Shown here: in pieces, positions 1-64,000 of the stretch
Numbering within the stretch: position 1 is the stretch's first letter
Layout of the letters: each line of letters starts with the position of its first letter
Source of the DNA: Gemmatimonadota bacterium
GTDB taxonomy: Bacteria > Gemmatimonadota > Gemmatimonadetes > Palauibacterales > KS3-K002
Assembly (NCBI GenBank): GCA_020344215.1
Contig: CP070815.1
Coordinates: 2,490,358-2,554,357, forward strand
DNA: 64,000 nt
Reading direction: 5' to 3'
Translations under genes and position numbers: made by a program
The notes under the pieces: generated by a model
What the model was told of the DNA's origin: nothing
What the model saw: the letters and a program-made list of their open reading frames with translations, nothing else
Databases searched by the model: none

Positions 1-1232
1 TTGTCTTTCAGAAGAAGGTGCCAAGGAAGGCGGCCCAGATCGTTGCGGACGCCGGTGGTGAGCTGGTCGGGACGTTGCCAGAGGTCGGCTTAGGCCTCGC
101 CACTTCTAGCGACCCGAGCTTTGCCGAGTCGCTGCGCGGCGTTCGCGCCGTGCATTCGGTGGGGGTAGCTCGGTTCCATGCGCTGCCCGAAACAGAGGTT
201 TACGTATCCGAGAACGGCCCAACGCCTGCCGACGTCGGTTACTTCAACTACCAGTGGGACATCCGCCGGGTCAAAGCTGATGAAGCGTGGAACACCACCA
301 CCGGCTCGCACAACACGGTAGTCGGTATCATCGACACCGGTATCGCCTGGAACCACCCGGACCTCGGACCGAACGTGGTCTACGCGGCGTGCTATAGCGT
401 CTTCTCGGCCTGCATGCCTTATCCCAGCCTCCACTGGCATGGCACGCACGTGGCCGGCACTGTCGCCGCCGCGTTCGGCGGTGGTAGAGCGGTGGGCGTA
501 GGACCGGACCTGGGGCTGGCCAGCTACAACGTCTTCGAGTACGTGCCAGACTATGGCGTGGTTGCCTTCGATTGGGCCATCTGGATGGCCATGTTGGACG
601 CTGCGGCCCAGGGCTTCGACGTCGTCAACATGAGCCTCGGCGGCTACGTCGTGAAGCCGAGTTCCCAACAGGATGTCGCGGCCTGGACCGCCTGGAACCG
701 CATCGCACACTACGTCACGCGGCAGGGGGTCACCATCGTGACTTCGGCCGGCAACGCAGGCGTTGACCTGAACGGCCCCGTCGACCATGTCCCCTCCGAT
801 GTGACCGGCGTGATCTCCACCGGCGCCACCGGCATTCGGCCCGACCCGTTCTACCCACAGGCCGGCTCCGACGATGTCCGCGCCTCTTACAGCAACTACG
901 GTGCGGCGGTGACGTTGTCTGCGCCTGGTGGCGATGCGGGACCAGACGCCGTGTCGTATCCGTGGTGGTGGTACCTGGTCTACAGCGACTACGTGGTGGC
1001 CGACCCGTCCTGCGCAGCGACGGCTTCGTGCCCGGTGGGCCATGCCTGGGCTGGCGGGACCAGCCAGGCCGCACCCCACGTGGCGGGAGCCGCAGGACTG
1101 GTCAAAGACATGCATCCTGGGCTGAACCCCCACCAGGTGATAAAGATCCTCAAGCAGACAGCCGAGAGCCTCGGCAACCGGCAGCAGTTCGGCCACGGCA
1201 TGCTCGACGTCAACGCTGCCGTGAACAAGTAA
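1..1232 (+). CDS. S8-family subtilisin-like serine peptidase; the 5' end probably lies upstream of the window
   Basis: Catalytic D/H/S motifs occur in the usual order: IIDTGIAWNHPDL, HGTHVAGTVAA, GTSQAAPHVAGAAGL. The frame is open from nt 3 to the GTG at 18. There is no signal peptide; the first residues look like propeptide. Confidence 0.85.
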   Translation, partial: VFQKKVPRKAAQIVADAGGELVGTLPEVGLGLATSSDPSFAESLRGVRAVHSVGVARFHALPETEVYVSENGPTPADVGYFNYQWDIRRVKADEAWNTTTGSHNTVVGIIDTGIAWNHPDLGPNVVYAACYSVFSACMPYPSLHWHGTHVAGTVAAAFGGGRAVGVGPDLGLASYNVFEYVPDYGVVAFDWAIWMAMLDAAAQGFDVVNMSLGGYVVKPSSQQDVAAWTAWNRIAHYVTRQGVTIVTSAGNAGVDLNGPVDHVPSDVTGVISTGATGIRPDPFYPQAGSDDVRASYSNYGAAVTLSAPGGDAGPDAVSYPWWWYLVYSDYVVADPSCAATASCPVGHAWAGGTSQAAPHVAGAAGLVKDMHPGLNPHQVIKILKQTAESLGNRQQFGHGMLDVNAAVNK

Positions 1233-1260
1233 CCACAGACCGCCTGGAGCAACGCGCCTG

Positions 1261-1315
1261 GCCAAGAAGCATCTGCCGTCCGCGGGAACACCTCCTGCGG
1301 ACGGCGCTTCTTGGC
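1261..1315 (+). terminator. Long GC-rich nested hairpin after the protease gene (gccaagaagc...gcttcttggc, with inner gccgtccgc/gcggacggc)
   Basis: A perfect nested inverted repeat lies 29 nt after the stop. No U-tract follows it. Confidence 0.45.
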
Positions 1316-1398
1316 GGAGGCAAAGGGCGAAGACCGCCGGACTTGCCAGAACGCGCGCAGCGGCTCACACTGCGTATGTGCGCGGAAGGAGGTGTGCC

Positions 1399-1905
1399 GT
1401 GAGATACTCGACTCTACTTACTCTGTTGATCGTCGCCGGACTGGCGGCCTGCAACGGCCAGAGCACAGCTCTCACTGAACAAGCGGAGTTGCAGATCCCC
1501 GGCGATGCCGTGAGCATCACCGTCGACCCGGTCGTCTCCACTCAGTACAGCGGCGTCAGGGAGGCGCGCAGGCTGGTGATCCGCGACGCCGAGGCCTGGA
1601 TAGCCTTCTGGGACGAGGTCACAGCCGTCGTAACGCCGCGACCCGAGCCGCCGGCAGTGGACTTCGAGCAGGAGATGGTCATCGCCGCCGCGATGGGCCA
1701 GCGCGCTACGGGCGGGTACACGATCTCGATCCCCGAGGTGTACCAGCAGGAGGGTTCCGTTTACGCCGTTGTGAAAGAAGTAGCGCCCGCCGCCAACTGC
1801 ATAGTCACGCAGGCGCTCAGCGCGCCAGTCGTTGCTGTAAGCATGCCGCGTAGCGAAGACGCTGTGAGCTTCGTCGAGCGCGAAGAGACGGTGGAATGCC
1901 GCTGA
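1399..1905 (+). CDS. Lipoprotein with a PrcB-like C-terminal domain (protease-complex accessory protein)
   Basis: A GTG start sits 7 nt after GGAGG. The signal and lipobox read LLIVAGLAAC. The C-terminal region resembles PrcB_C, a family usually encoded next to subtilisins. The ORF track places the start at 1378. Confidence 0.5.
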   Translation: MRYSTLLTLLIVAGLAACNGQSTALTEQAELQIPGDAVSITVDPVVSTQYSGVREARRLVIRDAEAWIAFWDEVTAVVTPRPEPPAVDFEQEMVIAAAMGQRATGGYTISIPEVYQQEGSVYAVVKEVAPAANCIVTQALSAPVVAVSMPRSEDAVSFVEREETVECR

Positions 1906-1991
1906 GCCACCGCGACCGCCCGCGTCTCCAAGCTCTGCCGGGACGCTATGACAAACGCGATCACGAGCCATCCTGAGAGAGGGCCGTTCAC

Positions 1992-2162
1992 ATGTCAGAC
2001 CTATACTCATGCCCCTGGGGCTGCGGCGAGATGATCGAAGTCGATGACCCTTTCCCGACGAAGGTCGTGACCTGCCCCAGGTGTGACCGCGAGTGCCGTC
2101 TCAAGAAGCACAGCGAACCCGACGGCACCGCCTGGTTCGAGCTCACTCCGCACGAGGCTTAA
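1992..2162 (+). CDS. 56-aa zinc-ribbon protein with a C-x3-C...C-x2-C...C motif; absent from the ORF track because it is under 60 aa
   Basis: ATG to TAA encodes MSDLYSCPWGCGEMIEVDDPFPTKVVTCPRCDRECRLKKHSEPDGTAWFELTPHEA. A T-run follows the stop. Confidence 0.4.
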   Translation: MSDLYSCPWGCGEMIEVDDPFPTKVVTCPRCDRECRLKKHSEPDGTAWFELTPHEA

Positions 2163-2288
2163 CGAGGTTTTTTGGAGCGCGCGCTGCCGCCCGCGCGCCG
2201 GATCGCGAACCCCACTCGCCGTTCCCGCCTCCGCGCTCGACCTGGGCTTGGTATGGCGTCGACTTTGAAGTAGCAGGAGGGTTGTCTC

Positions 2289-2654
2289 ATGCACGCTTCG
2301 GCAAGCGCTACCGGACTGCTCCTGATAGCAGCACTTGGCGTCGGCTGTGCGTCGGGTACGAAGGCGCCGTCAGCCAGCGAGACGGCTCAGCCAACAGAGT
2401 ACGACATCAGTGATTACACTAAGGTCAAGATATACTGGTCGGGCGTGCCTGCCTGTGATTTCCTGGAGGTGGGCACGGTTAGAGCAGAGTACAGACCGGG
2501 CAGCACCGGGATCCGTAACCTACAGCGTGCCGTCTGGACCGCGCGTGGCAACGCGGCGATTGGGGTGCGCACGCTTTCCGATGCAAGCGGTCGCAGAGTA
2601 GTCGCCTGGGAGGCGATCGCCATACGCATCACCGACCCGGCCTGCCTACGCTAG
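2289..2654 (+). CDS. Hypothetical lipoprotein
   Basis: GGAGG lies 8 nt upstream of the start. The signal and lipobox read LLLIAALGVGCAS. Confidence 0.5.
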   Translation: MHASASATGLLLIAALGVGCASGTKAPSASETAQPTEYDISDYTKVKIYWSGVPACDFLEVGTVRAEYRPGSTGIRNLQRAVWTARGNAAIGVRTLSDASGRRVVAWEAIAIRITDPACLR

Positions 2655-2701
2655 ACAGGCAACCCGAACCCGCACAGCTCTTTCCGACATTCTCAGCTCC
2701 G

Positions 2702-4510
2702 TCAGCGCACGATCGGCAGCTCCAGGTAGCTGAGATGGTCGGCATCGTGGTACAGAGTCACGTGCGCCGTGCGAGCATCGGCGCTTGATTCCTCTGCGAC
2801 CACGCCACCGCTGTTGTAGTTCTTCTGGACGTAGATGGAGTTCGGCGATTTGAACACCAGCCGCAAGCGACTCCCCTCGGAGATCCGCCGGGAGAAGAAA
2901 AAGAACCCGTTGAACTCGTAGCGCTCCAGCGCGCCGGGCGTCACCAGCTTTGGCTCGCGCAGCGAGTCCCGGTAGCGCGCGCGCATGCGGTCCTGTGTCA
3001 ACGCCACGCTACTGCCGTCTTGCAAGATCTCGGACACAGCTACCTCGAAGTCGGTATCCGGCACATCCAAGGCGAGCCAGACGACCAACGTCAGGTACCC
3101 GGTGACCTCGGTGTCCTCCTCGAAGGGTGCGCTGTGGTAGACCAGACCGTTGCCGAAGAGGTTCAGGGCGAACCGCTGGTCGGTCAGGTAATCTTGGATC
3201 TGTTCCTGCTCGAGCTCGCCCGGGCGTGTATCCAACGGGTCGTAGACGTAGCTGTCGGGCCGAACGTCGGCCCCCGGCTGCTCCCCGGACAGGACGCCAG
3301 ATCGAAACGCATCGTTGGCCTGTCCATCCACCGAGGCCAGATAGAGCCGCCGCCTTTCGCTGGCGATCGACTCGAGCGAATCGACGTACTTCCACTCGTC
3401 AGACCCCACCACGTAGTAGGCGACCCGCTTCTCGAGAAACTCGGGCTTCGGACCGTCCTTCATCGTCCAGTCGTACCATTCCTTGTGCAGCGTGTTCAGG
3501 TCGAGCAGACTCGCCTCGCCGAAGACGAGTCCGCCGACCTCACGCCGCGGCGTGCGCGTGCCGCCGTGATCCCACGGACCGATGATCAGGTAGTGCCGCT
3601 GCCGCGCCGCCAGCGAGGCGAACTGCATGTGCCGCTTGTAGAACTCCATGGCTCCCGGCTGATCACCGTCGTAGTGCCCAGTGATCGTCAGAATCGGCAA
3701 CTCGAGTCGCGAGAACTCCTCGTCGCTGGGGCTCATGGCATCCCAGTAGGCGTCCTGCTGGGGATGAGCGACCCAGGTGTCGAACTTGGTCGTCAGATTG
3801 CCGGCAAGCTCAGGAAGGCCGGTGAATGAACGGTGCTCCCTGTAAAGACGGCTGAACACCTGTATCCAGTGTTCCGATTGCCCGAACAGGTTGAAGTTGG
3901 CGGTCACCCCACTGGTCAGCGTCTGCCACTGGATCGCGTAGGGGTACGGGATGTTTCTCCAAAAGGGGAAGTCGATCCCCGGGAAGGCGGCGGCGGCGGG
4001 CACGATGGTGGCGAGGTGCGGCGGAAACTCCTTTGCCGTCGCCCACTGGTCGTAGCCTGCATACGACCCACCCCACATGGCGACCTTACCGTTGCACCAC
4101 GGCTGCCGGGCGAACCATTCGACGATATCGTGGCCGTCCTCCGCCTCTTGAAGGAACGGATCGAATTCACCTTCCGAGTTTCCGCGACCCCGCACATCGA
4201 CCAGTGCGAACACATAGCCATTGCGGGCGAAGTACCAGGCACGATCGTGATAGGTGTCGCTGGTATAGGGCGTCAACGTGAAGACGACGGGCAGCGGCTC
4301 GGGCATGGGGTCCGGTTTGTAGATGGTCGCGTTGAGCTGCACTCCGTCGCGCACGGGGATCTTGACTCCCCAAGTGACCTCGACCGACTGGGCCTTCGAG
4401 TCGGTCGCCAGCGGCCCGAGCAGCGCTGTCGCCCCAAGAAGGGCGAACAATACGGCGACGGCGACGCAACGGACTGAGGCGCGACGCTGGGTGACCAGAT
4501 GTTGAATCAT
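2702..4510 (-). CDS. S15-family CocE/NonD-type hydrolase (Xaa-Pro dipeptidyl-peptidase-like), secreted
   Basis: The nucleophile motif MWGGSYAGYDQW is present. The N-terminus has a signal peptide. The start was chosen at the internal Met preceded by GAGG; the ORF track extends to 4552. Confidence 0.8.
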   Translation of the reverse strand: MIQHLVTQRRASVRCVAVAVLFALLGATALLGPLATDSKAQSVEVTWGVKIPVRDGVQLNATIYKPDPMPEPLPVVFTLTPYTSDTYHDRAWYFARNGYVFALVDVRGRGNSEGEFDPFLQEAEDGHDIVEWFARQPWCNGKVAMWGGSYAGYDQWATAKEFPPHLATIVPAAAAFPGIDFPFWRNIPYPYAIQWQTLTSGVTANFNLFGQSEHWIQVFSRLYREHRSFTGLPELAGNLTTKFDTWVAHPQQDAYWDAMSPSDEEFSRLELPILTITGHYDGDQPGAMEFYKRHMQFASLAARQRHYLIIGPWDHGGTRTPRREVGGLVFGEASLLDLNTLHKEWYDWTMKDGPKPEFLEKRVAYYVVGSDEWKYVDSLESIASERRRLYLASVDGQANDAFRSGVLSGEQPGADVRPDSYVYDPLDTRPGELEQEQIQDYLTDQRFALNLFGNGLVYHSAPFEEDTEVTGYLTLVVWLALDVPDTDFEVAVSEILQDGSSVALTQDRMRARYRDSLREPKLVTPGALERYEFNGFFFFSRRISEGSRLRLVFKSPNSIYVQKNYNSGGVVAEESSADARTAHVTLYHDADHLSYLELPIVR

Positions 4511-5019
4511 TGCAGTACCTCGGTAGTCCAGAGGACCTTCGGTTCCCCTCACGGCCGCCTCAGCCTCACGTCCCGGCGACAGCCATCATGGGTGCAGGCG
4601 CTCAGCCAGGCAACAGCAAGCCATAGTGGCTAGCGCCAAGGACTCGGCAACTGTGCTGGCACCTGGTGCTCGTTCCACCTAACCATCGACCTGTACAATT
4701 TCGGCGGCGAGTGCGAGGCGGTCAGCCCTTCGGCCCACTTTGTGAACACGCACATTGAGAACGCTCGGATGAAGCTGTGGGGCGCCTGGGCAAAGGTGCG
4801 CTGCGATTCTGTCGAGACTCCGTGGGAGATTCGGGGAACCGGGAAACGAGTCCAGGTCTTTCAACCCCTGTGGTGAATGCAGGGATGCCGTTGCCAGAGC
4901 TTCAGCGACGGCCCAAGCGTACCCGAATGCAGGAGATTTGGCGTTACGCCTCCTTCGCCCCGCCCGCGAACACCCAGCATATCAGCATGGCCCTGGAGCG
5001 TACGGGGCTCTGCCAGCCT

Positions 5020-6579
5020 TCAATCCCACCAGCCGTGCCAGAACCAAGCGCGGCGCCGCGCGTCGTAGAAAACCCAGAGCAGGTCACCCGCGGCGGTGCC
5101 CACCCGGTAGTACTCGCGCCGGAACTCGTCCTCCCACCATTCGCCGGAGAGGCGCTCGGGACCCTTGAGCTCCTGTACCGCGCGCCAGCCGCCGTCGACT
5201 GCCACGGCGCCGGGCCGGCCACTCTCGATCCGCACGTCGATTGGCCGCGGTCGCGGCCAGAGGCGCAGCACGAGGGCCGGGGCTTCCGGGGGAAGCGATG
5301 CGCTCCCGTTACCGTCGAGCACCGCGCGCCGGGCGAGCTCGGTCATGAGATCCACCGGCTCCCAGCGTCCCTGCTTCTCGGGCCGGTGACTGTCGGCGGC
5401 GGCGGGACGCACGACCGAGTCCGGGCCCCAGCGCCCCTGTAGCCGGGTGAGAGCGGTCGCCAGGGCGTCGGGGTCGGGCCGCGGCGGCTCGAACAGGTCC
5501 GCCTGCTCCGCCATCGCCGGGACGACCTCCTCCACTTCGACCCGGATCCCCAGCGCCCGGCCGGGGACCTGCAGGCCGTCGAGCGCGTTCCGGCAGAGGG
5601 AGAGGAGCATCCCTACCTGACGGGTCGGCCGGGCGGGCCGCACGCTCTGCCGGATGGGGCCGTCCTCGGTCGCGATCGTGAGCTCGAGCCCGCGCAGGCA
5701 GAGCCCTTCCACGGCGAGTGCGTCGGACAGGTGATCGAGGCAGGACTTGAGCAGGAAGAGGAGCGGCTCGAGACGTTCCACGGGACCCGGGAACTCGACC
5801 TCCACCGTCCAGTCGCCGGGCGGCGCCCCGCCGAACGGCCCTTCCCTACCATCCTCGAGTCCCCGGGCCCAGCCGAGCGCCTGCACGCCCGCAGCGCCCA
5901 GTCGCGCCTCCACCTCACCCGCCGGAAGCGCTGCCAGCGCGCCGACCGTCTCGAGGCCCAGTGCCTCGAGTAGCTCCATCAAATCTTCGGAGACGGGAAG
6001 GACATGGATGGGGAGCGGCGCCAGGAAGCGGGCGTCGTCGCCCGGCGGCACCCGGTACACGGCGTGGCCGTCCAACCGGGTCGCGGCCCGGGCCGCAGCC
6101 GCGGTACCGGCGATCCCGAGCCGCGCCTCCGGATAGCCCGCCGCCAGCGCCGCCGAGCGCGCCGCCTCGACGAACGCCTGCTCGCCGCCCAGGCGGTCCC
6201 AGCCGCCGGCGTCGAGCCAGAAGGCGCCGAGCCCGGCCCGGCTCACCCGGGGCGACGCGGCGAGCAACGCCGCCGCCAGCTCGGTCTGGACTTCGTCGTA
6301 GAGGGCGGGCGACCACTCCCACTCCCGCAGCCCGGGTAGCTGCGCCCGGGCGTCCGCCGCCCGCATCCCGACCGTGATCTCATGGCGGCGCGCCGCCTCC
6401 GACACCGCCGCCACCACGGCCCGCTTCCCCTCGCCCCGGACCACGATCGCGGGGCCGGGGCGACCGCCGCCCCCCGCGCCCCCCGCGTCCCCCGCGCCGC
6501 TCCCGCCGTCAGCTCGCAGGTGCGCGGCGATCGGGAAGTCCGGAATCCTCAGGCAGGCGATACGGGAGGTCGTGGGCAT
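5020..6579 (-). CDS. imuB: ImuB-like Y-family-polymerase-related protein of the mutagenesis cassette
   Basis: The N-terminus IACLRIPDFPIAAHLRA and the segment VVAAVSEAARRHEITVGM are ImuB/DinB-like. Length is about 520 aa. The gene lies immediately downstream of imuA. Confidence 0.6.
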   Translation of the reverse strand: MPTTSRIACLRIPDFPIAAHLRADGGSGAGDAGGAGGGGRPGPAIVVRGEGKRAVVAAVSEAARRHEITVGMRAADARAQLPGLREWEWSPALYDEVQTELAAALLAASPRVSRAGLGAFWLDAGGWDRLGGEQAFVEAARSAALAAGYPEARLGIAGTAAAARAATRLDGHAVYRVPPGDDARFLAPLPIHVLPVSEDLMELLEALGLETVGALAALPAGEVEARLGAAGVQALGWARGLEDGREGPFGGAPPGDWTVEVEFPGPVERLEPLLFLLKSCLDHLSDALAVEGLCLRGLELTIATEDGPIRQSVRPARPTRQVGMLLSLCRNALDGLQVPGRALGIRVEVEEVVPAMAEQADLFEPPRPDPDALATALTRLQGRWGPDSVVRPAAADSHRPEKQGRWEPVDLMTELARRAVLDGNGSASLPPEAPALVLRLWPRPRPIDVRIESGRPGAVAVDGGWRAVQELKGPERLSGEWWEDEFRREYYRVGTAAGDLLWVFYDARRRAWFWHGWWD

Positions 6580-7198
6580 ACGACACCTCGCGGGTGAGGT
6601 GACCCCGAACCCGGATGCGGCAGGAGCGGGTGTGCGGATCGGAAGCGAACTGTACCCGGAACCCCGCCAGCGGCACGCTGCCCGGCCGATCTACCACGAC
6701 GATCAGCGCCGCCCCCATCTCACGGGCCAGACGCTGAAGTCGGATCACAGGCGTGCGGGACCAGTCGGCGCCCTCGGCGATCACCAGGCCGAAGGCACCG
6801 CTCCGGCAGAGCTCCTCCGCCGCCGTCAGCACCCCGACCGGCTCGGGCGGCCGTACCACCCAGAAGGGCGGCGCTCCGTTCGGCCCCCACCGGCCAAAGA
6901 CCCAGGGCGCCGGCGCCAGCGTACCCGTCCCGTCCACGTAGGCCGCGCCGGCACCGGCGTCCCGCACCGCGCTCACCATCTGGCGCAGCGCCGCCGTCTT
7001 GCCCGCCGAGCGCGGGCCCGCCCACTCGGTGATCTGCCCCCGGGGCACGCCGCCGGGGAGGGCGGCGTCGAGCTCCGGCCAGCCCAGCGGCCAGGCGGGA
7101 GCCGACCCGGCCAAAAGCTCGCTGGCTCGGGCCAGCGAGCCGGCCGGGCCGGCCGGGTCGGCGAGGGAGAGGGCGGCAAGGGCATTGGAACGTGGCAT
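6509..7198 (-). CDS. imuA: ImuA-like RecA/SulA-fold protein
   Basis: A P-loop-like motif GQITEWAGPRSAGKTA is present. Length is about 230 aa. The gene precedes imuB. The start was set at the internal Met; the ORF track runs to 7405. Confidence 0.55.
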   Translation of the reverse strand: MPRSNALAALSLADPAGPAGSLARASELLAGSAPAWPLGWPELDAALPGGVPRGQITEWAGPRSAGKTAALRQMVSAVRDAGAGAAYVDGTGTLAPAPWVFGRWGPNGAPPFWVVRPPEPVGVLTAAEELCRSGAFGLVIAEGADWSRTPVIRLQRLAREMGAALIVVVDRPGSVPLAGFRVQFASDPHTRSCRIRVRGHLTREVSYAHDLPYRLPEDSGLPDRRAPAS

Positions 7199-7238
7199 AG
7201 ACGTGGCTCGTGATCCGTAGGACCGTGGACCAGGGATC

Positions 7239-7260
7239 CCGAAGATAACCCGAAGATAAC
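7239..7260. promoter_or_regulatory. Exact tandem direct repeat CCGAAGATAAC x2, 41-62 nt upstream of imuA; candidate operator
   Basis: Seen directly in the sequence. On the imuA strand it reads GTTATCTTCGGGTTATC, that is GTTA-N7-GTTA. Confidence 0.3.
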
Positions 7261-7510
7261 GGCCACGCAAGAGCGGTAGTGACAGAGGGGGCCGATCGCG
7301 TTCGGTTTCGGGATGGCAGGTCCCATTTCCAAACACGGGCGGAGCCCGGCGGCTCGTGCGAACCGCCGATAGGCGCCAGGTTCCCAGAGCCGGCGGCTGC
7401 GCCATATGGCATAGTTCTTCCCCTTCGAGGTAAATTGAGCGACGGCGAATCCCTGCCAGCCGAAGGGTTGTCCGGGGAGCAGTAGGAATTGAACTCTAAC
7501 CCCTAGACAG

Positions 7511-8179
7511 ATGATCGAGCTTCGCAGTGTCGAGAAATGGTATGACACGGGTGCCGGGCGCACGTTCGTGCTCCGCCAAATCAACATGGACGTGAGACAG
7601 GGCGAGTTCGTCACCGTCATGGGCCCGTCCGGGGCCGGCAAGACTACCCTACTGAACATCATCGCGATGTTCGACGGCGACTTCGGCGGCGAGTACCACC
7701 TGGACGGCCAAGCGGTGCACGAGCTCAGCCACAAGGAGCGCAACAAGCTGAACAAGCGCTACGTCGGCTTCGTCTTCCAATACTATCACCTGCTGGAAGA
7801 CCTCACGGTCGCCGAGAACCTGGACATCCCGCTGTCGTACCGCGACGTGAAGCGGTCGGAGCGCCAGGGCATCGTGGCGGAGATCCTCGACCGGTTCCAG
7901 ATCGTCGCCAAGAAGGACCTGTACCCCAGCCAGCTATCGGGCGGCCAGCAGCAGCTCGTAGCGGTCGCGCGCGCGCTGGTCGCCAACCCCAAACTGATTC
8001 TGGCGGATGAGCCGACGGGGAGCCTGCACTCGAGTCAGGGCGAGATGATCATGGACCTGCTGAAGGAGCTGAACGAGCAGGGGACGACGATCATCCAGGT
8101 GACACACAACGAGCGGTGGGCGGCCTACGGAAACCGGATCATCCAGCTCCTAGACGGCTGGATCACCAAGAATCCTTAA
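7511..8179 (+). CDS. ABC transporter ATP-binding protein (MacB/LolD-type ATPase)
   Basis: Walker [10 protein letters not shown], the ABC signature LSGGQQQ and Walker B ILADEPT are all present. Confidence 0.9.
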
Positions 8180-8187
8180 GGCGTCGG

Positions 8188-8205
8188 CAGGTCAATCGAC
8201 CTGCG
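8188..8205. terminator. Hairpin gcaggtc-aatc-gacctgc between convergent genes
   Basis: A perfect 7-bp stem lies 9 nt after the ATPase stop. Confidence 0.35.
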
Positions 8206-8267
8206 AGGATAGGGACAAGAACCGGGGCAAGGTCGACGCGCGCGACGCGCCAGCCTAGCGATTCTCG

Positions 8268-10691
8268 CTACTCATACTTGAGCGCCACGAGCGGTTCGAG
8301 CCGCGCGGCTCGCCGCGCCGGGATGTAGGCGGCCAGTGCGGCGGCCGCGATGAGTACTGCAGCGACTCCCAGGTAGACCGCCGGGTCGACCGTGCTGATG
8401 CCGTAGAGCAGGCTGCTGATCAAGCGCGTCAGCGCCAGCGAGGCTACGAGCCCGATGAGCACGCCGACGCTGACCAGCTTGAGCCCCCACCGCATACCCA
8501 ACCGCAACACCTCGACCCTTTCGGCGCCGAGCGCCAGGCGGATTCCCATCTCGTGCACGCGTCGGTTCAGCGAGTACGACATGACCCCATAGATCCCGAC
8601 CACGGCCAACACGACGGCGACGGCGGCGAAGAGAGCGAGCAATTGCACGGTGAACCGGCGCTGGCGTATCGAGTCGGAGAGGACTCCTTCCATCGTGTTC
8701 ACTTCGTAAACCGGCAGGTCGGGATCAACGGCGCCGACCTCGGCACGCACCGCGTCCAAAAGACTCGCGGGCTCGACCTCGGCACGCACGACGAGGGCCA
8801 TGAACGGCCACGAGTCCCAAGCGAAGGGAGCGTAAACCTCGGGTCGCGGTGGCCGGTCGTAGCCGAAGTGGCGGACATCCCCGACCACACCCACGATCTC
8901 CAGCGGGGTCTCGCCGAACAGAATCCGCCGCCCGACCGGATCGTCGCCGGGCCAGTGCCGGCGGGCGAACGTCTCGTTGATCACCGCGACGCCGCGGCCA
9001 TCGGCACCGTCCCGTTCGTCAAAAGTGCGCCCTTGCCGCAGCGGGATCCCCATCGTACGGAAATACGCAGGCGTGATCACCTGGTACTCGGTGGCGAGAT
9101 CGTCATCGGGATCCGCGGTCTGACCCTCGACGCCGTACCTCAAGGTCGCGGCCGTCCCGCTGAACGGTAGGGCCAAGACCATCGCCGCCGAGCTCACACC
9201 GGGCAGGCGGTCGACGCGCGCGATGACGTCCCGAACGAACGCCGCCTGCCGCTCCTCCTCTGCATATCGCGTGTCGGGCAGACTGAGTTGCATCACCAGG
9301 AGGTTCTGCGGCCGGAAACCGGGATCGACATCCTGCAAGCGAAGCAGGCTCTTCAGCAGGAGCCCCGTCCCGCAGAGCAGCACGAGAGCGAGCGCGACCT
9401 CGGCGACCACGAGCGACTCGCTCAACCGACGCCTCTGCCGCCCCTGGCTCGCAGCGCGGCCACCTTCCTTCAAGGTCTCGTGCAGATCGGGCTTGGATGC
9501 CTGCAACGCCGGGAGCAGCCCGAAGGCTCCACCTGTCAACAGCGAGACGAGCAGCGTGAAGAGGAGAGCGGTGCCGTGCACACCGATCTCGGAGAGCCGC
9601 GGGACGTCGCCGGGAGCTGCGCGCACGAGCGCTTCCACTCCCCAGACGGCGAGCAGGAGACCCAGGCCGCCGCCCAGCAAGCCGAGCACCAGGCTCTCGG
9701 TGAGCAGCTGGCGCAGCAGTCGCGTCCGCCTCGCACCCAGCGCGGCCCGCAGGGCAATCTCACGTTCGCGCGCGGTCGCGCGTGCCAGTAGAAGATTCGC
9801 GACGTTGGCGCAGGCGATCAGCAGCACGAACGCTACCGCCGCGAGCAGCAGTATCAGCGCGGGCCGAACATCACCGACCAGCTCGTCGTGGAGTGGCGTA
9901 GCCAGCAAAGGCTCGACATCGTCGCCACCTCCGACTTCGGCGAGCCGTACGGCGAGCAGGTCCATCTCCGCCCGCACCTGAGCGAGAGTCACCCCTTCGG
10001 CAACGCGTCCAACGACGGTGAAGTAGCCAAGGTCGCGCACGACGCTCAGATCCTCGCCCAGATCGATCGGCGGCTCCGGCACACCGTATCGATACGAGCG
10101 TACCCACAGTTCAGCGGTCTCCGGGTACTTGAACGCGGCGGGTGCGACGCCGACCACCGTGTGCGGCTCACCGTTTAGGTTCAGCACAGTGCCGACGACG
10201 GCGGGGTCTCCCCCGAACCGGCTCTGCCAGGCGCGGTAGCTGAGCACGACGTTCCGGGCTCCCGCCGCAGCGTCGCCCTCCGGGTAAAAGAAGCGACCGA
10301 GGACAGGCTCGACCCCCAACACACGGAAGAAGTTGGGTGAGACGCTCTGGCCGCGGATCCGCTCAGGTGTACCGAGACCGGTAAGGCTGAAGTTGGTGCC
10401 CCTGTGCCCGGCGAACTCATCCACGGTCTGACTCCATTCGCGCAGGTCCAGGTAGTCCGCCGGAGAGAATGAGGAGAAGTACTCGCCGTGCGCCTCCGCC
10501 TGCTGCAGAACGACAAGTTGCGCCGGGTTCGCGTACGGTAGCGACCGCAAGACGACCGAATAAAGAACGCTGAAGATGGCTGTGTTGCCACCTATCCCCA
10601 GCGCCAGGCAGAGCAGCGCGGCGACGGTAAGCGTCGGGCTTTTCGCGAGCGTGCGAACCGCGAAGCGGAGGTCCTGGCCGATTCCGTGCAT
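8268..10691 (-). CDS. ADOP-family ABC permease: an N-terminal MacB-like periplasmic domain plus two FtsX permease repeats
   Basis: The N-terminus reads MHGIGQDLRFAVRTLAKSPTLTVAALLCLALGIGGNTAIFSV. Length is 807 aa with duplicated 4-TM blocks. Confidence 0.85.
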   Translation of the reverse strand: MHGIGQDLRFAVRTLAKSPTLTVAALLCLALGIGGNTAIFSVLYSVVLRSLPYANPAQLVVLQQAEAHGEYFSSFSPADYLDLREWSQTVDEFAGHRGTNFSLTGLGTPERIRGQSVSPNFFRVLGVEPVLGRFFYPEGDAAAGARNVVLSYRAWQSRFGGDPAVVGTVLNLNGEPHTVVGVAPAAFKYPETAELWVRSYRYGVPEPPIDLGEDLSVVRDLGYFTVVGRVAEGVTLAQVRAEMDLLAVRLAEVGGGDDVEPLLATPLHDELVGDVRPALILLLAAVAFVLLIACANVANLLLARATAREREIALRAALGARRTRLLRQLLTESLVLGLLGGGLGLLLAVWGVEALVRAAPGDVPRLSEIGVHGTALLFTLLVSLLTGGAFGLLPALQASKPDLHETLKEGGRAASQGRQRRRLSESLVVAEVALALVLLCGTGLLLKSLLRLQDVDPGFRPQNLLVMQLSLPDTRYAEEERQAAFVRDVIARVDRLPGVSSAAMVLALPFSGTAATLRYGVEGQTADPDDDLATEYQVITPAYFRTMGIPLRQGRTFDERDGADGRGVAVINETFARRHWPGDDPVGRRILFGETPLEIVGVVGDVRHFGYDRPPRPEVYAPFAWDSWPFMALVVRAEVEPASLLDAVRAEVGAVDPDLPVYEVNTMEGVLSDSIRQRRFTVQLLALFAAVAVVLAVVGIYGVMSYSLNRRVHEMGIRLALGAERVEVLRLGMRWGLKLVSVGVLIGLVASLALTRLISSLLYGISTVDPAVYLGVAAVLIAAAALAAYIPARRAARLEPLVALKYE

Positions 10692-10700
10692 GGCGGCGTC

Positions 10701-13160
10701 CTATTCTTCCCGGAGCGCGATCACCGAGTCGATGCGCAGGGCACGCAGCGCCGGCACGTAACAGGCGACGAGCGCCGCAGCCGCCAGCAAGATCGCCACG
10801 CCGACGTAAGTCAGCGGATCGGTGGACGCGATCCCGAACAGCAGACTGGAGAGCAGCCGAGAGAGTCCCAATGCCGCGACCAACCCGAGTGCGATTCCGA
10901 TCATCGCGGGGGGCATCCCCTGCCGGACGATCTGCCTGATGACCTGCTCGTGGGTCGCCCCCATGGCGACGCGGACGCCGATCTCGGAGGTGCGGCGCGT
11001 GACCGAGTACGACTGGACGCCGTAGATCCCGGCGAGTGCCAAGACGATGGCCACGCCGGCGAAGACGGCCAGTGTGAATACATAGAAGCAGCGGCTCGCC
11101 ACGGAATCGCTGACGATCTCGTCCAACGTCTGGACGTTGGAGACCGGCAGCGTCGGATCGATGTCGGCGAGGATGGAGCGTACCGTGGTCAGGTTCGCCA
11201 TCGGATCGCCAGCAGTATGGACGACAAACTCCATCGGTGACCGGCCGGTGCCATAGTAGGGGAGGTAGACGGTCAGTGTAGGATCGTTGTCGAGCCCCCG
11301 CTCGCGCTGGTTCTCGACCACGCCGACGAGCTCGGCGACGAAGTCCTCCTGGCCGCGCCAGAGAATGACCTGCCGGCCGACTGGGTCCTCGCCGGGGAAC
11401 AGCTGCTCGGCCAGACGCTCGCTGATGATCGCCACCCACGGGTCGCCGATTTTGTCGCGCTCGGTGAAGGTCCTGCCCCTGAGGAGCTGGACGCCCATGA
11501 CGCGGAAGTAGTCACGGGTGACCAACCGCCAGCCCGCCCAAGGAACAACGTCTCCGGGCTCCTCCGGCCGACCGGCGGCGACGATTCCCATGCCCGTGTT
11601 GCCGCCGACGATCGGGCGCGAGTTCACGGCGGCGGAAAGCACACCCGGCATCGCGTTCAAGCGCTCGAGGAACAGGTCGCGAATCTCACCTCTGTGCGCT
11701 CTCTCGTATGACCCGGGCATGTTGACGGTGAAGACCAGGCGGTTCTCCGAATGGAAACCGCGATCGACTGTCAGCACCTCGAAGAAGCTACGGATGAGAA
11801 GGCCGGCGCCGATGAGCAGCATCAGGGAGAGGGCGACCTCTGCCGCCACCAGGGCGCCGCGCAGCCAGTTCTGGGTGCGGCTTCCCAACGCGCCGCGGCT
11901 GCCTTCCCGCAGCGCCGTATGGAAGTCGGTGCGCGGCAGCTGGGTCGCCGGGACGATACCCGACAAGACGCCGGTCAGCAGTCCAATCGCGATCGTGAAA
12001 CCGAGCACCCAGCCGTTGATCGCCACCTGGCCGGCGCGCGGAATCCCGCCCGGCTCGAGAGACCTGAACAGGTCGACACCCCAATACGCCAGCAGCAGCC
12101 CGGCGGCGGCGCCCAAAAGGCTCAGTACCAGCGACTCGGTGAGCATCTGACGGGCGATCCGCCGCCGATCGGCGCCCAGCGCGGCGCGAACCGCCGTCTC
12201 TCTCATCCGGCCCGTAGCGTTGGCCAGCAGCATGTTGGCCAGGTTCACGCAGGCGATCAGCAGCAGGAAACCCACCGCGCCCAGCAGGATCCAGAGCGCG
12301 CGCCTCAAGTCGGCGCCGGCCAGCCAGCTGCTCGCCGCCGGTTCGACGGTCACACCGATCCCTGCGTTAGCGTCGGGGTACATCTCCTCCAACCGCCGAG
12401 CGACGGCCCCGAGATCGGCGCGCGCTGCCTCGATCGAAACTCCAGGGGCGAGGCGGCCGATGACGCTCAGGTAGAAGCCGACGCGATCTTCATCCGGGTC
12501 ACGGACGAAGGGAACGAACACTTCCCTCGCATCGAGCCACGGTTCGCCCGCCGGTAACACACCGACCACCGTAAAGCTCTGTCCGTCGAGGGTCAGCGAG
12601 GTGCCGATGACCGCGGTATCGGCGGCGAAGCGGGTCCGCCAGTACTCGTACGACAGGAGCACGACCCCGCTCGCGCCGCCAGGCTCGTCCTCGCCGGGCA
12701 GGAACGTGCGGCCCAGCAGCGGCTGCACTCGCAGAATGCGGAAGAACCCGGCCGAGATGAGGCCCGTGCTCACCTGCTCAGGATAGCCGAACCCAGTGAG
12801 ATTGCGGCTCGTGTAGAACAGGGCCCCGAGATCCTCGAAGCTGCCGTTCTGCTCCCGGAAGTCCCAGAAGTTGGCAGGGTTCATCCCGGCGCGTGTCCAA
12901 CCGCGCTCGACCCGCGACTCCCACACGTGAACCAGGCGATCCGGGTCCTCGAACGGCAGCGGCGCCAGCAGCACCGACTGGACCACGCTGAAGATCGCGG
13001 TGGTCGCCCCGATGCCGAGGCCGAGTGTCACGAGTGCGACCGTGGTGAAACCGGGATGCTTGCGGAGCGAACGGAGCGCGTAGCGTACGTCCTGGACGAT
13101 CGATCCCATGAGCTGCCCGCTTTTCGGCGGAACGGTTGCGCGCACTGAACCAGTCATCAT
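10701..13160 (-). CDS. ADOP-family ABC permease (a paralogue of the upstream gene)
   Basis: The segment IVQDVRYALRSLRKHPGFTTVALVTLGLGIGATTAIFSV matches the ADOP N-terminus. Length is 819 aa. The start may instead be the internal Met at 13109. Confidence 0.85.
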   Translation of the reverse strand: MMTGSVRATVPPKSGQLMGSIVQDVRYALRSLRKHPGFTTVALVTLGLGIGATTAIFSVVQSVLLAPLPFEDPDRLVHVWESRVERGWTRAGMNPANFWDFREQNGSFEDLGALFYTSRNLTGFGYPEQVSTGLISAGFFRILRVQPLLGRTFLPGEDEPGGASGVVLLSYEYWRTRFAADTAVIGTSLTLDGQSFTVVGVLPAGEPWLDAREVFVPFVRDPDEDRVGFYLSVIGRLAPGVSIEAARADLGAVARRLEEMYPDANAGIGVTVEPAASSWLAGADLRRALWILLGAVGFLLLIACVNLANMLLANATGRMRETAVRAALGADRRRIARQMLTESLVLSLLGAAAGLLLAYWGVDLFRSLEPGGIPRAGQVAINGWVLGFTIAIGLLTGVLSGIVPATQLPRTDFHTALREGSRGALGSRTQNWLRGALVAAEVALSLMLLIGAGLLIRSFFEVLTVDRGFHSENRLVFTVNMPGSYERAHRGEIRDLFLERLNAMPGVLSAAVNSRPIVGGNTGMGIVAAGRPEEPGDVVPWAGWRLVTRDYFRVMGVQLLRGRTFTERDKIGDPWVAIISERLAEQLFPGEDPVGRQVILWRGQEDFVAELVGVVENQRERGLDNDPTLTVYLPYYGTGRSPMEFVVHTAGDPMANLTTVRSILADIDPTLPVSNVQTLDEIVSDSVASRCFYVFTLAVFAGVAIVLALAGIYGVQSYSVTRRTSEIGVRVAMGATHEQVIRQIVRQGMPPAMIGIALGLVAALGLSRLLSSLLFGIASTDPLTYVGVAILLAAAALVACYVPALRALRIDSVIALREE

Positions 13161-13311
13161 CGGAGCAAGTAAGATGCCACCGGTCTCAACTCATAGTGCC
13201 TTTCTTTGCAGCAGTTTAGCAAAAGGGACCGGACAAAGCGTCGCCCCACTGTCCGCATGCGGCACGGGGCTGTCCGGATGCGAACGGCGCCGGACCGCAG
13301 CGCGAGTGGAA

Positions 13312-14757
13312 CTAGGGTTCGAGGGAGACGGCGCGGAAGCGGACGTCGGGGTCGGGCCGGCCGCGGGAGAAGCGCGGTGCCTTCAAGATCCGGCGATTGT
13401 CGCCCCAGGTCAGGTAGAAGCCCTCTTCGTCGACCGTGCCGTCGTTGTAGTCCCCCATGTAGCAGCTCTTGACCAGCGGGTCGAAGTTCGGATTGAGCGG
13501 CGGCACGTCGAACGACTCGGCGGTGACCCGCTGGTTGACCCAGCTGCGGCCGCCGTCGGTGGAGACGGCGCGGTAGACATCGATCTTCAGATTGGCGGAG
13601 TCGTGCCGGCGGTCGTAGAAGAAGACGCTCACCTGGCCACCCGGCCCCACATCGAGAACCGGCATGAAGTTGTCGTTGCGGGTCTCGTCACCGTTCGCCT
13701 TCACGGCGCGCCCCTTGACGATGTTGACGGGCTCGCTCCAGGAGGCGCCGCCGTCCGTCGAGCGCACCACGAAGACGTCGGAGGCATCACCCCGCCCCTG
13801 GCGACCGGGATCGGCGGCGAAGGCGATGTAGATGTCGCCGCTCCTCCGATCGACATCGATGCTGGGGAACTCGTTCACGCGAATGAAGCCCTTGAGCGCC
13901 GGTCGGTAGCAGGCAGACGTGGCGGACCGGTCGGCGATCCGCGCGAACGTGGCGGCGGCGTACTCCGTCCCCCACGTCTCACCGCCGTCGGTCGAACGCC
14001 GCACCCTGATGCGACCGCCCGTCATACCCGAGCGGTCTTCCCAGGCCACGTGCAGCTCGCCGCGTCTCCCCACCACCGGCATCGCACCCTGAACCTCGCG
14101 GCCGGAGGACAGCCGTTCAGCCCTCGAGTACGTCCTGCCGCCGTCGCTGGACCGGGAGAAGAGGATGCGCGCGGGACCGCGAGGCGGGAACTCGGTCCAG
14201 ACGAGGTAGACGTTCCCGTCGTAACGGCCACCGGTGGCATCGACCGCTATGAGTTCCTTGTCCTGGAAGCCGTTGGGCTCGAGGCCCGGGATCAAGACGG
14301 GCTCGCTGAAGGTCACCGCGCCCTTCGTCTCCGTCGACTTGGCGACGCCAACGTACGAGCGCGCCCGGGCGTCCAGCGCCAGAGTGGCGAAGTAGAAGTT
14401 GCCGTCCCGGTCAACGGCGAGCGCCGCGTCTCCCAGGTTGCGGCCACCCTTCGCCGGCGCCAGCACCCCGGCATCGCTGAACGTCGCCCCACCATCCAGG
14501 GAATAAGCGTAGCCCGTCATGCTGTTGCGACGCGTGAACTCACCGGAATCGTTGAAGCCGACGACCACCACGTCGCCGTGCCGGGCCACCGTGGTCTCGC
14601 TCTGGGTCGTGTTGTTGCCGCGATCAACCGACGGGTCGTTGACCAGTATGTCGTCGGCTGCCCCGAACCGCCCGCCATCCTCACCGCAGGTCACGAGCAA
14701 TCCGATCAAGACGAAAGCGCCGACCCTCCTGATCGCCGTCCTCACCCTTCTCGTCAT
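13312..14757 (-). CDS. BNR/Asp-box repeat lipoprotein (sialidase-like glycosyl-hydrolase fold)
   Basis: Four S/T-x-D-G-G-x-T/S-W/Y Asp-boxes are present: SDGGRTYS, STDGGETWG, STDGGASWS and STDGGRSWV. The lipobox is LLVTCG. The ORF-track N-extension (SYSYSSSSS) comes from reading through a repeat element. Confidence 0.65.
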   Translation of the reverse strand: MTRRVRTAIRRVGAFVLIGLLVTCGEDGGRFGAADDILVNDPSVDRGNNTTQSETTVARHGDVVVVGFNDSGEFTRRNSMTGYAYSLDGGATFSDAGVLAPAKGGRNLGDAALAVDRDGNFYFATLALDARARSYVGVAKSTETKGAVTFSEPVLIPGLEPNGFQDKELIAVDATGGRYDGNVYLVWTEFPPRGPARILFSRSSDGGRTYSRAERLSSGREVQGAMPVVGRRGELHVAWEDRSGMTGGRIRVRRSTDGGETWGTEYAAATFARIADRSATSACYRPALKGFIRVNEFPSIDVDRRSGDIYIAFAADPGRQGRGDASDVFVVRSTDGGASWSEPVNIVKGRAVKANGDETRNDNFMPVLDVGPGGQVSVFFYDRRHDSANLKIDVYRAVSTDGGRSWVNQRVTAESFDVPPLNPNFDPLVKSCYMGDYNDGTVDEEGFYLTWGDNRRILKAPRFSRGRPDPDVRFRAVSLEP

Positions 14758-14815
14758 CACGCTCGACGAGGATGAGTACGAGTACGAGGCTGACGATGAC
14801 GGAGACGGGGATCGA
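14740..14815. repeat. Copy R1, a degenerate member of the hexamer-repeat hairpin family (contains GAGTACGAGTACGAGG)
   Basis: It shares an ACGAGT hexamer tract with the copies at 24.85, 28.4, 49.4 and 57.6 kb. The arms ctcgtcatc and gatgacgga are partly complementary. Confidence 0.4.
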
Positions 14816-14832
14816 GGTTCGGGTCGCATCGA

Positions 14833-15348
14833 TCAACCCCCTAGGCGACGGGTCAGCGACTGGAGAACCGAGTTCTCCAGCGTTCCGTTGGAAGGGAGCG
14901 GCCGGCCGCCCAGCGGGCCCTCACCGCCGCGGACGGTGGCGATGATCGTCGGCGTCACCTCGACGCGAAGACCGCCGTCCGCCGCCGGCTTGAGGGTGAG
15001 CTCGAGCACGTAGCGTCCCCCCTCCTCACCGATGAAGTGCCTGTACTCCTCCGGTACCAGGCGCGCCAGCTCATCGGTGGCAAGTGCAACAGATTGGCTG
15101 TTCAGGAAAGCTTCCTGTTGGGTGGCAAACGCATCGACCAGGCTCGTGCCCAGCTCGGCGGCCACGTCGGCCGACAGCGCGTCGCTCTCGACCAGCACGG
15201 CGGTCAGCGCGTCGACGACCTGGCCCGGGCTCTGCGTGAAGACGGCGAAGTTCTGGAAATCAGTCATCTGGCCATCCGTCTCGTAGGAACAGGCGAGCGC
15301 CAGGGCGGCGAGTGCCGGAACGAGGCGCCTGAGTAGGGTAGCGGACAT
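14833..15348 (-). CDS. Hypothetical lipoprotein
   Basis: The signal and lipobox read LAALALACS. No family was recognised. Confidence 0.45.
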   Translation of the reverse strand: MSATLLRRLVPALAALALACSYETDGQMTDFQNFAVFTQSPGQVVDALTAVLVESDALSADVAAELGTSLVDAFATQQEAFLNSQSVALATDELARLVPEEYRHFIGEEGGRYVLELTLKPAADGGLRVEVTPTIIATVRGGEGPLGGRPLPSNGTLENSVLQSLTRRLGG

Positions 15349-15554
15349 GAATGACCGGCCTCCTGCTGGCGGTCTCGGAGGCGGCCGGGCGGCCCTCGAC
15401 AGCTACCCGGCAGTCCCCAGAGAAAAGCGTGCTTACTGGCGTCTCGTAAAGATAATACGATTCCCCGGCAGGGTGGGTTTCGGGCTGTTGGGAACCGCCT
15501 CAGGGCCCTAGTTTGCGACAGTCACCAAGCACCCCAGTACCGAGGAGCTGTCCG

Positions 15555-16502
15555 ATGCTCTGGCTTCTGCTGATTCCCGGCGTTCTTCTGCTAACGGCTC
15601 TCACGCTATTCACGCTGTGGATGGTCGGCGAGCGCGGGCACCTGATGCTCCCATCGACCCGGGCGCAAATGATGAGGTCCGGTGGCTCGTCGGGATCCGG
15701 CGGCAACGGGCATCGGGCTGGGTTGGCCAACGCTCTGCACGGCTACGTCTATGGGCGCTGGCCCTACCAGTACATCAAGATCGCGATCCGCTGGCTGCTC
15801 CCGTACATGTCACCGGAGCAGAAGCGCTGGTGGGCCGATCGCTATCACGGCAAGGTCCTGCCAACGGAGCTGGCGCGCCGGGTCATCAACCTGGACCACG
15901 ACATCAAGCGGACCGACCTCGAGCGGATCATCCCCTACCCGATGGCGCGGGACATCGTGCTCAAGGGCCCGCCCGGCGTGGTCCTGCTCGATTGCCCCTG
16001 TCGCGATGCGCGAGAGGACCCCTGCCAACCGACCGACGTCTGCATGATCGTCGGTAACGGCAGCTTCGTGCTCGAGCACCACCCAAACCGATCGCGGCGT
16101 ATCACGCAGCAGGAGGCGCTCGATCTGCTGCAGGCGGAGCACGAGCGCGGGCACATCCACACGGCCTACTTCAAGGACGCGATGGACAATCGCTTTTACG
16201 CGATCTGCAACTGCTGCTCCTGCTGCTGCGGCGGGCTCGAGGCGATGAGGAGGGGCGTCCCGATGGTCGCATCGTCGGGTTACGTGGCCCAGGTGGACGA
16301 GGAAGCGTGCATAGCCTGCGGAGACTGCGAGGTCGCGTGTCCCTTCGGCGCGCTAACGCTGAACGATACCGCCGAGGTGAGCTGGGAGAAGTGCATGGGC
16401 TGCGGTGTTTGCGAGGGTCAGTGTGAGACGGAGGCGATGCACCTGGTGCTCGACGAGCGCAAGGGCGTGCCGATGGATGTGCAGGCGATTGGAGTACGGT
16501 AG
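15555..16502 (+). CDS. Membrane-anchored 4Fe-4S ferredoxin-domain protein with an extra poly-Cys cluster
   Basis: GAGGAG lies 8 nt upstream of the ATG. An N-terminal TM helix is present. Two ferredoxin motifs CIACGDCEVACP and CMGCGVCEGQC are present, plus an unusual CNCCSCCCGG cluster. The ORF track places the start at 15513. Confidence 0.6.
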   Translation: MLWLLLIPGVLLLTALTLFTLWMVGERGHLMLPSTRAQMMRSGGSSGSGGNGHRAGLANALHGYVYGRWPYQYIKIAIRWLLPYMSPEQKRWWADRYHGKVLPTELARRVINLDHDIKRTDLERIIPYPMARDIVLKGPPGVVLLDCPCRDAREDPCQPTDVCMIVGNGSFVLEHHPNRSRRITQQEALDLLQAEHERGHIHTAYFKDAMDNRFYAICNCCSCCCGGLEAMRRGVPMVASSGYVAQVDEEACIACGDCEVACPFGALTLNDTAEVSWEKCMGCGVCEGQCETEAMHLVLDERKGVPMDVQAIGVR

Positions 16503-16618
16503 TCAGTGGTCGGTAATCAGTAGTCAGTAGTCAGTAGTCAGTAGTCAGTGACTGCCGACGACCGACGACCGATGACCGACCACCGACGACCGACTACCGA
16601 TTACTGATTACCGATTGC
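16500..16618. repeat. Inverted pair of heptamer tandem arrays: (AGTAGTC)n followed by (GACGACC/GATTACC)n, forming an imperfect hairpin of about 120 nt
   Basis: Period-7 tandem units are visible. The left block gtcggtaatcagta is nearly the reverse complement of the right block taccgattactgat. Confidence 0.6.
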
Positions 16619-16646
16619 TTCCACCCGCAAACCGAGCGCTCGAACC

Positions 16647-17273
16647 ATGACGGAACTTGAAGGTCTCTCCCAAGGCGACCTCTTCGCGCCGCCCGACCCG
16701 ATCCTGACGTGCACGACCCTGGATGAGCTGCACGGCCTGATCCGCGACTGCGTGAAGTGTGACGAGCTCGCCGAGTACCGCACCCAGGCCGTGCCCGGCG
16801 TGGGTCCTGCGAACGCCCGCGTCTTCTTCATCGGCGAGGCGCCGGGCCGCTGGGAGGATGAGCAAGGTGAGCCGTTCGTCGGCGACGCCGGCGCCTACCT
16901 GACCGAGCTGCTGGAGAAGATCGGGCTCAACCGGTCCGAGGTCTTCATCAGCAACATCCTGAAGTGCCGGCCACCGGACAATCGGAACCCGAAGACACAG
17001 GAGATGGACGCCTGCGCGCCCTACCTGGAACGGCAAATCGAGCTTATCGGGCCCGCCCTCGTCGTGCTACTGGGACGGGTGGCGCTGGAACGCTTCTTCC
17101 CGAAGGAGAAGATCACCGAGGCCGCCACGAAGCCGCGCCGCAAGGCGATCGGCGGTCGCCAGATCACCTTCCTGCCTCTACTCCATCCGGCGTTCGGAAT
17201 ACGGCGGCAGGACCTGAAGCCCGAGATCGAGCAGCAGTTCTGGAAGATCAGGGAGCTGCTGGATCAGCTCTAG
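16647..17273 (+). CDS. Uracil-DNA glycosylase, family 4
   Basis: The family motif GEAPGRWEDEQGEPFVGDAG is present. Length is about 200 aa. Confidence 0.85.
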   Translation: MTELEGLSQGDLFAPPDPILTCTTLDELHGLIRDCVKCDELAEYRTQAVPGVGPANARVFFIGEAPGRWEDEQGEPFVGDAGAYLTELLEKIGLNRSEVFISNILKCRPPDNRNPKTQEMDACAPYLERQIELIGPALVVLLGRVALERFFPKEKITEAATKPRRKAIGGRQITFLPLLHPAFGIRRQDLKPEIEQQFWKIRELLDQL

Positions 17274-17291
17274 CTACCGCCGCCGCACCGC

Positions 17292-19466
17292 CTACTCGTA
17301 CCGCAGGATCGCCAACCCGGCGTTAGCGACGGCCGAGAGCTCGAGCTGTAGGTCGCTCATGTCGCCGTCCGCGTCCAGCTCGATGTAAAAGGGGCTCGAG
17401 GCGGCCAAGAATTCCGTGATCCCAGGACCCTTGAGATCGGCGAAGCTCGCCTGCACGGGCTGCAGCAGGTAGACGCCGGTCTGCTCGGGATCCTCCAGTA
17501 TGGTCCGCAGCTCCCACTTCGGGAACTGGTAGCGTTCCGCCAGGTTGGAAATGACCCGGTCGTCCGCCCAAAGCGCCACCGCCCAGTCGGCGAACAGGCG
17601 GAAGAAGTCCTCGCCGGTTTGGGCCTCGATATTGAGCACCCCATTCTCGGGTGCCGAGACGATGTCACGGAAGATGAAGTCGCCGTACTGCTCGGCGATC
17701 CAACGGAGGAACAGCCAGGCGGCACCGCGCTCGCCGAGCGTTCCGCCCCCCTCGACGGCAGTGAGCGAACTGGCGATCGGGTCGCTCAGAAACTGAGCTG
17801 ACCGGCCGAAGTTGTTCCAGTAGAGATCGTTAGCATCGTCGACCAAGCCGGCTCTGTAGGCTTCGTCGCCACCTAATTCCTCTGACATATGGGCCAAGCC
17901 CTCGCTCAGCCAGAGCTCTTCGAGATACGGCAGGTCGTTCACGAATAGCTTGAAGCGCGTGTTGACCATGTGCTCGGTCTCGTGGACCATGACCGCCGGC
18001 AGCACCTGGCGCACCCACTCAAGCTCGCGCACGTCGCCGAACTCGCCGGCGGGATCGGGCACGAGCCCGTAAAACAGCTCGCCGTCGTTCGAGAACTCGC
18101 AGGACGGGCAGGCATCACTCGGCGGGAAGAGATCGATCCCAAAGAAGAAGCCGACGACGATGCCCTCCGCATCGGGTGGTGTGAGCTTGTTGACGGTGGG
18201 TGAGAAGAGAACGATCACGCGATCGTTGTTGTCGACGTCGGTCGGCTCACCAAAGTAGTCGACATCCGTCAGATAGAGAATCCGATCGTACAACTCGCCG
18301 AGATCCCTGATGTCGTCCTGGCTCAGACCGGCCTCCGGTGCGGCGTTGTCCACGTAAAGAAGCGTGTGGACGCCAATGTATTCCAGGGTCGCCGTGACGC
18401 GGTCGTAGTCGTCTTCGGTAACGTCGGGTAGCGCATCGGAGTCCTTGATGACCCAGAACCGACGTGTGCTGCCGGAGTCCGGCTGGGCCAACGCCTGCGC
18501 GCGCAAGGGAGCCGCGGGCTCAATAAGCTCGAGCGCCGCGAGCTGCTGCTCGATGGCCCGCAGCCGGGCGTCGAAGGTTACCGGCTGCGGCGCCGCGGCG
18601 CCCTGGACTCTCAAGAACATCACGCTGCTGCCGCCCAGCGAGACCTCGACCTGGGCGCTCGTCTCGAACTCAGCGCTCAAGGCGACCAGCAGGTATCTCG
18701 AGGTGCCGCCGTCGGCGGGCAGCACAGCGCAACCGACCTCGGTGCTGCCCTCCATCACCAGCACCTGGCCTACCTGGAACGGCTCGGCCGGCACGGAGAC
18801 GGTGAGCGTCTGTGCCGGGCCCGTGTAAGCGCCGGTCCTGAGCCGTACTTCCACCGACTTGGTGCCGGCACAGACGCTAGCCGGCGCGGGGACGACGACG
18901 CTGAGAGTAGCCGGCGAGCCGTCCTGCCGGTCGGTGATCGTGCCTATGACGCCGTCGAAGAGGACGTCGATCGGCATCCCGGTCTGGAGGTCGTTCACGA
19001 CCACCTCCACGACGTCACCGGGATCGACGGAGCTTGGCGATATCGACTGGATCGATGGCGCGGGCAGCACTGTGATCGGCCCGATGACGATCGGGTCGAC
19101 CCCGCTAGCGCTCGCCCGGACCTGCAGGTCCCCCTCGATGTCGCCCAACACGATTCGGGTCGTGGCCTCGCCATCCTCATTCGTGACCGAGGAGGTGCGG
19201 GTCGGCTCGCCGTCGCCCTCGATGACCCTCCACGTGACGGTCACGCCCTGTTCCCAGGCCCCGCTGTCGATGCTGCGCACGGCCACGACCAGCGGCTCGG
19301 AGAGCACCGTGCCCGGCACGCCACTCTGGCCGCTGCCTGATATGTAGACAAGCTCGAACTCACTCGGGCCCGTCCCATCGTCATCGCCGCAGGCGGCCAC
19401 GACGCCGATAGCAAGAGCCAGAGTCAGAAGTCTGACGATCTTCTTGTATGGCGCTGCCATGCTCAC
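17292..19466 (-). CDS. Secreted lipoprotein zinc metallopeptidase (HExxH)
   Basis: The lipobox is VVAACG. A zinc-binding motif HETEH is present with a downstream Glu (SEGLAH). Length is 724 aa. The family is unassigned. Confidence 0.5.
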   Translation of the reverse strand: MSMAAPYKKIVRLLTLALAIGVVAACGDDDGTGPSEFELVYISGSGQSGVPGTVLSEPLVVAVRSIDSGAWEQGVTVTWRVIEGDGEPTRTSSVTNEDGEATTRIVLGDIEGDLQVRASASGVDPIVIGPITVLPAPSIQSISPSSVDPGDVVEVVVNDLQTGMPIDVLFDGVIGTITDRQDGSPATLSVVVPAPASVCAGTKSVEVRLRTGAYTGPAQTLTVSVPAEPFQVGQVLVMEGSTEVGCAVLPADGGTSRYLLVALSAEFETSAQVEVSLGGSSVMFLRVQGAAAPQPVTFDARLRAIEQQLAALELIEPAAPLRAQALAQPDSGSTRRFWVIKDSDALPDVTEDDYDRVTATLEYIGVHTLLYVDNAAPEAGLSQDDIRDLGELYDRILYLTDVDYFGEPTDVDNNDRVIVLFSPTVNKLTPPDAEGIVVGFFFGIDLFPPSDACPSCEFSNDGELFYGLVPDPAGEFGDVRELEWVRQVLPAVMVHETEHMVNTRFKLFVNDLPYLEELWLSEGLAHMSEELGGDEAYRAGLVDDANDLYWNNFGRSAQFLSDPIASSLTAVEGGGTLGERGAAWLFLRWIAEQYGDFIFRDIVSAPENGVLNIEAQTGEDFFRLFADWAVALWADDRVISNLAERYQFPKWELRTILEDPEQTGVYLLQPVQASFADLKGPGITEFLAASSPFYIELDADGDMSDLQLELSAVANAGLAILRYE

Positions 19467-19732
19467 CCCTCACCTTCTTGCGTGCTGACGCCGCACCGGC
19501 GGCCGGACGAGAGCGCCGGCATCTGGGCTCAAAGATACACCGTGGTGCGTTACCGTGCAGGCGGCCCGCTTGCGGGCGAGCCGGCCGGAAACCAGCGGGG
19601 GTACTGCGGATTGCTAAGATACCCCCTCGAGGTTCGACTCGCCAGCCGCACCGATCGTTAAACGCGACATGCGGGGCAGAAACATAGCCGCGGTCCGGCG
19701 GCGAGGCGTGAATCGCTCGCGACCGCCGATCC

Positions 19733-20755
19733 TCAGCCTTCGGGGACCTCCGGCTCGATATCGGTCAGGTCGATCACCGGGCTGCCGAGCAATTGCGAGC
19801 GACCCGTCCGCACCCGTCCCACGACGGTCACGTAGTCCAGCGGCTGTAGGCTCTCGGCAATCGGCAGCAGGTCTTCCGGCACCGCCAGGTAGACGAAGCC
19901 GGCGTCGCCCGCCGCCCCGCGCGCATGGATGAACGGCTCGCCTTCCTCGAAGTCCGACCGTGCCCGCTCGGCCCGCCGCAGCGAGATGAACTGGACGCGC
20001 CAGCGCACGAGCGCGCCCCGGTAGCGGCCGGGATCGGCGCGCAGCTGCGCCGGTGTCAGATCGCCGGTGTCAGCAAGGTTGAGAGCGGAGTCGAGAGCGG
20101 CAGGGCCATAGACCCACCCGTCGAGGCGGATCCGGATCCAGTCTCCGGTTCGACCCAGCACCTGGGCCTGCGCGCCGGGCTGGAAGGTCGCGATCGTGTC
20201 GCCGTCAGGAGTGGCATAAACGACTAGCGGAGAGACCGCGGTGACCAGCGGCGGCGCGCCTTCCTCATCTCCAACCGCACCTGGCGTCTGCACTCCGGAC
20301 CCCGGCGGCGTCCCGCTGATGTCGAGCGATGCCCTCCACAGCCAGCCGCGGCGCCGCACCTGGATCCAGCTGCCACTCGCGCTCGCGCCCACACGCTCCA
20401 GCAGGCAGCCCTCCAGCAAGCGGGCGACTATGGCGCCGTTCGGACGCACGCGCAGATTCTCGCCGCCCGCCGCCCGCACGCTGAGATCGAAACCGTCCCG
20501 ACTCGTCGCTGCCACCGACGGCGCCCATATCCAGCCACCCAGCTCCACCTGGGCCCAACCCCCCTGCTCACCGATCAGCGGCAGCTCGGCGCCCTGCATC
20601 ACGGTGGCCAGCTGGGTTCCGTTGGGGTCGCGGCGGAAGTTCTCCTCCGAGGCGCGCACCCGGACCGTAGCCTGGGCGTATAACGCCCCCGGCAGCATCG
20701 TGAAAAGCAGTAGAAGGATGGTCCAGCGGACGAAGCGCATCATCCCGACTCTCAT
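19733..20755 (-). CDS. Secreted protein with three bacterial SH3-like (SH3b) repeats
   Basis: Three repeats ending in W are present: ...GWAQVELGGWIWA, ...GSWIQVRRRGWLWRA, ...GDWIRIRLDGWVYGPA. A signal peptide is present. GGGGAGAG precedes the internal Met start. Confidence 0.6.
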   Translation of the reverse strand: MRVGMMRFVRWTILLLLFTMLPGALYAQATVRVRASEENFRRDPNGTQLATVMQGAELPLIGEQGGWAQVELGGWIWAPSVAATSRDGFDLSVRAAGGENLRVRPNGAIVARLLEGCLLERVGASASGSWIQVRRRGWLWRASLDISGTPPGSGVQTPGAVGDEEGAPPLVTAVSPLVVYATPDGDTIATFQPGAQAQVLGRTGDWIRIRLDGWVYGPAALDSALNLADTGDLTPAQLRADPGRYRGALVRWRVQFISLRRAERARSDFEEGEPFIHARGAAGDAGFVYLAVPEDLLPIAESLQPLDYVTVVGRVRTGRSQLLGSPVIDLTDIEPEVPEG

Positions 20756-20867
20756 ACTCTCCCCTCCCCGGCCTGCGTGGCCGCTCCGCCCTTGACGCCT
20801 AACGCCCTGGGGCGCTGTTGTCAATCGTCCGCAGTTGCGCGCCGGCCGCGCCGCCTTAAACTGCCGT

Positions 20868-21605
20868 ATGCCAAAGCTCAAGACCCTGTCGCTACTGGCC
20901 GTTCTTGCGGTAAGCCTCGTCTGGCCGGAGGGAGCAGGCGCCCAGCAGGTGCCGTCCCCCTACAGGTTCATCGAGGCGAAGCAGGATCTCGGCATTACAG
21001 TCAGCTATGTCTATGCCGACCCGGGTGCAGCCAATTTCGGGCCCCAAGCAGGGCCAGCCATCTCCGTCCGCTACACCCGGAGCATCAGCCGCCCCGTCAG
21101 TATAACCCCGAGCCTCACCTACTTTACCAGCGAGCGAGAGGTCATCGACCCGTCGCTCGAAGAAGGCGAGGGCGGCGGGAGCGGCTCCCAAGTCGTGGGA
21201 ACCGAAAGTATCGATCTCCTGCTCGTCGCCGGCCGCTTCAACCTGAACCTGACAGGCACGCGCACCTGGCACAGGCTGGTCCCGTACTTGTCCGGGGGCC
21301 TCGGTATCGCCTTCGAGCTTACCGGCGCCACCACGTGCTTCGAAGGGTCGACGAACCCGGATTGCCAGATCGAGCCGCGTGAGCGGTTCGACTTCGGGAC
21401 CAGCTTCCTGCTGCAGCTCGGATTCGGGACCGTTTGGCTGCCGCGCCAGCGCATCGGCGTGCGCCTCGAGTTCCTCAACCACATCTGGCGCCTCGCAACA
21501 CCCCCCGGCTACTACGACCCTGGGGTCACCATCGTGCCCATTCCGTCCGGAAAGGACTGGACCAACAACCTCGAGCTCGGCCTGACCCTGTCGTACTGGT
21601 TCTGA
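20868..21605 (+). CDS. Outer-membrane beta-barrel protein
   Basis: A signal peptide ends AGAQQ. Alternating amphipathic strands are present. The C-terminus is the canonical LSYWF. Confidence 0.6.
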   Translation: MPKLKTLSLLAVLAVSLVWPEGAGAQQVPSPYRFIEAKQDLGITVSYVYADPGAANFGPQAGPAISVRYTRSISRPVSITPSLTYFTSEREVIDPSLEEGEGGGSGSQVVGTESIDLLLVAGRFNLNLTGTRTWHRLVPYLSGGLGIAFELTGATTCFEGSTNPDCQIEPRERFDFGTSFLLQLGFGTVWLPRQRIGVRLEFLNHIWRLATPPGYYDPGVTIVPIPSGKDWTNNLELGLTLSYWF

Positions 21606-21971
21606 TCCGCCAGAACCCCGTCTGAGCCGCCCCCCGCTCGCCGCAGCTCCTGCCCCGTCCCGGAGGTCGTCGCGAGCCCAAGAGGGGCACCGAGGGGGCC
21701 CCGGGCCGGCACTCTCCCCGCATCTTGCGCAATCGGCGCGAAGCATGTCAGATTATTCACGTCATTGCTGCCTAACATCACCGTAAGCATCGATGCGGTC
21801 CGGGAGAGGTATCCACGTGCGCATTAGCCGTGAAACGGGGGCACGGCAGCGGGATTCGCCCGCCGCAGCAGCTCCGGTATTCCGCCGGAGGTCCGCAGGC
21901 CTGTAATCCAACGTACGTTCCACTAGCCGGGCGCTCTACGGGGGCCTGGCTCCGAAGCCTGGAGGAGTAAG

Positions 21972-22535
21972 ATGCGTAAAGCTTTACTAGCAGTCGTCCT
22001 CGTCTTGTTCGCGGCTAGCCCGGCACTGGCGCAGAACCCGATCGAGCTCGGGGCGGACCTAGGGTTCTGGTACTCGAGCACGGGGAAGATCGGCGAAACC
22101 GAGTTCGTTGACGTCACGACCATTGCGCTGCCGGTCGCGTTCCGGGCGGGGTTCTTCCTCAACGACAACATCTCGATTGAGCCCTCGGCCGGCGTCTACT
22201 GGTACAAGGAGAGCGATGACGGCACCGAGATTTCCTTCATGACCTTCCTGGCCGACGTGCTCTACCACTTTAACACGTCCGGTGACACGCAGTTCTTCGT
22301 GCACGGTGGCGGCGGCATCAATGTGGTCAAGGGTGGTGAAGGCGGCGAGTCCGAGTCCAACCTGCAGTTTGGATTCGACGGTGGTGCCGGCGTGAAGTTC
22401 CCCATTGTGGAGAGGCTCTTCTTCCGCCTCGGCGGTCGGGTGCTCTACCTGTTGGAGAACGACAAGGACGAGTTCCCACGGGCGTCCAGCTTCAACATCA
22501 TCGGCACGCTCGGTCTGTCGATGATGACGATGTAG
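21972..22535 (+). CDS. Small outer-membrane beta-barrel protein (OmpW/porin-family-like)
   Basis: The signal peptide reads AASPALAQNP. The body is Gly- and aromatic-rich with alternating strands. Confidence 0.55.
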   Translation: MRKALLAVVLVLFAASPALAQNPIELGADLGFWYSSTGKIGETEFVDVTTIALPVAFRAGFFLNDNISIEPSAGVYWYKESDDGTEISFMTFLADVLYHFNTSGDTQFFVHGGGGINVVKGGEGGESESNLQFGFDGGAGVKFPIVERLFFRLGGRVLYLLENDKDEFPRASSFNIIGTLGLSMMTM

Positions 22536-22583
22536 GTTCGTAGTTTTGAGCGGCACGCTCGTGAGCGGCCGCTTGACAACTTG

Positions 22584-22628
22584 GCACCCCCCGGCCAGAG
22601 CACGTTGGCCGGGGGGTGCTGGGTTTTT
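22584..22628 (+). terminator. Rho-independent terminator: a perfect 14-bp stem (gcaccccccggcca/tggccggggggtgc) followed by a T5 run
   Basis: It lies 49 nt after the stop of the outer-membrane protein gene and is followed by gggttttt. Confidence 0.75.
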
Positions 22629-22731
22629 CAGCTGGGGCACTTTGCTGCCGCCACCCGTCGGCATGTCGCTTGGCCCCCGTTCATCACCGCGCCCCAGTCA
22701 TCATCCTTAGCGGCCCGAGGACTATAGGGCG

Positions 22732-24843
22732 ATGAGGACCGACACCACTGCAGCCGCTACCTTGGTGCTGATACTCGCCGCGGCACCCGCCGCTGCTCAG
22801 CGACCCGTCGGCGTCCCGGCTGACAGCGTCTTTCTCTACAAGCTCGAGGGGATCTCGGTCACCGTCTCACGCTCAGCCCTGGAGGTGGAGCGGCTTCCTT
22901 ACGCCGTCGGCGTGCTGGGCGCGGAGGACGTCCAGGGGCTCGAGGCCACGATCTCGCTGGACGAGTCGCTGGCCCAGATTCCTGGCGTGTTCGTCGACAA
23001 CCGGTACAACTTCGCCCTCGGGGCCCGCATCTCGATCCGCGGATTCGGCGCCCGCACCCAGTTCGGTGTGCGCGGCGTCCGCATCATCCAGGACGGGATC
23101 CCGCTGACGCTACCCGACGGCCAAGCGCAGACAGGCAACCTCGACCTGGGCGCCGCCGGTCGCATCGAGGTGATCCGCGGTCCCGCCTCGGCACTGTACG
23201 GCAACGCCAGCGGCGGCGTGATCAGCGTGCAGACCGAGTCGGCACCGGCGGCGGCGCTGCGGCCCGAGTTCCGGGCACTGGCCGGCGGCTACGGCAACGG
23301 CCGCTCATACCAGAAGTACGACTTGAAGCTCGGAGGGCAGCAGGGGCGCTTCGACTACCTCGGTCACCTCGCCTACTTCGACAGCGACGGCTTCCGCACG
23401 CACAGCGAGGCGACGTACACGCTGCTCAACGCGCGCCTCCGCTACGAGCTGGACAGGAACGCCGACCTCACCCTGGTGGTCAACTACGCGGACGCGCCGC
23501 AGGCCGAGAATCCGAGCACGCTGACCGACTCTGTCGCCAGGGTGAAGCCGGACACGGTCCGCGACATAGTGCTACCGCCGGAGGAATGCCCGCCGGACCC
23601 CGGGTTCGGTGGCTGCCAGAACCTGGGCGAGGAGTTCCGACAGGGGCAGGCCGGGGTCACCTACCGCCGCAGGTTCGGGGGCACTCACGAGATCTCGCTC
23701 ATGGGCTACGGCCTGTTCCGTGAGCTGGAGAACCGGATCCCCTTCCGGCTCATCGAGCTCGACCGGCTCGGGGGCGGAGCGCGGGCGGAGTACCGCCTCA
23801 CCCCGGCGGAGGGTCGCCTGGCCCGCTTGACCGCCGGGCTCGACCTCGACAGCCAGTGGGACGACCGAGTCGAGCTCGTACGCGACGACGAGACGGTCGG
23901 GCCGGCGGCGCTCGACCAGGATGAGAGGGTCACGGCGCTTGGGCTCTTCGCGCACGGCGGCCTGGTTCTCGCCTCCGGGCTCGAGCTGACGCTCAGCCTC
24001 CGCTACGATCGTGTCCGCTTCCAGGTGGATGACCGCCTGGTCACGGGCGACGATCCCGACGACTCCGGAACGCGCAACATGGACCAATGGAGCCCGATGG
24101 TGGGGCTGAGCTACAGCTACGCAACCTGGCTCAACCTCTACGGCAACGTTGGGCGATCGTTCCAGACGCCCACGACCACCGAGCTCACCGACACGCTCGG
24201 TGGTTTCAACGCGGAGTTGCAGCCCGAGCGCGCCACGAACTACGAAATCGGTGTGAAAGGCACTGCCGGCGGACGGGCGAGCTACAGCCTCGCCCTATTC
24301 CACACCGATGTGGAGGACCAGCTCATCGGTTCCGCGGCGGCCGGGACCGAGCGTGTCCTTTTCGAGAACGCCGGCTCGAGCGTGCACGAAGGGATCGAGG
24401 TGGGGATCTCAGCGCTCGTCGCCCCCAGCTTGACTGCGACGGCCGCTTATACGTACTCCGACTTCAAGTTCGAGGAGTTCGTCACCGAGGCCGGTGATTT
24501 CAGCCGGAACCGGGTCCCGGGTGTCCCGCCGCACCGGCTGCACGCGCGTCTCGGCTACGCAGGCGGCCGGGGACTCTCCGGTTCGCTGCAACTGACCGCG
24601 GCCGACGACCACTTCGTCGACAACGCGAGCGAGAGCCGCAACGACGGCTACACCGTCGTCGACCTGCGTCTCGGATTCACCGCGCACACCCCCGGCTTCG
24701 AGATCGCACCCTTCCTGGGGCTCAACAACCTCTTCGACGAGCGCTACAACTCATCGGTCGTCGTCAACGCGATCGCCGGTCGCTACTACGAACCGGCTCC
24801 GGGGCGGAACCTCTACGTTGGCGTCCGCCTGAGCACCCGGTAG
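22732..24843 (+). CDS. TonB-dependent outer-membrane receptor
   Basis: A plug-domain motif (DESLAQIPGVFVDNRYNFALGARISIRGFGAR) is present. Length is 703 aa with beta-barrel periodicity. Confidence 0.85.
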   Translation: MRTDTTAAATLVLILAAAPAAAQRPVGVPADSVFLYKLEGISVTVSRSALEVERLPYAVGVLGAEDVQGLEATISLDESLAQIPGVFVDNRYNFALGARISIRGFGARTQFGVRGVRIIQDGIPLTLPDGQAQTGNLDLGAAGRIEVIRGPASALYGNASGGVISVQTESAPAAALRPEFRALAGGYGNGRSYQKYDLKLGGQQGRFDYLGHLAYFDSDGFRTHSEATYTLLNARLRYELDRNADLTLVVNYADAPQAENPSTLTDSVARVKPDTVRDIVLPPEECPPDPGFGGCQNLGEEFRQGQAGVTYRRRFGGTHEISLMGYGLFRELENRIPFRLIELDRLGGGARAEYRLTPAEGRLARLTAGLDLDSQWDDRVELVRDDETVGPAALDQDERVTALGLFAHGGLVLASGLELTLSLRYDRVRFQVDDRLVTGDDPDDSGTRNMDQWSPMVGLSYSYATWLNLYGNVGRSFQTPTTTELTDTLGGFNAELQPERATNYEIGVKGTAGGRASYSLALFHTDVEDQLIGSAAAGTERVLFENAGSSVHEGIEVGISALVAPSLTATAAYTYSDFKFEEFVTEAGDFSRNRVPGVPPHRLHARLGYAGGRGLSGSLQLTAADDHFVDNASESRNDGYTVVDLRLGFTAHTPGFEIAPFLGLNNLFDERYNSSVVVNAIAGRYYEPAPGRNLYVGVRLSTR

Positions 24844-24980
24844 CTCCCGCTCCTTCCTCCCGCTCGTACTCCCGCTCGTAATCGTGATCGTGATCCTACT
24901 CGTACTCGCGCTCCCGTATTTCCGAGTACGAGTACGAGGACGAGTACGAGCAGGAGGAGGAGGGGGAGGAGGAGGGGGGG
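24844..24980. repeat. Copy R2 of the hexamer-repeat hairpin family: CTCCTCCCGCTCGTACTC...CGTAATCGTGATCGTGATC...loop...GAGTACGAGTACGAGGACGAGTACGAGCAGGAGGAGG
   Basis: This is an imperfect inverted repeat of about 130 nt. Its arms are period-6 units of CGTNAT and ACGAGN. It begins at the TonB-dependent receptor stop codon. Confidence 0.65.
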
Positions 24981-25054
24981 CAGGCTACTGGCTAGCGGCG
25001 GCGCACACCCTATATTCGGCGTCATATCAGCGATCGAACCCGGGAGGCCTGTCG

Positions 25055-25606
25055 ATGGAGAAGAACGAGCCTACAGCGAGCCAGCGGTCCTCGTTCGTCA
25101 GACGGTTCGTGGGCGCGGCGACGTTCAAGGTCCCGATCTACGAGGAGGTCGAGCACGACAAGGCTGCCACCGGCCAGGCGGCGGGCGTAGTGGGGGTAGT
25201 GGCGGTGGCGGCGGCGCTAGGCGGCCTCGAGCTGGGGCCGGGCGGTCTCGTCGCCGGCATCGTCGGCGCCTACTTCGGCTGGGCGCTCTGGTCGGCGACC
25301 TGCTACCTGGTGGGCGTGCAACTGTTCGAGGGCACCGCCGACTGGGGCGAGCTCTTGCGGACCATCGGCTTCGCGCAGGCCCCGGGCATCCTCCTCGTGC
25401 TGCGGGCCCTGCCGGGCGCGGGGACCTGGCTCCACCTGGCGGTTTTGTTGTGGATGATCGGGACCGTGCTGGTGGCGATTCGGCAGGCTCTGGACTTCTC
25501 GACCGGTCGAGCGCTCGCCACCGCGTTCGCCGGCTTCGTTCCGTACGTGCTGGCGCGAACGCTGATCGAGCTGCTGTTCGGCGTGACCCCGAGGATCCTA
25601 CCCTAG
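25055..25606 (+). CDS. Yip1-family integral membrane protein
   Basis: Gly/Ala-rich TM helices are present with the topology typical of Yip1/DUF1282. The start was set at an internal Met; the ORF-track N-extension comes from reading through R2. Confidence 0.5.
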   Translation: MEKNEPTASQRSSFVRRFVGAATFKVPIYEEVEHDKAATGQAAGVVGVVAVAAALGGLELGPGGLVAGIVGAYFGWALWSATCYLVGVQLFEGTADWGELLRTIGFAQAPGILLVLRALPGAGTWLHLAVLLWMIGTVLVAIRQALDFSTGRALATAFAGFVPYVLARTLIELLFGVTPRILP

Positions 25607-25626
25607 AAGCGGAGCGTGACCGTCAC

Positions 25627-26058
25627 ATGTTCTACGTCCGTGAAGATGACACGTACGTCGTCCGCTTCGAGGACGGAGAGGTTTTCCCGGGCAGGTTTCT
25701 CGAGTTTCTTTCAGCGCGCGAACTGACCAGCGGCAGCTTCATCGGCATCGGCGCCATGAAGCGAACCACTATCGCGTTCTTCGATACGGGCACAAAGGAG
25801 TACCTGGACCGTGAGCTCGACGAGCAGATGGAGGTCCTGGCGATTGTCGGCAACGTGGCGCTGCACGCGGGCAAGCCGCTGGTCCACGCACACATCGTCC
25901 TGGGACGAAGCGACTACTCGGTGGTCGGCGGCCACCTGCGCGAGGGGATCGTGCGCCCGACCCTCGAGCTGACGTTGCGCGCCGGCAGCGAGCCGCTGCA
26001 GCGGGCGGTCGATCCGAAGTACGGGCTCCCGGCACTCGAACTAAAGGAACACTTCTAG
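25627..26058 (+). CDS. PPC-domain (DUF296) protein
   Basis: The start MFYVREDDTYVVRFEDGEVFP... and an overall length of about 140 aa match PPC-domain proteins. Confidence 0.5.
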   Translation: MFYVREDDTYVVRFEDGEVFPGRFLEFLSARELTSGSFIGIGAMKRTTIAFFDTGTKEYLDRELDEQMEVLAIVGNVALHAGKPLVHAHIVLGRSDYSVVGGHLREGIVRPTLELTLRAGSEPLQRAVDPKYGLPALELKEHF

Positions 26059-26063
26059 ACAAA

Positions 26064-26489
26064 ATGCTACTCGATTCCGACACCATCGAGATCATCAAGA
26101 CCGCGAAGACGGTCGCGGTCGTCGGTTGCTCACCGAAGTCCTACCGCGACAGCAACTCCGTGGCCCGTTACCTGATGGAGCACGGCTACGCCATCGTGCC
26201 CATCAATCCCAAGCACGACATGATCCTCGGGGTGCGGAGCTATCGCGACCTGCTCACGGCGCGCGAGGCCGAAGGACCCATCCAGATCGTCGACATCTTC
26301 CGCGCCTCCGACCTGGTATCGCCGCACGTCAAGGAAGCGATCGAGATCGGCGCCAAGCTGGTCTGGATGCAGCTGGGCGTCGTCAACGAAGAGGCCGCGC
26401 TGCAAGCGCGCAGCGCCGGCCTCACCGTGGTCATGGATCAGTGCCTGAGGACCGTGCACAAGGAGCTCAGGCGCGAACGCCTGTTGTGA
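26064..26489 (+). CDS. CoA-binding domain protein (YccU-like)
   Basis: The Rossmann-like motif AKTVAVVGCSPK....GYAIVPINPK is present. Length is 141 aa. Confidence 0.75.
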   Translation: MLLDSDTIEIIKTAKTVAVVGCSPKSYRDSNSVARYLMEHGYAIVPINPKHDMILGVRSYRDLLTAREAEGPIQIVDIFRASDLVSPHVKEAIEIGAKLVWMQLGVVNEEAALQARSAGLTVVMDQCLRTVHKELRRERLL

Positions 26490-27133
26490 GCCAAGCGAGC
26501 GAGCCCGATTCACACGTACTCGCCGCGCTGCTGGCCGGTGGGCGTAACCGTCGCTACGGCGGGCACCCGAAGGCGCTGGAGAGCGTGGGTGGCGAGCTGA
26601 TCGCGGCGCGGGCGATCCGGACTCTGCAACAGGCGGTGGGCCGGGTCGTACTGGTGGCCAACGACGTCGACACGTACCGACCGCTGGGACTGGAGATCCG
26701 ACCCGACCTGCGGCCCGGCCTGGGCGCCCTGGGTGGGATCCATACCGCCGTCTGCTGGGCGGAAGAGGCGGGCTACCGCGGGGCCCTGGTCGCGGCGTGC
26801 GACATGCCGTTCCTCTCGGCGGAGCTTCTCAGAGAACTGGTAAGAGACGCCGCCGGCGACGAAGTCGTCGCGCCGGAGAGCGGATCGCGCCGCGGTCTGG
26901 AGCCGCTCTGCGCTTTCTATGGCAGCGGCTGCCGTGCCGCCATCGAAGCGGCGCTCGACAGAGGCGACCGCCACGTCATCTCATTCTTCCCCGATGTGCG
27001 GGTGACAAAGATCCCGCTCGAGGTCGTCATGCGGTTCGGCGACCCGGAGACCCTCTTCCTCAACGTCAACACACCTGAAGACCGGGAGCGGGCCGAGGAG
27101 TTGCTGTGCCGAACCGAGAGCGAGGAGAGATGA
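26486..27133 (+). CDS. mobA: Molybdenum cofactor guanylyltransferase
   Basis: The segment LAALLAGGRNRRYGGHPKAL matches the MobA nucleotide-binding motif. A GTG start overlaps the upstream stop. Confidence 0.7.
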   Translation: MSQASEPDSHVLAALLAGGRNRRYGGHPKALESVGGELIAARAIRTLQQAVGRVVLVANDVDTYRPLGLEIRPDLRPGLGALGGIHTAVCWAEEAGYRGALVAACDMPFLSAELLRELVRDAAGDEVVAPESGSRRGLEPLCAFYGSGCRAAIEAALDRGDRHVISFFPDVRVTKIPLEVVMRFGDPETLFLNVNTPEDRERAEELLCRTESEER

Positions 27134-28401
27134 GGGTGCGGCCCAGGACCGCGCGTCAGCCACGAGAGCCCGACTGGCTGTCGGTAGAGGAGGCCCGGGA
27201 ACTGATCCTCTCGCGGATCAAGCAACTGGACCACGAAGCGGTTCGCCTGACTGATGCCCTGGGTCGGGTCCTTGCGGCGGACGTCGAATCGGCCGTCACG
27301 CACCCGGCGTGGGACAATAGCGCGATGGACGGGTTCGCCGTGCTGTCCCGTGATGTCGCCGCTGCCAGTCGCGAGCGACCTGTGGTGCTCAAGGTAGTCG
27401 AGGCAGTGGCGGCCGGTGCCTTTCACACACGCGCCCTGCGGCCCGGTGAGGCGGTGCGCGTGATGACGGGCGCGCCCGTGCCGACGGGCGCCGACGGCGT
27501 CACTCGGCTCGAGCATACCGAGCCCGGTCCCCAGCCGGGAACGATCCGGATCGTCGACAGTAGCGGTGCCGGTCGCAACATCCGCCGCAGAGGCGAGGAC
27601 CTGAAGGTCGGCGCCCGGCCACTGAGGGCGGGAACTCTCTTACGACCGGCCGAGATCGGTGTCCTCGCGATGCTCGGCCAGCCGTCGGTACCGGTCTACT
27701 GCCGGCCGCAGGTCGGGATTCTCGCTACCGGCAACGAGCTGGCCGATTTCGACGAACTGGCGGAGGTGCACGCCGGCCGTCGCATCATGAACTCCAACTC
27801 CTACGCTCTTGCCGCCCAGGTGCACGAGGCCGGTGGCGAACCCGTGCTGCTCGGGATCGCGCGCGACGATCCAGACAGCCTGCGCGCACGACTCGAATCG
27901 GCCCTGGGTAACGACGCGCTCATCACCTCCGCTGGTCTCGCGGTGGGCGACCACGACTACGTGAAGGAAGTGCTGGACGACCTGGGGATGGAGTTCCTCT
28001 TCTACCGCGTGGAGATGCGACCGGGCAGCCCGTTCACCTTCGGTGTGCTCGACGCCATGCCGGTATTCGCGCTGCCCGGCAACCCGGTGTCGGCGATGGT
28101 CACTTTCGAGGTGCTGGTGCGGCCGGCGCTGAGAAAGATGACGGGGCTCTTACAGTACGACCGACCCTGGCGGCGCGTGCGGCTGGCCGAGCCGGTGATT
28201 ACGAAAGGGCGACTGACTCACTTCTACCGGGTTACGCTGCAAGAGGGGGAGGGCGGCGTCCTGATAGCGCGGCTCACGGGCCCGCAGGGTTCCGGTATCC
28301 TCACCTCGATGTCGGAGGCGGACGCGCTGATAAGAGTGCCGGCCAACAGCAGTCTGCCCGCCGGCACCGAGCTCGACGCAATCGTCCTCCGCGAGAAGTG
28401 A
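27106..28401 (+). CDS. moeA: Molybdopterin molybdenumtransferase
   Basis: MoeA-like domain order and length (431 aa). The start may be the Met at 27130. Confidence 0.85.
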   Translation: MPNRERGEMRVRPRTARQPREPDWLSVEEARELILSRIKQLDHEAVRLTDALGRVLAADVESAVTHPAWDNSAMDGFAVLSRDVAAASRERPVVLKVVEAVAAGAFHTRALRPGEAVRVMTGAPVPTGADGVTRLEHTEPGPQPGTIRIVDSSGAGRNIRRRGEDLKVGARPLRAGTLLRPAEIGVLAMLGQPSVPVYCRPQVGILATGNELADFDELAEVHAGRRIMNSNSYALAAQVHEAGGEPVLLGIARDDPDSLRARLESALGNDALITSAGLAVGDHDYVKEVLDDLGMEFLFYRVEMRPGSPFTFGVLDAMPVFALPGNPVSAMVTFEVLVRPALRKMTGLLQYDRPWRRVRLAEPVITKGRLTHFYRVTLQEGEGGVLIARLTGPQGSGILTSMSEADALIRVPANSSLPAGTELDAIVLREK

Positions 28402-28404
28402 TTG

Positions 28405-28466
28405 CCCCTCCTCCTGCTCCTGCTCGTATACGATCACGATTACGAGCAAGAGCAGGAGGAGAGAGG
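28405..28466. repeat. Copy R3 of the hexamer-repeat hairpin family; it fills the convergent moeA/etfA intergenic gap exactly
   Basis: cccctcctcctgctcctgctcgtatacgatc pairs with gatcacgattacgagcaagagcaggaggagagagg in a hairpin centred on GATC. Confidence 0.65.
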
Positions 28467-28467
28467 A

Positions 28468-29451
28468 TCAGGGCTGGGAGCGGGCTTTCCTGATTTCCTC
28501 CGTCAGGCGCGGCACGATCTCGAAGAGATCTCCGACGACGCCGTAGTCTGCGATCTTGAAGATCGGCGCCTCCGCGTCCTTGTTCACCGCGACGATACAC
28601 CCCGCGGTCTGCATCCCTGCCAAGTGCTGGATCGCTCCGCTGACGCCTATGGCGAAGTAGAGCGGCGGCGCCACCACCTTCCCCGTCTGCCCCACCTGCT
28701 CGCTGTGCGGGCGCCAGCCGGCGTCGACAACCGCACGACTGGCGCCCAAACCCGCGCCCGGGCCGAGTGCGTCGGCGAGCCCCTCGAGCAACTTCCAGCT
28801 CTCGGGGCCGCCCAGGCCGCGGCCGCCGGCGACGATGATCTCCGCCTCGGCGACGTCCGGTCGTTCCCTTTTCTCCTCTGCCGCCGTCTGCACCTTCGTG
28901 CGGGCCGCCGCGCCGGCGTCGACGGTTAGCTCCTCCACCTGCGCATCGCGAGGCGCTTCCGCCGCCTTGTACGCGCGCGGCCGCACGCTGAGCATGGCAG
29001 GCGCGCTCTTGAAGGCCAGGCGTAGGAAGACCTTCCCGGCGTAGGCAGGCCGAACGGCGACCACTCGGCCGTCCTCGATGCCCACCTGCGTGACATCACT
29101 CGCTAGCCCCGCCTTCAGGCGAGCCGCCACGCGCGGCGCCAGGTCTTTCCCCTGGGCGCTGGCGGCGAACACGACCGCCTTCGCCGCCTTCTCTCGAGCC
29201 GCCTTCGCCACCAGCTCGGTGTAGCCCTCAGGCGAATACTCGGCGAACGCGTCGGCGAGACCGGTCAACACGCGGTCGGCGCCGTAGCTCCCCAGCTTGC
29301 CGGCTTCGACCGCCAGTCCGGGCGGCCCGACGAGAACGGCGACCAGCTCGACTCCCAGAGCATCCGCCAGCTGACGCCCGACCGTTAGCGTCTCGAGCGC
29401 GGCGTCGCGAACTGCCCCCGCCCGCTGCTCCGCAAATGCAAGAACGCTCAT
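28468..29451 (-). CDS. etfA: Electron transfer flavoprotein alpha subunit
   Basis: The C-terminal FAD-binding signature is present: IVAVNKDAEAPIFKIADYGVVGDLFEIVP. Confidence 0.9.
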   Translation of the reverse strand: MSVLAFAEQRAGAVRDAALETLTVGRQLADALGVELVAVLVGPPGLAVEAGKLGSYGADRVLTGLADAFAEYSPEGYTELVAKAAREKAAKAVVFAASAQGKDLAPRVAARLKAGLASDVTQVGIEDGRVVAVRPAYAGKVFLRLAFKSAPAMLSVRPRAYKAAEAPRDAQVEELTVDAGAAARTKVQTAAEEKRERPDVAEAEIIVAGGRGLGGPESWKLLEGLADALGPGAGLGASRAVVDAGWRPHSEQVGQTGKVVAPPLYFAIGVSGAIQHLAGMQTAGCIVAVNKDAEAPIFKIADYGVVGDLFEIVPRLTEEIRKARSQP

Positions 29452-29456
29452 CGTCG

Positions 29457-30206
29457 TCAGATGACCTTGGCTTCCTCCCGGAGCCTGCGCACGAGCTCGG
29501 GTACGGCGTCGGCGCCCTCGCCGACGATCACGCCCGCCGAACGCCCCGGTGGGTTCATGACCTCGATAACCTCGAGGTGCGATTCGGCATCACCAACATC
29601 GACTTCCTCGAGCGGCTTCTTCTTCGCCTGCATGATGCCCTTGAGGCTCGGGTAGCGCGGTTCGTTCAGCCCCTTCTGAGCGGCGACCACGCCGGGCAGC
29701 TCGAACTCCACGATCTCGTGACCGCCCTCGATCTCCCGTGTCGCCGTCACCACCTTGCCTTCGACCTGCAGCTCGACGACCACAGTCGCGCAGGGGACGC
29801 CCAGCAGCTCGGCTACCATCGCCGGCACCTGCAAGTTGTCATCGTCGATGGCCTGCTTACCGAAGAGCAGCAGATCGTACTCCCGGCCCTCGAGCGCACC
29901 GGCCAACTTCTGCGCCGTGCCAAGGCCGTCGACCGACGGCTGACCCTTGAGTAGGACGGCTTGATCGGCGCCCATGGCCAGCGCAGTGCGCAGCGTCTCC
30001 TTCGACTCCTCGCCACCGAGGGTCATCACGGTGACGCTACCATCGCCGGCAGCTTCCTTCAGCCTGAGCGCCCCCTCGACGGCGTACTCGTCGTAGGGGT
30101 TGAGAACAAACTTCAGTCCTTGTGTGTCGACAGAGGCGCCGTCCTTCGCTTTCGCAATTCGGCTCTCCGAGTCGGGCACACGCTTGATGCAGACTATGAT
30201 CTTCAT
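29457..30206 (-). CDS. etfB: Electron transfer flavoprotein beta subunit
   Basis: The N-terminus reads MKIIVCIKRVPDSESRI. The gene sits 6 nt upstream of etfA. The start was set at an internal Met. Confidence 0.9.
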   Translation of the reverse strand: MKIIVCIKRVPDSESRIAKAKDGASVDTQGLKFVLNPYDEYAVEGALRLKEAAGDGSVTVMTLGGEESKETLRTALAMGADQAVLLKGQPSVDGLGTAQKLAGALEGREYDLLLFGKQAIDDDNLQVPAMVAELLGVPCATVVVELQVEGKVVTATREIEGGHEIVEFELPGVVAAQKGLNEPRYPSLKGIMQAKKKPLEEVDVGDAESHLEVIEVMNPPGRSAGVIVGEGADAVPELVRRLREEAKVI

Positions 30207-30217
30207 CGCCAACTCGC

Positions 30218-30751
30218 CTAGTTCGTCGCCGCCTCGAGACGCTCGACCTCTGCCTGGCTCAGCTCGCAATAGCGGTGCATGACGAGATCGATCAAGCGGT
30301 CTGTGAGGTCGGTCTCCTTGGCGCGGATCGTCGCGCTCCCGCGGATGCCTCCCGAGCGCAAGCTGAGCAACCGACCGGCCAGCCATTCCAGAAACGAGGC
30401 CACCACATCGCGATGCGGCCCACCCTCGCCACGCTCGCTCGGATCGTGCGAAGTGACGAGAGCATCGACCAGCGCCAGGGTGCCGGGGAAGACCAGCGAC
30501 ACCACCGCGCCGGACTCCGTGGATTCCTCTCCCGTCTCTTCCTCCCAGGCCAGCTCGTTCTCGTAGAGCTGCTGGGCTTCCTCGAGCAGGTGGCGATGCT
30601 GCTCTTCCGGCGTACGTTCGGCCGGCGGGTGAGGCGGAAGCGCGCGGTGTAACAGCTCGGCCACTGCCCGCATCCGCATCTCGATCTCCGCTCGCGGTCC
30701 TGTGTTCGTGTCCTTAGCCATATCACTCACGCGATCCGCAGGATTAACCAC
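30218..30751 (-). CDS. Hypothetical protein (acidic; leads the etfBA operon)
   Basis: The ORF has high third-position GC and is co-directional with etfB, ending 11 nt upstream of it. No family was recognised. The start is either the GTG at 30751 or the ATG at 30721. Confidence 0.4.
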   Translation of the reverse strand: MVNPADRVSDMAKDTNTGPRAEIEMRMRAVAELLHRALPPHPPAERTPEEQHRHLLEEAQQLYENELAWEEETGEESTESGAVVSLVFPGTLALVDALVTSHDPSERGEGGPHRDVVASFLEWLAGRLLSLRSGGIRGSATIRAKETDLTDRLIDLVMHRYCELSQAEVERLEAATN

Positions 30752-30957
30752 ACGCCTGGCGACCGAGATCTAATATCGCCGGAGCGCCACAGAAGCAAGA
30801 CGGGGTCGGAGCCGAGGGACCGCTCGCTCCGCGCTCACGCCACCAATCGCCGGCGCCAGCACGATCCTGCTGCGTTCGCAAGCTGCGCGAGTTGGCCCCT
30901 CAGCTCCTCCCGGCCAAGCGGAAGACGCAGGCGTTGCGAGATGGTCCTCTGACTCCT

Positions 30958-31803
30958 TTAGGTTCGTGCGCAGCGGCGGAGATAGTCGAGGTTTCGGCGG
31001 TTTGCCCGGACGGGGTCATCGCCCGTGGGCGTCTCGATAACCTTGGGCACGTCGCGGAAGCGCCGATCCCGCATGATCTGGCGGAAGGGGCCCGGACCCA
31101 GATGGCCTTTGCCGATCTGCTCGTGACGATCGACCCGACTGCCGAGCGGGGCCTTCGAGTCATTCAGGTGGAGGAGGTGGACGCGCTCCAGCCCGACGAC
31201 GCGATCGAGCTCGCCGATGACGCCCTCGTAGTCGGCCGCCAGGTCGTAGCCGGCGGCGAAGAGGTGCGCCGTGTCGAGGCAGACGCCCAAGCGACCCTGG
31301 AATCGCGACCCGATGAGCCGGAGCAGCTCGGCCAGCTCCTCGAAGGTCGAACCCAGCGCGGTGCCCTGCCCGGCGGTGGCCTCGATGAGCACCCGGGTAG
31401 GGCCGCCAACCGCCGCCAGCGCCTGCCGGATCGCCTCGGCGTTCCGCCGTAGCCCGGCGGCGCCCTCACCGTCGGTGGCGTTCCCGGGGTGGGAGACGAG
31501 GAAGTCGAGCTCGAGGGCGCGGCAGCGTTCGAGCTCGCGACAGAAGGAGCGATAGGACCGCTCGCGGAGCATGGCAGCAGGGCTGGCAAGGTTGATGAGG
31601 TAGGAGTCGTGCGAGCCGGCGATGTGTATCGAATGCTCAAAGAGCGCACGCCGGAACGCAGCCGCGGTTCCCTGATCGATATCGCGCTCTGCCCAGCGGT
31701 TGACCTGTTTGGTGAAAATCTGGATGACGTCGGCGCCGATCTCGGCGCCCCGCGCCGGGGCACGCTCGACGCCACCGGCCGTGGAGACGTGCGCGCCGAG
31801 CAA
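30958..31803 (-). CDS. nfo: Endonuclease IV (AP endonuclease family 2)
   Basis: The segment LGAHVSTAGG... with TIM-barrel His/Asp/Glu metal ligands resembles E. coli Nfo (MKYIGAHVSAAGG). The start was set at a TTG; the ORF track extends to 32034. Confidence 0.8.
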   Translation of the reverse strand: MLGAHVSTAGGVERAPARGAEIGADVIQIFTKQVNRWAERDIDQGTAAAFRRALFEHSIHIAGSHDSYLINLASPAAMLRERSYRSFCRELERCRALELDFLVSHPGNATDGEGAAGLRRNAEAIRQALAAVGGPTRVLIEATAGQGTALGSTFEELAELLRLIGSRFQGRLGVCLDTAHLFAAGYDLAADYEGVIGELDRVVGLERVHLLHLNDSKAPLGSRVDRHEQIGKGHLGPGPFRQIMRDRRFRDVPKVIETPTGDDPVRANRRNLDYLRRCART

Positions 31804-31840
31804 GCTCGGCTGGCGGGTGCGGGTCCGGGCCAACGCGGTG

Positions 31841-32368
31841 TTAGGATTGCGGACTTCGCCAGCGATCGCCCTGCTGGCGCGCGCGGTTCCGACGCATCGT
31901 CTCGATGCGCTGGGCCAGGCGCTCCTGCATGAGCATGAAGCGGAGCACCTGGCGCGGAGTGAGGACGTCGAACAGCCGGCCCTGTTGCCAGTAAAGCAGC
32001 TCGACTTCTCGGCCCTTAAGTGCCAGGCTCGCATCCGCTAGCCGCTGGAACTCATCGGCGTCCGTCGATGGATCGGACAGCGCGTCCGCGATCTCGCGAC
32101 GCAGCTGACCCTGGCTGCGGGCCAGCTCGCCACGGCGCTCCATCGTCTCCCGGAGCACGGCGTCCAGCCCGCTTCGCTGCTGCTCCGTCAGGTTAAGCTC
32201 GATGGTTGCCTGATCGAGGAACATCTCGATCAGCCGCTCTTGCGCCTGCTGTGGCAGCGCGTTGCCCGCCGCGGGCTCGCCGGGGTTCTGGGCGGATGCC
32301 GTCGAGGCGACCACCACGGGCAGCGAAACGACAAGCGCTGCGACAGAGAGATACCGACTCGACCTCAT
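31841..32368 (-). CDS. Periplasmic LTxxQ-motif protein (CpxP/Spy-like)
   Basis: A signal peptide and an LTEQQR motif are present. It sits immediately downstream of the anti-sigma factor gene. Confidence 0.5.
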   Translation of the reverse strand: MRSSRYLSVAALVVSLPVVVASTASAQNPGEPAAGNALPQQAQERLIEMFLDQATIELNLTEQQRSGLDAVLRETMERRGELARSQGQLRREIADALSDPSTDADEFQRLADASLALKGREVELLYWQQGRLFDVLTPRQVLRFMLMQERLAQRIETMRRNRARQQGDRWRSPQS

Positions 32369-32874
32369 GAGCGTCCGACCTCCGCAACGAGTTGCTCGAT
32401 CTCTTCTTCGCTAAGTCCCGATGTATCGAAGCCCACAGGCATGAACGCGGCGGAGCTCAAGCCTGCCGTCCAGGCCGCCGCTTCTCCTTCGGGCAATTCC
32501 GCCACCTCGCGGGCAAGCGCATCGATCCCCGTTGCCGCGGGCCGATTCACTCCGGCGAAGAGGTTCCAGAGGAACACCACGACCGCGATGGCGGCAAGCA
32601 CCGCGGCGACGGCCCAGATGCGACGCGGCGGTCCGAGCCACCGCTTGCGCTCGGTCTCCTCCACCACGCCTCTGACGAAGTAGTCCCAGCGGTCCGGATC
32701 GGGGTTGGGGATCGGGGTCTGCTGCAGGAGGCTCACCGCGTTGGCCTTGTTCCGGCACTCGCGACACGCCGCCAGGTGCTCACGGACATGCCGGTCGTCT
32801 TCAGCCGATACCCTGCCGGCGAGAAACTCGGGGAGCAGATCGGCGATCCTATCACAATCGTACGAACCAGTCAT
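32365..32874 (-). CDS. Anti-sigma factor with an N-terminal zinc-finger (ZAS, H-x3-C-x2-C)
   Basis: The motif HLAACRECR is present, followed by a TM segment. The gene overlaps the sigma factor gene by 4 nt. Confidence 0.7.
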   Translation of the reverse strand: MTGSYDCDRIADLLPEFLAGRVSAEDDRHVREHLAACRECRNKANAVSLLQQTPIPNPDPDRWDYFVRGVVEETERKRWLGPPRRIWAVAAVLAAIAVVVFLWNLFAGVNRPAATGIDALAREVAELPEGEAAAWTAGLSSAAFMPVGFDTSGLSEEEIEQLVAEVGRS

Positions 32875-33419
32875 GTGAGCGCCTCCCTGAGCTTCTGGAT
32901 TCCGTGATGGTAATTGACCCGGGCCGAGCCTTCCGAACAGCCGATAATATCGCCGATCTCCTTGAAGCTCAGCCCCTCGAACACGCGGAGCGTCACCGCC
33001 CCGCGCTGCTTCTCGGGCAGGTTGGCCAGCTCGGCGGCCGCACGGGCGAATGCTTCGGCCCGGGCGGCCTTCGCATCGGGCGGTGTGAGCGAAGCGATGA
33101 ACTCGGCGCCGGTGTCGATCCTGACCTCGCCGCGGCGTTTCTGGCGGCGGGCAACTGAGCGGGCGGCGTTCAGGGTGATCGAGAACAACCAGGTTCGGAA
33201 GCGGCTGTCACCGCGGTAGCTCTTGAGGCCGTGGAACGCGCGCACGAAGACGTCCTGGGCGACGTCGAGCGCCTGATCGGGATCGGCGAGCCAGCGGGCG
33301 GCGAAACGGTATACGGCATCCCTGTGCAGCCTGACCAGTTGGCCGAACGCTGCCCGATCCCCACCTCGTGCCTGTTCAATCAGGGCGGCTTCATCCATGC
33401 CGTTACTAAGATGCAGCAA
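32871..33419 (-). CDS. ECF-subfamily RNA polymerase sigma-70 factor
   Basis: Sigma region 2 (DVAQDVFVRAF) and region 4 (LSFKEIGDIIGCSEGSARVNYHHGIQKLR) are both present. Confidence 0.85.
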   Translation of the reverse strand: MLHLSNGMDEAALIEQARGGDRAAFGQLVRLHRDAVYRFAARWLADPDQALDVAQDVFVRAFHGLKSYRGDSRFRTWLFSITLNAARSVARRQKRRGEVRIDTGAEFIASLTPPDAKAARAEAFARAAAELANLPEKQRGAVTLRVFEGLSFKEIGDIIGCSEGSARVNYHHGIQKLREALT

Positions 33420-33554
33420 ACCCCCGAAGTGTTAAAGCCACACCCCGATCGTGGCCGCCGGAGGCGTGCGGCTCTTGATCCTGGCCCGGCTGGGCCCAAT
33501 ATACACCGGGGTGGAGGGGCGAAACGCGCGCAGAGCGCTGAAGGGAGGATCGCT

Positions 33555-34196
33555 ATGGGTGGATCGAGGAGAATAGCGGCGACCGCGGTGGCGGCCGCCT
33601 GTTCTTTTGCCGGGCACCAGGGCGCGAACGGTCAGGTCGTCGCCGAACCGGCACTGCTGACCGCCGGGATCCCGGTCAGCGAGGTATTCATGCCGTACGT
33701 CGCGTTCCCCGAGAACGCATACGTGCTCGGCGGGATGCTCCGCTTCCCGGTCAGCGACGATGTCGACATCGGCGGCCGAGCCGGCTTGTGGCTGATCGAC
33801 GACTCCAAAGATTCGCCGTTCGCCGGAGGCGACGTACGCTACAGTCTCCTCTCGCGCCCGCTGTCGCCGGGCGGCGGCCAGCTCGCCCTGAGCTTCGACT
33901 TCGGGCTCGGCGTGAGCGATGCAGGCGAAACCGTTTGGAAGATCCCGATCGGGTTCATCGCGGGCATCGGATTCGTACTGGCGGGAGGTGACTCGGAGAT
34001 CTTCGTTCACCCGCGCTTCGATGTGGGGCTGAGTTCCGGTGAGGATGACTTCGATGCAGCCCTGCTGCTCGACGTGGGCGGCCTCTTCTCGATCACGCCG
34101 TCGATGGGTACCATGATCGATGCCCGCTTCGGCGACGGCGTGTTCGGCGAGGGCGATCAGGTAGTGCTGGCGCTGGCGTTCGCCTGGACGTTGTAG
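33555..34196 (+). CDS. Hypothetical secreted protein
   Basis: AAGGGAGG precedes the ATG. A signal peptide is present. The start was set at an internal Met of the track ORF. Confidence 0.45.
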   Translation: MGGSRRIAATAVAAACSFAGHQGANGQVVAEPALLTAGIPVSEVFMPYVAFPENAYVLGGMLRFPVSDDVDIGGRAGLWLIDDSKDSPFAGGDVRYSLLSRPLSPGGGQLALSFDFGLGVSDAGETVWKIPIGFIAGIGFVLAGGDSEIFVHPRFDVGLSSGEDDFDAALLLDVGGLFSITPSMGTMIDARFGDGVFGEGDQVVLALAFAWTL

Positions 34197-34248
34197 CTTT
34201 GCGATCGGTGAGTCAGTGGCCCGCAAACACTTATCAGTGAGGGTCAAG

Positions 34249-36384
34249 ATGCGAATCGGACGGAGCATCATATCGCACAGAGTAGTGCTTTACTCCTTGC
34301 TCGGGTCGGCGGTGGCGATCCTGGTGACCGCGCAAGCTTCGGCACAGCAGGACGCCGCCAAAGCTGAACGACCGGCGTGGTTCGATGAGGCACAGGCGGC
34401 AATCGAGAGCGAGCTCGTCGCACGGTACGGCGGCGAGCAGCGCGCCCGGCTCCGCCGCGGGATGGGACAGGTCGCCGATTTCTGGCGCGCGGAGGACGGT
34501 GACCGGGGGGAGTTCGAGTCGTTTGTGCGGACGCACTTCGCCGGCGACACGGTGACGCTGGCAAACATGTTCGCACGCCTCGAGTACCTGTCCGAGCAGC
34601 TTTCCGGTCACATGGGCGAGATCATCCTGGAGTTTCGGCGGCAGTCAGACCTCGACCTCGGACCGATCCTGCCGTTCGACCGGATCTTCGCCGGATACAA
34701 CCCCGCCGCTCACATCAACGACGATTTCTTCGCCAACAAGCTCGCGTTCGTCGTGCTGCTCAACTTCCCGTTGACGACGCTCGAGCAACGCGTGACGGAG
34801 GGTGACTCGTGGACGCGGCGCGAATGGGCTGAAGTGCGGCTGGCGCAGGCCTTTGACACGCGGATACCCGCGGACGTGCTGCTTGCGGCGTCCCGGGCCG
34901 GCGCACGGGCAGACCAGTATGTCGCCGAGTACAACATCTGGATGCACCACCTGCTGGACGACCGGGGGCGGCGCCTCTTCCCCGCCGGCTTAAGGCTCCT
35001 GTCCCACTGGAACCTGCGGGATGAGATCAAGGCGAACTACGGCGCCGGGGAGGACGGGCTCGCGAAGCAGCGGATGATCCAGCAGGTGATGGAACGTATC
35101 GTCACCCAGACCATCCCCGAGGTGGTGGTAGACAACCCGCACGTGGACTGGAACCCCCACAGCAACCAGGTCGGGCGCGCCACGGTACAGGACGGCGAAG
35201 CGCCCCCACCCACAGACCTAGAAGTAGCCGACGCTCGCGAGCCGGACACGCGCTACGATGTCCTGCTCGGCCAGTTCCAGGCAGCGCGCCTAATCGACGC
35301 CTATTCGCCGACGGCGCCGACGGCCATCGCCCGCAGCTTCGATCAGGGCCGCGAGATCCCCGAGCAGCGAGTGGAGGCGATGTTCGAGGCCGTTCTCTCA
35401 TCGCCGCTCCTCGCTCGAGTTGGCCGGCTGATCGAGGCGCGTCTAGGTCGACCGCTGCAGCCGTTCGACATCTGGTACAGCGGCTTTAGGCCGAGCGCGA
35501 CCTACGATGAGGCGGAACTCGATCGGATCGTCGCCGAGCGCTACCCCACGGCCGAGGCCTACCAGCGGGATATCCTGAGGATGCTCAGGCACTTCGGCTT
35601 CAACGACGAGCTGGCGCAGACGATCGCCGACAACATAGTGGTCGACCCCGCCCGCGGGTCGGGCCACGCGTGGGGCGCCAGCATGCGATCAGCAAAGGCG
35701 CACCTGCGCACGCGCGTCGGAGCCCAGGGAATGGACTACAAGGGTTACAACATCGCGGTCCACGAGATGGGGCATAACGTGGAGCAGATTCTCTCACTCA
35801 ACTTTATCGATCACTACATGCTCTCGGGGGTCCCCAACGCCGCGTTTACCGAGGCGCTGGCGATGGTCTTCCAGGCCCGTGACCTCGAGCTGCTGGGACT
35901 CGCCTCAGTCGACGCCCGTGACCGCGCGCTCCAGACGCTGGACGAGTTCTGGGGGACCGCCGAGATCGCCGCGGTATCGCTCGTCGACATGCGCGTCTGG
36001 CACTGGCTGTACGAGCACCCGACGGCAACTGCCGCGGAGCTGCGGGAGGCCGCCATCGGGATCGCGCAGGACGTGTGGAACACCTACTTCGCCCCGATAT
36101 TCGGGATGAATGATGTGGTCCTCCTGGCGATCTACTCGCACCAGCTCAATTATCCGCTCTACCTGCCTAATTACACGATCGGGCACATGATCGCCTTCCA
36201 GATCGAAGAACAGATGCAGAAGGCAGGCAGCATCGGGGCGGAGTTCGAGCGTATGTGCGCGATGGGCAACGTGACGCCCGACCTCTGGATGAAGAAGGCG
36301 ACCGGCTCGCCGGTCGGGCCGGAGGCGCTACTGGCGGCCACGGAGCGTGCGTTGCGCGAGTTGGGCGCTGTCGGCTCCGAGTGA
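34249..36384 (+). CDS. Secreted zinc metallopeptidase with HEMGH and a Glu 25 residues downstream (gluzincin; ACE/M2-like spacing)
   Basis: The motif AVHEMGHNVEQ-x-EALAM is present, with a signal peptide. Length is about 710 aa. Confidence 0.55.
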   Translation: MRIGRSIISHRVVLYSLLGSAVAILVTAQASAQQDAAKAERPAWFDEAQAAIESELVARYGGEQRARLRRGMGQVADFWRAEDGDRGEFESFVRTHFAGDTVTLANMFARLEYLSEQLSGHMGEIILEFRRQSDLDLGPILPFDRIFAGYNPAAHINDDFFANKLAFVVLLNFPLTTLEQRVTEGDSWTRREWAEVRLAQAFDTRIPADVLLAASRAGARADQYVAEYNIWMHHLLDDRGRRLFPAGLRLLSHWNLRDEIKANYGAGEDGLAKQRMIQQVMERIVTQTIPEVVVDNPHVDWNPHSNQVGRATVQDGEAPPPTDLEVADAREPDTRYDVLLGQFQAARLIDAYSPTAPTAIARSFDQGREIPEQRVEAMFEAVLSSPLLARVGRLIEARLGRPLQPFDIWYSGFRPSATYDEAELDRIVAERYPTAEAYQRDILRMLRHFGFNDELAQTIADNIVVDPARGSGHAWGASMRSAKAHLRTRVGAQGMDYKGYNIAVHEMGHNVEQILSLNFIDHYMLSGVPNAAFTEALAMVFQARDLELLGLASVDARDRALQTLDEFWGTAEIAAVSLVDMRVWHWLYEHPTATAAELREAAIGIAQDVWNTYFAPIFGMNDVVLLAIYSHQLNYPLYLPNYTIGHMIAFQIEEQMQKAGSIGAEFERMCAMGNVTPDLWMKKATGSPVGPEALLAATERALRELGAVGSE

Positions 36385-36415
36385 CAACGCGCCCGCCGTG
36401 CTGTGGGCAGAAGTA

Positions 36416-36814
36416 TCAGAGTGGGACCGGACGATCGCGTTCCGAACCCACGATGCAGAAGAAACCGAACGGCTCATCACCTGAGGCCCGGAACTGGTGT
36501 GGGATGTTCGGCGCCACGTAGACGACATCGCCGTAGCTTACCGGCTCCCTCCGACCACCCAACCGTACCTCACCCCGCCCACGGATAGCGACGACGACGT
36601 GCTGGTGCGCGTGACGCTCGTAGGTCGTGAAGCCACCGGGCTCGACCTCGAAGTAGCGCAGGTGGAACGGCGTTTCCTCCGCCGGTCCGACGAGTTGCTG
36701 GCGCGTCACGGCGCTCCAGTCCTCACCGGGCTCTTTGTACGCGACCGGTGTCACACCCTCCCAACGGTAGTGCTCGAAACGTAGTACCCTGCTATTCACT
36801 CTGGGTTGCTCCAT
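36416..36814 (-). CDS. Cupin-domain protein
   Basis: Cupin His-rich motifs are present (YERHAHQHVVVAIRG ... VYVAPNIPHQF). The start was set at an internal Met; the upstream ORF-track extension reads through a repeat. Confidence 0.6.
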   Translation of the reverse strand: MEQPRVNSRVLRFEHYRWEGVTPVAYKEPGEDWSAVTRQQLVGPAEETPFHLRYFEVEPGGFTTYERHAHQHVVVAIRGRGEVRLGGRREPVSYGDVVYVAPNIPHQFRASGDEPFGFFCIVGSERDRPVPL

Positions 36815-36830
36815 CGCGGTGTAATCTGGT

Positions 36831-36934
36831 TGCGAATGGCGAATGTAGAATGTCGAACGCCGAATAACGAACCGAGGTCTTGTAAAGATACTCCTTCTAC
36901 ATTCGGTATTCGGCGTTCTACATTCGATATTCGG
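36831..36934. repeat. Compound inverted repeat of 17-mer units (CCGAATAYCGAATGTAG-like), two per arm, around an AT-rich 24-nt spacer
   Basis: The left block cgaatgtagaatgtcgaacgccgaata and the right block tattcggcgttctacattcg are reverse complements. The unit ctacattcgRtattcgg is repeated directly. Confidence 0.55.
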
Positions 36935-36960
36935 AGCGCAGCCATCCCTCGTTGTCAGCC

Positions 36961-38037
36961 TCAAATAGCCTTGACCTCGACGCCCAATCCGTGCGGATAT
37001 ATCACGGCGCGCAGCGAGTCGTCGTGCGTCTTCGCCATCCGCAGCGCTTCGCCGACCCCGTCCAGCCCGAAGCGGTGTGTGATGAGGTCCTCGACCTCGA
37101 ACTCGCCGCTGGCCAGCAGGTCGAGCGCGTCGCGCGTCTCGATCGGTCCAGCCGAGTAGCTGTGGGTAATCGTTACTTCTTTGAAGTACAGGTCGTGCGG
37201 CCGGTAGGCGACCGTTGCCTCCGGGGGTGTCGGAGTGTAGACGAGGACGACACCACCCGGCGCGGCGTGGGCCAGGCCGTGTTCGATCGCATCGACCGCG
37301 CCGGGCATGACGATCACTTTCTCCGCACCCCAGCCGCCGGTCGCCTCCGACATCTTCTCATCGAAGTCGGCGGCGCCCGGGTCGAGGGCGACGTCGGCTC
37401 CTATACCCTCGGCGTACTCGCGGCGAATCGCCACCGGATCGGTAACCACGATGGGCTCGGCCCCGAGGTAGCGAGCCAGGCGAACGTTCAAGAGCCCCAT
37501 CGGCCCGGCACCGATCACCCAGACGCTGACCCCCGGCAGCAGGTCTATCTTGCCGAAGGCACGCAGGCTGCAGGCGAGTGGCTCGATGAACGCCCCTGCC
37601 TCATCCGAGACCTCGTCAGGCAGCTTGAGCACGTCGACGCGCACGATCTCCGCGGGCACCCGCACGAACTCGGCGAAGCCACCGGGATCGAGCGACGTCT
37701 CACGGAAGCGCCGGCACGACGTGTACAGTCCGCGCTGGCAGAGCCGGCAGGTCAGGCAGGGCACGTGATGGTGGAAGAAGACGCGATCCCCGACGTCCAG
37801 GTCCCCCACTTCGGGCGTCACCTCGTGCACGATCCCCACCGGCTCGTGACCGAGGACGACCGGCACCTTGCGGCTTACGTACCAGTCCATGGCGTCGCTT
37901 GAGCAGACACCGCAAACGCTCACCTGCACCCGGATGTCGCCCGGCTCGAGCTGAGGCAGCGGCATCTCCTCCACCCGCACGTCTTCGAGTGAGTAGGCGC
38001 GCGCCGCGTTCATCATCGCTACGCTCTTCTTGTTCAT
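36961..38037 (-). CDS. Zinc-dependent medium-chain alcohol/polyol dehydrogenase
   Basis: The catalytic-zinc ligands (CGVCSSD ... GHEPVG) and the structural-zinc Cys cluster (CLTCRLCQRGLYTSC) are present, along with a GxGxxG motif. Confidence 0.8.
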   Translation of the reverse strand: MNKKSVAMMNAARAYSLEDVRVEEMPLPQLEPGDIRVQVSVCGVCSSDAMDWYVSRKVPVVLGHEPVGIVHEVTPEVGDLDVGDRVFFHHHVPCLTCRLCQRGLYTSCRRFRETSLDPGGFAEFVRVPAEIVRVDVLKLPDEVSDEAGAFIEPLACSLRAFGKIDLLPGVSVWVIGAGPMGLLNVRLARYLGAEPIVVTDPVAIRREYAEGIGADVALDPGAADFDEKMSEATGGWGAEKVIVMPGAVDAIEHGLAHAAPGGVVLVYTPTPPEATVAYRPHDLYFKEVTITHSYSAGPIETRDALDLLASGEFEVEDLITHRFGLDGVGEALRMAKTHDDSLRAVIYPHGLGVEVKAI

Positions 38038-39080
38038 AGTGCGATGGCCACCTTGAGCGCCTCGCGCCGGCGCATCAGTTCGAGCGCCTCAGGGAGTCCC
38101 GCCAGCGGCATCTCGTGCGTAACGAGTGGATCGAGCGTCAGCGTCCCGTTGCAGATGAGGTCCCAAGCGCGCCGCACGCTGTCCGGTGTGTAGTGGAAGC
38201 CGCCCTTCAGGCTGATCTCATCGTAGTGGACCCGTTCGGCATCGAAGCTCACGGCAGCGCCTCTCTCGCAACCGCCGAAGAAGAGCACTTCCCCTCCACG
38301 GCGGGCCAGTGCGACCGCGTCCTCCCACGCTTCTGGACGCCCGACGCACTCCACCACGCTGTCAGCACCCAGTCCGTCGCTCAGCTCCTTTACCACCTCA
38401 AGAGGGTCGGTCCCATTCGCGTCGACGGCCACGTCCGCACCGAGCTGCCGGGCTACCGCCAACCTCCGGCTGTGGCGGCCGATCACGGCTATGCGGCCGG
38501 CGCCACGTACCCGCGCCAGTTGCACGAAGAGCAGCGCCATCGGCCCATCACCGAGGAACACCAGCGTCCGGTCGCCGGCAAGCTTCAACAGACCCGCCCC
38601 ATGCACGACACAGGCGAGCGGCTCTAGAAAGGCGGCGCGGACATCGGAGACGGAGTCGGGGATGCGGAAGGTGTTCCGGTTAACCACCTGACGGGGCAAC
38701 AGTACGTACTCCCCGTAGGCGCCGAGCGCCATATGCTCGAACAGGTGAAGGCAAAGGTTCTCGGCGCCCCGCAGGCAATACGCGCAATCGCCGCACGGCG
38801 CCGTCGGCGTGCCGACGATCCGGTCACCGGCCGCAAACCCGAGGACCCCGTCGCCCAGCGCCTCCACCCTGCCGGCCCATTCGTGACCCAGAGGGCCGGG
38901 AACCTTGAGGCGTGCGTGGCCGCGGTCGGCCGTCTTGAGATCGGTGCCGCAGGTCAGGGCGACGGAGACGCGCGCCAGCACTTCGCCGTCGGCCGGCTCG
39001 GGAGTGTCGACGGACTCCAGCCGTAGCTCTCCGGGACGAACGAGTCGCCAGACGCGCATCGCGGTCGGTCGGTTCGTCAT
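38034..39080 (-). CDS. Zinc-dependent medium-chain alcohol dehydrogenase
   Basis: The zinc ligands (CGTD ... GHEWAG) and a CGDCAYCLRGAENLC cluster are present. The gene overlaps the downstream ADH by 4 nt. The start was set at an internal Met. Confidence 0.75.
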   Translation of the reverse strand: MTNRPTAMRVWRLVRPGELRLESVDTPEPADGEVLARVSVALTCGTDLKTADRGHARLKVPGPLGHEWAGRVEALGDGVLGFAAGDRIVGTPTAPCGDCAYCLRGAENLCLHLFEHMALGAYGEYVLLPRQVVNRNTFRIPDSVSDVRAAFLEPLACVVHGAGLLKLAGDRTLVFLGDGPMALLFVQLARVRGAGRIAVIGRHSRRLAVARQLGADVAVDANGTDPLEVVKELSDGLGADSVVECVGRPEAWEDAVALARRGGEVLFFGGCERGAAVSFDAERVHYDEISLKGGFHYTPDSVRRAWDLICNGTLTLDPLVTHEMPLAGLPEALELMRRREALKVAIAL

Positions 39081-39125
39081 GAGGGTAGAACCTACAGAGT
39101 GACGGCCGCGGCTGGAAGGACCGGG

Positions 39126-39282
39126 GTCGCTGAGGGGGGATGGTCGCCGAGGAGGCCGTCTCGCTCCATGTCGCGTGGGGCGGGGTCTGAGGGAGTCGCC
39201 TCGCTCCATGTCGCGCCACCCGTTGCCGACAACCGAGGTCTGGCCGTGGCGCTCCAAATTACGCTCTACGACTCCCTCAGAC
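39126..39282. repeat. Compound repeat upstream of the ADH operon: a direct repeat of ...CTGAGGG..TCGCC TCGCTCCATGTCGCG (x2) plus a perfect 14-nt inverted repeat (gtctgagggagtcg / cgactccctcagac)
   Basis: Seen directly in the sequence. It creates the spurious MERH...MERG N-terminal extension of the ORF-track entry. Confidence 0.5.
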
Positions 39283-39359
39283 CCCTATTCACTCTCGCAC
39301 GGACTGTTGTATCCCTCACTTAGCGAGACGATCCCCACTGCGACCGCCGCACCCGGGAC

Positions 39360-39908
39360 TCAGCGTGTCGGTTCCACTCGCAGCGCGTTGTTCACGACGT
39401 TGAAGTAAGCGAACAACCCTGCCACCATGCAGATCTCGACTACCTCCCCCTCATCGAAGTGCTTGCGAAGCTCGTCGAACACGGCATCGGGGATCTCATT
39501 GGAGCGCAGCGTGAGCGCTTCGCAGAAGCGGAGTGCCGCCAGTTCCGCCTCCGAGAAACCCGCTCCCTCGAGCTCGCCCGCGATCAACGCATCGATCTGC
39601 ACCTCGCTTCCACCGAACCGCGCTGCCAGCGCGGTATGCGAGTGCAGTCAATAGCGGCAGTTGTTGAGCGCCGAGACACGGACCGAGATGAACTCTTTGA
39701 GCAGAGGCGGAACGGCTCCCCTGCGCATCACCGTCTCGAAGTGTTCGATCATCGTCCGCAGGTGCTCACCGCGCCTGGCAAGGGTGCGGAACATGTTCGG
39801 GATATTGCCACGCTCTTTCAGAAAGGCCTCGAAGATATCTCCGACCTCAGGCGCCTCGCCCGGCTCCAGTGCACGGAGCCGTGGCGCGTTACGGGGGACT
39901 CCACTCAT
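39360..39908 (-). CDS. AhpD-like / carboxymuconolactone-decarboxylase-family protein with an in-frame TGA (39648-39650) at the second Cys of the C-x-x-C-x-x-x-H motif; selenoprotein candidate (C-R-Y-U-L-H-S-H) or a pseudogene
   Basis: The two track ORFs (39648..40025 and 39360..39602) are in the same frame, separated only by the TGA. Both halves match one domain family (N-half: NIPNMFRTLA...VRVSALNNCRY; C-half: ELAALRFCEALT...). GGGAGGTG precedes the ATG at 39908. Confidence 0.55.
39600..39643 (-). ncRNA. SECIS-like two-tier stem-loop beginning 6 nt after the TGA: CUCGC-AU-ACCGCGC-UGGCA-GCGCGGU-UCGGUGGAA-GCGAG
   Basis: The inner stem is a perfect 7 bp starting 13 nt after UGA. The apical loop UGGCA carries G at +21 and +22. 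An outer 5-bp stem encloses it. Confidence 0.4.
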
Positions 39909-40039
39909 CTTCACCTCCCGCTGCGCGCGGATCAGCTTCCACCGACGAACGCTGTCGAGCGGTTTGAAAGAAAGCGACGACGGCGCGGACGGCAAGCGGG
40001 GCTCGCGGGAGCGGCCAGCGGGCATATCTTCATAGCGCC

Positions 40040-40984
40040 ATGGCTCACATACCGGACGGGTTCCTCACGGCGTCTGTCTCCGCCGGCACGTTCGCTGCCG
40101 CGGGGGCGCTCACCGCCCTCGCTGCGCGTCAAGCGCGGGCGCGCCTGGACGACCGAGCGGCTCCAACCCTGGGGCTCGCCACCGCGGCAGTCTTCGCCGC
40201 CCAGGCGGTGAACTTCCCGGTCGCCGCCGGGACCAGCGGGCATCTCTTGGGTGGCACGCTGGTGGCCGTCGCCTTTGGGCCCTGGGCCGGGTTCTTGGTG
40301 ATGACGGCGGTCGTGATCGCCCAAGCGCTCATCTTCGCCGACGGCGGCCTGACGGCGCTGGGGGCAAACGTCCTCAACATCGCCGGTGCCGGGGCCCTGG
40401 CTGGGTACGCCGTCTACCGCGTCCTGACGGGCCTCGCCGGGGACGGGCCGCGTCGACGCGGGCTGGCAGCGGCGATCGCCGCTTACCTGGCGACGGTGCT
40501 CACCGGAATCGCGGCGGGAGTCGAGCTGGGGCTGAGCGGAATCGCACCGGCCCGTCTCTCGGTGGGCGCGATGGCGAGCGTGCACGCGGTCATCGGGCTC
40601 GCGGAGGCTTCGATCACCGGGTTCGCGGTGTGGGCGCTGGCGCGGAAGCGACCCGAGCTGCTCTTCCGGCCGCGCGGTGCGGCGCCAGTCGGTCCGCCGC
40701 GGGCCTTGGTGCTGGCGGGGCTCGGTGTGGTAGCGATCCTCGCGGGACTTCTCTCGATCGTCGCCTCGACGGCCCCCGACAGCCTGGAGCGGATAGCGAT
40801 CGACCTGGGGTTTGCCGACGCGGCCACGTCCTGGGAAGGCGCGCCGCTCACCGACTACCAGGCCTGGATCCCGGGCGCGGTGGGGACCGCGGTGGCCGTA
40901 CTGCTGGGCGTGGCACTCCTCTTCGCCGGCACGGCGGCCACCGTCAGAGCGGCGGCTCGCGTCCGCCACACCCGGGAGAGCTGA
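40040..40984 (+). CDS. cbiM: ECF transporter S-component CbiM/NikM with a C-terminal PDGLE (CbiN-like) domain
   Basis: The N-terminus MAHIPDGFL and the multi-TM core match CbiM. The C-terminal segment contains APDSLE and an extra TM helix. Confidence 0.8.
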   Translation: MAHIPDGFLTASVSAGTFAAAGALTALAARQARARLDDRAAPTLGLATAAVFAAQAVNFPVAAGTSGHLLGGTLVAVAFGPWAGFLVMTAVVIAQALIFADGGLTALGANVLNIAGAGALAGYAVYRVLTGLAGDGPRRRGLAAAIAAYLATVLTGIAAGVELGLSGIAPARLSVGAMASVHAVIGLAEASITGFAVWALARKRPELLFRPRGAAPVGPPRALVLAGLGVVAILAGLLSIVASTAPDSLERIAIDLGFADAATSWEGAPLTDYQAWIPGAVGTAVAVLLGVALLFAGTAATVRAAARVRHTRES

Positions 40985-41754
40985 TGGGGTTCGCCCACCT
41001 CGACCGTCACGCCGCCCGTCCCTCGTGGCTCACCGCGCGCACCAGCCCGAGCCAGCGACTCTGGATCGCCATCGCCGCCGCGTTCGCTGCGGGACTCATG
41101 CCGCCGGGCGCCTGGCACGCGCTCGGGGCCCTCGCCGCCGTCGTCGCGCTCGGGGTCTTGGCCGCCCGATTGCCGCTGAGCACCCTGGCGCGGCGCGTAG
41201 GTCAGGCGCTCCCCTTCTTCCTGCTGCCGGCCCTGGCGCTGCCCGTGAGCGTACCCGGCCCGGTCGCGCTGGAGATCGGTCCCCTGACCCTGAGTGGGCC
41301 GGGGCTCTCGCGGGCCGCTGAGATCGTGCTACGGGCTACGCTGGCGGTCTCAGCGGTCACCATCGTCGTATCGGTGACCCGAGCCACCGACCTGCTGCGC
41401 GCCCTGGACAGCCTACCGATACCGCGCCTGGTGAAAAGCTCGCTGGCGCTCGGCTACCGCTACGTCTACCTGCTGAATGACGAGATGGAGCGAACCGCCA
41501 GGGCTATAAGGAGCCGCATGGGCCGGGCTTCCCGACTCCGCCTCTGGCGCGCCCGGGCCGCCACGCTAGCCCACCTGCTGCTGCGAGCGCACGACCGTGG
41601 CACTCGGATCCATGCCGCCATGCTGAGCCGCGGATACAGCGACCGGCTACCGACGCTCCAGCCGGCGGCCACGGTGAGCCGCGCCTGGAGCCTGACGATC
41701 GTCGGCCTGCTCGCCCTCGTCTGGCTGGGCGGACTGCTCGAGGTGATGGAATGA
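40984..41754 (+). CDS. cbiQ: ECF transporter T-component
   Basis: The start overlaps the cbiM stop (ATGA). It is a multi-TM protein of about 256 aa sitting between cbiM and cbiO. Confidence 0.7.
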   Translation: MGFAHLDRHAARPSWLTARTSPSQRLWIAIAAAFAAGLMPPGAWHALGALAAVVALGVLAARLPLSTLARRVGQALPFFLLPALALPVSVPGPVALEIGPLTLSGPGLSRAAEIVLRATLAVSAVTIVVSVTRATDLLRALDSLPIPRLVKSSLALGYRYVYLLNDEMERTARAIRSRMGRASRLRLWRARAATLAHLLLRAHDRGTRIHAAMLSRGYSDRLPTLQPAATVSRAWSLTIVGLLALVWLGGLLEVME

Positions 41755-42515
41755 GCTGTCTGGGCGGCAACGAGGCCTGGAGCGTCGAGATAGACGGGCT
41801 GGGCTACAGCTACCCGGGAGCCCGCAGCCCGGCACTCTCCGACATCTCCTTTGCCATCGAGCCCGGTGAGCACGTGGCCATCGTAGGCCCGAACGGCGCC
41901 GGCAAGAGTACGCTCCTCCTGCACCTCAACGGAATCCTCGAACCGAATTCCGGCTCGCTTTCCATCGGCGGCCTCCCTGTCATCCCGGAGAACCTGCCCG
42001 ACATCCGCACGCGAGTCGGACTCGTCTTTCAGGACCCCGACGACCAGCTGTTCATGCCGACCCTGCTGGAGGACGCGGCGTTCGGGCCCCTCTGTCACGG
42101 CGCGTCGCATGACGAGGCCGAAGACCGGGCGCGCCGCGCCCTGGAAAGCGTGGGGCTGGGGCAAGTGGACGCGGATCGGGCCGCCCACCATTTGAGCGGC
42201 GGCGAGAAGCGGCGGGCGGCATTGGCCACGGTGCTGAGCCTGCAGCCCGGGGTCCTGGCGCTGGACGAGCCGACGGCGAGCCTCGACGGCCGCGGCCGAC
42301 GTCAGATCGCCGAGATCCTTCGCGCCCGACCGCAGACCGTGATCGTCGTGACCCACGACGTGGAGTTTGCCGCAGCGGTCTCTCAGAGGACGGTCTTGCT
42401 GGACGGCGGACGACTGATCGCCGATCGCCCGTCAGACGAGTTGTTGGACGACATCGAGCTCTTGCTGAACCACGGGCTGGAGCTCTCCCGCTGGCTGCGC
42501 GAAGAGGCACGCTGA
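41751..42515 (+). CDS. cbiO: ECF transporter ATPase
   Basis: Walker A GPNGAGKST, the ABC signature LSGGEKRR and Walker B LALDEPT are all present. Confidence 0.9.
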   Translation: MSCLGGNEAWSVEIDGLGYSYPGARSPALSDISFAIEPGEHVAIVGPNGAGKSTLLLHLNGILEPNSGSLSIGGLPVIPENLPDIRTRVGLVFQDPDDQLFMPTLLEDAAFGPLCHGASHDEAEDRARRALESVGLGQVDADRAAHHLSGGEKRRAALATVLSLQPGVLALDEPTASLDGRGRRQIAEILRARPQTVIVVTHDVEFAAAVSQRTVLLDGGRLIADRPSDELLDDIELLLNHGLELSRWLREEAR

Positions 42516-42569
42516 CACGGAAGTAGGCAGCCCGTTCGAATCCGCCCGGGATCGCTGCCCCAAAGAACA

Positions 42570-42608
42570 GAGGGGGCGCGGCTGAGACCGCGCCCCCTCC
42601 CTTTCAGC
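42570..42608. terminator. Bidirectional terminator hairpin gagggggcgcgg-ctgaga-ccgcgccccctc between convergent cbiO and an outer-membrane protein gene
   Basis: A perfect 12-bp GC stem is followed by cctttc. Confidence 0.6.
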
Positions 42609-42619
42609 CTGCCTGAGGC

Positions 42620-43228
42620 TTACATCACTCCGAACTGGAACACCAGACCGGCCGACGCGACAACGTCGACCTGGAACTGGGAGTCGGCAGCCTCGATCCC
42701 GGCCTCGTATCCGAACACGTCCAGGTCGCCGCGGATCGCGAACATCCCGGGCAGCTTGATCTTCACACCGGCACCGAGAACACCGCCGACATCGGTCTTG
42801 CCTTCCTCCACGTCCTGGTAGGCGTCACCGCTGCGTCCGATGAGAGCGACGCCGCCGGAGAGGTGGATCCCGACGGGGCCGACGGGCAGAACCTTCCAGA
42901 CGAGTCGACCGTCGGCGGTCCAAACCGCGGCGCTCTCGTCGGGCACAGGGTCGCCCGCCTCGTCGGTCCCCTCGGCATCGCTGAAGGCGTAAAGGAAGTT
43001 GCCTTCAATACCGAATGGGCCAAACCCATAACCTAGACGTGCTCCCACGGCCAGCGCCTCTTTCTGGCTACCGGTCACCTGGACACCGGGCGTGACCTCC
43101 TGGTCGATCAGGTCCTGGGTCGGGATATAGACGCCCAGGTACGGCTCGAGCTCGAACTGAGCCTGGGCCGGCGTCGCACCCACCAGCAGCACGAACACTG
43201 CCGCGAACCCACACAACTTCTTCGTCAT
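42620..43228 (-). CDS. Outer-membrane beta-barrel protein
   Basis: GGAG precedes the start. The signal peptide ends PAQAQ. The start was set at the internal Met (MTKKLCG); the track ORF reaches 43372. Confidence 0.55.
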   Translation of the reverse strand: MTKKLCGFAAVFVLLVGATPAQAQFELEPYLGVYIPTQDLIDQEVTPGVQVTGSQKEALAVGARLGYGFGPFGIEGNFLYAFSDAEGTDEAGDPVPDESAAVWTADGRLVWKVLPVGPVGIHLSGGVALIGRSGDAYQDVEEGKTDVGGVLGAGVKIKLPGMFAIRGDLDVFGYEAGIEAADSQFQVDVVASAGLVFQFGVM

Positions 43229-43332
43229 CTCCTGCACCTCCGTTTGGGTGACACAGAATACGGCTGAAATACAGGCTTTTTGGGGGAGTTCGCGCAGAGC
43301 GCGCGGGGGAGGATCGCACAGGCAGACGGTCC

Positions 43333-43363
43333 GCGCGCGTGGCAAATATAATAGATCTAAGAA
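43333..43363 (-). promoter_or_regulatory. Sigma70-like promoter on the minus strand: TTGCGC-N16-TATATT, about 110 nt upstream of the gene at 42620..43228
   Basis: The reverse complement of ggcaaatataatagatctaagaacttgcgcaa reads TTGCGCAAGTTCTTAGATCTATTATATTTGCC. Confidence 0.4.
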
Positions 43364-43445
43364 CTTGCGCAATTGGGAGGGCGGATCCCCGAAGGGCGGG
43401 CCTCCAACTACCGCACAGCGCCTCGCCCACCTACTCGAAGGGGCA

Positions 43446-43480
43446 ATAGGAAGCGGAGCCGGATCCGGGCCGGCTCCGCT
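43446..43480 (-). terminator. Near-perfect palindromic hairpin (ggaagcggagccgg...ccggctccgcttcc), 46-80 nt after the stop of the gene at 43526..44182
   Basis: A 14-bp stem around a ccggatccgg core. No U-tract follows it. Confidence 0.45.
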
Positions 43481-43525
43481 TCCTCGTGACGCCTGTCGTT
43501 GTATTAAGGAAGATCGATCGCGCCG

Positions 43526-44182
43526 TCAGCCTCCGAAGAAGAACTTGTAGCCAGCCACGATCTGGATGTTCTGGTTCGTCACATCGAAGTCCTCTTCACC
43601 CGGGGTATCGTTAACGTTGGTCAATCCGAGATTGTAGAGGACATCGAGCATGACCGCGCCGCTGCCGACGGACACATCAATGCCGCCACCGAAAAAGAGG
43701 CCGAAATCCACGCTCTTGGTCTCGACGCCGAAGGTTTCACAGTCGATTTCTATCGAAGCCCCACCTTCCTCGCCCGAGATGTTACAGCCGACCTCGAAGG
43801 CGATAGCGGGGCCCGCATAGACGCGGGGTGTGATGTTACCCTGGGTGGGTATGGTCAACGTAGCCGGGAACATGAACTCAATGTAGTCCACATTCGCGTC
43901 TATTTCATCGCCTGCTTCAGAGAAACTCGCGCCTTTCTGCACGTACTGACCGTCCGCCTGAACCATGAAGTACTCGTGCAGCTGGATGCCGAAGAACCCT
44001 CCGAAGCTGAAGCCAAACTTGGAGTCCGGCGAGACTCCGATCAGTTGGTCGGTGTCAGCGCCCAGGTTGGCGAAGTCGACACCGGCTTTGACACCAGCGG
44101 TCAAGTCCATCTGCGCTAAGCTAGGCGTCGCGACGAGCGCGACGAACAGCGCGGCCAGCACAACCGAACATACCTTCTTCAT
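43526..44182 (-). CDS. Outer-membrane beta-barrel protein (porin-family), one of a tandem pair
   Basis: The signal peptide reads ALVATPSLAQ. The C-terminus ends IQIVAGYKFFFGG. Confidence 0.6.
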   Translation of the reverse strand: MKKVCSVVLAALFVALVATPSLAQMDLTAGVKAGVDFANLGADTDQLIGVSPDSKFGFSFGGFFGIQLHEYFMVQADGQYVQKGASFSEAGDEIDANVDYIEFMFPATLTIPTQGNITPRVYAGPAIAFEVGCNISGEEGGASIEIDCETFGVETKSVDFGLFFGGGIDVSVGSGAVMLDVLYNLGLTNVNDTPGEEDFDVTNQNIQIVAGYKFFFGG

Positions 44183-44422
44183 AGATAAGCCCTCCTCCCT
44201 GAGTTTGGTGTGGTGCCCACTTCAGCTTTCATAACATCCATCTAAGCGTAGACCACGCTCAGAACCCCGTGTTCAGCTACACCGTCCAATGTCGTACCGG
44301 CTACGCCACCGCACCCATCAACAACTATCCCAGGCCTTCCCCCCGTAACAGCGGTGACGGCTGTGGGCCCGATCCCCTTCTTGCGACGCCCGCCGTTGTG
44401 TCAAGAAAGATCGATCGCGTCA

Positions 44423-45088
44423 TCAGCCTCCGAAGAAGAACCTGTAACCAGCCACGATCTGGATGTTCCTGTTCTTGATCTCCTCCGTGGTGCCCGGGAT
44501 ATCGTTGATGTCGGTCAGTCCCAGATTGTAGAGCACGTCGAAGGTGATCGCGCCGCTGCCGACGGCGATATCAAGACCGCCACCGAACAGTACGCCGAAA
44601 TCGATGCTCTTGGTCTCCAAGTCCGGGAGGAAGCCATCCGTCGCTTCCGACAACTCGTCGCAGTCGATACTTGCCGATACACCATCTTCTTCGGCGGAGA
44701 AATCGCAGCTCACCTCAAGGGCCAGCGCCGGTCCAACGTAGAGGCGTGGCGTGATGGAGCCGTTCCCAGTCGGGATCGTCAGAATGGCCGGCACCATGAA
44801 CTCGATGTAGTCGAGATTGAAGTCGGCATCCGCTCCACCCACATCTTCCGACAATCCCTTCTGTACGTACTGCCCTTCGAACTGAAGCCTGAAGTACTCG
44901 TGGAGCTGGATGCCGAACGACCCGCCGATGCTGAAACCCATCTTCGAGTCGGTGTCCTCGACATCGCCACCCTGGTTCGCGAAGCCGATGCCGAGCTTGG
45001 GACCAGCGCTCAAGTTCTGGGCCTGAACGGGGCTGGCGGCGAGTGCGACCAACAGCGCGATTGGCAAGACCGAGTATACCCTCTTCAT
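44423..45088 (-). CDS. Outer-membrane beta-barrel protein, tandem paralogue of the gene at 43526..44182
   Basis: The signal peptide reads LAASPVQAQ. The C-terminus ends IQIVAGYRFFFGG. Protein identity with the paralogue is about 60%, and the flanking DNA is also conserved. Confidence 0.6.
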   Translation of the reverse strand: MKRVYSVLPIALLVALAASPVQAQNLSAGPKLGIGFANQGGDVEDTDSKMGFSIGGSFGIQLHEYFRLQFEGQYVQKGLSEDVGGADADFNLDYIEFMVPAILTIPTGNGSITPRLYVGPALALEVSCDFSAEEDGVSASIDCDELSEATDGFLPDLETKSIDFGVLFGGGLDIAVGSGAITFDVLYNLGLTDINDIPGTTEEIKNRNIQIVAGYRFFFGG

Positions 45089-45494
45089 AAGTCAGCCCTC
45101 CTGCGTCGGTTCGTTGCAGTGCCCATTCCAGACTTCACAACGTCCATCCAAGCGAAGAGCAAGCTCACAAGCCTGTGTACAGACACACAGCCAATCGTCA
45201 TACCGGCCACGATGGCTGCTGCCACCGCACTGAGGAACAGCTATCCCGGGCCTTCTCCCGGTCGGACGGATGGGTGAGGACCGACAAGTTGTTGTTGCGA
45301 GCATCGTCCGTCAAGTACTCGCCCGAGACCCTGAAATCGAGGCTGGCCATGAACCCGACTCCCAAACGTGTGGGAGGGCCTTCCCAGCCTCCCCGAGGAT
45401 GCAGATATTGGGCCGACCGACAGGCTAGTCGCGCGAGAGACGGCAGGTTCAGCCTGTCACGGGACGCAAGAAGGGGGATGACTGGCAACGGCCG

Positions 45495-48023
45495 CTATCG
45501 GATATCCGCCCTTCGCAGCCGGTTGGCATTCGTGACCACGTTGATCGAGGAGAACGCCATGGCGGCCTCGGCGATCGCCGGGTGCAGCAAGCCGAGAATC
45601 GCTACGGGGATGGCGACCACATTGTAGAAGTAGGCCCAGAACAGGTTCTGGCGGATTTTGCGGAACGTGGCGTGCGAGAGCCGGATCGCCCGCACCACCG
45701 CCGACAGATCACCCTGGACCAGCGTTACGTCCGCCGCCTCGATCGCGATGTCGGTGCCTGTGCCGATGGCGATGCCAACGTCGGCTTGCTTGAGCGCCGG
45801 CGCATCGTTGATGCCGTCGCCGACCATGGCGACCTTGCAACCTTCAGACTGCAGCCGCTTCACCTCGTTCGCCTTCTGGTCGGGGAGCACCTCGGAAATC
45901 ACGCGGTCGATACGCACCTCGCGTCCTATGGCGCGCGCTGTTCCCTCGTTGTCGCCGGTGAGCATGACGGTCTCGAGGCCGAAGCGCTTGAGCTCGGCGA
46001 TGGCGGCCTGCGAGTCGTCTTTCAGCCGATCGGCCACGGCGATCACTCCCGCCGGCCGGCCGGCGACGGCGACGAGCATGGCGCTCTTCGCCTCGTCCTC
46101 CAGGCGTGCAAGTTCCGAAGCGAGCTGGTCGACAGCGACGTATTCCTCCTCCATCAGGCGCGCGTTGCCAACCAACACGACCTGCCCGTCGATCCGAGCT
46201 CGCACGCCACGCCCCACCAGCGCCTCGAAGTGCGTCGCTTCGATGATGGTGAGCTGACGTGACACCGCCTCGGCGACGATCGCCGACCCGATCGGGTGCT
46301 CAGAGCCCGACTCGGCGCTCGCCGCATAGCGAAGCGTGTCGTCTTCCTTCCAACCGGCGGCCGGGACGACATCGGTGACCCCGGGCTCGCCGCGCGTGAT
46401 GGTTCCCGTCTTGTCGAGGACGATCGTGTCGATCTCCTTCAGGACCTGGATGGCGGCACCGCTGCGAACCAGTACTCCGTTCTCGGCACCCATGCCGGTG
46501 CCGACCATCAGCGCCGTGGGCGTGGCGAGCCCCAGTGCGCACGGGCAGGCGATGACCAGCACCGCGACCGCCGCGAATATCGCCAGCGAGACGCTCCCCA
46601 AGCTTGGATCGACCCAGGGCAGAAATCCGGAGGCCCAGTCGGCGATCCCGCGGAAGAAGCCGGGGAAGAGGAGCCAGGCGACGAAGGTCGCAGCCGCCAC
46701 CGCCAGGACTGTGGGAACGAACACAGCCGTGACCCGGTCGGCGAACTCCTGGATCGGTACTTTCGTCCCCTGCGCCTCTTCCACCATGCGGATCACGTGC
46801 GCGAGGAAGGTGTCCTCGCCGACGCCGGTGGCGCGGACCCGGAGCATCCCCTCCTTGTTGATGGTCGCGCCGATGACCTTGTCGCCTTCACACTTCTCTA
46901 CCGGCATCGACTCGCCGGTGGCCAGCGACTCGTCCACTGAGCTGTGGCCCCCTATCACCTCGCCGTCGGTGGGGATCTTTTCGCCGGGTCGAACCACGAG
47001 GAGATCGCCGACATCGACTTCCTCGATGGGGACCTCGACCTCCGCACCACCTCGCTCGACACGCGCCGTCTTCGCCTCGAGCGAGAGGAGCTTCTGTATG
47101 GCCGCCGAGGTACGGCCCCGCGCCTTTGTCTCTACCCAGCGGCCGGTCAGATGGATGGCCATGATCATGGCACCGACGCCGGCGTAGTTGAGGAGCTTGG
47201 GCGCAAAGCCCATATCGTAGGCGACGGCCACGAAGCCGGTGGCGAATGCAACCGTAGAGCCGATGGCGATGAGGGTATCCATCGTCGGCGTGCGGTTGAG
47301 TAGGCTGCGGTAGCCGCCTCGTACCGTCTCCCAGCCCCAGATGAAGAGGACGGGCGCGGCGAGGACGATCATCCCCACATCGAAGGCCAGGGCGGAAGGC
47401 CACATCACCCCGAAGAACATGTGGGGGATCATCCAGGCGATGATCGGCGCCGTGAACGCCCAGGCCCACACCATCCGCCCGCGCGCCCGATCGACCTTCC
47501 GCTGGTCCTCCTCGAGCCGCTCCCGCTCCCGGGCCAGGCGTCGCTCGGCGCCGGGCCGCTCGACGGCCGCCAGCGCGTAGCCCGCTCCCTCGACGGCACG
47601 TCGCAGATCGTCGACCCGAGCGTGATCGGGCGCGTGCTCCACCGTCGCCTTGTGGGTGGCGATGTTGACGCTGGCCGAGCTCACGCCTTCCACTTGCGCG
47701 AGCGCCTTCTCGACCGCCTGAGCGCAGGAGGCGCAGTGCATCCCCTCGATATCGAGCACGACCTTCTGCGGTCGCGCCTTCACTTTGTAGCCCGCCGCCT
47801 CGACGGCCTGGCGGAAATCGTCCAGGCCGACGCGCGCGGCGTCGTATTCGACCGTCGCCTTCTCCGTCGCCAGGTTGACGTGAGCATCGTGCACGCCTTC
47901 AACGCCTTGCAGCGCACGCTCCACGTGCCCCACGCACGACGCGCAGTGCATCCCCTCGATCTCAAGGATCTCAGTGGATGTTCTCGTCTTGGTTGCCTGT
48001 CCTCTGTCTTCGTACCGGCTCAC
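45495..48023 (-). CDS. copA: Copper-translocating P1B-type ATPase
   Basis: Two N-terminal metal-binding domains with GMHCASC are present. The remaining motifs are the CPC motif (ACPCALG), DKTGT and GDGINDAP. Confidence 0.9.
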
Positions 48024-48272
48024 GATCGCTCTCTTTCATTTCTCCGACCATCGAAGGGAAGCCGAGGGTGTCGTCGAGTGTGCCTTGGAGCGCGGCGGCG
48101 GCGAAGCCGCCGTCCCCACAATCGAGCCGCGCGACGCGGAGCGAGAGTACCTCTCGGCCTCCAGCTCGCTCACGGCGCCTGGATTACCTCGCAACAAAGA
48201 TCGCGGGCGCGAGGGCCCCGAAAGGGACCCCCGCGCCCGGGTCTGAGGGGGTGCCGGGCTGCCCCGCCGTCG

Positions 48273-48902
48273 TTACTGCTCTGGAGGCGGTGGCGGTCTC
48301 GGCTGGTCCTGCCGCTCCCGCCGCTGGGTACCGCGTCCCCTCATCCCGTGACCTCGCATCTGCCGGCAACGCTCCAGCCGCTGACGGCCGAAGATCGCAG
48401 CGCCCTCGCGCCACGTCTCGTACTTCTCACGCTGGGCGTCCGTCAGGACCTCCAGCGATTGCCGCTCAACGTTTAGTAGTCCTCGGGCCACCCCGGTCTG
48501 AAGCTCCGCGCCCTCTTCGATCAAACGCTCCAACGCGTCATAATCGCGCTCCCCGCGGGCCTGCTTCACTGCCTCGCGGTGCTCGCGCAGCCGTTCCATC
48601 TGCGCCTGCATCAGCGCGTGATGGTCCTCGCCGAGCTTCTCGAGCCGTTCGACCTGCTGCTCGCTGAGTTCCAGATCCTCCCTTAAGCCGAGGAGCATGC
48701 GAGGCCCGATGTGACCCGCTCGAAGCATGCCGCCTGCCCTAAACCCTCTCTGGCCCATCATCCCCACGTGCGCACCGCGCCAGCCCCTCAGCCCACGCGC
48801 CTGAGCCGTGTCTTCCTCCTGCGCCTGGGCCGCCCCAGAGACCGCCAGCAGGATCGGCAGCGCCAGAATCGTCGCCAGTGCCGGAATTCGCCTATTCATC
48901 AT
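48273..48902 (-). CDS. Periplasmic LTxxQ-motif protein (CpxP/Spy/ZraP-like metal-stress protein)
   Basis: The signal peptide reads LAVSGAAQAQ. The LTDAQREKY motif is present. The gene sits between csoR and copA. Confidence 0.5.
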   Translation of the reverse strand: MMNRRIPALATILALPILLAVSGAAQAQEEDTAQARGLRGWRGAHVGMMGQRGFRAGGMLRAGHIGPRMLLGLREDLELSEQQVERLEKLGEDHHALMQAQMERLREHREAVKQARGERDYDALERLIEEGAELQTGVARGLLNVERQSLEVLTDAQREKYETWREGAAIFGRQRLERCRQMRGHGMRGRGTQRRERQDQPRPPPPPEQ

Positions 48903-49011
48903 CCACCCTCCGTTCGGTGGTCGGTGTCTCTCCTACTCGTTAACAATGACACCTATCCCCACCGAAACGTTACGGCCGGCGACCCGTCAGCCCGCTGCCC
49001 CGGCGCCCCGG

Positions 49012-49311
49012 CTACTTCACGTACCGATACAGCAGGTCGACGATCTCCTCCCTCACCTGCTCGGCCGGCTCGCCGCCCTGCTGGATGGCGTGCGTCACAC
49101 AGCGCTCCAGGTGGTTCTTCAGCAACAGCTTCTCCGCCCCGTGCAGCGCCGAGTGGACCGCGGCGAACTGCTGGAGCACGTCGGGGCAGTAGCGCTCCCC
49201 CTCGACCATGCGCTGGATCCCCTCGACCTGGCCCCGTGCCCGGGCGAGGCGCTTGAGGATATCGCGCTTTGCGCTGTCGGCAATGCCCATGGCGTGCGCG
49301 GGCTTTGGCAT
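49012..49311 (-). CDS. csoR: CsoR/RcnR-family metal-sensing transcriptional repressor (DUF156)
   Basis: The segment RLARARGQVEGIQRMVEGERYCPDVLQQFAAVHSALHG is present with the conserved Cys and His ligands. AGAGGAGG lies 6 nt upstream of the ATG at 49311. Confidence 0.8.
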   Translation of the reverse strand: MPKPAHAMGIADSAKRDILKRLARARGQVEGIQRMVEGERYCPDVLQQFAAVHSALHGAEKLLLKNHLERCVTHAIQQGGEPAEQVREEIVDLLYRYVK

Positions 49312-49323
49312 CGGGCCTCCTCT

Positions 49324-49368
49324 GCTATACTGGTGTATAGTATAGCGCGGCGCCGTCACCCCTGTCAA
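49324..49368 (-). promoter_or_regulatory. csoR promoter TTGACA-N18-TATACT with an inverted repeat GCTATACT-N7-AGTATAGC over the -10 element and transcription start region (candidate CsoR operator)
   Basis: The reverse complement reads TTGACAggggtgacggcgccgcgcTATACTatacaccagtatagcagaggaggcccgATG. The palindrome spans 49324-49346. Confidence 0.55.
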
Positions 49369-49380
49369 TCCCTCCCTCTG

Positions 49381-49480
49381 CTCATCGCCATCACCGTCCT
49401 CGTCGTCATCGGCACCCCTGTCGTGCATCGAGCACGATTACGATTACGAGCACGATTACGAGGATGAACGCGATTAGAGG
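49381..49480. repeat. Copy R4, a degenerate member of the hexamer-repeat hairpin family (CGAGCACGATTACGATTACGAGCACGATTACGAGG), lying between the cytochrome c 3' end and the csoR promoter
   Basis: Period-6 CGATTA/CGAGCA units are present. The left arm cctcgtcgtcatcg is only partly complementary. Confidence 0.5.
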
Positions 49481-49617
49481 GTGCTATTGGGCGGAGGGTT
49501 GGCGGGTGGAATCACGGGAATTCGGGGGAGCCGGAAGGCCGGGGGGCACTTCTCCAGTTCCCGACCTCGCTGAATCCTCGAACCCCCGAATCGACCTTCC
49601 AGGATTGCCGCGCTATC

Positions 49618-50400
49618 TCAGCGGACCGCCCGCTCTCTGAGATAGCCGGTGATCGCATCCAGCTCCTGGGTGCTCAGCGGCTCAACGTCGAGCAGGCCCA
49701 TGTAGGCCTGCATCTGCGCGACGACGCGATCCCACCCCGCTGCTGTGTGAGCGCTCGGCGCCGGCAGCTCGTGACACACCGAGCACCGCTGGATGAAGAG
49801 ATCCCTGCCCGCCCCGGGTGTCAGATCATCCGGCCCGGGAGTGGGAAGCGCGTACTGCTGCAGATAGGCGATAATCGTGTCCATGTCCGCCTGCGAGGGG
49901 ACCTCGACACTCTCATAGCCCGCCATCACGACATCGCCGATGAGGCCGGTCGTCAGCGGGCCGCCCAGGCGGTCCGTGAGCTGCTGCATGCGCAGCAGGT
50001 TGCGCTTCACCAGGATGGGCCACTCGGCGGCGCTGTGCATCTGAGGCGTGGGCAACCAGTGGCACTGAATGCAGTAGACCTGGAGCAGACCGGCGCCGCG
50101 CGAGCCCGGCTCGGGCAGGTCCTCGGGCTTGAAGTCGTTGGGCGGCAAGCCGACACCGATCGAGCTGACCATCCGCCAGCGCTGCCCGCGCTCGAGGCTG
50201 GCAGTGAGGGTACCGCCAAGCTCGGCCAACACGCTGTCGACTGCCACCAGGTCGACCGGCTCCTCGGACGCACCCGGCTGGCAGCCGGTCGCCGCCGCGG
50301 CGAGCATGACGAGAGCGACGACACCACCTGCGAGCAACGAGCGGAGAGCAGATCGATGCGACGCAGATCCTTCGCTGTAAGCCTGGGGCCTCGTGCACAT
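49618..50400 (-). CDS. Dihaem c-type cytochrome lipoprotein
   Basis: Two CxxCH motifs (CIQCH, CSVCH) are present. The lipobox is AAATGCQ. Confidence 0.7.
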   Translation of the reverse strand: MCTRPQAYSEGSASHRSALRSLLAGGVVALVMLAAAATGCQPGASEEPVDLVAVDSVLAELGGTLTASLERGQRWRMVSSIGVGLPPNDFKPEDLPEPGSRGAGLLQVYCIQCHWLPTPQMHSAAEWPILVKRNLLRMQQLTDRLGGPLTTGLIGDVVMAGYESVEVPSQADMDTIIAYLQQYALPTPGPDDLTPGAGRDLFIQRCSVCHELPAPSAHTAAGWDRVVAQMQAYMGLLDVEPLSTQELDAITGYLRERAVR

Positions 50401-50438
50401 TGCCTCCCCCTTCCGTAGAAGCCGGCGGCCGCTCTAGC

Positions 50439-50993
50439 TCAGGCCGCCTTCGAGCGTCGCAGTGTGGCCAGCCCGGCGAACGTGTAGTCGATAATCGCGA
50501 TGGCTGATGCCGCGCCGACTGCCACCATGAAGACGGTGAAGCGCTCCGGCACCAAGAGCAGCACGAAAAGCGTTACAACCTGCAGAGCGGTCACCAACTT
50601 GCCGGCGGGCCGGGACTGGGCCGGGACGTTGACTCCCATCGCCTTCCCGACCAGCCACCCTGCGCCGACATACAGATCGCGTGATACCAGAATCAGGTAC
50701 TCCCGCGACCCTAGATAGGGCCCCGGGAGGAAAGCCGCCAGGGTGATAACCACAAACAGCTTGTCGAACAGCGGGTCCATGATGGCGCCCGCTTTGCTCT
50801 CCACGCCCAAGCGCCGGGCGAGCCACCCATCCAGCGCATCGGTGAGGGCACCGAGGAACAGGAGGATGCCGCGCCACAGCAGGTTATCGATCACGAAGAA
50901 GGCGGCCGCGATCGGCAGGCGAAGCGCCGAAATGAAGTTCGGCACGTTTGCCAGCGCGGATCGGCGGTTCGCGGTCGCTTCGGCGCTACTCAT
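50439..50993 (-). CDS. pgsA: CDP-alcohol phosphatidyltransferase (phosphatidylglycerophosphate synthase-like)
   Basis: The family motif DALDGWLARR...G...DPLFDK is present. Length is 184 aa and the protein is membrane-embedded. Confidence 0.75.
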   Translation of the reverse strand: MSSAEATANRRSALANVPNFISALRLPIAAAFFVIDNLLWRGILLFLGALTDALDGWLARRLGVESKAGAIMDPLFDKLFVVITLAAFLPGPYLGSREYLILVSRDLYVGAGWLVGKAMGVNVPAQSRPAGKLVTALQVVTLFVLLLVPERFTVFMVAVGAASAIAIIDYTFAGLATLRRSKAA

Positions 50994-51053
50994 GTCCCCT
51001 CATATAGCGGGTCCGTCCTCGTTACCATTGGGCGACAGTACAATACCCAACCG

Positions 51054-52004
51054 CTATCTCGGCCGCGAGGTCTCCAGCCCCCGGCGGGCCCCCGAAGTGC
51101 GCTGCAAGACGGACCGGAACGATGTCGGATCGAGCCCGAACACCTCGCGCAGCACGTTTCCGTCCCCCGGAACGATGCTCTCCTCGAACATCATGGTCAG
51201 CTCATCCGAGTTGACCGGGGTCGGTAGGCGCCAGTTGGAAGCCAGATCGACGAATGCGCGGACGAGAGCCGGCGAAATGTGGATCAGCCGACGCCGGAGC
51301 CCGAACTCCTCGCAGATGATCTCGAGTATGCGATTGTAAGTAAGCTTGTGAGGTCCCCCGATATCAAAGCTCTGGTTCAGAACATCCTCGCGCTCCGCCG
51401 CCTGAGCGAAAGCCTCGGCCACGTCCACGACGTCGACCGGCTGAAGTCGGTAGCGACCGTCACCGATCACCGGCGTCAGCGGGAGCCGGCGGACCAAGCG
51501 GAGAAGCAGCCGCATGAACTCTCCGTCAGGCCCCACTATCACAGACGGGCGGAGGATCACGTAGGGTACGTCCGACCTGCGGACGACTTCCTCGGCCTCG
51601 TACTTGGTGCGCTGATAGGGTGTCCCCTGCGCCTTGGCTCCCAGGGCGCTCATCAGAACGAACTTGCGGACGCCCGCCTGCTGCGCCGCTTCAAGCATGC
51701 GCTGCGTGCCCCGCGTGTGCACGTTCTCGAACGTCTGGTCCGGCCCCACTTCACGGATGATGCCGACCAGGTGGACGATCACGTCGCACCCGGCGACCGC
51801 CTGCTCGAGCCCTGCCTCCCGGGTGACGTCGCCTTGCACGAGCTCGGCGCTCAGCTCACTCAGCGAAGCGGCCCGACCCGGCTCTCGAACCAGCGCGCGC
51901 AGCCGGTGACCGCGCTGCGCCAGTCGGCGGGCGACTTGACGCCCGACGAAACCGGTGCCGCCGGTGATGAGTACCGATAGCTGCGGGACTGTCGCTTCGT
52001 TCAT
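51054..52004 (-). CDS. NAD(P)-dependent epimerase/dehydratase-family (NmrA/complex-I-NDUFA9-like) protein
   Basis: The Rossmann motif VLITGGTGFVGRQVARRL is present. The start was set at an internal Met. Confidence 0.75.
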   Translation of the reverse strand: MNEATVPQLSVLITGGTGFVGRQVARRLAQRGHRLRALVREPGRAASLSELSAELVQGDVTREAGLEQAVAGCDVIVHLVGIIREVGPDQTFENVHTRGTQRMLEAAQQAGVRKFVLMSALGAKAQGTPYQRTKYEAEEVVRRSDVPYVILRPSVIVGPDGEFMRLLLRLVRRLPLTPVIGDGRYRLQPVDVVDVAEAFAQAAEREDVLNQSFDIGGPHKLTYNRILEIICEEFGLRRRLIHISPALVRAFVDLASNWRLPTPVNSDELTMMFEESIVPGDGNVLREVFGLDPTSFRSVLQRTSGARRGLETSRPR

Positions 52005-52011
52005 CGCCCAC

Positions 52012-52518
52012 TCACTTCCCACGCGGCCCACCCGGCGACCGGGACGGTGCCGGCGACGCGCTGCGGGCCTCCGTCGCTACCGGCTCGAGCCGTTCCCGCG
52101 CAGCGGCGAGTACCTGGCGCGCGTTGGCGTAGGTGAGCCGGGGCGCCGCTTCCTCCGCTGCCAGCCAGCAGCAGGCCTGTATTCCCTCTGCACGCTGGGG
52201 CAACGCCACCTCTCCCGGGTCAGCCTCCACCAAGAAGTAGTCGCAGAACTTGTGGATCAGCGCTCCCGCCCCCCTGAAGTACCAGTCCGTGGTACCGACC
52301 CACGCCTTGACCTCGAGCCGGGTCAGGCCGGTCTCCTCGCGGCACTCGCGCAGCGCCGCCGCTTCGAGGCTCTCGCCGGCCTCCACGTGCCCCTTGGGCC
52401 AGCCCCAGTTACCGTAGCCGTCCTTGATGAGCAACACTTCGAGAGTCGCCTCCGGGATCCGCCGGTAGATGACACCCCCAGCACTCAGCTCGATCTTTGC
52501 CGCCTGGACGCTTGTCAT
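52012..52518 (-). CDS. NUDIX hydrolase
   Basis: The Nudix box GWPKGHVEAGESLEAAALRECREETGL is present. The start was set at the internal Met MTSVQ. Confidence 0.75.
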   Translation of the reverse strand: MTSVQAAKIELSAGGVIYRRIPEATLEVLLIKDGYGNWGWPKGHVEAGESLEAAALRECREETGLTRLEVKAWVGTTDWYFRGAGALIHKFCDYFLVEADPGEVALPQRAEGIQACCWLAAEEAAPRLTYANARQVLAAARERLEPVATEARSASPAPSRSPGGPRGK

Positions 52519-52811
52519 CACACCTCCAGTAAGACGGGTGACGGGGCCCGCTCGGGCCGGATGCCGATCCTCTGGCGCATGATTATCTTCAGCAGAGCGC
52601 CAGACATGGCCGACGCGGTCGGCGGCGCCGCAGCGCCGTCCCTGAGGAAGCGGCCGTGCAGCGGCACACAATTGCCGTAGCTGAATTGACCGAGTCTGAG
52701 CATGGTGGGGCAACCTAAGGCGAGCCGGACGTACCCGGCAACGCCGACATCAAAGTGGGCGGTCGGGGCACGATGCAGCGCCCTGCCGAGCCGTGTGCGG
52801 CGGTCGGTGCG

Positions 52812-53777
52812 ATGAACAGCCGTCGCGTGCTCTGGTCCCAGCTGCGCATAGGCGTCACGACGTCGCTGTCGGTTGCCGCCGCTTCGCTCCTGATCTTCTT
52901 CGTCGACGACGTCCGCGACGCCATCGAGGAACGCTACACGCTCCACTTTCACACCTCCACGACCCAGGCGCTGCGGGCGCGGGCGCCCGTCTGGCTCGCC
53001 GGCCAACCGGTCGGCCTCGTCAGCGGACTCCGGTTCGAGCCACCTCGGCCCGACACGCCCGAGCGGCTGATCGTCCAGCTGAGTATCAGCGTCGACGCGC
53101 AGCCCTTCATCACCGAGGGCGCCGTCGCCCAGGTGACCACAGCCAGCCTTCTGGGAGAGGCGGTCGTCAATATCCTGCCGGCCGCGAGCCCGGCCGCTCC
53201 CCTTCGCGACGGGGACGAGTTGCCCACGGCGGCAGAACTCGACCCCACCGAGCTCACGCGACGACTGGAGAGCCTTTACGACTCGGTGCCGCCCGTGTCG
53301 CGCCGCTGGCGCGACCTCCTCGAGCAGGTACGCCACGGCGAAGGCACGCTCCCGCGGCTGGCCCAGCGGCCGGCGGAGCTGCGCGAGCTGTTCGGCAACC
53401 TGAGCGAGGTGTCCGCGATAGTGGACACGCTGAGCAGCGCGGCGGGCGGGCTCGCCGACTTCCTGGCCGACGAAGAGGTGCGGGCGGCACTCCGTCGGCT
53501 CGGGCCGCGGATCGAGCAGCTGGCCACGCTCTGGGCTGAGAGGAGCGGGACCGTGAGCGGCTTCGCCAGGGACACGGCCCTGGCGGCGCACCTGGATGGC
53601 ATCGCCGAACACGTGGCTCGTATCAACGAGCGCATCGAATCGGGCCGGGGCACACTCGGCCGGCTGCTTCATGACCGGGCGCTGACCGACGAGCTGGAGC
53701 GAACGCGCGAGCTGTTGGCTGAGCTGAAGGCCGGCCTCACGGCCCCTGTAGGTGGAGGGGGCGGCCGGCAGCCTTAG
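52812..53777 (+). CDS. MlaD/Mce-family protein (membrane-anchored)
   Basis: An N-terminal TM anchor is followed by an Mce-domain segment (APVWLAGQPVGLVSGL...). The start could instead be 52755 or 52773. Confidence 0.55.
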   Translation: MNSRRVLWSQLRIGVTTSLSVAAASLLIFFVDDVRDAIEERYTLHFHTSTTQALRARAPVWLAGQPVGLVSGLRFEPPRPDTPERLIVQLSISVDAQPFITEGAVAQVTTASLLGEAVVNILPAASPAAPLRDGDELPTAAELDPTELTRRLESLYDSVPPVSRRWRDLLEQVRHGEGTLPRLAQRPAELRELFGNLSEVSAIVDTLSSAAGGLADFLADEEVRAALRRLGPRIEQLATLWAERSGTVSGFARDTALAAHLDGIAEHVARINERIESGRGTLGRLLHDRALTDELERTRELLAELKAGLTAPVGGGGGRQP

Positions 53778-54181
53778 CGACCGCGGCGGCGGCGGGCCTT
53801 CCCCAAGTCGCCGGGGCCTGGGAGGGAGCCGTCGATGACGAAGGTGATCTCTCCCTTGCCATCGGCGGTCCGCGACGTGACGACGACCTGATCCACCCGC
53901 CGCGACCTATCCGCAACCGTGATCTCGAAATCGATCTTGCCGTCCCCCGAGGTGATCCGCGTACGGACTCGGTCGCCAGGCGACCGCTCGGCGCAGGAGG
54001 CCGGGTTACGGAACAGCGTCTTCGTGGACTGGCGATTACTCCCCGAGAGCGTACGTGAGATCTTGATCTGACGCAGCCAATCCGGCTGGTAGCTTATCCT
54101 GTATCTGGCACCGTGCTGGTCCGTGCCTTCTCCCTCGCGGTTGTGCCGTGCCATCGCAGGCTCAATCCCCCCACTGGGCAA
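53774..54181 (-). CDS. Hypothetical protein (Arg-rich tail)
   Basis: An ORF with high third-position GC and no competing frame. No family was recognised. Confidence 0.3.
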   Translation of the reverse strand: MPSGGIEPAMARHNREGEGTDQHGARYRISYQPDWLRQIKISRTLSGSNRQSTKTLFRNPASCAERSPGDRVRTRITSGDGKIDFEITVADRSRRVDQVVVTSRTADGKGEITFVIDGSLPGPGDLGKARRRRGR

Positions 54182-54270
54182 AGTGGAAGCGTCCGAACGC
54201 TGTCCTGAAAAGGAAAACCAATCTCTTTCAATAACCTAGACGCGTCAAGACGCCCCTGCCCTGACCCCCC

Positions 54271-55443
54271 CTATAGCCGGAACGGCACCGGGACGAAACA
54301 GAGCACGAAGGCCACCGCCGCGGCCACCCCGATGGCAACCCGCACTCGGTCCGGCCCTTCCTCCGAGTTGTAGAGCGGTGGATGCCGGATTCGCCCCCGC
54401 CCGACCGCGAACACCAGAACCGCCCACACCCACCAGCCCGCCCAGTGGAAGCCGAGCGGGATCAGGGCCAGAAAGAACACCCAGGCCAGGAGTCGCTGGC
54501 GCTGTCCCAGCAAGGCGTAGAGGAGGTGACCGCCGTCGAGCTGCGAGATCGGCAGCAGGTTGAGCGCCGTGACGAAGAGACCCAACCACCCGGCAAAGGC
54601 GAGCGGGTGCAGCTCGACCACCTGGCCGGTGCCTGGAAGGTCGAGGGCCAGGCGCGCCAGCCCCGACATGGCCAGGGAGCCGCCCAGCCAGAAACGCTCG
54701 GTCGCGAACCGCACCAGGTAACCGGTCGGCATCTCCTGCGCCACGACGATCACACGGCTGTGGGCCAGCCCCCACCAAAGCAGCGGCAGAGAAGCCAGAA
54801 AGCTGAGCAGCGGGCCCGCGACACCCACATCGAGCAGCGTCGACCTGCTGAGGACCGGCGAGCGCAGGCGGATGAACGCCCCCAGCGTGCCGATCACCGA
54901 CACGTATGGCGGGAACGGTATGAAAAACGGCGGTGTTACACTGATACGGTGGTGGCGCGCCGCGAAGTAGTGGCCGGCCTCGTGCAGCGCCAGAACACCC
55001 ACCAGCGCCAGACCGAACGGGAGCCCCGGTACCAGGGCACCGAGATCGACGGCCACCGGGATCGGCACCCACCAGCCACCGAACAGGCGCAGCGCCTGGA
55101 ACCAGATAGGCGCGTGACCGGTCAGCAGGCTCCCTGCCACGACGGTGCTGAACAGGGTCGCCACCAGCAGAACGATATGCAGCCACCAGCGCTCGCGCCG
55201 CGCCGCCGGCTCGAACAGGAAGACTTCCCAGCCCTCGGGCCCCTCGCGCCTCCCCACCGAGCCCGGCCAGTCCGCCAGGACCTGCCGGACCTCCGGCGAC
55301 TCGGGCGTGAGCTCCGGCCGCAGGCGCCCGGTCACGAGCCGGCCGGCCGGAACCGACTCGACCCGGCAGAGGGCGAAGATTGCCAGGTGGTCCAGCGGCC
55401 CTTGACCGCGCGTAGACTGACTATTAGAATCGAGTGTCACCAA
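54271..55443 (-). CDS. Site-2 protease (M50-family intramembrane metalloprotease)
   Basis: An HEAGH motif lies within a TM helix and the protein is multi-TM. Confidence 0.75.
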   Translation of the reverse strand: MVTLDSNSQSTRGQGPLDHLAIFALCRVESVPAGRLVTGRLRPELTPESPEVRQVLADWPGSVGRREGPEGWEVFLFEPAARRERWWLHIVLLVATLFSTVVAGSLLTGHAPIWFQALRLFGGWWVPIPVAVDLGALVPGLPFGLALVGVLALHEAGHYFAARHHRISVTPPFFIPFPPYVSVIGTLGAFIRLRSPVLSRSTLLDVGVAGPLLSFLASLPLLWWGLAHSRVIVVAQEMPTGYLVRFATERFWLGGSLAMSGLARLALDLPGTGQVVELHPLAFAGWLGLFVTALNLLPISQLDGGHLLYALLGQRQRLLAWVFFLALIPLGFHWAGWWVWAVLVFAVGRGRIRHPPLYNSEEGPDRVRVAIGVAAAVAFVLCFVPVPFRL

Positions 55444-55624
55444 CCAGACGTCCGCCGCGAGTTCTCACTGCACAAACTAGAGCAACACCGAAAACGTAAA
55501 GCAAAGTAACTCAACGACTAATCGCTGCTGGCCGTACGCGCCGCCGGCGCGCCGATCAAGTTTGCGCACGACCCTGTCTACGCAGCTCCCCCGGCCAGAC
55601 ATGTAACCAAACCAGAAGAAACAT

Positions 55625-56896
55625 ATGAGTACAACGCCTACCTCGCTCGACATCGCGGAGCTGAAAGCGAAATCGGTCGCTGATCTCCACCAGATGGCGG
55701 AAGAGTTGAACATCCAAAACTACTCTTCCCTCCGCAAGCAGGACCTGATCTTCCGAATCGAACAGAACCTGCTCGACTCCGACGTGATCCTCAGGGCCGA
55801 AGGCGTCCTGGAGATCTTGCCGGAGGGGTACGGGTTCCTGCGGAGCCAGGACTGGAACTACCTGTACGGGCCGGATGACATATACGTGTCACCGTCGCAG
55901 ATCAAGAGATTCGACCTGCGGACGGGCGACACGGTCCTCGGCCAGGTCCGGCCGCCGAAAGAAGGCGAGCGCTATCTGGCGCTGCTCAAGGTGGAGCAGG
56001 TCAACGGTGAGGACCCGGAGAAGTCGAAGCACCGGATCAGCTTCGACAACCTGCGGCCGCGCTATCCGGAGGAGCGGGTCCGCCTGGAGCGCGATAACGG
56101 AGACATCGCCAACCGGGTCATCGACCTCATCACGCCCACCGGTAAGGGACAGCGCGGGCTCATCACCTCGCCACCCAAGGCCGGCAAGACGATTTTGCTG
56201 CAGAAGATCGCCAACGCGATCACCGAGAACCAACCCGAGATCCACCTCATCGTCCTGCTGATCGACGAGCGACCCGAAGAGGTCACCGATATGGAGGAGC
56301 ACGTCGATGCCGAGGTGATTTCGTCGACCTTCGACGAGCCGGCCGATCGCCACACGCAGGTCGCCGAGATGGTGATTGAGAAGGCGAAGCGGCTAGTCGA
56401 GCATAAGCGGGACGTGGTCATCCTGCTGGACTCGATTACGCGGCTCGCCCGCGCTTACAACGTCGTCGTCCCGCATTCAGGCAAGATCCTCTCCGGCGGT
56501 GTCGACGCCAACGCGCTGCACAAGCCGAAGCGCTTCTTCGGCTCCGCCCGCAACCTCGAGGAGGGCGGCAGCCTGACGATCATCGCGACGGCGCTCATCG
56601 AGACCGGCTCCCGCATGGACGAAGTCATCTTCGAGGAGTTCAAGGGAACCGGTAACATGGAGATCGTGCTCGACCGTCATATCGCCGATAAGCGGATCTT
56701 CCCGGCGATCGACATCAACCGCTCGGGCACACGGCGCGAGGAGCTTCTCCTCCCCGAGAAGGAGCTCAACCGGATGTACCTGATCCGGAACTTCCTGGCC
56801 GACATGCCGCCGGCCGAGTCGATCGAATTCCTGATCCAGCGGATGAAGCGGACGCAGGACAATAAGGAGTTCCTCGATTCCATGCAGGAGGGGTAG
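55625..56896 (+). CDS. rho: Transcription termination factor Rho
   Basis: The N-terminal Rho domain, an OB fold, Walker A ([17 protein letters not shown]) and the Q/R loops are all present. Confidence 0.95.
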
Positions 56897-56898
56897 GG

Positions 56899-56965
56899 AA
56901 TCAAAAAGGGGGGATTCCTGGAGTTTCTTGGGAATTCTCGAACGCCGATTCGAGAATCCCCAAAA
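56899..56965. terminator. Two adjacent hairpins (ggaatc-aaaaagggggg-gattcc and gggaattctcgaa-cgccg-attcgagaatcccc) between convergent rho and the downstream phosphoribosyltransferase gene
   Basis: Seen directly in the sequence, with A/T runs flanking the hairpins. Confidence 0.5.
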
Positions 56966-56969
56966 AACT

Positions 56970-57578
56970 TCAACATTGGTCGTCGAGCCCTTCGTACTCC
57001 GGGTTGACAACGAGTCGCCCGGACTCCTCGTCCACCACTTCTCTATCCCACGGAAAGACCACCGTTCCCTCTGCGGCCAGCGCGTAGTAGTCGGGCTCGT
57101 ACCCACCGACGTGGACTAGTGAGGTGGCGGTGCGCACCTCCGCCGGGTCGACATCGCGTACGGCGGCGAGTGCCAGGCGCAGCGTGTCGCCGGTTTCACA
57201 GATCTCGTCGACCAGCAGGACCCGCCGCCCCGCCAGCTGCGGGGGCGCGGCCGAGAGGATTTCCGGGCGCGAGCGCCTGCCGGCACCCTCCTCGCGCCGG
57301 GTGATCTTGATAGCGTAGAACTCCTTGCCCAACATGGCGGCGATCACCGCGCCGGGTATTACGCCCGCCGCCGCGATCCCGACCACGGCCTCAGGGTCGT
57401 AGTCGCGCGCCACCCGCAGCGCCAGGGCACGGCAGAGTTCACCGAATAGCTCCCAGGAGAGCTCGAACGCTCCCTCCTCCTCGCGGATCTCGGGCAGGAT
57501 CGGCTCGTCTACGATGGCGCACCCCCTGATCGCTGAGAGAATCGCATAGCGGATAGACGTACTAAATAATCCCCCCAC
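56970..57578 (-). CDS. Type I phosphoribosyltransferase (purine PRTase-like)
   Basis: The PRPP-binding motif RRVLLVDEICETGDT is present. The GTG start is uncertain. Confidence 0.6.
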   Translation of the reverse strand: MGGLFSTSIRYAILSAIRGCAIVDEPILPEIREEEGAFELSWELFGELCRALALRVARDYDPEAVVGIAAAGVIPGAVIAAMLGKEFYAIKITRREEGAGRRSRPEILSAAPPQLAGRRVLLVDEICETGDTLRLALAAVRDVDPAEVRTATSLVHVGGYEPDYYALAAEGTVVFPWDREVVDEESGRLVVNPEYEGLDDQC

Positions 57579-57616
57579 CCAGAAACCGGCAACCGGCCTG
57601 AGCTCAGCCCTTCCAT

Positions 57617-57731
57617 CTCCTGCTCGTGCTCGTAAGCGTAAGCGTGATCGTATTCGTAATCGTAATCGACCACGCGCCGGGCAGCGATTGTGACTGCGAT
57701 TACGATCGCGATTACGAGCAGGAGCAGGAGG
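57617..57731. repeat. Copy R5, the best-preserved member of the hexamer-repeat hairpin family: ctcctgctcgtgctcgtaagcgtaagcgtgatcgtattcgtaatcgtaatcg - loop - cgattacgatcgcgattacgagcaggagcaggagg
   Basis: A 35-50-nt inverted repeat made of CGTAAT-type hexamers around a 28-nt loop, lying in the divergent region upstream of gyrA. Confidence 0.7.
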
Positions 57732-57841
57732 AAGAGGTGAGCACGATCGACGCTTGAGGGCGAAGGACTCGGCACTTAAGTTGAGGATGTCCTTTTCGGT
57801 GTATCTTCGCGCCGACCTTCTGGTGGAAGAGGAGTGGGGTT

Positions 57842-60307
<2,466 letters not shown>

Positions 60308-60349
60308 AGCCCGGCACTGACCGTCAGGCACTTACCGAGAAAGGACGCG

Positions 60350-61303
60350 ATGCAGTATCGTCGCCTGGGCAACTCAGGCATCAGGGTCAGCACGATCTCT
60401 CTCGGCAGCTGGTTGACCTTCGGTCACAAGATGGACGAGAAGGTGGCGGCCAAGTGCGTGCACCGCGCTTTCGACCTCGGGCTCAACCTCTTCGACACCG
60501 CGAACGTCTACGCTTCGGGCCGCGGCGAGGAGGTACTCGGTAGGGCGCTGAAGCCGCTGCCCCGCCACGAGTACGTGCTCGCCACCAAGGCCTACTTCCC
60601 AGTCGGCCCCGGGCCCAACGACCGCGGTCTTTCCCGCAAGCACATCTTCGAGCAGGTGCAGATGAGCCTGCGGCGGCTAGGCACCGACTACGTCGACCTG
60701 TTCCAGTGCCACCGCTACGATGACGAGACGCCGCTCGACGAGACGCTCCGGGCCATTGACGATCTGATCGCTCAGGGCAAGGTGCTGTACGGCGGGGTGA
60801 GCTTGTGGTCGGCCGAGAACATCGCCGACGCCGTGAAGCTCGGCCGCGAGTTAGGCCTTCGCCAGCTTGTCTCGAACCAGCCCCAGTACCACATCTTCCA
60901 GCGCGAGATCGAGACGAACGGCGTGCTGGAGGTGTGTGCCCGCGAAGGACTCGGCCTGATTGTGTACTCGCCGCTGGCGCGCGGCTTGCTCTCCGGTAAG
61001 TACACCTCGGTCGACGACGTGCCGTCCGACTCGCGTGCCGCGGACGCGGTCGGCAGGGAGTTCATGGGCCCGTGGTTCACCGAGGAGGGGTTGGAGAGGG
61101 TCTGTGCCCTTGAGGGAGTTGCGGACGAGGCGGGGATAACGCTTCCGGAGCTGGCACTCGCATGGTGCCTGCGGCGGCCCGAGGTCAGTTCTGCCATCGT
61201 CGGCGCCACCAAAGTCGAGCACGTCGAGGCCAACGCCGCGGCCGCCGGTGTCGAGTTGAGCGCCGACGTCGTCGCGGCGATCGATCGGATAACGGAAGGC
61301 TAG
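60350..61303 (+). CDS. Aldo/keto reductase (Kv-beta-like NADPH oxidoreductase)
   Basis: The N-terminal MQYRRLGNSGIRVSTISLGSW and the C-terminal SAIVGATKVEH are present. Confidence 0.9.
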   Translation: MQYRRLGNSGIRVSTISLGSWLTFGHKMDEKVAAKCVHRAFDLGLNLFDTANVYASGRGEEVLGRALKPLPRHEYVLATKAYFPVGPGPNDRGLSRKHIFEQVQMSLRRLGTDYVDLFQCHRYDDETPLDETLRAIDDLIAQGKVLYGGVSLWSAENIADAVKLGRELGLRQLVSNQPQYHIFQREIETNGVLEVCAREGLGLIVYSPLARGLLSGKYTSVDDVPSDSRAADAVGREFMGPWFTEEGLERVCALEGVADEAGITLPELALAWCLRRPEVSSAIVGATKVEHVEANAAAAGVELSADVVAAIDRITEG

Positions 61304-61367
61304 CCGGCTCGGACGACTTGCGCCGGCCACCGCCTGGAAGACGGCTCCGGCGTTCTCCAGCGCCCTG

Positions 61368-61697
61368 CTAGTCGTACTGTAGGGGCTCTAAGAAGATCTC
61401 CATCACGCCGCCGCACACGGCGGGACTCCAGGAAAGGTAGTCGTCGGTCAGGTTCACGCGGACGAGCCTGGGGACGCCGGTCGCGATCACCTCCTGGGCC
61501 GCCACCAGAATTTCCGCTTCGCCGCAACCGCCGCCGATCGTGCCCAGCTGCTCGCCGCCCTCAGCGATGAGCATCTTGCTCCCTGCCCCGCGCGGCGTCG
61601 ATCCTTTGACGCGCACGACCGTGGCAAGCGCCATGCGACTTCCGGCCTGTGCGGCTTTTACAGCTGCGGCATAGATCTCGCGATCGTCCAAGCTCAC
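61368..61697 (-). CDS. xdhC: XdhC/CoxI-family protein, N-terminal domain
   Basis: The segment ALATVVRVKGSTPRGAGSKMLI...GTIGGGCGE is present. Confidence 0.6.
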   Translation of the reverse strand: MSLDDREIYAAAVKAAQAGSRMALATVVRVKGSTPRGAGSKMLIAEGGEQLGTIGGGCGEAEILVAAQEVIATGVPRLVRVNLTDDYLSWSPAVCGGVMEIFLEPLQYD

Positions 61698-62533
61698 TAA
61701 TCCCCTTCCGGCCGACTCGACCGTGCCACGCGGTCGAGCACGCGCTCCTCGTCGCTCAGCCTGCCGCCGGCCCCACTTCTGCGGGTTGCCACGATCTCCC
61801 CGGCGATGGCGAGGGCGATCTCCTCCGGCGTCTCGGCTCCAATATCGAGCCCGATCGGCGCGTGCACATCTTCCAGCCGAGCAGGTTCGATCCCGTCACC
61901 CACGAGCGCCTCGAAGGTGGCACGTACACGCCGCCGGCTTCCGATCATCCCCAGATAGGCCGGCCGCGCGTCCATCTTGAGCAAATGCTGGATGCAGTCG
62001 TAGTCGTACTTGTGACCGCGAGTCACCAGCACGACGTAGCTGTCCGGGCCGATCGCGAGCCGTGCGAACGGGTCGCCAAAATCGATCACACCGACCCGCT
62101 CCGCCTCAGGGAAATGCTCCTTGGTGGCGAACTCGGGTCGGTCATCCAAGACCGTTACCCGGAAACCGAGCATCGCTCCGAGTCGGCAGAGCGGTCTTGC
62201 TATGTGGCCGGCGCCGACGATGAGCAGCTCGGGGATCGCGTGCTGCGGCTCGATGTAGATCTCCCACTTCCCGCCGGGCCCCTCCATCTCCCGGACACCG
62301 CGTTCCCGCACCGCTAGCATCTCCCGGGCCAGCGCAGCCACCCGTTCGTCCAGCTCCGGCCCGCCCAGCGTACCGTGGAGTGAGGCCCCGCTCACCACGA
62401 GCCGCCGGCCCACCGCTTGCCGACCGGGGGCGCTCACCACGGTGGCCAGGGCAACGGGCTCGCCCCCTTGCTGCGCTTCCAGCGCCCAGGCCGCGGCCTC
62501 TGCCGCTGAGACCTCAGCCGCCTTCTCGCTCAC
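61697..62533 (-). CDS. xdhC: XdhC/CoxI-family protein, Rossmann domain (maturation factor for molybdo-enzymes)
   Basis: The segment PVALATVVSAPG...LLIVGAGHIARPLCRLGAMLGFRVTVLDDR is present. Confidence 0.7.
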   Translation of the reverse strand: MSEKAAEVSAAEAAAWALEAQQGGEPVALATVVSAPGRQAVGRRLVVSGASLHGTLGGPELDERVAALAREMLAVRERGVREMEGPGGKWEIYIEPQHAIPELLIVGAGHIARPLCRLGAMLGFRVTVLDDRPEFATKEHFPEAERVGVIDFGDPFARLAIGPDSYVVLVTRGHKYDYDCIQHLLKMDARPAYLGMIGSRRRVRATFEALVGDGIEPARLEDVHAPIGLDIGAETPEEIALAIAGEIVATRRSGAGGRLSDEERVLDRVARSSRPEGD

Positions 62534-63117
62534 TCGAAGTCTCCGAAGTGCATCCGATACTCGTCCGGCGTATCCACATCGACCAGCACACCGCTGTCGC
62601 CCACCTCCACCTCCTCTAAGTCGTCCGCATGCGCGCGGATCACCGACCGCGCCCCTTCCGGGAGCTCGCCGTGCAGCAACTCATCGAACACACTGGCGCC
62701 GAACAGTACCGGATGGCCACGGCGCCCTGCGTGGGTCGGCACGACGACCGGCGCGCTCCCTGCGTGGAAGCTCTCGATCAGCGCTCTCACCGTGGCCGCA
62801 TCGACCAGCGGGTGATCTACAGGCAGAACGACAGCCGCGCTCACGCCCGACGGCAGAGCGCGTAGGCCGGCACGCAGCGAGTCGATCTGCTCGGTCCCCG
62901 CGCCGGCGCCCGGGGTCGAGCGGCCACCGAGGCCCTGGGCAAGGTCGGTCACCTCGGCGTCCGCGTCGTTGAGCACCACTACGACTTCCTCGCAACCGCC
63001 GGCCTGCAGGGCACGGATGGCACGCTCGAGGAACGTTTGGTCACCCACCTTCAACAGAGCCTTCGGCCGGCCCATGCGGTGGGACCGGCCGCCGGCGAGC
63101 ACGATTCCTGTAGTCAT
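62530..63117 (-). CDS. mocA: Molybdenum cofactor cytidylyltransferase-like nucleotidyltransferase
   Basis: The segment MTTGIVLAGGRSHRMGRPKALL is present. The start was set at an internal Met. Confidence 0.65.
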   Translation of the reverse strand: MTTGIVLAGGRSHRMGRPKALLKVGDQTFLERAIRALQAGGCEEVVVVLNDADAEVTDLAQGLGGRSTPGAGAGTEQIDSLRAGLRALPSGVSAAVVLPVDHPLVDAATVRALIESFHAGSAPVVVPTHAGRRGHPVLFGASVFDELLHGELPEGARSVIRAHADDLEEVEVGDSGVLVDVDTPDEYRMHFGDFE

Positions 63118-63953
63118 CAATCGAGCGCCAGGACGATCGACGGCACACCTTCTGTGGGATCCGCGCTCAGCGGACCGGGATCCGAGATCCGGACCAGCGG
63201 TACGACACGCTGCGGTGCGTGCGACACCTCGTCCAATCCGAACAGGCAGATCCGCTTCGGCACCCACTTATCGCTCCCGTGGATCCCCAGCCGGATCTCG
63301 CCGGTCTTGCTTGCGGCCAGCTCACCTTTGGTGAACGGGACTTCCACCGCCAGCTCGTAAATGTTGGCGGTGTCGATCTCGAGGTCCGTCTGCGGAGTGT
63401 CGGTGACGATGTGATGGGCCACCAGTCCTGCGTCCGCCCTGATCCGCACCCAGATCGGATCGTCGGTGCCAGCGTACGGAGCATCATAGGTAACGACGAC
63501 CAGCAGCATCCGCCGGATCGGCGTGTCGGCCGCCCCGCTGGTCACACGTCGGACGGGCAGCGAAGAAACGCCGGCCCGCTCGTCGCCACTCAGCGCGTCG
63601 GTCAGACCCATGTCGAGCGCCAGCGGTATCGTGCCTTTCTCTCTCGACCTGGCCCAGACCAACGCCAGCCCCGGCTCCCAGGTCTCGTACTCATCGAAGG
63701 CCAGCCGCACCTGGAGATCGTCGGGGCCGAGCCGGTCGTCACGGATGTCCTCCATCCCCTCCAGCGGCAGCGCCTCGAAATAGTACAGACACTCCTTCCG
63801 CTTCAGACTGCCGACCGTCTCAGGAGACCTCATCTCCTTGTCGAGAACGTCACGACCGCCCTGATTGATAACGAGCCGGGGCCTCGCCGAGGTCCCGCTC
63901 TTGCGTCCGGTCCGTGTCCGGATCGCTGCCGATACGGATGTGAGCACACCCAT
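63117..63953 (-). CDS. Hypothetical protein with a PLAT/LH2-like beta-sandwich domain
   Basis: The segment VVVTYDAPYAGTDDPIWVRIRADAG...EIRLGIHGSDKWVPKRICLFG resembles PLAT consensus features. Confidence 0.4.
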   Translation of the reverse strand: MGVLTSVSAAIRTRTGRKSGTSARPRLVINQGGRDVLDKEMRSPETVGSLKRKECLYYFEALPLEGMEDIRDDRLGPDDLQVRLAFDEYETWEPGLALVWARSREKGTIPLALDMGLTDALSGDERAGVSSLPVRRVTSGAADTPIRRMLLVVVTYDAPYAGTDDPIWVRIRADAGLVAHHIVTDTPQTDLEIDTANIYELAVEVPFTKGELAASKTGEIRLGIHGSDKWVPKRICLFGLDEVSHAPQRVVPLVRISDPGPLSADPTEGVPSIVLALD

Positions 63954-64000
63954 GTTTCAGTCCCCCACTCGGGCTCGGACCGCGAACGGCACCACGTCCG

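Follow-up and report, generated by a model that had tools for sequence, protein, structure and literature searches.

An inverted pair of heptamer microsatellites of the STRR/LSSR type, built from the GTAGNCA/NNACTGA unit family, lies in the intercistronic spacer between a 4Fe-4S dicluster protein gene and a uracil-DNA glycosylase (UDG) superfamily gene of a Gemmatimonadota MAG. This identification is well supported. Slipped-strand variation is real in the homologous hairpin of a relative. The stretch of DNA analysed, 64 kb in length, is called the window below. The features concerned were as follows.

15513–16502, + strand: upstream gene for a membrane-anchored 4Fe-4S dicluster protein (open reading frame list; Pfam Fer4, 4.9e-13)
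16497–16619, no strand assigned: whole inverted-array hairpin, about 120 nt (inverted-repeat search, folds, ungapped hairpin scan)
16499–16549, + strand: left (5') array, GTAGTCA x7.3, 86% matches, Tandem Repeats Finder (TRF) score 81
16541–16575, no strand assigned: apex region, loop position variable (folds and ungapped pairing)
16555–16616, + strand: right (3') array, about 9 units, CCGACGA x6.6 and ACCGATT x7.0, TRF scores 71 and 49
16620–16646, + strand: non-repetitive 27-nt spacer from the hairpin to the UDG start codon (sequence; promoter and U-tract scan)
16647–17273, + strand: downstream UDG superfamily gene (Pfam UDG, 1.1e-34)

Anatomy and predicted folding of the arrays

Period-7 arrays were detected by TRF at 16499–16549 and at 16555–16600 / 16568–16616. 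The left array contains an uninterrupted GTAGTCA run of 4.3 units at 16520–16549, and its outer units are the variants GTGGTCG and GTAATCA. TAG recurs every 7 nt in this array, with UAG in all three frames, and the TAG stop of the Fe-S gene (16500–16502) falls within the first heptamer unit. The right array is a diverged, GC-enriched complement of the left one. Its units, read as NNACYGA, are CGACCGA, TGACCGA, CCACCGA, CTACCGA, TTACTGA, and TTACCGA, which form one direct-repeat family; the UDG start lies 30 nt past the last unit. When GTAGTCAGTAGTCA was searched in the 64-kb window with at most 3 mismatches, 10 matches were obtained versus 1.8 expected, and 10/10 were inside 16499–16611. With period 7 and 7.3 and about 9 copies, the arrays are 7-bp-unit tandem repeats as in STRRs. 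They also have the properties of LSSRs, namely a unit of 5–11 nt, a length greater than chance, and slippage, the last being seen in the homologous arrays of a relative. The original prediction had set this period-7 family apart from one of period 6, and as a description this holds.

Three other candidates were rejected. The arrays are not a coding repeat because the period is 7 and stops occur in all frames, and not a CRISPR because the units are 7 nt long and spacers are absent. An assembly fold-back artefact was rejected because independent assemblies of relatives have the homologous hairpin at the same place.

TRF, the inverted-repeat search, and folds compared with shuffles confirmed the proposed inverted orientation of the two arrays and their predicted folding into a long, imperfect stem. 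The arms at 16497–16549 and 16561–16613 were 74% complementary, with several alternatives shifted by multiples of 7. Ungapped pairing of the arms in five registers gave 35–41 Watson-Crick pairs each. The region 16490–16630 folded at −58.7 kcal/mol (z = −6.4) as + strand RNA, −75.8 kcal/mol (z = −7.7) as − strand RNA, and −29.5 kcal/mol (z = −4.9) as DNA; in each of the three cases, 0/200 shuffles matched native folding. In the + strand MFE fold, the loop spans 16541–16548, and in the best ungapped − strand register it lies at about 16550–16574. As pairing of the arms is possible in registers 7 nt apart, the loop has no single position. When 1–3 units were gained or lost in silico, the hairpin was still stable, at −56 to −80 kcal/mol. 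Since both periodic arms can pair in many registers, the hairpin survives its own length changes. The stem has about 50 pairs and is interrupted. On the + strand, an A.C mismatch occurs every 3–4 nt, and these interruptions make the stem a poor substrate of the classical kind for RNase III.

The sliding-window RNAfold scan was uninformative in this DNA of 66% GC, where 8119 of 42198 windows passed the filter. Long hairpins in the window were therefore detected by an ungapped-stem scan together with a TRF inverted-pair scan, which replaced the RNAfold windows. In the ungapped scan, the hairpin scored 25 on the + strand and 31.5 on the − strand, within the top five of the window. The other hairpins of the window are built from unrelated units. 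One of them, at 36829–36937, is a second period-7 hairpin with a different unit. Tandem-repeat hairpins lie between convergent stops at 28405–28464 and 36829–36937 of the window, and in two related loci (L029, 7620–7708; L030, 6395–6452). Ordinary GC-stem hairpins followed by T/A runs were also seen in the window, at 22571–22632 and 56918–56973; because of these, the organism seems to use canonical terminators elsewhere.

Gene pair and spacer in related genomes

The Fe-S protein of the window is 100% identical to P0001, a protein from an NCBI Gemmatimonadota MAG. The order from Fe-S gene to UDG gene is also present in L080–L083, and the pair is conserved in Gemmatimonadota. In L005, the closest ortholog (88% amino acid identity), the Fe-S stop and the UDG start overlap (ATGCCTGA). 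This overlap points to co-transcription of the gene pair, and the Fe-S and UDG genes likely form an operon, as judged from gene arrangement. Scans of 16500–16650 gave no sigma-70-like promoter or U-tract terminator, and a U-tract after the stem was absent on both strands. The stem does not include the ribosome-binding region of the UDG gene, and the window thus gives no indication of coupling through unmasking. At gathering score, the covariance models of Rfam 15 matched neither the window nor any of 7 related loci, and a riboswitch or known sRNA was rejected for the hairpin on the absence of an Rfam match.

The Fe-S/UDG spacers of related MAGs contain the hairpin in expanded or decayed form or are without it. 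Homologous hairpins of the GTAGNCA unit family occupy the same spacer in L001, L002, L080, L083, L036, and L014. The spacer of L082 has only a decayed relic, and the hairpin is wholly absent from L005. The element is dispensable, since the closest ortholog is without the hairpin and another has only the relic. The hairpin recurs in the same spacer across lineages 20–30% apart in protein sequence, and the unit sequences and periods at this spot vary by lineage.

Slippage was observed in one relative (78% amino acid identity). Its homologous hairpin has ±7-nt alleles in either or both arms, among contigs that differ by about 1 SNP per 2 kb. Contigs L083, L085, and L086 carry (n,m), (n,m+1), and (n+1,m+1) units with 0–1 SNP over about 1.9 kb. 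These near-identical contigs with 7-nt alleles come from different samples. Contig L084, 99.98% identical to L083 over 11 kb, breaks inside the array. The prediction that such arrays are prone to slippage was thus borne out. Unit indels were not found in two other orthologous hairpins (P0034, 6 contigs; P0039, 2 contigs), whose arrays have only 2–3 perfect units. Conspecific contigs were not found by exact-protein look-ups of the window UDG and P0001, or with a species-specific 24-nt anchor in the metagenome collection. It is well supported that each arm grows, shrinks, and homogenises independently by replication slippage in 7-nt steps.

Heptamer arrays in metagenomes and known repeat systems

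According to the original prediction, the absence of length variation and of other copies would make the arrays a one-off local duplication. A pattern search with at most 3 mismatches detected this (GTAGTCA)n locus alone in the 64-kb window, but arrays and hairpins of these heptamers occur commonly in other genomes. (GTAGTCA)n arrays were found in metagenome contigs spanning 38–73% GC, and 22 of 120 array contigs had an inverted partner within 120 nt. The polarity of the inverted pairs in the 120 contigs was always 5'-(GTAGTCA)n..(TGACTAC)n-3' (25:0). Hairpins typically fill stop-to-start spacers, starting −18 to +17 nt from the upstream stop and ending 4–20 nt before the downstream start. GTAGTCA on the coding strand adjoins stops (45:16 for solitary arrays; 32:1 for hairpins), and CTACTGA on the coding strand precedes starts (25:4 and 21:2, respectively). 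The first, second, and third in-frame TAG of the array serve as ORF ends about equally often.

Most metagenome hairpins have about 4+4 units, versus an unusually long 7+9 in the window. Over-expansion of one arm was seen in L151, L168, and L100, with 14–17 versus 3–4 units. The sense strand was the more stable one in only 7 of 22 co-oriented hairpins in a test of G.U strand asymmetry, so selection on the mRNA strand that tolerates G.U is not visible. The density of inverted tandem-array pairs in 635 kb of Gemmatimonadota DNA was about 6 times that in 586 kb from other phyla. In one high-GC taxon, a conserved 'loop' module of about 60 nt occurs at several loci: L103 (twice), L149, L135, L117, and L153 (twice).

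STRRs are highly repeated in each cyanobacterial genome, whereas one (GTAGTCA)n locus lies in 64 kb here. The host is also different, being a Gemmatimonadota MAG with 66% GC and not a heterocystous cyanobacterium, and the right arm has drifted to the GC-rich variant CCGACGA. The likeness is to the STRRs between hupS and hupL of Nostoc, Anabaena, and Lyngbya, which are hairpin-forming, intergenic 7-bp tandem units between co-transcribed genes; in the window, the predicted hairpin lies between co-oriented genes whose L005 orthologs overlap. For the cyanobacterial hairpins between hupS and hupL, an effect on transcript stability or translational coupling was proposed (PMC2670836). Downstream of hupS in Nostoc PCC 7120, the same heptamers recur as ttgtcag x3 and ccactgactactgac (Table 3 of PMC2408588), and they have the same 5'-GTNGTCA...CTGACTA-3' order as here, as far as the table is legible.

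TAACTGA heptamer arrays have been described just upstream of start codons, in forward orientation and with stops in all frames (MacGregor 2015, PMC4679880). The sets from marine Beggiatoaceae, Cyanobacteria, and Bacteroidetes are nearly all direct, with 1 inverted among 170, and usually end 1 nt before the start codon (PMC4679880). The window arrays have near-identical units (CTACTGA, TTACTGA), are likewise intergenic with stops in all three frames, and share the forward orientation toward the downstream start; in both cases, the upstream ORF may end within the array. In orientation they agree with the TAACTGA type, as the right arm NNACYGA faces the UDG start and the left arm has stops. They differ in having an inverted partner and in ending 30 nt before the start. 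The exact TAACTGA unit was not present: CTACTGA (complement of the left arm) and TTACTGA, CTACCGA, and CGACCGA (right arm) are 1–3 mismatches away. The LSSR concept of Mrazek et al. (2007), with 5–11-nt units, is shared as far as its summary in PMC4679880 extends: a non-coding 7-nt tandem array longer than chance that evolves by polymerase slippage. As outlined in that summary, the concept includes neither a hairpin of inverted pairs nor an arm polarity such as was found here.

Hairpins that stabilise or process intercistronic RNA are represented by REP/BIME elements in Escherichia coli operons (malE-malF) and by RNase III sites between the early genes of phage T7. A large stem-loop between the cistrons of one transcript is the proposed working mode here as well. 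Each of those families has conserved sequences of its own, without microsatellite units as building blocks; for the present hairpin, processing or stabilisation is a proposal. Assignment to a dispersed repeat of the REP/BIME or MITE type was rejected, because no other copy was found in the window, the units of its other hairpins are unrelated, and there is no flank duplication relative to L005. Nothing specific to hairpin repeats of Gemmatimonadota was found in the literature.

Possible roles of the hairpin

Of the roles considered, the most likely is that of an mRNA stem-loop between the cistrons, dispensable and driven by slippage, which would modulate expression and would not be an on/off switch; judged from sequence comparison, the chance of this is about even. 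The spacer would be transcribed within a two-gene mRNA and fold into a long stem-loop, whose 5' arm would supply the upstream stop codon and back-up UAG stops in all three frames. The stem could serve as a post-transcriptional insulator between the cistrons, either as a barrier to 3'-exonucleases or as a processing site, and would keep the untranslated spacer double-stranded. The stem-loop would tune the relative expression of the Fe-S and UDG genes, and gains or losses of units would alter stem length gradually. In its favour are the intercistronic setting with the stop codon in the first unit, the absence of promoter-like and terminator-like sites, the homologous hairpins in the same spacer, the slippage in a relative, the orientation rules of the metagenome arrays, the robustness of the fold to unit edits, and the published STRR and TAACTGA parallels. 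Against an mRNA stem-loop role, the fold of the mRNA strand is weaker than that of the antisense strand (−58.7 versus −75.8 kcal/mol). Over-expansion of one arm beyond its partner also counts against it, being expected of unconstrained microsatellites. So do the missing or decayed hairpin in two orthologs, the regular A.C mismatches, the lack of a G.U advantage for the sense strand, and the position of the UDG ribosome-binding region.

A neutral or selfish by-product is possible with lower probability. The arrays would expand by slippage wherever tolerated, namely in the stretch from a stop codon to the ribosome-binding site that follows, and the hairpin would be functionless. Inverted partners would come from template switching or fold-back synthesis, and the orientation rule would reflect constraint only; for example, an ORF that extends into the array would end in a better stop context with UAG-U than with UGA-C. 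In favour of a neutral origin, the closest ortholog is without the element and a second one has only its remains, the spacer holds different unit sequences and periods in different lineages, and the arms can expand independently and very unequally. The even use of the first, second, and third array TAG is as expected of an array overrunning an ORF end, the sense strand has no G.U advantage, and 7-nt units are intrinsically slippage-prone, as Mrazek et al. proposed according to the summary in PMC4679880. However, stop-context constraint alone would hardly produce the 25:0 polarity and the strong pre-start bias (25:4 and 21:2). The frequency of inverted partners in the array contigs, the higher density of inverted pairs in Gemmatimonadota, and the persistence of the hairpin in one spacer across diverged lineages also speak against it. 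In another reading, the hairpin would be a single case of an RNA 'grammar' common to several phyla, in which (GUAGUCA)n after stops and (CUACUGA)n before starts are read by a heptad-periodic factor or the ribosome; the strict polarity and the orientation relative to stops and starts would be its trace. Where both elements share a spacer, their pairing would join a stop to the next start or mask both elements, coupling or insulating the cistrons, with slippage setting the strength. HutP, which recognises UAG triplets spaced 7 nt apart, is a possible analogue of such an RNA-binding factor. This 'grammar' is considered unlikely.

There is a small chance that the hairpin is a factor-independent or bidirectional transcription terminator for the Fe-S transcript, with UDG expressed separately. 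In favour of this, the stop codon marks the start of the hairpin, hairpins of other tandem repeats in the window and related loci lie between convergent stops, and termination was considered for the STRR hairpin downstream of all0769 (PMC2670836). However, 16500–16650 gave no terminator-like call and no U-tract on either strand, only 27 nt without a promoter-like site precede the UDG start, the gene pair overlaps in L005, and canonical hairpins are present elsewhere in the window. An intrinsic (Rho-independent) terminator was rejected, the stem being interrupted over about 50 pairs with no T run after it. The prospects of a DNA-level element are slim. Head-to-head iteron-like protein sites, a cruciform or replication-pausing structure, or non-autonomous mobile-element ends with repeat-built terminal inverted repeats would agree with the strict head-to-head polarity, which resembles transposon ends, with the loop module of one high-GC taxon, which suggests duplicative spread, and with presence/absence polymorphism among orthologous spacers. 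The orientation rules are nevertheless tied to the coding strand and to stops and starts, which points to RNA or translation. Arm complementarity is only 71–75% and the DNA fold only −29.5 kcal/mol, this window has no second copy, target-site duplication, or conserved module, and units differ between hairpins of the same genome. The original prediction had suggested a contingency or phase-variable locus, where unit number would switch UDG or Fe-S expression on or off; this is highly improbable. As in the phase-variable SSR loci of host-adapted pathogens, copy number changes by slippage, with polymorphism seen in the relative's hairpin, and SSRs in 5' UTRs can tune expression in examples cited in PMC4679880 and PMC12721329. 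Unlike in those loci, the arrays are outside ORFs and any recognisable promoter or its spacer, and the predicted effect is graded; changes of 1–3 units leave a stable hairpin. The neighbours are of housekeeping type (an Fe-S protein and a DNA repair glycosylase) and not surface or restriction genes, and the closest ortholog is without the element.

Cyanobacteria and a few other groups have for decades been known to carry heptamer tandem repeats (STRR, TAACTGA, LSSR), which are without an established function. This locus adds Gemmatimonadota to the groups with this unit family and the inverted-array hairpin. Despite quick turnover, the hairpin has persisted at a single conserved gene junction, with 7-nt alleles in both arms among related populations. 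In the annotation of high-GC MAGs, hairpins of this kind account for broken contigs and for spurious extensions of ORFs at the N-terminus. The arm polarity and the post-stop and pre-start orientation suggest simple rules, which can be tested with reporters and would narrow the possible functions.

Arrays, fold and gene setting of the hairpin

The host genome is a Gemmatimonadota MAG with 66% GC. The following features make up the locus:

15513-16502, 4Fe-4S dicluster protein ORF, upstream of the element
16499-16549, + strand, left array (GTAGTCA)x7.3, Tandem Repeats Finder (TRF) score 81
16555-16616, right array of about nine units, overlapping period-7 TRF rows CCGACGA x6.6 and ACCGATT x7.0
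16647-17273, UDG superfamily ORF, downstream of the element

The stop of the upstream ORF (16500-16502) is the TAG within the first heptamer, and the UDG ATG lies 30 nt beyond the end of the last unit. The arrays are rough reverse complements, with 74% complementarity between arms 16497-16549 and 16561-16613. Alternative arm pairings of equal quality were shifted by multiples of 7; the five registers checked explicitly gave 35-41 Watson-Crick pairs each. The predicted fold of 16490-16630 was far more stable than dinucleotide shuffles as + strand RNA (MFE -58.7 kcal/mol, z-score -6.4), - strand RNA (-75.8 kcal/mol, -7.7) and DNA (-29.5 kcal/mol, -4.9). The - strand folded more strongly because A·C mismatches of the + strand become G·U pairs (41 WC + 7 GU versus 40 WC + 1 GU). 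The original prediction of inverted period-7 arrays forming a long imperfect stem was borne out by the arrays, the arm complementarity and the z-scores. A degenerate search of the 64-kb window for two GTAGTCA units gave 10 matches against 1.8 expected, all within the element. No Rfam family matched the element.

The Fe-S to UDG gene order was kept in relatives, and the closest ortholog (locus L005, 88% aa) has overlapping genes and no hairpin (ATGCCTGA, L005 815-845). The two genes thus very probably form an operon, which would make the hairpin intercistronic. In several relatives (L005, also L022 and L023) the Fe-S stop codon overlaps the UDG start or lies directly against it, so the Fe-S protein and family-4-like UDG pair seems to be an operon conserved across Gemmatimonadota.

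Turnover and slippage at the Fe-S/UDG junction

Many of the approximately 39 orthologous loci had a short-tandem-unit hairpin immediately 3' of the Fe-S stop. Units of the GTAGNCA family (complement NGNCTAC) occurred in five groups of loci.

Hairpins in the Fe-S/UDG spacer of other Gemmatimonadota
L001, GTAGNCA family
L002, GTAGNCA family
L080, GTAGNCA family, TGATCAG/TAATCAG versus CTGATTA/CTGACTA
L083, L085, L086, GTAGNCA family, GTGATCA/GTAATCG versus ACTGATT
L036 and L014, GTAGNCA family, GGCAGTA (L036) and GTAGACGA, period 8 (L014)
L004, L081, other unit, GAACATCG
L009, other unit, TGAACAnn
L013, other unit, AATATCC

The L082 spacer held only a decayed hairpin relic, and UDG directly followed the Fe-S gene, with no hairpin, in L003, L005, L007, L008, L015, L017, L022, L023 and L029. 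Since the spacers range from the same units through other units and a relic to none, the element is old at this junction, quick to turn over and losable. L012, another Gemmatimonadota MAG, has a 187-nt hairpin (9712-9898) in the divergent intergenic region immediately 5' of the Fe-S gene. The left arm consists of (GACAGCC)n and the right arm of (GTCGGCT)n, an order opposite to the GACGACC-type right arm of the window.

P0006, a protein 78% identical to its counterpart in the window, was encoded by eight contigs that came from different samples. Compared with L083, L084 had 2 substitutions in 11,014 nt and ended within the left array. L085 had 1 substitution and one extra ACTGATT unit (right arm); L086 had 1 substitution, an extra GTGATCA (left arm) and an extra ACTGATT (right arm). 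Local unit indels in L083, L085 and L086 therefore exceeded point changes, and both arms were variable. Assembly error is an unlikely source, because the arrays are shorter than assembly k-mers. Length was constant in two further orthologous hairpins that have no more than 2-3 perfect units (6 and 2 contigs, respectively), which fits a slippage rate rising with perfect-run length. With GTAGTCA x4.3, the perfect run in the window resembles the run that varies in L083 (x5). Slippage in the relative's hairpin thus appears real from the contig alleles, and the predicted slipped-strand length change was seen there as one-unit steps in both arms. L084 is a 43.9-kb metagenome contig terminating inside the heptamer array (10976-11014); such arrays probably cause assembly breaks in MAGs.

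Distribution, polarity and gene-strand orientation

An ungapped-stem scan of the window gave five long hairpins with periodic arms:

16505-16619, the element
24845-24980, period 6, starting 1 nt past the ORF 22732-24843 stop codon
28405-28464, period 6
36829-36937, period 7, CGAATGn (GCGAATG/CGAATGT versus CATTCGn), unit unrelated to that of the element
57616-57731, period 6

The period-6 hairpins are intergenic, with arms CTCGTA/TACGAG, TCGTAA/TTACGA and TCCTCC/GGAGGA. Their 5' arm is C-rich (CCUCC-like) and their 3' arm G-rich (GGAGG-like), a base-composition polarity opposite to that of the heptamer hairpin. Further hexamer arrays lie at 14766-14788 and 49429-49480. At its N-terminal end, the longest-ORF call for 13312-14829 (-) reads through a hairpin of hexamer repeats. 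Translation probably begins at the internal Met that precedes TRRVRTAIRR, which would place that hairpin between this gene and ORF 14833-15348. The 36829-36937 hairpin lies between convergent ORFs 36497-36784 (+) and 36961-38037 (-); units of a similar GAAYRTC type are found in the hairpins that follow the Fe-S gene in L006, L019, L004, L009 and L020. The ungapped-stem scan also picked up two ordinary hairpins with GC-rich stems and trailing T or A runs (22571-22632; 56918-56973, the latter between convergent genes); these look like canonical intrinsic terminators, unlike the repeat-built hairpins. The first was not flagged by a simple terminator scan.

A TRF-based scan found about 22 adjacent inverted arrays in 635 kb of Gemmatimonadota DNA and 3-4 in 586 kb from other phyla, and many abutted stop codons. 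Those from other phyla were in a Chloroflexi MAG (L058 5446-5505, heptamers CGTGATG/CATCACG) and a Thermodesulfobacteriota MAG (L061 1604-1730, heptamers TAAACTC/GAGTTTA).

(GTAGTCA)3.3 occurred in at least 120 metagenome contigs of 38-73% GC. Among the matches listed, an inverted partner lay within 120 nt in 22 of 120 contigs, and all 25 inverted pairs had the order 5'-(GTAGTCA)n...(TGACTAC)n-3', none the reverse. The order reads the same on either strand, so the polarity is intrinsic. Typically, these hairpins began within -18 to +17 nt of an upstream stop and reached to 4-20 nt short of the following start in co-oriented gene pairs. Among the matches listed, coding-strand GTAGTCA adjoined stops (solitary arrays 45:16, hairpin arms 32:1) and coding-strand CTACTGA lay just 5' of starts (25:4 and 21:2); these counts are approximate, from crude calling of every ORF of 90 aa or more, and the bias is still large. 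The window element obeys both rules. ORFs ended at the first, second or third array TAG in similar numbers among the listed loci (L090-L209).

In high-GC metagenome contigs, the 'loop' of GTAGTCA/TGACTAC hairpins contained a module, conserved and non-palindromic, some 60 nt long (GTAG-CGCyCCGCGC...CTGACGCyGACAC...GAwTC...CGAAGgTCTTT-CTACTGA):

L103 11294-11416 and 12411-12534
L149 624-769
L135 2330-2467
L117 6730-6838
L153 5327-5435 and 7860-7983 (- strand)

The module is co-oriented with the flanking genes and recurs in successive intercistronic spacers. It had no Rfam match and was absent from the window and the Gemmatimonadota loci examined.

Interpretation of the element

[quoted passage not shown] The region after hupS in Nostoc PCC 7120 contains ttgtcag x3 and ccactgactactgac, the same heptamers as in the window (PMC2408588, Table 3). 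TAACTGA direct repeats were reported by MacGregor in Beggiatoaceae, Cyanobacteria and Bacteroidetes, mostly forward, immediately 5' of start codons and with stops in all frames; only 1 of 170 sets was inverted (PMC4679880). As summarised there, Mrazek et al. proposed that polymerase slippage favours heptamer LSSRs. The element can be identified with high confidence as an STRR/LSSR-type inverted heptamer-microsatellite hairpin, slippage-driven and intercistronic. Our literature search found no report of such hairpin repeats for Gemmatimonadota; the kind is familiar from other groups and was previously unrecorded in this phylum.

The orientation rules are specific to the coding strand, which points to RNA or translation as the level that counts; a DNA-level element is less likely. 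In the most economical model, the transcribed spacer would form a stem-loop supplying the upstream stop and back-up stops; it would insulate or stabilise the upstream cistron, and unit number would tune stem length. A canonical terminator is also less likely; a sequence scan found neither a sigma-70-like promoter nor a U-tract terminator around the element. The hairpin and slippage of the original prediction stood, the latter through the relative's 7-nt alleles. Its phase-variable control was not supported: the fold persisted after in-silico addition or removal of 1-3 units (-56 to -80 kcal/mol), and a contingency switch is less likely. A serious rival to the stem-loop model is neutral, a tolerated microsatellite with template switching, because close relatives lack the element or keep it in decayed form, arms elsewhere can over-expand without a partner, and pairing is not better on the sense strand, either in the window element or in 15 of 22 comparable hairpins. 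Of the survey's by-products, the rules of polarity and orientation are of most interest, and they lend themselves to direct testing.

Follow-up and report, generated by a model that had tools for sequence, protein, structure and literature searches.

A probable AhpD-like selenoprotein with a conserved SECIS-like hairpin in a Gemmatimonadota organism

We suggest that the minus-strand region 39908..39360 very probably encodes a 182-residue AhpD-like thiol/selenol oxidoreductase (COG2128/TIGR01926) in which the UGA at codon 87 is decoded as selenocysteine. The region is part of a 64-kb stretch of Gemmatimonadota DNA that was analysed as a whole and is referred to here as the window. The proposal builds on the structure of the gene, the family of its product, the occurrence of selenocysteine (Sec) and Cys forms at the same codon, the joint conservation of the UGA and a covarying hairpin, and the substitution pattern downstream of the UGA, which points to purifying selection.

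Results

Structure of the gene and its surroundings

The minus strand carries a single frame of 182 codons whose only internal stop is the TGA at 39648-39650 (Table 1), and the translation around this codon reads ...SALNNCRY*LHSHTALAARFGG.... The ORFs 39648..40025 and 39360..39602 lie in this frame, and no further stop interrupts the 15 codons that separate them. Translation thus bears out what a first-pass annotation of this DNA had proposed, i.e. that two minus-strand ORFs are split only by the TGA and that reading through it gives a protein of about 182 residues. The ribosome binding site that it had noted upstream of the gene is also found, and the syntenic orthologue L006 has GGAGG-N4-ATG in the same place. 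Scans of 38950-40150 for promoter and terminator consensus sequences found none. The gene is divergent from cbiMQO, as had been described, with CbiM, CbiQ and the ABC ATPase all recognized by Pfam, and on its own strand it is followed, starting about 300 nt past its stop, by genes of the Zn-dependent alcohol dehydrogenase family. Clustering of neighbouring genes across loci revealed no universal partner, only lineage-specific synteny.

Table 1. Positions of the AhpD-like gene, its sequence elements and its neighbours in the window
Feature	Position	Strand	Basis and remarks
Predicted AhpD-like selenoprotein gene, peroxidase-related (COG2128/TIGR01926)	39360..39908	-	182 codons including U87; translation, profiles, homologues
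Shine-Dalgarno-like GGGAGGTG	39912..39919	-	GGAGG core 5 nt upstream of ATG 39908
Start ATG	39908-39906	-	Aligned with homologue N-termini
Glu72, proton-relay glutamate, 12 residues before Cys84	39693..39695	-	Invariant in alignment A3
Cys84, first Cys of C-x-x-U, presumed resolving thiol	39657..39659	-	Alignment
In-frame UGA, codon 87, predicted to be read as selenocysteine; second Cys position of CxxC	39648..39650	-	Homologue alignment
His91, C-x-x-U-x-x-x-H proton-relay histidine, between UGA and hairpin	39636..39638	-	Invariant in alignment A3
SECIS core hairpin A-CCGCGCU-GGC-AGCGCGG-U	39617..39635	-	Fold, covariation; 7-bp stem starts 13 nt after UGA
Family SECIS covariance-model span, UGA plus 45 nt	39603..39650	-	Model R1
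True stop TGA	39362-39360	-	Translation
Two Zn-dependent alcohol-dehydrogenase-family genes	36961..39059	-	PF08240, PF00107; syntenic in L002, L006, L007
Divergent cbiM-cbiQ-ABC ATPase, ECF-type Co/Ni uptake	40040..42515	+	PF01891, PF02361, PF00005; syntenic in L002, L003, L006

Protein family and active site

The membership of the product in the AhpD/carboxymuconolactone decarboxylase family, likewise part of the first-pass annotation, is upheld by the profiles PF02627 (CMD; E=1.2e-16, 60.9 bits against a cutoff of 23), TIGR00778 (ahpD_dom; 57.2 bits, cutoff 27.8) and TIGR01926 (86.5 bits, curated cutoff 81.8). TIGR01926, the COG2128 YciW "peroxidase-related enzyme", corresponds to "AhpD-like 1" of the GOS survey (PMC2398784) and to the known selenoprotein family "AhpD-like protein, CxxU" of a 2026 review (PMC13188914). 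The profile of the canonical M. tuberculosis-type AhpD, TIGR00777, gave only 16.2 bits where 191.95 are required, which places the protein outside the canonical AhpD subfamily, although it is expected to work like AhpD. The scores for the AhpD-related (seleno)protein profile NF041238 (43.1 bits, cutoff 175) and the YciW-related (seleno)protein profile NF053654 (63.7 bits, cutoff 310) also stayed below their cutoffs; these are related selenoprotein-containing families that are distinct from that of the protein described here. Its full-length homologues have 174-204 residues and are 44-69% identical to it, and the closest solved structure is the AhpD 6k40 (E=3.5e-16 over residues 31-180), followed by 2oyo (E=8e-15).

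The redox motif reads C84-R-Y-U87-L-H-S-H91, and in the alignment the TGA falls exactly on the second Cys of the C-x-x-C-x-x-x-H signature, where it had been placed before. K71 and E72 are both invariant in alignment A3. In the alignment, though not by geometry, E72, C84, Y86, U87 and H91 are spaced as are Glu36, Cys48, Tyr50, Cys51 and His55 of PA0269. Cys48 of PA0269 and Cys130 of M. tuberculosis AhpD are the equivalents of Cys84, His55 and His137 those of His91, and Glu36 and Cys48 of PA0269 are as far apart as Glu72 and Cys84 (PMC3141380). If the UGA acted as a terminator, His91 would go untranslated.

UGA and Cys among homologues

The genomic homologues analysed, i.e. the best 80 of more than 583 matches, come from Gemmatimonadota, Acidobacteriota and one Clostridia isolate. 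Aligning these 80 for Cys or selenocysteine at codon 87, a check that had been recommended, revealed both: TGA stands at this codon in 63 of them and a Cys codon (TGC/TGT) in 17. A TGA form is also found in an isolate, Wukongibacter baidiensis DY30321 (L066). The metagenome contig L001 also has TGA at this position, and in most database proteins Cys is aligned with U87. In the syntenic Gemmatimonadota orthologues L006 and L007 the TGA is kept and the hairpin is identical, with 75-80% nucleotide identity over 6-17 kb and dS values of 0.6-1.3 elsewhere in the gene. The UGA is thus conserved in at least two independent sequences, which is the criterion used in PMC1088965. The orthologues do not end at this TGA, an outcome that had been named as a sign of a pseudogene, and instead read through into a conserved C-terminal half.

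A conserved hairpin specific to the TGA forms

Downstream of the UGA lies the hairpin ACCGCGC-UGGCA-GCGCGGU (39635-39617), with 12 nt between the UGA and its first base. Its conserved 7-bp stem pairs 39634-39628 with 39624-39618 and leaves an apical GGC at 39627-39625. The hairpin folds at -13.3 kcal/mol (z=-2.6) and its 66-nt context at -31.5 kcal/mol (z=-3.1). Across 62 TGA forms the seven stem pairs are 98.8% paired and six of the seven have compensatory changes on both sides; none of 500 shuffles matched the observed pairing and covariation. The corresponding columns in the 17 Cys forms are 35% paired. Within the hairpin codons the synonymous sites are frozen, with a pS of 0.10 versus 0.48-0.62 in the rest of the gene (comparison with L006).

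A covariance model (R1) built from 57 TGA forms, with the window sequence, L001, L006 and L007 left out, had a single match in the 64-kb window, at 39603-39650, with 57.3 bits (E ~2e-15), the next best reaching 5.1 bits. The TGA forms scored 55-66 bits and the Cys forms 12-21 bits. The hairpin with a G-containing apical loop pointed out in the first-pass annotation is therefore conserved, covarying and specific to the TGA forms. Of the CUCGC/GCGAG outer stem that it had added, the presence in this sequence stands but conservation does not: because this stem is only 65% paired across the 62 family members, it is not part of the conserved element. Rfam yielded no SECIS or other relevant family, either for the whole window at the gathering threshold or for 39500-39750 at E values up to 10. 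Since Rfam represents the diverse bacterial SECIS elements poorly, the lack of a match counts little against a function.

Selenocysteine decoding and a second TGA gene

Neither selA, selB, selD nor a tRNA-Sec gene is present within the 64-kb window. Probes of E. coli SelA, SelB and SelD (approximate sequences) had no tblastn match in the window; with ARAGORN, the window proved free of tRNA genes and 82 loci free of tRNA-Sec. The single tblastn match was at L030, a Terriglobia TGA-form locus, where a bona fide selB lies 4.4 kb away, as verified afterwards with NCBIfam (TIGR00475, 359 bits). When the L030 SelB was itself used in a database search, only Terriglobia were among the top 120 matches.

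At 14 Gemmatimonadota loci the AhpD-like gene is preceded, 2-5 kb upstream and on the same strand, by a second gene with an in-frame TGA. This second gene codes for a BCP-type peroxiredoxin (Prx) with the motif FYPGxxTPG-U, the TGA being on the peroxidatic Cys, and a TrxB-like flavoprotein gene is located between the two. Like the selB near the TGA form at L030, it lends indirect support to Sec decoding in these lineages. The Gemmatimonadota loci examined would thus hold two selenoprotein families, AhpD-like and BCP-type Prx. The searchable literature makes no mention of selenoproteins in Gemmatimonadota, which is weak evidence of absence.

The remaining candidates for genes with an in-frame TGA in the window either lie opposite real genes on the other strand or mark genuine gene ends. 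The TGA at 14833-14835 is such a genuine end: the two ORFs at this place, one lipoprotein-like of 171 aa and one of 505 aa, have only their frame in common.

Discussion

Alternative explanations of the UGA

The UGA could mark a damaged gene rather than a recoded one. In the first-pass annotation the alternative offered was a pseudogene created by a TGC-to-TGA point mutation, and a single base does separate the two codons, while Cys forms of the gene exist (17 of the best 80 of more than 583 matches). Given that this TGA recurs in 63 independent assemblies and in L001, the two syntenic orthologues included, and that the TGA-specific hairpin is present here but missing in true Cys forms, such a mutation is effectively excluded at the family level and unlikely for this genome; we give almost no credence to an ancient lesion of this kind, or to a sequencing error, in a Cys-type gene. 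Alternatively, the gene could be a recent pseudogene in an organism that has lost the Sec machinery or acquired the gene without it, with translation ending at the UGA after 86 residues and the remainder decaying. This would agree with the window being free of Sec machinery genes, and a close syntenic relative (L002-L005, 79% nucleotide identity) has already lost the gene through deletion of its N-terminal two-thirds, showing that the AhpD-like gene is dispensable and that its loss is under way in neighbouring lineages. Decay of the downstream half, which had been named as a mark of a pseudogene, is not what we find: dN/dS relative to the three closest orthologues is 0.18-0.30 downstream and 0.14-0.21 upstream, and on the branch leading to the window the downstream changes are 13 synonymous and 11 non-synonymous, mostly conservative (omega ~0.29), against a neutral expectation of ~1:3. 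These values indicate that the downstream half is under purifying selection. Moreover, none of the 95 downstream codons is disrupted, the hairpin pairs perfectly with a score as high as in the relatives, and the start codon, the ribosome binding site and all five catalytic residues are in place. We therefore regard recent inactivation as very unlikely.

A different kind of alternative accepts the sequence as functional and assigns the UGA another role: it could separate two genes, one of 86 aa and one of 80 aa starting at GTG 39602, or specify Trp or some other standard amino acid through a variant code or near-cognate read-through. Gene callers indeed produce two ORFs, and W is given for the UGA in the JGI database entries P0001 and P0014. 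The DNA beneath P0001 is TGA and not TGG, however, and among the best 80 of more than 583 matches some homologues have Cys at this site but none has a true Trp codon. TGA moreover serves as an ordinary stop in the 64-kb window, where it ends ~24 of 52 predicted genes, including the AhpD-like gene itself, and we conclude from this that the standard genetic code is used. A split gene would leave untranslated the 15 conserved codons between the TGA and the GTG, which encode the invariant His91, and the Cys homologues are single polypeptides. Both versions of this explanation are thus highly improbable, and we favor the decoding of the UGA as selenocysteine.

A model for decoding and function

By analogy with the established bacterial system, we suggest that the hairpin 13 nt past the UGA, with its 7-bp stem and G-rich apical loop, would be bound by SelB-GTP-Sec-tRNA(Sec) and that SelB would deliver selenocysteine at the UGA in place of termination. 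Dependence on SelB, the insertion of selenium and the nature of the redox partner are inferences. The predicted product would have a C84-x-x-U87 redox center flanked by the AhpD proton-relay residues Glu72, Tyr86 and His91. U87 occupies the position of Cys133 of M. tuberculosis AhpD and, like it, may be the exposed nucleophile that attacks an oxidised peroxiredoxin, in which case Cys84 would resolve the mixed selenenylsulfide. In M. tuberculosis AhpD it is this second Cys that cross-links to AhpC, while in Burkholderia AhpD the first Cys is more important than the second (PMC6626918); the assignment of the nucleophile to U87 thus follows the M. tuberculosis model. The likely role would be in oxidative-stress defence, either by re-reducing a peroxiredoxin or another oxidised thiol protein or as a weak direct peroxidase. 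The selenoprotein reading further implies that UGA is decoded as selenocysteine in this Gemmatimonadota organism.

Comparison with known systems

That AhpD-like proteins are among the reported bacterial selenoprotein families, as the first-pass annotation had stated, is amply documented. The AhpD-like CxxU family (COG2128/TIGR01926) has been described since 2005 and is abundant in bacteria (PMC1088965, PMC2398784, PMC13188914), with 27 sequences from the Sargasso Sea and 299 Sec and 902 Cys forms in GOS (PMC1088965, PMC2398784), and it also appears in reviews of 2022 and 2026 (PMC9312934, PMC13188914). The window gene resembles this family in its TIGR01926 score above cutoff, in having the predicted Sec at the second Cys, in the SECIS-like hairpin and in the coexistence of Sec and Cys forms, and we see no essential difference, the host being a soil/sediment-type Gemmatimonadota rather than marine plankton. 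The gene is an unremarkable representative of a selenoprotein family that ranks among the commonest known in bacteria, and nothing new in kind.

With M. tuberculosis AhpD the protein shares the CMD/AhpD core, the CxxC(U)xxxH motif and the upstream Glu of the proton relay, and Cys133 aligns with U87 (PMC3141380, PMC6626918). It differs in (i) belonging to another topology class, the YciW-like proteins of 180-200 aa (DR_1765/6k40, 2oyo), (ii) having Tyr and not His between the redox residues, as in PA0269, and (iii) the lack of an ahpC gene adjacent to the AhpD-like gene in the window. The closest solved structures, Deinococcus DR_1765 (6k40) and 2oyo, both of COG2128 (PMC6300522), match over ~150 residues and have the same LNxCxYCxxSH motif, but carry Cys and not Sec at the second position, and their identity to the window protein is modest. 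The hairpin is similar to the SelB-binding SECIS element of E. coli fdhF in being a stem-loop inside the coding region that immediately follows the UGA and has a small apical loop containing G (PMC1088965) and in the ~11-13 nt spacing to the upper stem. Unlike the fdhF element, this putative SelB target has an unrelated sequence without an Rfam model, and its apical GGC is closed by a U-A pair (giving UGGCA where this pair opens), without a bulged U.

Other Gemmatimonadota have a Prx-TrxB-AhpD-like cluster, whereas the window gene lies between cbiMQO and the two Zn-dependent alcohol dehydrogenase genes. The AhpD-like selenoprotein of the window, L006 and L007 might accordingly have become detached from the Prx(Sec)-TrxB cluster and have acquired another redox partner or substrate, for example in aldehyde/alcohol metabolism or metal stress, with its SECIS element forming a distinct searchable class; we consider this scenario unlikely. 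The SECIS element of the family is almost invariant across two phyla.

In practical terms, standard gene callers yield two ORFs where, on the favored reading, a single 182-aa selenoprotein would be the proper annotation. The natural Sec-to-Cys and gene-loss intermediates L016, L046 and L002-L005 should be useful for studying the gain and loss of selenoproteins. As a by-product, the analysis provides a family SECIS consensus, UGA-N13-CCGCCUU-GGC-AAGGCGG, that is workable as a covariance model.

Gene structure and predicted protein

The AhpD-like gene forms a 182-codon frame whose only internal stop is TGA at codon 87 (U87), and the two halves in the ORF list share this frame, the 15 codons between them (LHSHTALAARFGGSE) containing no further stop. 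The ATG lines up with the N-termini of aligned homologues and is preceded by GGGAGGTG; the syntenic Gemmatimonadota orthologue L006 has GGAGG-N4-ATG at the corresponding place. A longer ORF starting at 40025 has an extra N-terminal part that is unconserved and reaches into the cbiM start region. Translation and folding thus recovered the interrupted frame, ribosome-binding site and hairpin where the first-pass annotation had placed them.

Coordinates of features in the window and in homologous loci
Feature	Location	Strand	Remark
AhpD-like frame	39908..39360	minus	ATG at 39908
ORF halves	39648..40025; 39360..39602	minus	
Ribosome-binding site	39919-39912	minus	
In-frame TGA	39648-39650	minus	
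Hairpin	39635-39617	minus	
Covariance-model match	39603-39650	minus	
AhpD-like stop	39362-39360	minus	TGA
Intergenic stretch	39060-39359		
Rejected TGA candidate	13312-15348	minus	TGA at 14833-14835
TGA of metagenome contig	L001:518-520		
Remnant, C-terminal third	L002:8843-9283		also L003, L004, L005; matches window 39366-39557
Cys form with hairpin	L016:10247-10294		
selB, Terriglobia MAG	L030:3673-5595	minus	
Example Prx gene	L034:7306-7749		TGA at 7447
Prx; AhpD-like gene	L046:140; L046:5187		TGA; TGC
Clostridia TGA form	L066:10247-10294		NZ_CP138202.1
Cluster loci	L014, L017, L019, L034, L036, L037, L043, L046, L049, L058, L067, L068, L075, L076		

In profile searches run with Cys in place of the internal stop, the protein matched Pfam CMD (PF02627, E=1.2e-16, cutoff 23 bits), TIGR01926 "peroxidase-related enzyme" (86.5 bits, cutoff 81.8) and the AhpD core domain TIGR00778 (57.2 bits, cutoff 27.8), and fell below the cutoff for canonical M. 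tuberculosis-type AhpD (TIGR00777, 16.2 bits, cutoff 191.95). Judged by these scores, the predicted protein belongs to the AhpD-like proteins of the COG2128/YciW group and lies outside canonical AhpD. Among solved structures, the nearest are the Deinococcus AhpD-like proteins 6k40 (E=3.5e-16) and 2oyo, both of which share the motif LNxCxYCxxSH with it. The proton relay comprises Glu36, Cys48, Tyr50, Cys51 and His55 in PA0269 and Glu118, Cys130, His132, Cys133 and His137 in M. tuberculosis AhpD (PMC3141380); the aligned equivalents here are Glu72, Cys84, Tyr86, U87 and His91, with spacing identical to both. The UGA occupies the position of M. tuberculosis Cys133, the second Cys, which is exposed and cross-links with AhpC (PMC6626918).

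Conservation of the UGA and selection downstream

A protein database search yielded 37 homologues, mostly of ~180 aa and mostly with Cys at the UGA position. Two JGI entries, P0001 and P0014, carry W. The codon behind this W is TGA in the DNA of P0001 (L001, 69% identical), so the annotation pipeline read the stop through as Trp there, and probably in P0014 too; sequence searches may therefore mistake these selenoproteins for Trp variants. A genome scan with one genome per species gave more than 583 homologous loci. Orthologues carrying Cys or U had been proposed as a check by the first-pass annotation, and among the best 80 of these loci the aligned codon is TGA in 63 and TGC or TGT in 17, the TGA forms coming from Gemmatimonadota, Acidobacteriota (Terriglobia) and one cultured Clostridia isolate, Wukongibacter baidiensis. 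Closest among the best 80 are L007 and L006, the latter a complete Gemmatimonadota MAG chromosome (CP070823.1); both retain the TGA and show synteny with the window over 6-17 kb, where nucleotide identity is 75-80%. Because the TGA is kept at one codon despite this divergence, we infer that the UGA must be translated; a nonsense mutation could not otherwise have lasted.

The decay of the downstream half that would mark a pseudogene is not seen: against L001, L006 and L007, dN/dS is 0.18-0.30 downstream of the UGA and 0.14-0.21 upstream. By parsimony, 13 synonymous changes downstream of the UGA fall on the window's own branch, against 11 non-synonymous ones, most of them conservative (omega ~0.29 at a site ratio of ~1:3). 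A variant genetic code is excluded because TGA serves as an ordinary stop codon across the window, where it ends ~24 of 52 predicted genes including the AhpD-like gene itself.

A hairpin specific to TGA forms

Twelve nt past the UGA the RNA can form the hairpin A-CCGCGCU-GGC-AGCGCGG-U (-13.3 kcal/mol, z=-2.6; -31.5 kcal/mol, z=-3.1 in its 66-nt context). The 48 nt that begin with the UGA align without gaps in 62 TGA forms, and pairing in the 7-bp stem (columns 17-23 with 27-33) reaches 98.8%; the corresponding columns of 17 Cys forms pair at background level (35%). Six of the seven stem pairs show changes on both sides, compensated variants being for example CCGCC/GGCGG, CCGCGC/GCGCGG, GCAGC/GCUGC, CCGUC/GACGG and CUGCC/GGCAG, and the apical GGC with its closing U-A hardly varies. 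In 500 shuffles neither the pairing nor the covariation was ever equalled, and the signal was lost when the 3' partners were slid. Substitutions in the stem change the amino acid sequence as well (TALAAR, TALARR, TQLAAA and others), which argues that the protein sequence yields to the RNA structure and not the reverse; synonymous divergence from L006 is 0.10 in the hairpin codons and 0.48-0.62 in the remaining gene. The SECIS-like hairpin of the first-pass annotation is thereby upheld, except for its outer CUCGC/GCGAG stem: pairing there reaches only 65% in the family, and this stem should be left out of the element.

A covariance model built on 57 TGA forms, excluding the window, L001, L006 and L007, has a single match in the 64-kb window (57.3 bits, E about 2e-15; second-best score 5.1 bits), and scores held-out TGA forms at 48-66 bits and Cys forms at 12-21 bits. 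No Rfam family matches the hairpin. The Acidobacteriaceae locus L016 has TGC at the Sec position, yet carries a perfect family hairpin (63.9 bits versus 12-21 bits in other Cys forms). In this locus Sec appears to have been replaced by Cys very recently, with a 'fossil' SECIS left behind.

Probable selenocysteine decoding, gene loss and genomic context

Work on the Sargasso Sea described AhpD-like CxxU proteins of COG2128, with 27 sequences, as a selenoprotein family that was new at the time; in the GOS selenoproteome "AhpD-like 1" (COG2128, CxxU) ranked fourth, with 299 Sec and 902 Cys forms (PMC1088965, PMC2398784), and reviews of 2022 and 2026 list "AhpD-like protein, COG2128 / TIGR01926, CxxU" (PMC9312934, PMC13188914). 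The literature criteria are (i) a Sec/Cys pair, (ii) TGA conserved in at least two sequences and (iii) a bacterial SECIS-like hairpin whose apical loop is small and contains G (PMC1088965, PMC2398784, PMC9312934, PMC13188914). All three are found here, and the gene thus joins this already described family. The finding is not surprising; it is of interest chiefly for annotation and for the use of Sec by Gemmatimonadota.

The conserved UGA, the covarying hairpin confined to TGA forms and the purifying selection downstream bear out the selenoprotein interpretation, and we consider it very probable that the UGA is read as Sec. The only live alternative is that the window genome recently lost Sec decoding. 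Loss does happen nearby: in the syntenic relative L002-L005 (79% nucleotide identity, flanked by cbiMQO and ADH genes as in the window) a deletion has removed the N-terminal two-thirds, a short repetitive stretch replaces this part including CxxU and hairpin, and the stop codon is lost, as though a selenoprotein gene were in the course of disappearing. Under P0036 the database lists the L002 remnant, of 146 aa, as an 'alkylhydroperoxidase family enzyme'. In the window copy, however, the frame and the catalytic residues are intact, the hairpin pairs perfectly and omega for this branch is low.

The 64-kb window contains no tRNA and, in tblastn with approximate E. coli probes, no match to SelA, SelB or SelD. 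The Terriglobia MAG locus L030, which carries a TGA form, has a bona fide selB 4.4 kb from the AhpD-like gene (TIGR00475, 359 bits versus cutoff 242). In 14 Gemmatimonadota loci a second in-frame-TGA gene lies 2-5 kb upstream of the AhpD-like gene on the same strand and encodes a BCP-type peroxiredoxin (Prx; PF00578, E=6e-30) with FYPGxxTPG-U-N, placing the TGA on the peroxidatic Cys of PxxxTxxC. Just 3' of this TGA, AACCGCCAACUCUCCGCCGUGCGCGA is conserved at the nucleotide level and suggests a second, putative SECIS. That two unrelated families share these genomes and both carry TGA at their catalytic Cys shows, indirectly, that Sec decoding exists in Gemmatimonadota; the selB of L030 likewise supports it in Terriglobia. 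Between the Prx and AhpD-like genes lies a thioredoxin-reductase-like (TrxB-like) flavoprotein gene (PF07992), and this clustering points to a possible Prx/flavoprotein reductase/AhpD-like redox relay analogous to AhpC/AhpD. One cluster locus, L046, retains the Prx TGA and has a Cys-form AhpD-like gene lacking the hairpin; Sec-to-Cys replacement can thus occur in a genome apparently still decoding Sec.

The window lacks both the Prx and the TrxB-like gene; its AhpD-like gene is flanked by divergent cbiM-cbiQ-ABC genes on one side and by two genes for Zn-dehydrogenases on the other, as in L006 and L007. The ~300 nt between its stop and the likely Zn-dehydrogenase start (341-aa form, as in L002) are apparently non-coding, with no terminator or promoter consensus found there. 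A second candidate in the window, 171-aa and 505-aa ORFs sharing a frame across TGA, was rejected as two adjacent genes because the second ORF begins with a separate Met directly behind the stop and no redox motif lies in the flanks.

The TGA form of W. baidiensis DY30321 (L066) differs in its downstream sequence and is not matched by the family SECIS model, which suggests that the AhpD-like family may have a second SECIS type; this cultured isolate is a possible experimental handle.

What the first reader, a model, noticed from the sequence alone, without database searches (positions are those of the whole stretch)
49324..49480. csoR promoter with a palindromic operator over the -10 element and an R4 repeat copy directly upstream
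Upstream of the CsoR-family repressor gene (start 49311) lies a near-consensus sigma70 promoter, TTGACA-N18-TATACT. A 23-bp inverted repeat GCTATACT-N7-AGTATAGC (49324-49346) overlaps its -10 element and start site. This is the classic arrangement for autorepression by a CsoR/RcnR-type metal sensor. The operon is csoR, then an LTxxQ periplasmic protein gene, then copA. The degenerate hexamer-hairpin copy R4 abuts the -35 element and may serve as the terminator of the upstream cytochrome c gene.
Basis: partly seen in the sequence, partly recalled or inferred. Interest (0 to 1): 0.5.

Follow-up and report, generated by a model that had tools for sequence, protein, structure and literature searches.

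The report
Conserved CsoR copper-repressor operator over promoter
This is the binding site of a copper-sensing repressor (CsoR), sitting on top of its own promoter in a Gemmatimonadota genome; it is real and strongly conserved, but it is an ordinary example of a well-known regulatory arrangement.

Summary
TTGACA-N18-TATACT (49368..49339, minus strand) is the only sigma70-like site in 48200-50500. GCTATACT-N7-AGTATAGC (49324-49346) is exact and unique in the 64 kb.

The gene at 49012-49311(-) is a PF02583 repressor. It carries the Cu(I)-CsoR residues Y41, C42, H67, C71 and E89 and an RLAR motif. An LTXXQ gene and a Cu-type P1B ATPase gene follow it.

In 69 of 73 Gemmatimonadota csoR loci, one 24-bp box lies just upstream of csoR: nATAC(T)(A)TAC-N4-GTA(T)(A)G(T/C)ATn. 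Its flanks are unconserved. It is the only such site in each ~10-kb locus.

The conserved unit is 49321-49344. It holds two overlapping TAC-N9-GTA dyads 5 bp apart. This is the TACNNTAC-N4-GTANNGTA consensus determined biochemically for Thermus TTHA1953, and it contains the TAC-X9-GTA dyad essential for Streptomyces CsoR.

Two qualifications:
- A conserved terminator-like hairpin (48204-48239) separates LTXXQ from copA.
- The R4 hairpin (49370-49480) is real but has no T-tract and is present in only some orthologous loci.

Verdict: a new member of a known kind, of low-to-moderate interest. All functional steps are inferred.

The parts
49321..49344 (-). CsoR box (operator). On the minus strand it reads TATACTATAC-ACCA-GTATAGCAGA, which fits TACNNTAC-N4-GTANNGcA. 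It holds two overlapping TAC-N9-GTA dyads.
   Evidence: A PWM built from orthologues only scores this site 35.3 bits. Nothing else in the 64 kb reaches 8 bits, and the highest score in 20 shuffles is 8.0. Box positions are nearly invariant across 68 distinct sites while the flanks carry under 0.2 bit. The symmetry centre is at box position 12.5.
49324..49346 (.).
   Evidence: The repeat is exact (I8) and unique in the window. It corresponds to the upstream TAC-N9-GTA dyad plus non-conserved outer G-C pairs.
49339..49344 (-). -10 hexamer TATACT, which forms the first six bases of the box. An overlapping alternative, TACTAT, lies at 49337-49342.
   Evidence: Promoter scan. In relatives the spacer from the -35 hexamer to this hexamer is 15-18 nt.
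49363..49368 (-). -35 hexamer TTGACA.
   Evidence: Promoter scan. TTGAC/TTGC is found at the equivalent position in about 35 orthologous loci.
49316..49321 (-). Shine-Dalgarno AGGAGG, 4 nt before the ATG. It abuts and overlaps the last base of the box.
   Evidence: Read directly from the sequence. The close relatives L001-L005 keep AGGAGG at the same place.
49012..49311 (-). csoR, 99 aa. A Cu(I)-type CsoR/RcnR-family repressor.
   Evidence: PF02583 at 1e-28. The best solved relatives are 4m1p and 2hh7, both CsoR. Y41, C42, H67, C71 and E89 align with Mtb Y35, C36, H61, C65 and E81 and are invariant in 30 homologues, as are R21 and R24 of RLAR.
48273..48902 (-). LTXXQ (CpxP/Spy-like) protein gene. 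A signal-peptide-like N-terminus was read by eye from the translation; no predictor was run.
   Evidence: PF07813 at 1.3e-5, 26.3 bits against a cutoff of 24.3. Its position between csoR and copA is conserved in the window's clade.
48194..48239 (-). Terminator-like hairpin between LTXXQ and copA. It has a 16-bp G+C-rich stem followed by CGATCTTTGT.
   Evidence: Terminator scan. The hairpin is conserved in 12 orthologous loci. 6 of 16 pairs show compensatory changes, and relatives have better T-tracts.
45495..48023 (-). copA, a Cu(I)-type P1B ATPase with two N-terminal HMA domains.
   Evidence: Pfam E1-E2_ATPase, HMA x2 and Hydrolase. TIGR01511 at 556 bits against a cutoff of 397. The CPC, YN and MxxSS motifs are visible in the translation. 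copA lies downstream of csoR in most of the 80 loci.
49370..49480 (-). R4, a degenerate hexamer-repeat hairpin lying directly upstream of the -35 hexamer.
   Evidence: RNA fold of -48.1 kcal/mol, z = -3.3. Hexamer arrays are detected. Analogous hairpins occur at the same place in L003, L005, L016 and L025, but not in L001, L004, L006, L007 or L009.
49618..50400 (-). Upstream dihaem cytochrome c gene, on the same strand.
   Evidence: Weak Pfam hits to Cytochrome_CBB3 and DHC. The cytochrome c-csoR synteny is seen only in the window's clade.

Best explanation
The 24-bp box at 49321-49344 is the operator of the CsoR encoded immediately downstream. It covers the -10 hexamer, the predicted transcription start and the first base of the Shine-Dalgarno sequence.

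Apo-CsoR probably binds it as two tetramers, as other family members do. It would anchor its RLXR (R21-L-A-R24) helices on the TAC/GTA triplets and block RNA polymerase. This would repress csoR itself, the LTXXQ gene and, by read-through of a leaky hairpin, copA.

When Cu(I) binds C42, H67 and C71, with Y41 and E89 as the second shell, the repressor leaves the DNA and the unit is transcribed.

Shown here:
- the sequence features;
- their uniqueness in the window;
- their conservation and exclusive association with csoR across the phylum;
- the match to biochemically defined CsoR-family operators;
- the presence of the Cu(I) ligand set.

Inferred:
- binding itself and its stoichiometry;
- the position of the transcription start;
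- the copper response;
- co-transcription of copA.
For: 1. The promoter and palindrome are confirmed and unique.
2. Phylogenetic footprint: in 68 distinct sites the triplets TAC/TAC/GTA/G(T/C)A are invariant or nearly so, at 1.3-2.0 bits per position. Flanking positions carry 0.02-0.5 bit, although the CsoR proteins are only 57-90% identical.
3. A PWM built without the window scores the window site 35.3 bits. Nothing else in the 64 kb reaches 8 bits. Each ~10-kb orthologous locus has exactly one site, always just upstream of csoR.
4. The box keeps overlapping core promoter elements although the promoter register changes. In about 35 loci, including the window, TTGACx lies 15-18 nt upstream, so the left half of the box serves as the -10. 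In about 14 loci (the Palauibacter group) TTGCGx lies 0-2 nt upstream, so TATAGT in the right half serves as the -10 with a 17-nt spacer. A plain -10 element would not behave this way.
5. The box equals TACNNTACNNNNGTANNGTA at 11 of 12 specified positions. This is the REPSA/BLI-defined site of the CsoR-family protein TTHA1953, which probably binds as an octamer (PMC10318464). The box also contains the TAC-X9-GTA dyad whose mutation abolishes S. lividans CsoR binding (PMC3902906).
6. The protein matches PF02583 and carries RLAR, Q48, Y41, C42, H67, C71 and E89, which align with the Mtb CsoR residues.
7. csoR-(LTXXQ)-copA synteny is conserved, and copA is a Cu-type ATPase.
Against: - There are no experimental data for this organism.
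- The window site departs from the phylum consensus at two positions of the downstream outer half (GCAGA instead of GTATA, or GCATA in its own clade). Its central N4 is ACCA, so it lacks the run of at least 4 G/C that the literature treats as typical of CsoR sites.
- The 18-nt spacer is at the upper limit for sigma70 promoters.
- A conserved hairpin with a T-tract between LTXXQ and copA means that copper control of copA from this promoter is not assured.
- The same 15-base core pattern also occurs next to unrelated genes in metagenomes, for example a LexA-like gene in L084 and L132. The motif alone is therefore not diagnostic.
Confidence: 0.85

Rival explanations
1. The box is the operator of this regulator, but the physiological effector is not Cu(I). 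It could be Ni/Co, as for InrS and RcnR, or persulfide or thiol oxidation, as for CstR and TTHA1953.
For: The same box type is bound by TTHA1953, a thiol/sulfur-responsive member of the family. In metagenomes the box lies next to family members with C-x-C and C-H-H fingerprints as well as C-H-C. A His at position 6, in the motif HAMGI, is conserved in most Gemmatimonadota homologues. It could supply a fourth ligand, giving an InrS-like H-C-H-C set. InrS is among the solved relatives (5fmn, 8e-13).
Against: Y41, C42, H67, C71 and E89 reproduce the Cu(I)-CsoR set of Mtb CsoR. The two best solved relatives are Cu-CsoRs. The partner gene is a Cu-type P1B-1 ATPase (TIGR01511 above its cutoff, CPC/YN/MxxSS motifs), and this pairing is conserved across the phylum. 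H6 lies 4 residues N-terminal of the position that aligns with InrS H21.
Confidence: 0.07
2. The conserved A/T-rich box is only a promoter element (a -10 or extended -10 in a G+C-rich genome). It is not a repressor site, and the palindromic appearance is incidental.
For: TATACT is a good -10 hexamer. A/T-rich sequence in a 66% G+C genome is likely to be promoter-related.
Against: Conservation extends 24 bp with dyad symmetry and a fixed N4 spacing, far beyond a -10 hexamer. The box keeps its sequence while the -35 shifts by about 15 bp between clades. It occurs only upstream of csoR in every locus and nowhere else in the 64 kb, which holds dozens of ORFs and hence other promoters. It matches a selected-in-vitro protein-binding consensus.
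Confidence: 0.04
3. The box is bound by a different transcription factor, not by the adjacent CsoR.
For: Exact matches to ATACTATAC-N4-GTATAG occur upstream of LexA-like, TetR-like and other genes in unrelated metagenome contigs.
Against: Many of those hits are in A/T-rich contigs, where the 15-base pattern is more likely by chance. The other hits were not shown to be functional. Within Gemmatimonadota the box co-occurs strictly with csoR. About 27 of 120 metagenome hits are adjacent to a CsoR-family ORF, far more than chance would give for a gene present about once per genome.
Confidence: 0.04

Closest known systems
Thermus thermophilus HB8 TTHA1953 operator (CsoR-family regulator of the sox genes), PMC10318464
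   Same: The consensus TACNNTACNNNNGTANNGTA consists of two 8-bp inverted repeats separated by 4 nt, each holding two TAC or GTA triplets, with no continuous G/C tract. The tested probe, TACTATACCTTGGTATGGTA, shares its left half, TACTATAC, with the window site. The window matches 11 of 12 specified positions. The spacing is critical, and the protein probably binds as an octamer.
   Different: TTHA1953 has a C-x-C (CstR-like) sensor, responds to thiol oxidation and controls sulfur oxidation genes. The window protein has the C-H-C Cu(I) set and sits with copA. The last triplet in the window is GCA, not GTA.
Streptomyces lividans CsoR type 2 operators (ATATACCCCTNAGGGGTATAT), PMC3902906
   Same: They contain a TAC-X9-GTA dyad flanked by TA repeats, and the site overlaps the promoter of csoR itself, giving autoregulation. 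The RLXR motif and a conserved Gln are needed for binding. Cu(I) abolishes binding. Two tetramers bind per site.
   Different: The Streptomyces sites have two G/C tracts between the dyad arms, and A-form shape readout has been proposed for them. The window site has TATACACCA between the arms and a second, overlapping dyad shifted by 5 bp.
Bacillus subtilis CsoR-copZA operator (Smaldone and Helmann 2007)
   Same: From memory, and not verifiable here because the paper is not held: the footprinted site TACCCTACGGGGGTATGGTA has the same TAC-NN-TAC-N4-GTA-NN-GTA layout and overlaps the promoter. Several Gemmatimonadota loci carry nearly this sequence, for example L044 TATACCCTACAGGGGTATGGTATC.
   Different: In B. 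subtilis csoR is a separate gene from copZA, and the centre of the site is a G5 tract.
Bradyrhizobium liaoningense csoR-cueA CsoR box, PMC5057107
   Same: The box TATACCCCTACCGGGTATA overlaps the -10 of csoR and of the Cu ATPase gene. Derepression in a csoR mutant and by copper was shown.
   Different: The genes are arranged divergently around a bidirectional promoter, the csoR mRNA is leaderless, and the site has a single dyad with G/C tracts.
E. coli RcnR type 1 site (TACT-G6-N-AGTA), as described in PMC3902906
   Different: RcnR sites need the G6 tract, occur in tandem, bind one tetramer each, and belong to an H-C-H-H Ni/Co sensor.

Membership tests
CsoR/RcnR (PF02583, DUF156) repressors, Cu(I)-sensing CsoR subgroup | Sequence membership in PF02583 | tested here: met
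   1e-28, 100 bits against a cutoff of 22.8. The best PDB relatives are 4m1p and 2hh7, both CsoR.
CsoR/RcnR (PF02583, DUF156) repressors, Cu(I)-sensing CsoR subgroup | x-C-H-C metal-ligand fingerprint (Mtb C36/H61/C65) plus second-shell Tyr35 and Glu81 | tested here: met
   C42, H67, C71, Y41 and E89 align with these residues in the phmmer alignment to 2hh7. They are invariant in 30 homologues.
CsoR/RcnR (PF02583, DUF156) repressors, Cu(I)-sensing CsoR subgroup | RLXR DNA-binding motif in helix 1 and a conserved Gln (S. lividans R54, R57, Q81) | tested here: met
   R21-L-A-R24 is present, and R21, L22, R24 and Q48 are invariant. The motif is defined in PMC3902906. The equivalence of Q48 to Q81 was judged from the alignment pattern, not from a structure.
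CsoR/RcnR (PF02583, DUF156) repressors, Cu(I)-sensing CsoR subgroup | Cu(I) binding releases the protein from DNA | not testable with these tools
   This needs EMSA, ITC or in vivo induction.
CsoR-family operator (TAC/GTA dyad type) | 5'-TAC-X9-GTA-3' inverted repeat | tested here: met
   The window has TAC(49342-49340)-N9-GTA(49330-49328). A second, imperfect copy, TAC(49337-49335)-N9-GCA(49325-49323), lies 5 bp downstream. The triplets are invariant or nearly so in 68 sites. The feature is defined in PMC3902906.
CsoR-family operator (TAC/GTA dyad type) | G/C tract(s) of at least 3-4 bp between the A/T-rich arms (type 1 or type 2 sites) | tested here: not met
   The centre of the window site is ACCA. 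The phylum consensus is only weakly C/G-rich at box positions 11-14. TTHA1953 shows that family members can bind sites lacking the tract.
CsoR-family operator (TAC/GTA dyad type) | Overlap with core promoter elements of the regulated unit | tested here: met
   The box includes the predicted -10 hexamer and start site. The overlap is maintained in two different promoter registers across clades. The start site itself is not mapped.
CsoR-family operator (TAC/GTA dyad type) | Conserved upstream of orthologous regulator or target genes | tested here: met
   69 of 73 Gemmatimonadota loci have a site of at least 30 bits, one per locus, just upstream of csoR.
TTHA1953-type 20-bp palindrome | TACNNTACNNNNGTANNGTA with an exact 4-nt central spacer | tested here: met
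   The window reads TACTATAC-ACCA-GTATAGCA, which matches 11 of 12 specified bases with a 4-nt spacer.
Sigma70-type promoter | -35 and -10 hexamers with a 16-18 nt spacer | tested here: met
   TTGACA-N18-TATACT matches 11 of 12 positions and is the only site in 4 kb. Its function and start site were not tested.
Single operon csoR-LTXXQ-copA | No terminator between the genes; co-transcription | tested here: inconclusive
   A conserved 16-bp hairpin with a T-tract lies between LTXXQ and copA. In L009, however, only about 31 nt separate it from the copA start. That leaves no room for a promoter, so read-through is implied there. No second CsoR box was found.
Intrinsic terminator (for R4) | G+C-rich hairpin followed by a T/U-tract, downstream of a gene's 3' end | tested here: not met
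   The hairpin is present, but it is followed by ATTGACAGGGG. The terminator scan finds nothing in 48200-50500. R4 starts 137 nt after the cytochrome c stop codon. It is absent from many orthologous loci. A U-tract-independent terminator cannot be excluded.

The most novel reading that the evidence does not exclude
The Gemmatimonadota box may be a 'double-dyad' operator. Its two overlapping TAC-N9-GTA dyads are offset by 5 bp, which is half a helical turn. Each of the two CsoR tetramers that sandwich the DNA could then read its own dyad on opposite faces by direct base contacts. This would replace the G-tract/A-form shape readout proposed for canonical CsoR sites. The same A/T-rich box also doubles as the -10 element, in either of two promoter registers. 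If this is right, the TACNNTAC-N4-GTANNGTA layout would be a general third operator class of the CsoR/RcnR family. It would be shared by Cu, persulfide and Ni/Co-type sensors.
Probability: 0.2. Interest if true: 0.45.

Novelty: new member of a known kind. Interest (0 to 1): 0.25.

Why it matters
The result gives a well-supported CsoR regulatory site for Gemmatimonadota. A search of the held papers found none on CsoR in this phylum. It also gives a 24-bp position weight matrix that finds exactly one site per locus, which can be used to annotate copper regulons in these genomes.

The result shows that a bona fide Cu-type CsoR uses the G-tract-poor TACNNTAC-N4-GTANNGTA operator. In the held literature that motif is spelled out only for a sulfur-responsive Thermus paralogue. 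This bears modestly on how CsoR-family proteins recognise DNA.

It does not change the general picture of copper homeostasis.

Tried and rejected
- **Other sites in the window.** A search for further copies of the palindrome or box in the 64 kb, including upstream of LTXXQ and copA, found none at 8 bits or above. No second operator can be claimed.
- **Metagenome scan for the regulon.** I scanned metagenome contigs for ATACTATAC-N4-GTATAG. The 15-base pattern is too short for that collection. Most hits are in A/T-rich or otherwise unrelated contigs. Only about 27 of 120 hits lie next to a CsoR-family ORF. The high-G+C hits without csoR are next to LexA-like, TetR-like or unrelated genes. These say nothing about this organism's regulon.
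- **B. subtilis operator.** I tried to verify its sequence in the literature, but the papers are not held and a text search gave only false hits. That comparison is marked as recalled from memory.
- **Long-range inverted repeat.** The 10-nt repeat ATAGCGCGGC/GCCGCGCTAT (49342-49351 and 49607-49616) brackets the whole intergenic region and might have marked an inserted element. It is not found in any of 26 related loci, so I treat it as chance.
- **Structured RNA.** Rfam finds nothing in the window and nothing meaningful in 48000-49700. An RNA hairpin role for the palindrome is unlikely. The predicted start lies inside it, and its position relative to the promoter differs between clades.
- **Longer csoR ORF.** The 138-aa ORF starting at 49428 would run across the promoter. 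I rejected it because homologues are 92-108 aa with a conserved N-terminus, and AGGAGG precedes 49311.

Full report
**1. The observation**

Read on the minus strand, 49368..49309 is TTGACA-GGGGTGACGGCGCCGCGC-TATACT-ATACACCAGTATAGCAGAGGAGGCCCG-ATG. A consensus scan finds this TTGACA-N18-TATACT (11 of 12 positions) as the only promoter-like site in 48200-50500 and in 45300-49400. Shuffled sequence gives 0.2-0.4 sites.

The inverted repeat GCTATACT-N7-AGTATAGC is exact at 49324-49346. It is the only match in the 64-kb window even with three mismatches allowed, where 0.05 is expected.

The downstream ORF, 49012-49311(-), matches PF02583 at 1e-28. It is followed by an LTXXQ-family gene and a P1B ATPase gene with two HMA domains. 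A dihaem cytochrome c gene lies upstream on the same strand.

**2. The organism and the protein**

The CsoR is 100% identical to a protein of a Gemmatimonadota MAG with a 4.74-Mb contig. It has more than 200 homologues at E <= 1e-10, and those that carry a source name are from that phylum.

The best solved relatives are Geobacillus CsoR (4m1p, 4e-16) and M. tuberculosis CsoR (2hh7, 4e-15). In the alignment to 2hh7, Y41, C42, H67, C71 and E89 fall on Mtb Y35, C36, H61, C65 and E81. By established knowledge (Liu et al. 2007) these are the Cu(I) ligands and second-shell residues. All five are invariant in 30 homologues, as are R21, L22 and R24 of the RLXR DNA-binding motif and Q48 (motif defined in PMC3902906).

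The ATPase passes the NCBIfam copper-ATPase model TIGR01511 (556 bits against a cutoff of 397). Its translation shows the CPC, YN and MxxSS motifs. The regulator is therefore a Cu(I)-type CsoR by every sequence criterion I could test.

**3. Conservation of the site**

I fetched 80 loci encoding relatives from species-representative genomes. L001-L073 are Gemmatimonadota, with CsoR identity of 57-90%.

In 69 of these 73 loci a 24-bp box lies just upstream of csoR. Over 68 distinct sites the profile is n-A-T-A-C-(T/c/a)-(A/c)-T-A-C-N4-G-T-A-(T)-(A)-G-(T/c)-A-T-n. Twelve positions are invariant or nearly so (1.5-2.0 bits). Positions outside the box carry 0.02-0.5 bit.

A position weight matrix built from the orthologues alone scores the window site (49321-49344) at 35.3 bits. 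Nothing else in the window reaches 8 bits, and the highest score in 20 shuffles is 8.0. In every ~10-kb locus there is exactly one site of at least 15 bits, always immediately upstream of csoR.

Three of the remaining loci (L050, L061, L069) carry a canonical G-tract CsoR box instead, for example CATACCCTAGGGGGGTATAC. L072 has a weak box of 17.9 bits.

**4. What the conserved unit is**

The symmetry of the profile is best about box position 12.5 (score 0.59).

The box is thus TAC-NN-TAC-N4-GTA-NN-GTA. This amounts to two overlapping TAC-N9-GTA dyads 5 bp apart.

In the window's own clade the last triplet is GCA rather than GTA. The window also has G instead of T two bases later, where the box runs into the Shine-Dalgarno AGGAGG.

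**5. Relation to the promoter**

- In about 35 loci, including the window, TTGACx or TTGCxx lies 15-18 nt upstream of the box. TATACT, or the overlapping TACTAT, then serves as the -10. The box covers the -10, the start site and the early leader.
- In about 14 loci, mainly Candidatus Palauibacter, TTGCGx lies 0-2 nt upstream of the box. The -10 is then TATAGT in the right half of the box, with a 17-nt spacer.

The box stays constant while the promoter register shifts by about 15 bp. This is the behaviour expected of a repressor site that must overlap the polymerase footprint. It argues against the box being merely a -10 element.

**6. Comparison with known operators**

For S. lividans CsoR the consensus is ATATACCCCTNAGGGGTATAT. 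A TAC-X9-GTA dyad is common to the S. lividans, S. aureus, L. monocytogenes and B. subtilis sites, and swapping any base of the dyad abolishes binding. Two tetramers bind per site, and Cu(I)-CsoR does not bind (PMC3902906).

For the T. thermophilus CsoR-family protein TTHA1953, in vitro selection gave TACNNTACNNNNGTANNGTA. Changing the 4-nt spacer by one base weakened binding (raised Kd) 10-15 fold. The protein probably binds as an octamer, and the authors note the lack of a G/C tract (PMC10318464).

The window site TACTATAC-ACCA-GTATAGCA matches that consensus at 11 of 12 positions. Its left half is identical to that of the tested probe. TTHA1953, however, is a C-x-C thiol/sulfur sensor, whereas the protein here is C-H-C and partnered with copA.

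A metagenome scan for the box core returned many chance hits. It also returned about 27 instances beside CsoR-family ORFs with C-H-C, C-x-C and C-H-H fingerprints. This box layout therefore appears to be used broadly in the family.

The Bradyrhizobium csoR-cueA box over the -10 is a further experimentally supported analogue (PMC5057107). The B. subtilis copZA operator, as I recall it, has the same layout, but I could not verify the sequence.

**7. Mechanism**

The best-supported mechanism is autorepression by promoter occlusion, relieved by Cu(I). I give it a confidence of 0.85. Every functional step (binding, stoichiometry, start site, metal response) is inferred from family knowledge. The tools only establish the sequence logic.

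Rival readings are a different effector, a plain promoter element, or another transcription factor. They are listed with their evidence and together take about 0.15.

**8. Qualification: the operon**

Between LTXXQ and copA there is a 16-bp G+C-rich hairpin followed by CGATCTTTGT (48239..48194, minus strand).

The hairpin is conserved in 12 orthologous loci. 6 of 16 pairs show compensatory changes, and relatives have better T-tracts.

In L009 only about 31 nt separate the T-tract from the copA start codon, so copA there must be transcribed through the hairpin. In the window about 170 nt intervene, and no promoter-like site or CsoR box was detected there.

The hairpin is therefore most likely a leaky terminator or attenuator, or an RNA-stability element, within the unit. 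Co-transcription of copA is plausible but not established.

In clades without LTXXQ, copA follows csoR directly.

**9. Qualification: R4**

The region 49370-49480 folds into a long imperfect hairpin built from hexamer arrays (-48.1 kcal/mol, z = -3.3). It ends 1 nt from the -35 hexamer.

Better copies of the same hairpin family lie at 24843-24985, 28405-28465 and 57610-57740 (z from -6 to -10). The first two directly follow the 3' ends of long ORFs.

At the csoR locus, hairpins of this kind with different hexamer units are present in L003, L005, L016 and L025. They are absent in L001, L004, L006, L007 and L009. R4 is therefore not part of the operator or promoter.

R4 has no T-tract and starts 137 nt after the cytochrome c stop codon. 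A terminator role is possible but unsupported.

**10. Verdict**

The feature is real, significant and conserved. It is a new member of a known kind, a CsoR operator over its own promoter.

Three points give it mild additional interest:
- the G-tract-poor double-dyad layout in a copper-type CsoR;
- the two promoter registers;
- the conserved hairpin before copA.

Interest: 0.25.

Noticed in passing
window 24843-24985, 28405-28465, 57610-57740, 49370-49480 (R4); possibly 14725-14815: A family of intergenic hairpins whose arms are tandem hexamers (CTCGTA/ATCGTA paired with TACGAG/TACGAT), closed by CCTCC...GGAGG bases. They are very stable (z from -6 to -10 for three copies). Two copies sit immediately after the 3' ends of long ORFs. 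The copy at 57.6 kb lies between divergent ORF starts. Related hairpins with other hexamer units occur in orthologous loci. There is no Rfam match.
   Followed up: partly
window 48194-48239 (minus strand): A conserved terminator-like hairpin with a T-tract lies between the LTXXQ gene and copA. It shows compensatory base changes across 12 related loci. In L009 it lies only about 31 nt from the copA start, which suggests an attenuator or leaky terminator inside the copper unit.
   Followed up: partly
window 49294-49296 (codon for H6 of CsoR); alignment A1: Gemmatimonadota CsoRs share an N-terminal motif, x-H-A-M-G-I, with His6 conserved in most homologues. It could be a fourth metal ligand or part of a tail that closes over the Cu site. 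It does not align exactly with the InrS or RcnR 'W' position.
   Followed up: no
L034, L037, L038, L040, L042, L047, L049, L051-L053, L056, L057 (box about 90-130 nt upstream of csoR): In the Candidatus Palauibacter group the same CsoR box lies between the -35 (TTGCGx, 2 nt upstream of the box) and a -10 formed by its right half (TATAGT). It is followed by a long leader of about 70-100 nt before csoR. This promoter register differs from the window's.
   Followed up: partly
window 49342-49351 and 49607-49616: A perfect 10-nt inverted repeat (ATAGCGCGGC/GCCGCGCTAT) brackets the whole cytochrome c-csoR intergenic region. It is not found in any of 26 related loci, so it is probably chance.
   Followed up: yes
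window 16499-16616: Three adjacent heptamer tandem arrays: GTAGTCA x7.3, CCGACGA x6.6 and ACCGATT x7. Tandem Repeats Finder reported them. Their context was not examined.
   Followed up: no
window 43526-44182 and 44423-45088 (minus strand): Two paralogous ORFs of about 220 aa lie directly downstream of copA. Both have a signal-peptide-like N-terminus and a C-terminal ...GYKFFFGG or ...GYRFFFGG, which resembles outer-membrane beta-barrel proteins. A possible link to the copper locus was not examined.
   Followed up: no
L084 5418-5439 and L132 1541-1562 (metagenome contigs): A perfect ATACTATAC-N4-GTATAGTAT palindrome sits at the start of a LexA-like gene in an unrelated contig of about 57% G+C. 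Similar palindromes may therefore be used by other regulator families.
   Followed up: no
window 49369-49378 and orthologous loci: A G-rich run (GAGGGAGGGA in the window; GGGG or GGG in most relatives) immediately precedes the -35 TTGAC in the window's clade, whether or not a hexamer hairpin is present.
   Followed up: no

Follow-up and report, generated by a model that had tools for sequence, protein, structure and literature searches.

Tandem repeats with units of 5-11 nt are sporadic in their occurrence, heptamers being the dominant type (Mrazek et al. 2007, as summarised in PMC4679880). Among these, TAACTGA heptamer repeats are common to Beggiatoaceae, Cyanobacteria, and Bacteroidetes, and no mechanism is known for their transfer (MacGregor 2015, PMC4679880). 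In Xanthomonas, repeats of the heptamer GGGAATC include 70-75 cases per genome in which two arrays are arranged convergently; the length of the repeats differs between species while their type, that is, single array or inverted pair, is preserved, and they are mostly intergenic and transcribed (Rehm et al. 2015, PMC4692102). REP sequences, on the other hand, are tagged elements (GTAG or CGTC) of 20-40 bp, in many cases with a linked RAYT (Di Nocera et al. 2013, PMC3733652).

The stretch of DNA analysed here, referred to as the window, is 64 kb long and has a G+C content of 61-72%; its genes were mapped from third-position GC together with Pfam matches. The GyrA and the TonB receptor that it encodes are 100% identical to proteins of a Gemmatimonadota MAG. 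It carries intergenic hairpins with arms composed of tandem hexamers or heptamers. According to our best reading, the hexamer-armed hairpins are REP-like in their placement, but they are neither REP nor MITE, they are not lineage-specific, and they do not constitute a new kind of element. The following features are found along the window:

14766-14815, no strand assigned: R1, a one-armed stub without a hairpin, composed of two GAGTAC units and acidic-looking hexamers, in the leader of a minus-strand BNR-repeat gene just upstream of the probable true start
16485-16639, no strand assigned: heptamer-armed hairpin with the arms (GTAGTCA)n and (CGACGAC/ACCGATT)n, both GTNNTCR variants (z -7.4 and -8.7), flanked by two plus-strand genes, Fer4 and UDG, with the stop codon of the former lying inside the first unit
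24844-24980, no strand assigned: R2, hexamer-armed hairpin (arms 24855-24908 and 24923-24975), directly 3' of the TonB-receptor stop codon (24841-24843) and before the Yip1 gene, both genes on the plus strand
28403-28466, no strand assigned: R3, near-perfect hexamer-armed hairpin (arms 28408-28428 and 28441-28461, 20 of 21 positions paired), filling the gap between the convergent genes moeA and etfA
36833-36933, no strand assigned: heptamer-armed hairpin with (CGAATGN/GAATGTN)n units (z -7.7), flanked by two minus-strand genes, one alcohol-dehydrogenase-like and one cupin-like
49381-49480, no strand assigned: R4, a decayed copy with a hexamer run (CACGAT/TACGAT/TACGAG) as right arm (49429-49467) and a degenerate left arm, flanked by two minus-strand genes, one csoR-like and one for cytochrome c
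49515-49600: decayed inverted pair GGGAATTCGGGGG...CCCCCGAATC composed of heptamers of the GGGNATC type and located just 3' of the cytochrome c gene, with a fold that is not significant
57617-57731, no strand assigned: R5, hexamer-armed hairpin (arms 57617-57662 and 57685-57730, loop of about 22 nt), between a phosphoribosyltransferase gene (minus strand) and gyrA (plus strand), which form a divergent pair

A preliminary description of this DNA had presented R1 to R5 as a family of five hairpins with shared terminal sequences. All five loci were found where it had placed them. Strong imperfect hairpins are formed by R2, R3, and R5, which also have the ends CTCC(T/C)GCTCG...CGAGCAGGAG in common, whereas R4 is degenerate and R1 possesses one arm. 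The single-strand folds of R5, R2, and R3 reach -71.7, -89.1, and -51.3 kcal/mol, corresponding to z values of -7.9, -8.2, and -8.7, respectively, against shuffled sequences; the fold of R4 is marginal (z -2.2 to -2.7), and R1 has no folding advantage over its shuffles (z of about 0). In R2, R3, and R5, the GC-richer units (CTCCTG, CTCGTG) are located at the base and the AT-richer ones (CTCGTA, ATCGTA, ATCGTG) toward the loop. The second arm of the hexamer hairpins mirrors the unit order of the first, and the right arm of R3 is the reverse complement of the left one except for a single base. With Tandem Repeats Finder, a period of 6 or 7 is obtained in each hairpin arm (separate periodicity scores, 0.7-0.94); arm complementarity at the DNA level is 73-83%, and the loops comprise 10-25 nt. 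The window copies are 60-137 nt long, vary in their unit order, have unrelated loops, and share only low-complexity ends.

The hexamer motifs are confined to these loci. Allowing up to two mismatches, CTCGTAATCGTRATCGT is matched 8 times in the window (0.00 expected from shuffles), and ACGAKYACGAKNACGA, with up to one mismatch, 20 times (0.04 expected); every one of these matches falls in R1-R5. With the motif lying far above chance and being limited to the listed loci, the family of dispersed, non-coding intergenic palindromes that had been proposed is real. A coding repeat was considered and discarded, since R2-R5 and the heptamer hairpins map between genes by third-position GC and their arms would encode unrelated peptides; the low-complexity "peptides" are, as had been assumed, artefacts of translating hairpin arms. 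It is also correct that R3 exactly fills the moeA/etfA gap and that R2 starts at the TonB-receptor stop. A location at gene boundaries applies in general; R5, however, sits between divergent genes and not at a 3' end.

Hairpins whose arms reach 21 nt or more number exactly five in an anti-diagonal scan of the whole window, and all five are tandem-repeat-armed. They are R2, R3, R5, and the two heptamer-armed hairpins at 16485-16639 and 36833-36933, which the original list of five had left out. The sequence GGCTACTGGCTAGCGG following R2 is a remnant of yet another heptamer family. Ordinary short GC-rich hairpins with T-tails are also present in the window, at 22584-22619 and 56919-56972.

The closest described counterparts are the GGGAATC/GGGNATC repeats of Xanthomonas and Nostoc (PMC4692102), which, like the window hairpins, are intergenic arrays of short units that often occur as convergent pairs giving rise to a stem-loop. 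The hexamer hairpins are of the same kind as the GGGAATC inverted pairs, albeit of a different family, and the earlier view of an undescribed kind of element does not hold, because inverted pairs of short-unit repeats had already been described with GGGAATC in Xanthomonas (PMC4692102). Head-to-tail units of 5-11 nt make up the arms in the window, and two arrays on opposite strands form a stem-loop in R2, R3, R5, and both heptamer hairpins, though not in R1 and R4. Variation of unit number with the arrangement being kept is observed at the gyrA site (window, L001, L002, and L004; loci from other genomes are designated by L numbers) and in the cupin/ADH gap (window and L205). A relative of the GGGAATC type is even present in the window itself, namely the decayed GGGAATTC pair at 49515-49600, with clearer copies in L001 (1899-1958) and L002 (1913-1950). 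The differences lie in the units and in their carriers. The hexamers CTCGTA, ATCGTA, and CTCGTG are devoid of the G-tracts of GGGNATC and, therefore, have no quadruplex potential; in the hexamer array, two or three types of unit follow one another in a fixed order, which makes it polar; and it is carried by Gemmatimonadota, PVC, Acidobacteriota, and similar phyla instead of Xanthomonas and cyanobacteria. Unlike GGGAATC repeats, hexamer arrays are not depleted between divergent genes, as judged from a crude count.

With TAACTGA and other long simple-sequence repeats (PMC4679880), the hairpins share the non-coding short-unit tandems, the sporadic occurrence across phyla, and the suspected horizontal spread, and the GTAGTCA/TTACTGA heptamers of the window resemble TAACTGA. 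TAACTGA repeats, however, are almost always direct (one inverted case in 170) and are located just upstream of start codons in one orientation, while the arrays described here are mostly inverted pairs without orientation bias. The resemblance to REP/BIME concerns the dispersal of palindromes outside genes and at their boundaries, at a density of several copies per 64 kb, the presence or absence at orthologous sites, as well as the roles proposed for them in mRNA stability, termination, and supercoiling. In contrast to REP with its length of 20-40 bp and its consensus, the window hairpins are 60-140 nt long, variable in length, and composed of tandem units; a GTAG or CGTC tag is absent at R3 and R5, and the GTAG preceding R2 is the TonB-receptor stop codon. 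The separation from classical REP made earlier is thus appropriate in size, consensus, and tag. The designation "MITE-like" is not, because there is no fixed length or unit order, no unique core (the loops are unrelated), and no target-site duplication visible by eye at R2, R3, and R5; where clean empty sites would be expected of a MITE, L205, L206, and L238 keep motif stubs of 12-24 nt. CRISPR arrays had rightly been set aside, since the units are contiguous and without unique spacers. A known RNA family was considered as well, and a search of the whole window against Rfam at the gathering threshold gave no match. Finally, the 23S rRNA intervening sequences with a PF05635/TIGR02436 ORF are similar to long hexamer-armed stems that surround a PF05635 ORF in other phyla, but the window copies have no ORF and lie outside rRNA.

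The same gene gaps were compared in relatives with 76-88% GyrA identity or 78-79% TonB-receptor identity, in which gene order is kept. Upstream of gyrA, a hexamer hairpin with conserved flanks is present in the window as well as in L001, L002/L003, and L004; of the seven relatives examined, four have one. These hairpins differ in arm length and unit order, yet all of them still fold (z -3.3 to -7.9). Between the genomes, R5 is more conserved in its outer left arm than the adjoining spacer is. The equally related L238 has only ...CCTTCCGTCATCGC and no hairpin at this site, and in L237 and L239 neither a hairpin nor any residue of the array was found there. In the moeA/etfA gap, L205 and L206 retain stubs of 23-24 nt (AGACTCCTACTCCTGC... 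and CTACTCCTGCTCGTAGG), in which the left-arm motif of R3, CTCCTGCTCGTA, is present without a right arm. An additional EtfA-based metagenome scan for R3 was uninformative, because other genes lie downstream in the closest loci (69-75% identity).

Other gaps have exchanged one repeat family for another. Between the TonB-receptor and Yip1 genes, L205 and L206 contain a hairpin of (CGGTAGC)n heptamers, of which the window keeps GGCTACTGGCTAGCGG as an outer remnant; in L205, the TonB-receptor stop codon is inside the first GTAGCCG unit, and a TATATTCGG block is conserved 3' of the R2 position in all three genomes. The Fer4/UDG gap carries a (GAACATC/GGACATC)n hairpin in L205 versus (GTAGTCA)n in the window, and it consists of 39 repeat-free nucleotides in L206, where the sequence GTCTAGTGG resembles the GTAGTCA array of the window. 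A related GAACRTY hairpin is found in the cupin/ADH gap of L205. At the R4 site between csoR and the cytochrome c gene, L239 has a small CTCCTGCT...AGCAGGAG inverted repeat, the fold of which is not significant (z -1.2 to -1.5); just 3' of the cytochrome c gene, L001 and L002 possess GGGATTC-type heptamer hairpins, corresponding to the decayed version in the window. From these comparisons it is evident that copies gain and lose whole repeat units, that the two arms drift or homogenise separately into different "dialects" of one unit, that copies decay, with short one-arm stubs at some orthologous sites, and that a given gap can be occupied by one repeat family in one genome and by another in a relative. 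With varied hairpins, another family, or 12-24 nt stubs in the same gaps, change is by whole units, and the stubs would point to loss by deletion.

Contrary to what had been assumed, the hexamer array is not specific to this lineage. A scan of species-representative genomes with CTCGTAATCGTRATCGT yielded at least 120 matches, with at least about 77 true period-6 arrays among them, the other matches being chance coding sequence. In the matches listed, carriers of the polar array (CTCGTG)n-(CGTAAT)n-CGA belong to ten or more phyla, the true arrays coming from Verrucomicrobiota, Planctomycetota, Acidobacteriota, Kiritimatiellia and Victivallales, Riflebacteria, Sumerlaeota, Hydrogenedentota, Nitrospiraceae (Nitrospirota), a Melioribacteraceae genome, and another Gemmatimonadota MAG. 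For 21 arrays among these matches a partner arm lies within 150 nt, as in the window copies, for 8 it lies at 150-700 nt, and 45 are one-armed by the criterion set in this analysis. Unit order is strict: among the matches listed, CTCGTG runs are found 5' of CGTAAT units in 22 cases versus none in the reverse order, and AATCGA terminates 30 arrays. Based on crude gene calls for the matches listed, 37 arrays lie in co-directional, 13 in convergent, and 12 in divergent gaps, without orientation bias (13 versus 14). In the acidobacterial locus L087, the gap at 5262-5690 is mosaic-like, with numerous arrays of 6-8 nt units running in either direction; one of these units, GGACATC, is also present in L205. 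Almost no such arrays were found in 80 control loci fetched via EtfA. Viral contigs gave 29 matches, mostly chance coding sequence with about five true arrays, and no clear phage vector emerged from them. String searches of the literature retrieved no paper describing the hexamer arrays, the one incidental hit being a 14-mer match in a Paraburkholderia prophage paper.

The explanation that we tentatively prefer, rating its chance as somewhat short of even, is that the hairpins are hairpin-forming long simple-sequence repeats, that is, inverted pairs of short-unit tandem arrays in intergenic DNA that originate from slippage and fold-back. Judged from the patterns in the arrays, replication slippage would add and remove units, while intrastrand fold-back copying, as in template switching, would create or refresh the opposite arm; the latter is suggested by the arms of R3, which are mirror images except for one base. 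Seeding may be local, considering that the TonB-receptor stop of L205 is part of a GTAGCCG unit and that the GTAGTCA array is similar to GTCTAGTGG of L206. Hairpin-stimulated deletion would remove copies, and those in intergenic gaps would persist because such gaps tolerate them. Copies that are transcribed would fold into long imperfect RNA hairpins and, comparable to REP, could serve as barriers to 3' exonucleases, as targets of double-strand RNases, or as weak terminators. Such RNA effects are regarded as a by-product and presumably not as the reason for the existence of the hairpins.

Slippage alone would predict neither the polar order of 22 to 0 nor the recurrence in at least ten phyla, the better conservation of the outer left arm of R5 hints at a constraint, and some of the arrays point to mobility. 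Elsewhere in the phyla the array is found inside multi-copy elements with conserved unique ends, and copies in the MAG "bin.378" have unique flanks in common. In L124, L044, and L122, the hexamer arms enclose an ORF, whereas in L081 the ORF is located directly 3' of a short hairpin and not in the loop. The ORF of L124 has matches to PF05635 (E 3.7e-17) and to TIGR02436, which represent the "23S rRNA intervening-sequence" protein, a four-helix bundle; the loop of L044 likewise holds a four-helix-bundle ORF, and the ORF of L122 has no Pfam match and resembles the PF05635 family over its N-terminus only. L082 is an internal-deletion derivative of an L124-type element in which the terminal inverted repeats GCGCATCTCAGATTTTTC are conserved. 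The hairpins could, consequently, be non-autonomous mobile elements, namely ORF-less derivatives of PF05635-coding (Avd-like) hairpin elements that spread in trans and between phyla and relate to their partner as REP does to RAYT. Different families in the same gap, as at the R2 site in L205/L206, and the site of the 16.5 kb heptamer hairpin being empty in L206 would be explained equally well by repeated insertion. A jackhmmer search of ORFs of at least 60 amino acids from the window and L001-L207 detected PF05635-like ORFs only in loci of the hexamer scan, where all of them adjoin hexamer runs; this association is biased, however, because the sample was selected by the hexamer itself, and among the matches listed such an ORF adjoins only about 8 of the roughly 77 arrays from the various phyla. 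Closer to the window the partner is missing: tblastn with two queries detected no PF05635 ORF in the window or in L001-L004, and no transposase, including RAYT, is encoded among the 20 window ORFs scanned against Pfam. Neither the window copies, which differ in length and have nothing but low-complexity ends in common, nor the lack of a target-site duplication at R2, R3, and R5 as read by eye, nor the stubs at "empty" sites are in favour of mobility. We know of no transposase chemistry in a four-helix-bundle protein. On balance this explanation is unlikely; it is kept alive by the polarity and cross-phylum recurrence of the array, by its presence in multi-copy elements, and by the PF05635 association. 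Still more doubtful, and quite speculative, is the idea of a widespread, undescribed system in which (CTCGTG)n-(CGTAAT)n-CGA would serve as cis element and a PF05635 (Avd-like, "23S IVS") protein as its partner; ORF-bearing hairpins would be autonomous, and ORF-less ones, in Gemmatimonadota and elsewhere, would be miniature derivatives spread or processed in trans. If true, such a system would explain why the ordered array recurs in at least ten phyla.

Selection for a role in RNA or in DNA has to be weighed as well. As cis-acting RNA elements in intercistronic or 3' positions, the hairpins would terminate transcription, insulate the neighbouring genes from each other, or protect the upstream mRNA, and any hairpin of sufficient length would serve. 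This would account for the presence of a hairpin of some family, two families in total, at the TonB/Yip1 gap of three genomes, for hairpins at the 3' end of the cytochrome c gene in L001 and L002 together with the remnant in the window, and for the hairpins in the cupin/ADH gap of two genomes and upstream of gyrA. R2 and R3 abut stop codons, TATATTCGG is conserved after R2 as if a new transcription unit started there, and for REP as well as for the repeats of Xanthomonas, transcription and a position downstream of ORFs are the rule (PMC3733652, PMC4692102). On the other hand, no T-tract follows R2, R3, or R5, and a consensus terminator scan found none at R2; an intrinsic terminator with GC-rich stem and T-tract was, therefore, rejected, while terminators of the ordinary type, with T-tails, are present in the window. 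In five of ten co-directional cases, the fold of the sense strand is better than that of the antisense strand, and in the other five it is worse, with the antisense strands of the two heptamer hairpins being better by 14-18 kcal/mol and the better-folding strand varying among the R5 orthologues, so that a sense-strand G-U asymmetry as a sign of selection on RNA was not found. Pairing decays freely, as in R1 and R4 and in the central part of the L002 copy, and the hairpin is absent at the same site in some relatives. R5, moreover, sits between divergent genes, apparently upstream of conserved promoter-like blocks on both sides; since a promoter consensus scan around R5 gave no match, this placement is read from the conserved blocks. 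A selected RNA role is improbable, too, and it is given a weight similar to that of mobility because the position of the hairpins persists. Indifference to the strand would agree better with a function of the DNA itself, be it as cruciform-prone inverted repeats or as sites for nucleoid or regulatory proteins, for example as a supercoil buffer at the divergent promoters of gyrA. The conservation of R5 between divergent genes, one of which is gyrA, could be taken in this sense, and identical hexamers at regular intervals would be well suited to the cooperative binding of a protein. A GC-rich base with an AT-rich apex, as present in the hexamer hairpins, favours opening at the centre and, hence, cruciform extrusion. 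Extrusion is, however, disfavoured by arms of 73-83% complementarity and loops of 10-25 nt; furthermore, no candidate binding protein is known, L238 has no copy at gyrA, and copy length varies widely. A role at the DNA level is, thus, less likely than either mobile elements or RNA hairpins, and we consider it very improbable.

Summarizing, slippage together with template switching, as read from the patterns of the arrays, would be the preferred origin of the hairpins. Some bacterial genomes are rich in tandem repeats with units of 6-9 nt, and the hexamer family adds to these a strict internal order of units, the habit of pairing into long hairpins, and the recurrence in distant phyla. For annotation, such arrays are of practical relevance, as they yield spurious ORF extensions and low-complexity "proteins". 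By comparing orthologous sites, the growth, drift, and disappearance of such hairpins can be followed in concrete terms. Were the association with PF05635 a causal one, it would provide a very large family of orphan proteins with a function and would offer a mechanism for the spread of these arrays between phyla.

Units of the hexamer array follow a fixed order across phyla, a polarity that is not predicted by slippage alone. Among the matches listed from the scan of species-representative genomes (L005-L124, several phyla), the CTCGTG units were located 5' of the CGTAAT units in 22 arrays versus none with the reversed order, and AATCGA was the usual end of the array (30 cases); L023, L033, L084, L086, L090, and L101 are example loci for this polarity. 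At several scan loci, the arrays form arms that surround or precede an open reading frame (ORF), or belong to a copy devoid of it, as follows.

L124 1800-2300: hexamer arms enclosing an ORF
L122 1430-1890: hexamer arms enclosing an ORF
L044 7118-7864: hexamer arms enclosing an ORF
L081 4105-4609: hairpin with hexamer arms, followed by an ORF
L082 150-260: ORF-less copy of the hexamer-armed element

The ORF of L124 matches PF05635/TIGR02436, a four-helix-bundle protein, and GCGCATCTCAGATTTTTC constitutes the conserved inverted repeats at the ends of elements of the L124/L082 type. In the L082 copy, the ORF was lost through a deletion between two CCGATT repeats.

In the Acidobacteriota MAG AnMBR.bin219, tandem arrays with units of 6-8 nt, running in either orientation, make up an entire intergenic region (L087 5262-5690) as a mosaic of GGACATC, CGTAAT-type, AGGCTCG, TCTCCCG, and ATTCACCC blocks; strict nesting of the blocks is absent. 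A similar mosaic is found at scan locus L020 (1-3400), and the GGACATC unit of L087 is also hairpin-forming in the Gemmatimonadota relative L205. In the window, two strong hairpins (16485-16639 and 36833-36933) have arms of tandem heptamers, not hexamers; for both, the strand that is antisense relative to the neighbouring genes folds better, by 14-18 kcal/mol.

The minus-strand gene 38034-39257 has at its 5' end an inverted repeat (window 39182-39285) whose 17 bp arms, GGGGTCTGAGGGAGTCG / CGACTCCCTCAGACCCC, match perfectly and are 70 nt apart. About seven copies of the 15-nt tandem repeat GGGGCTTCAACCACC immediately follow the etfA stop at L131 (7100-7215), one of the loci retrieved by way of EtfA and unrelated to the others described here. 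In the complete Gemmatimonadota genome CP070812.1 (L207 10001-16800), the TonB-receptor orthologue is truncated (538 aa), and TPR genes and an island with a phage integrase and HTH genes replace the Yip1-moeA operon after it. The conserved palindrome ATACTGG(T/G)GTATAGTAT, directly upstream of a csoR-like (Trns_repr_metal) gene, is probably the operator of that repressor itself; it occurs at the following positions.

Window 49326-49345
L001 about 1705-1725 (related genome)
L239 about 1035-1055 (related genome)

The convergent rho/phosphoribosyltransferase gap contains a hairpin with 24-nt arms and T/A runs on both sides (window 56919-56972), which looks like an ordinary bidirectional terminator; the same gap in L001 (9074-9119) holds a hairpin with a perfect 21 bp stem, unrelated to it in sequence. 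The hairpin upstream of gyrA is flanked by blocks conserved across genomes, GCTTGAGG...CTTAAGTTGA on the gyrA side (window 57745-57790) and TAAATAA...CCGGCAACCG on the other (window 57565-57605), with orthologues in L001, L002, L004, L237, and L238. A consensus promoter scan made no call at these blocks; from their appearance, they are candidates for the two divergent promoters.
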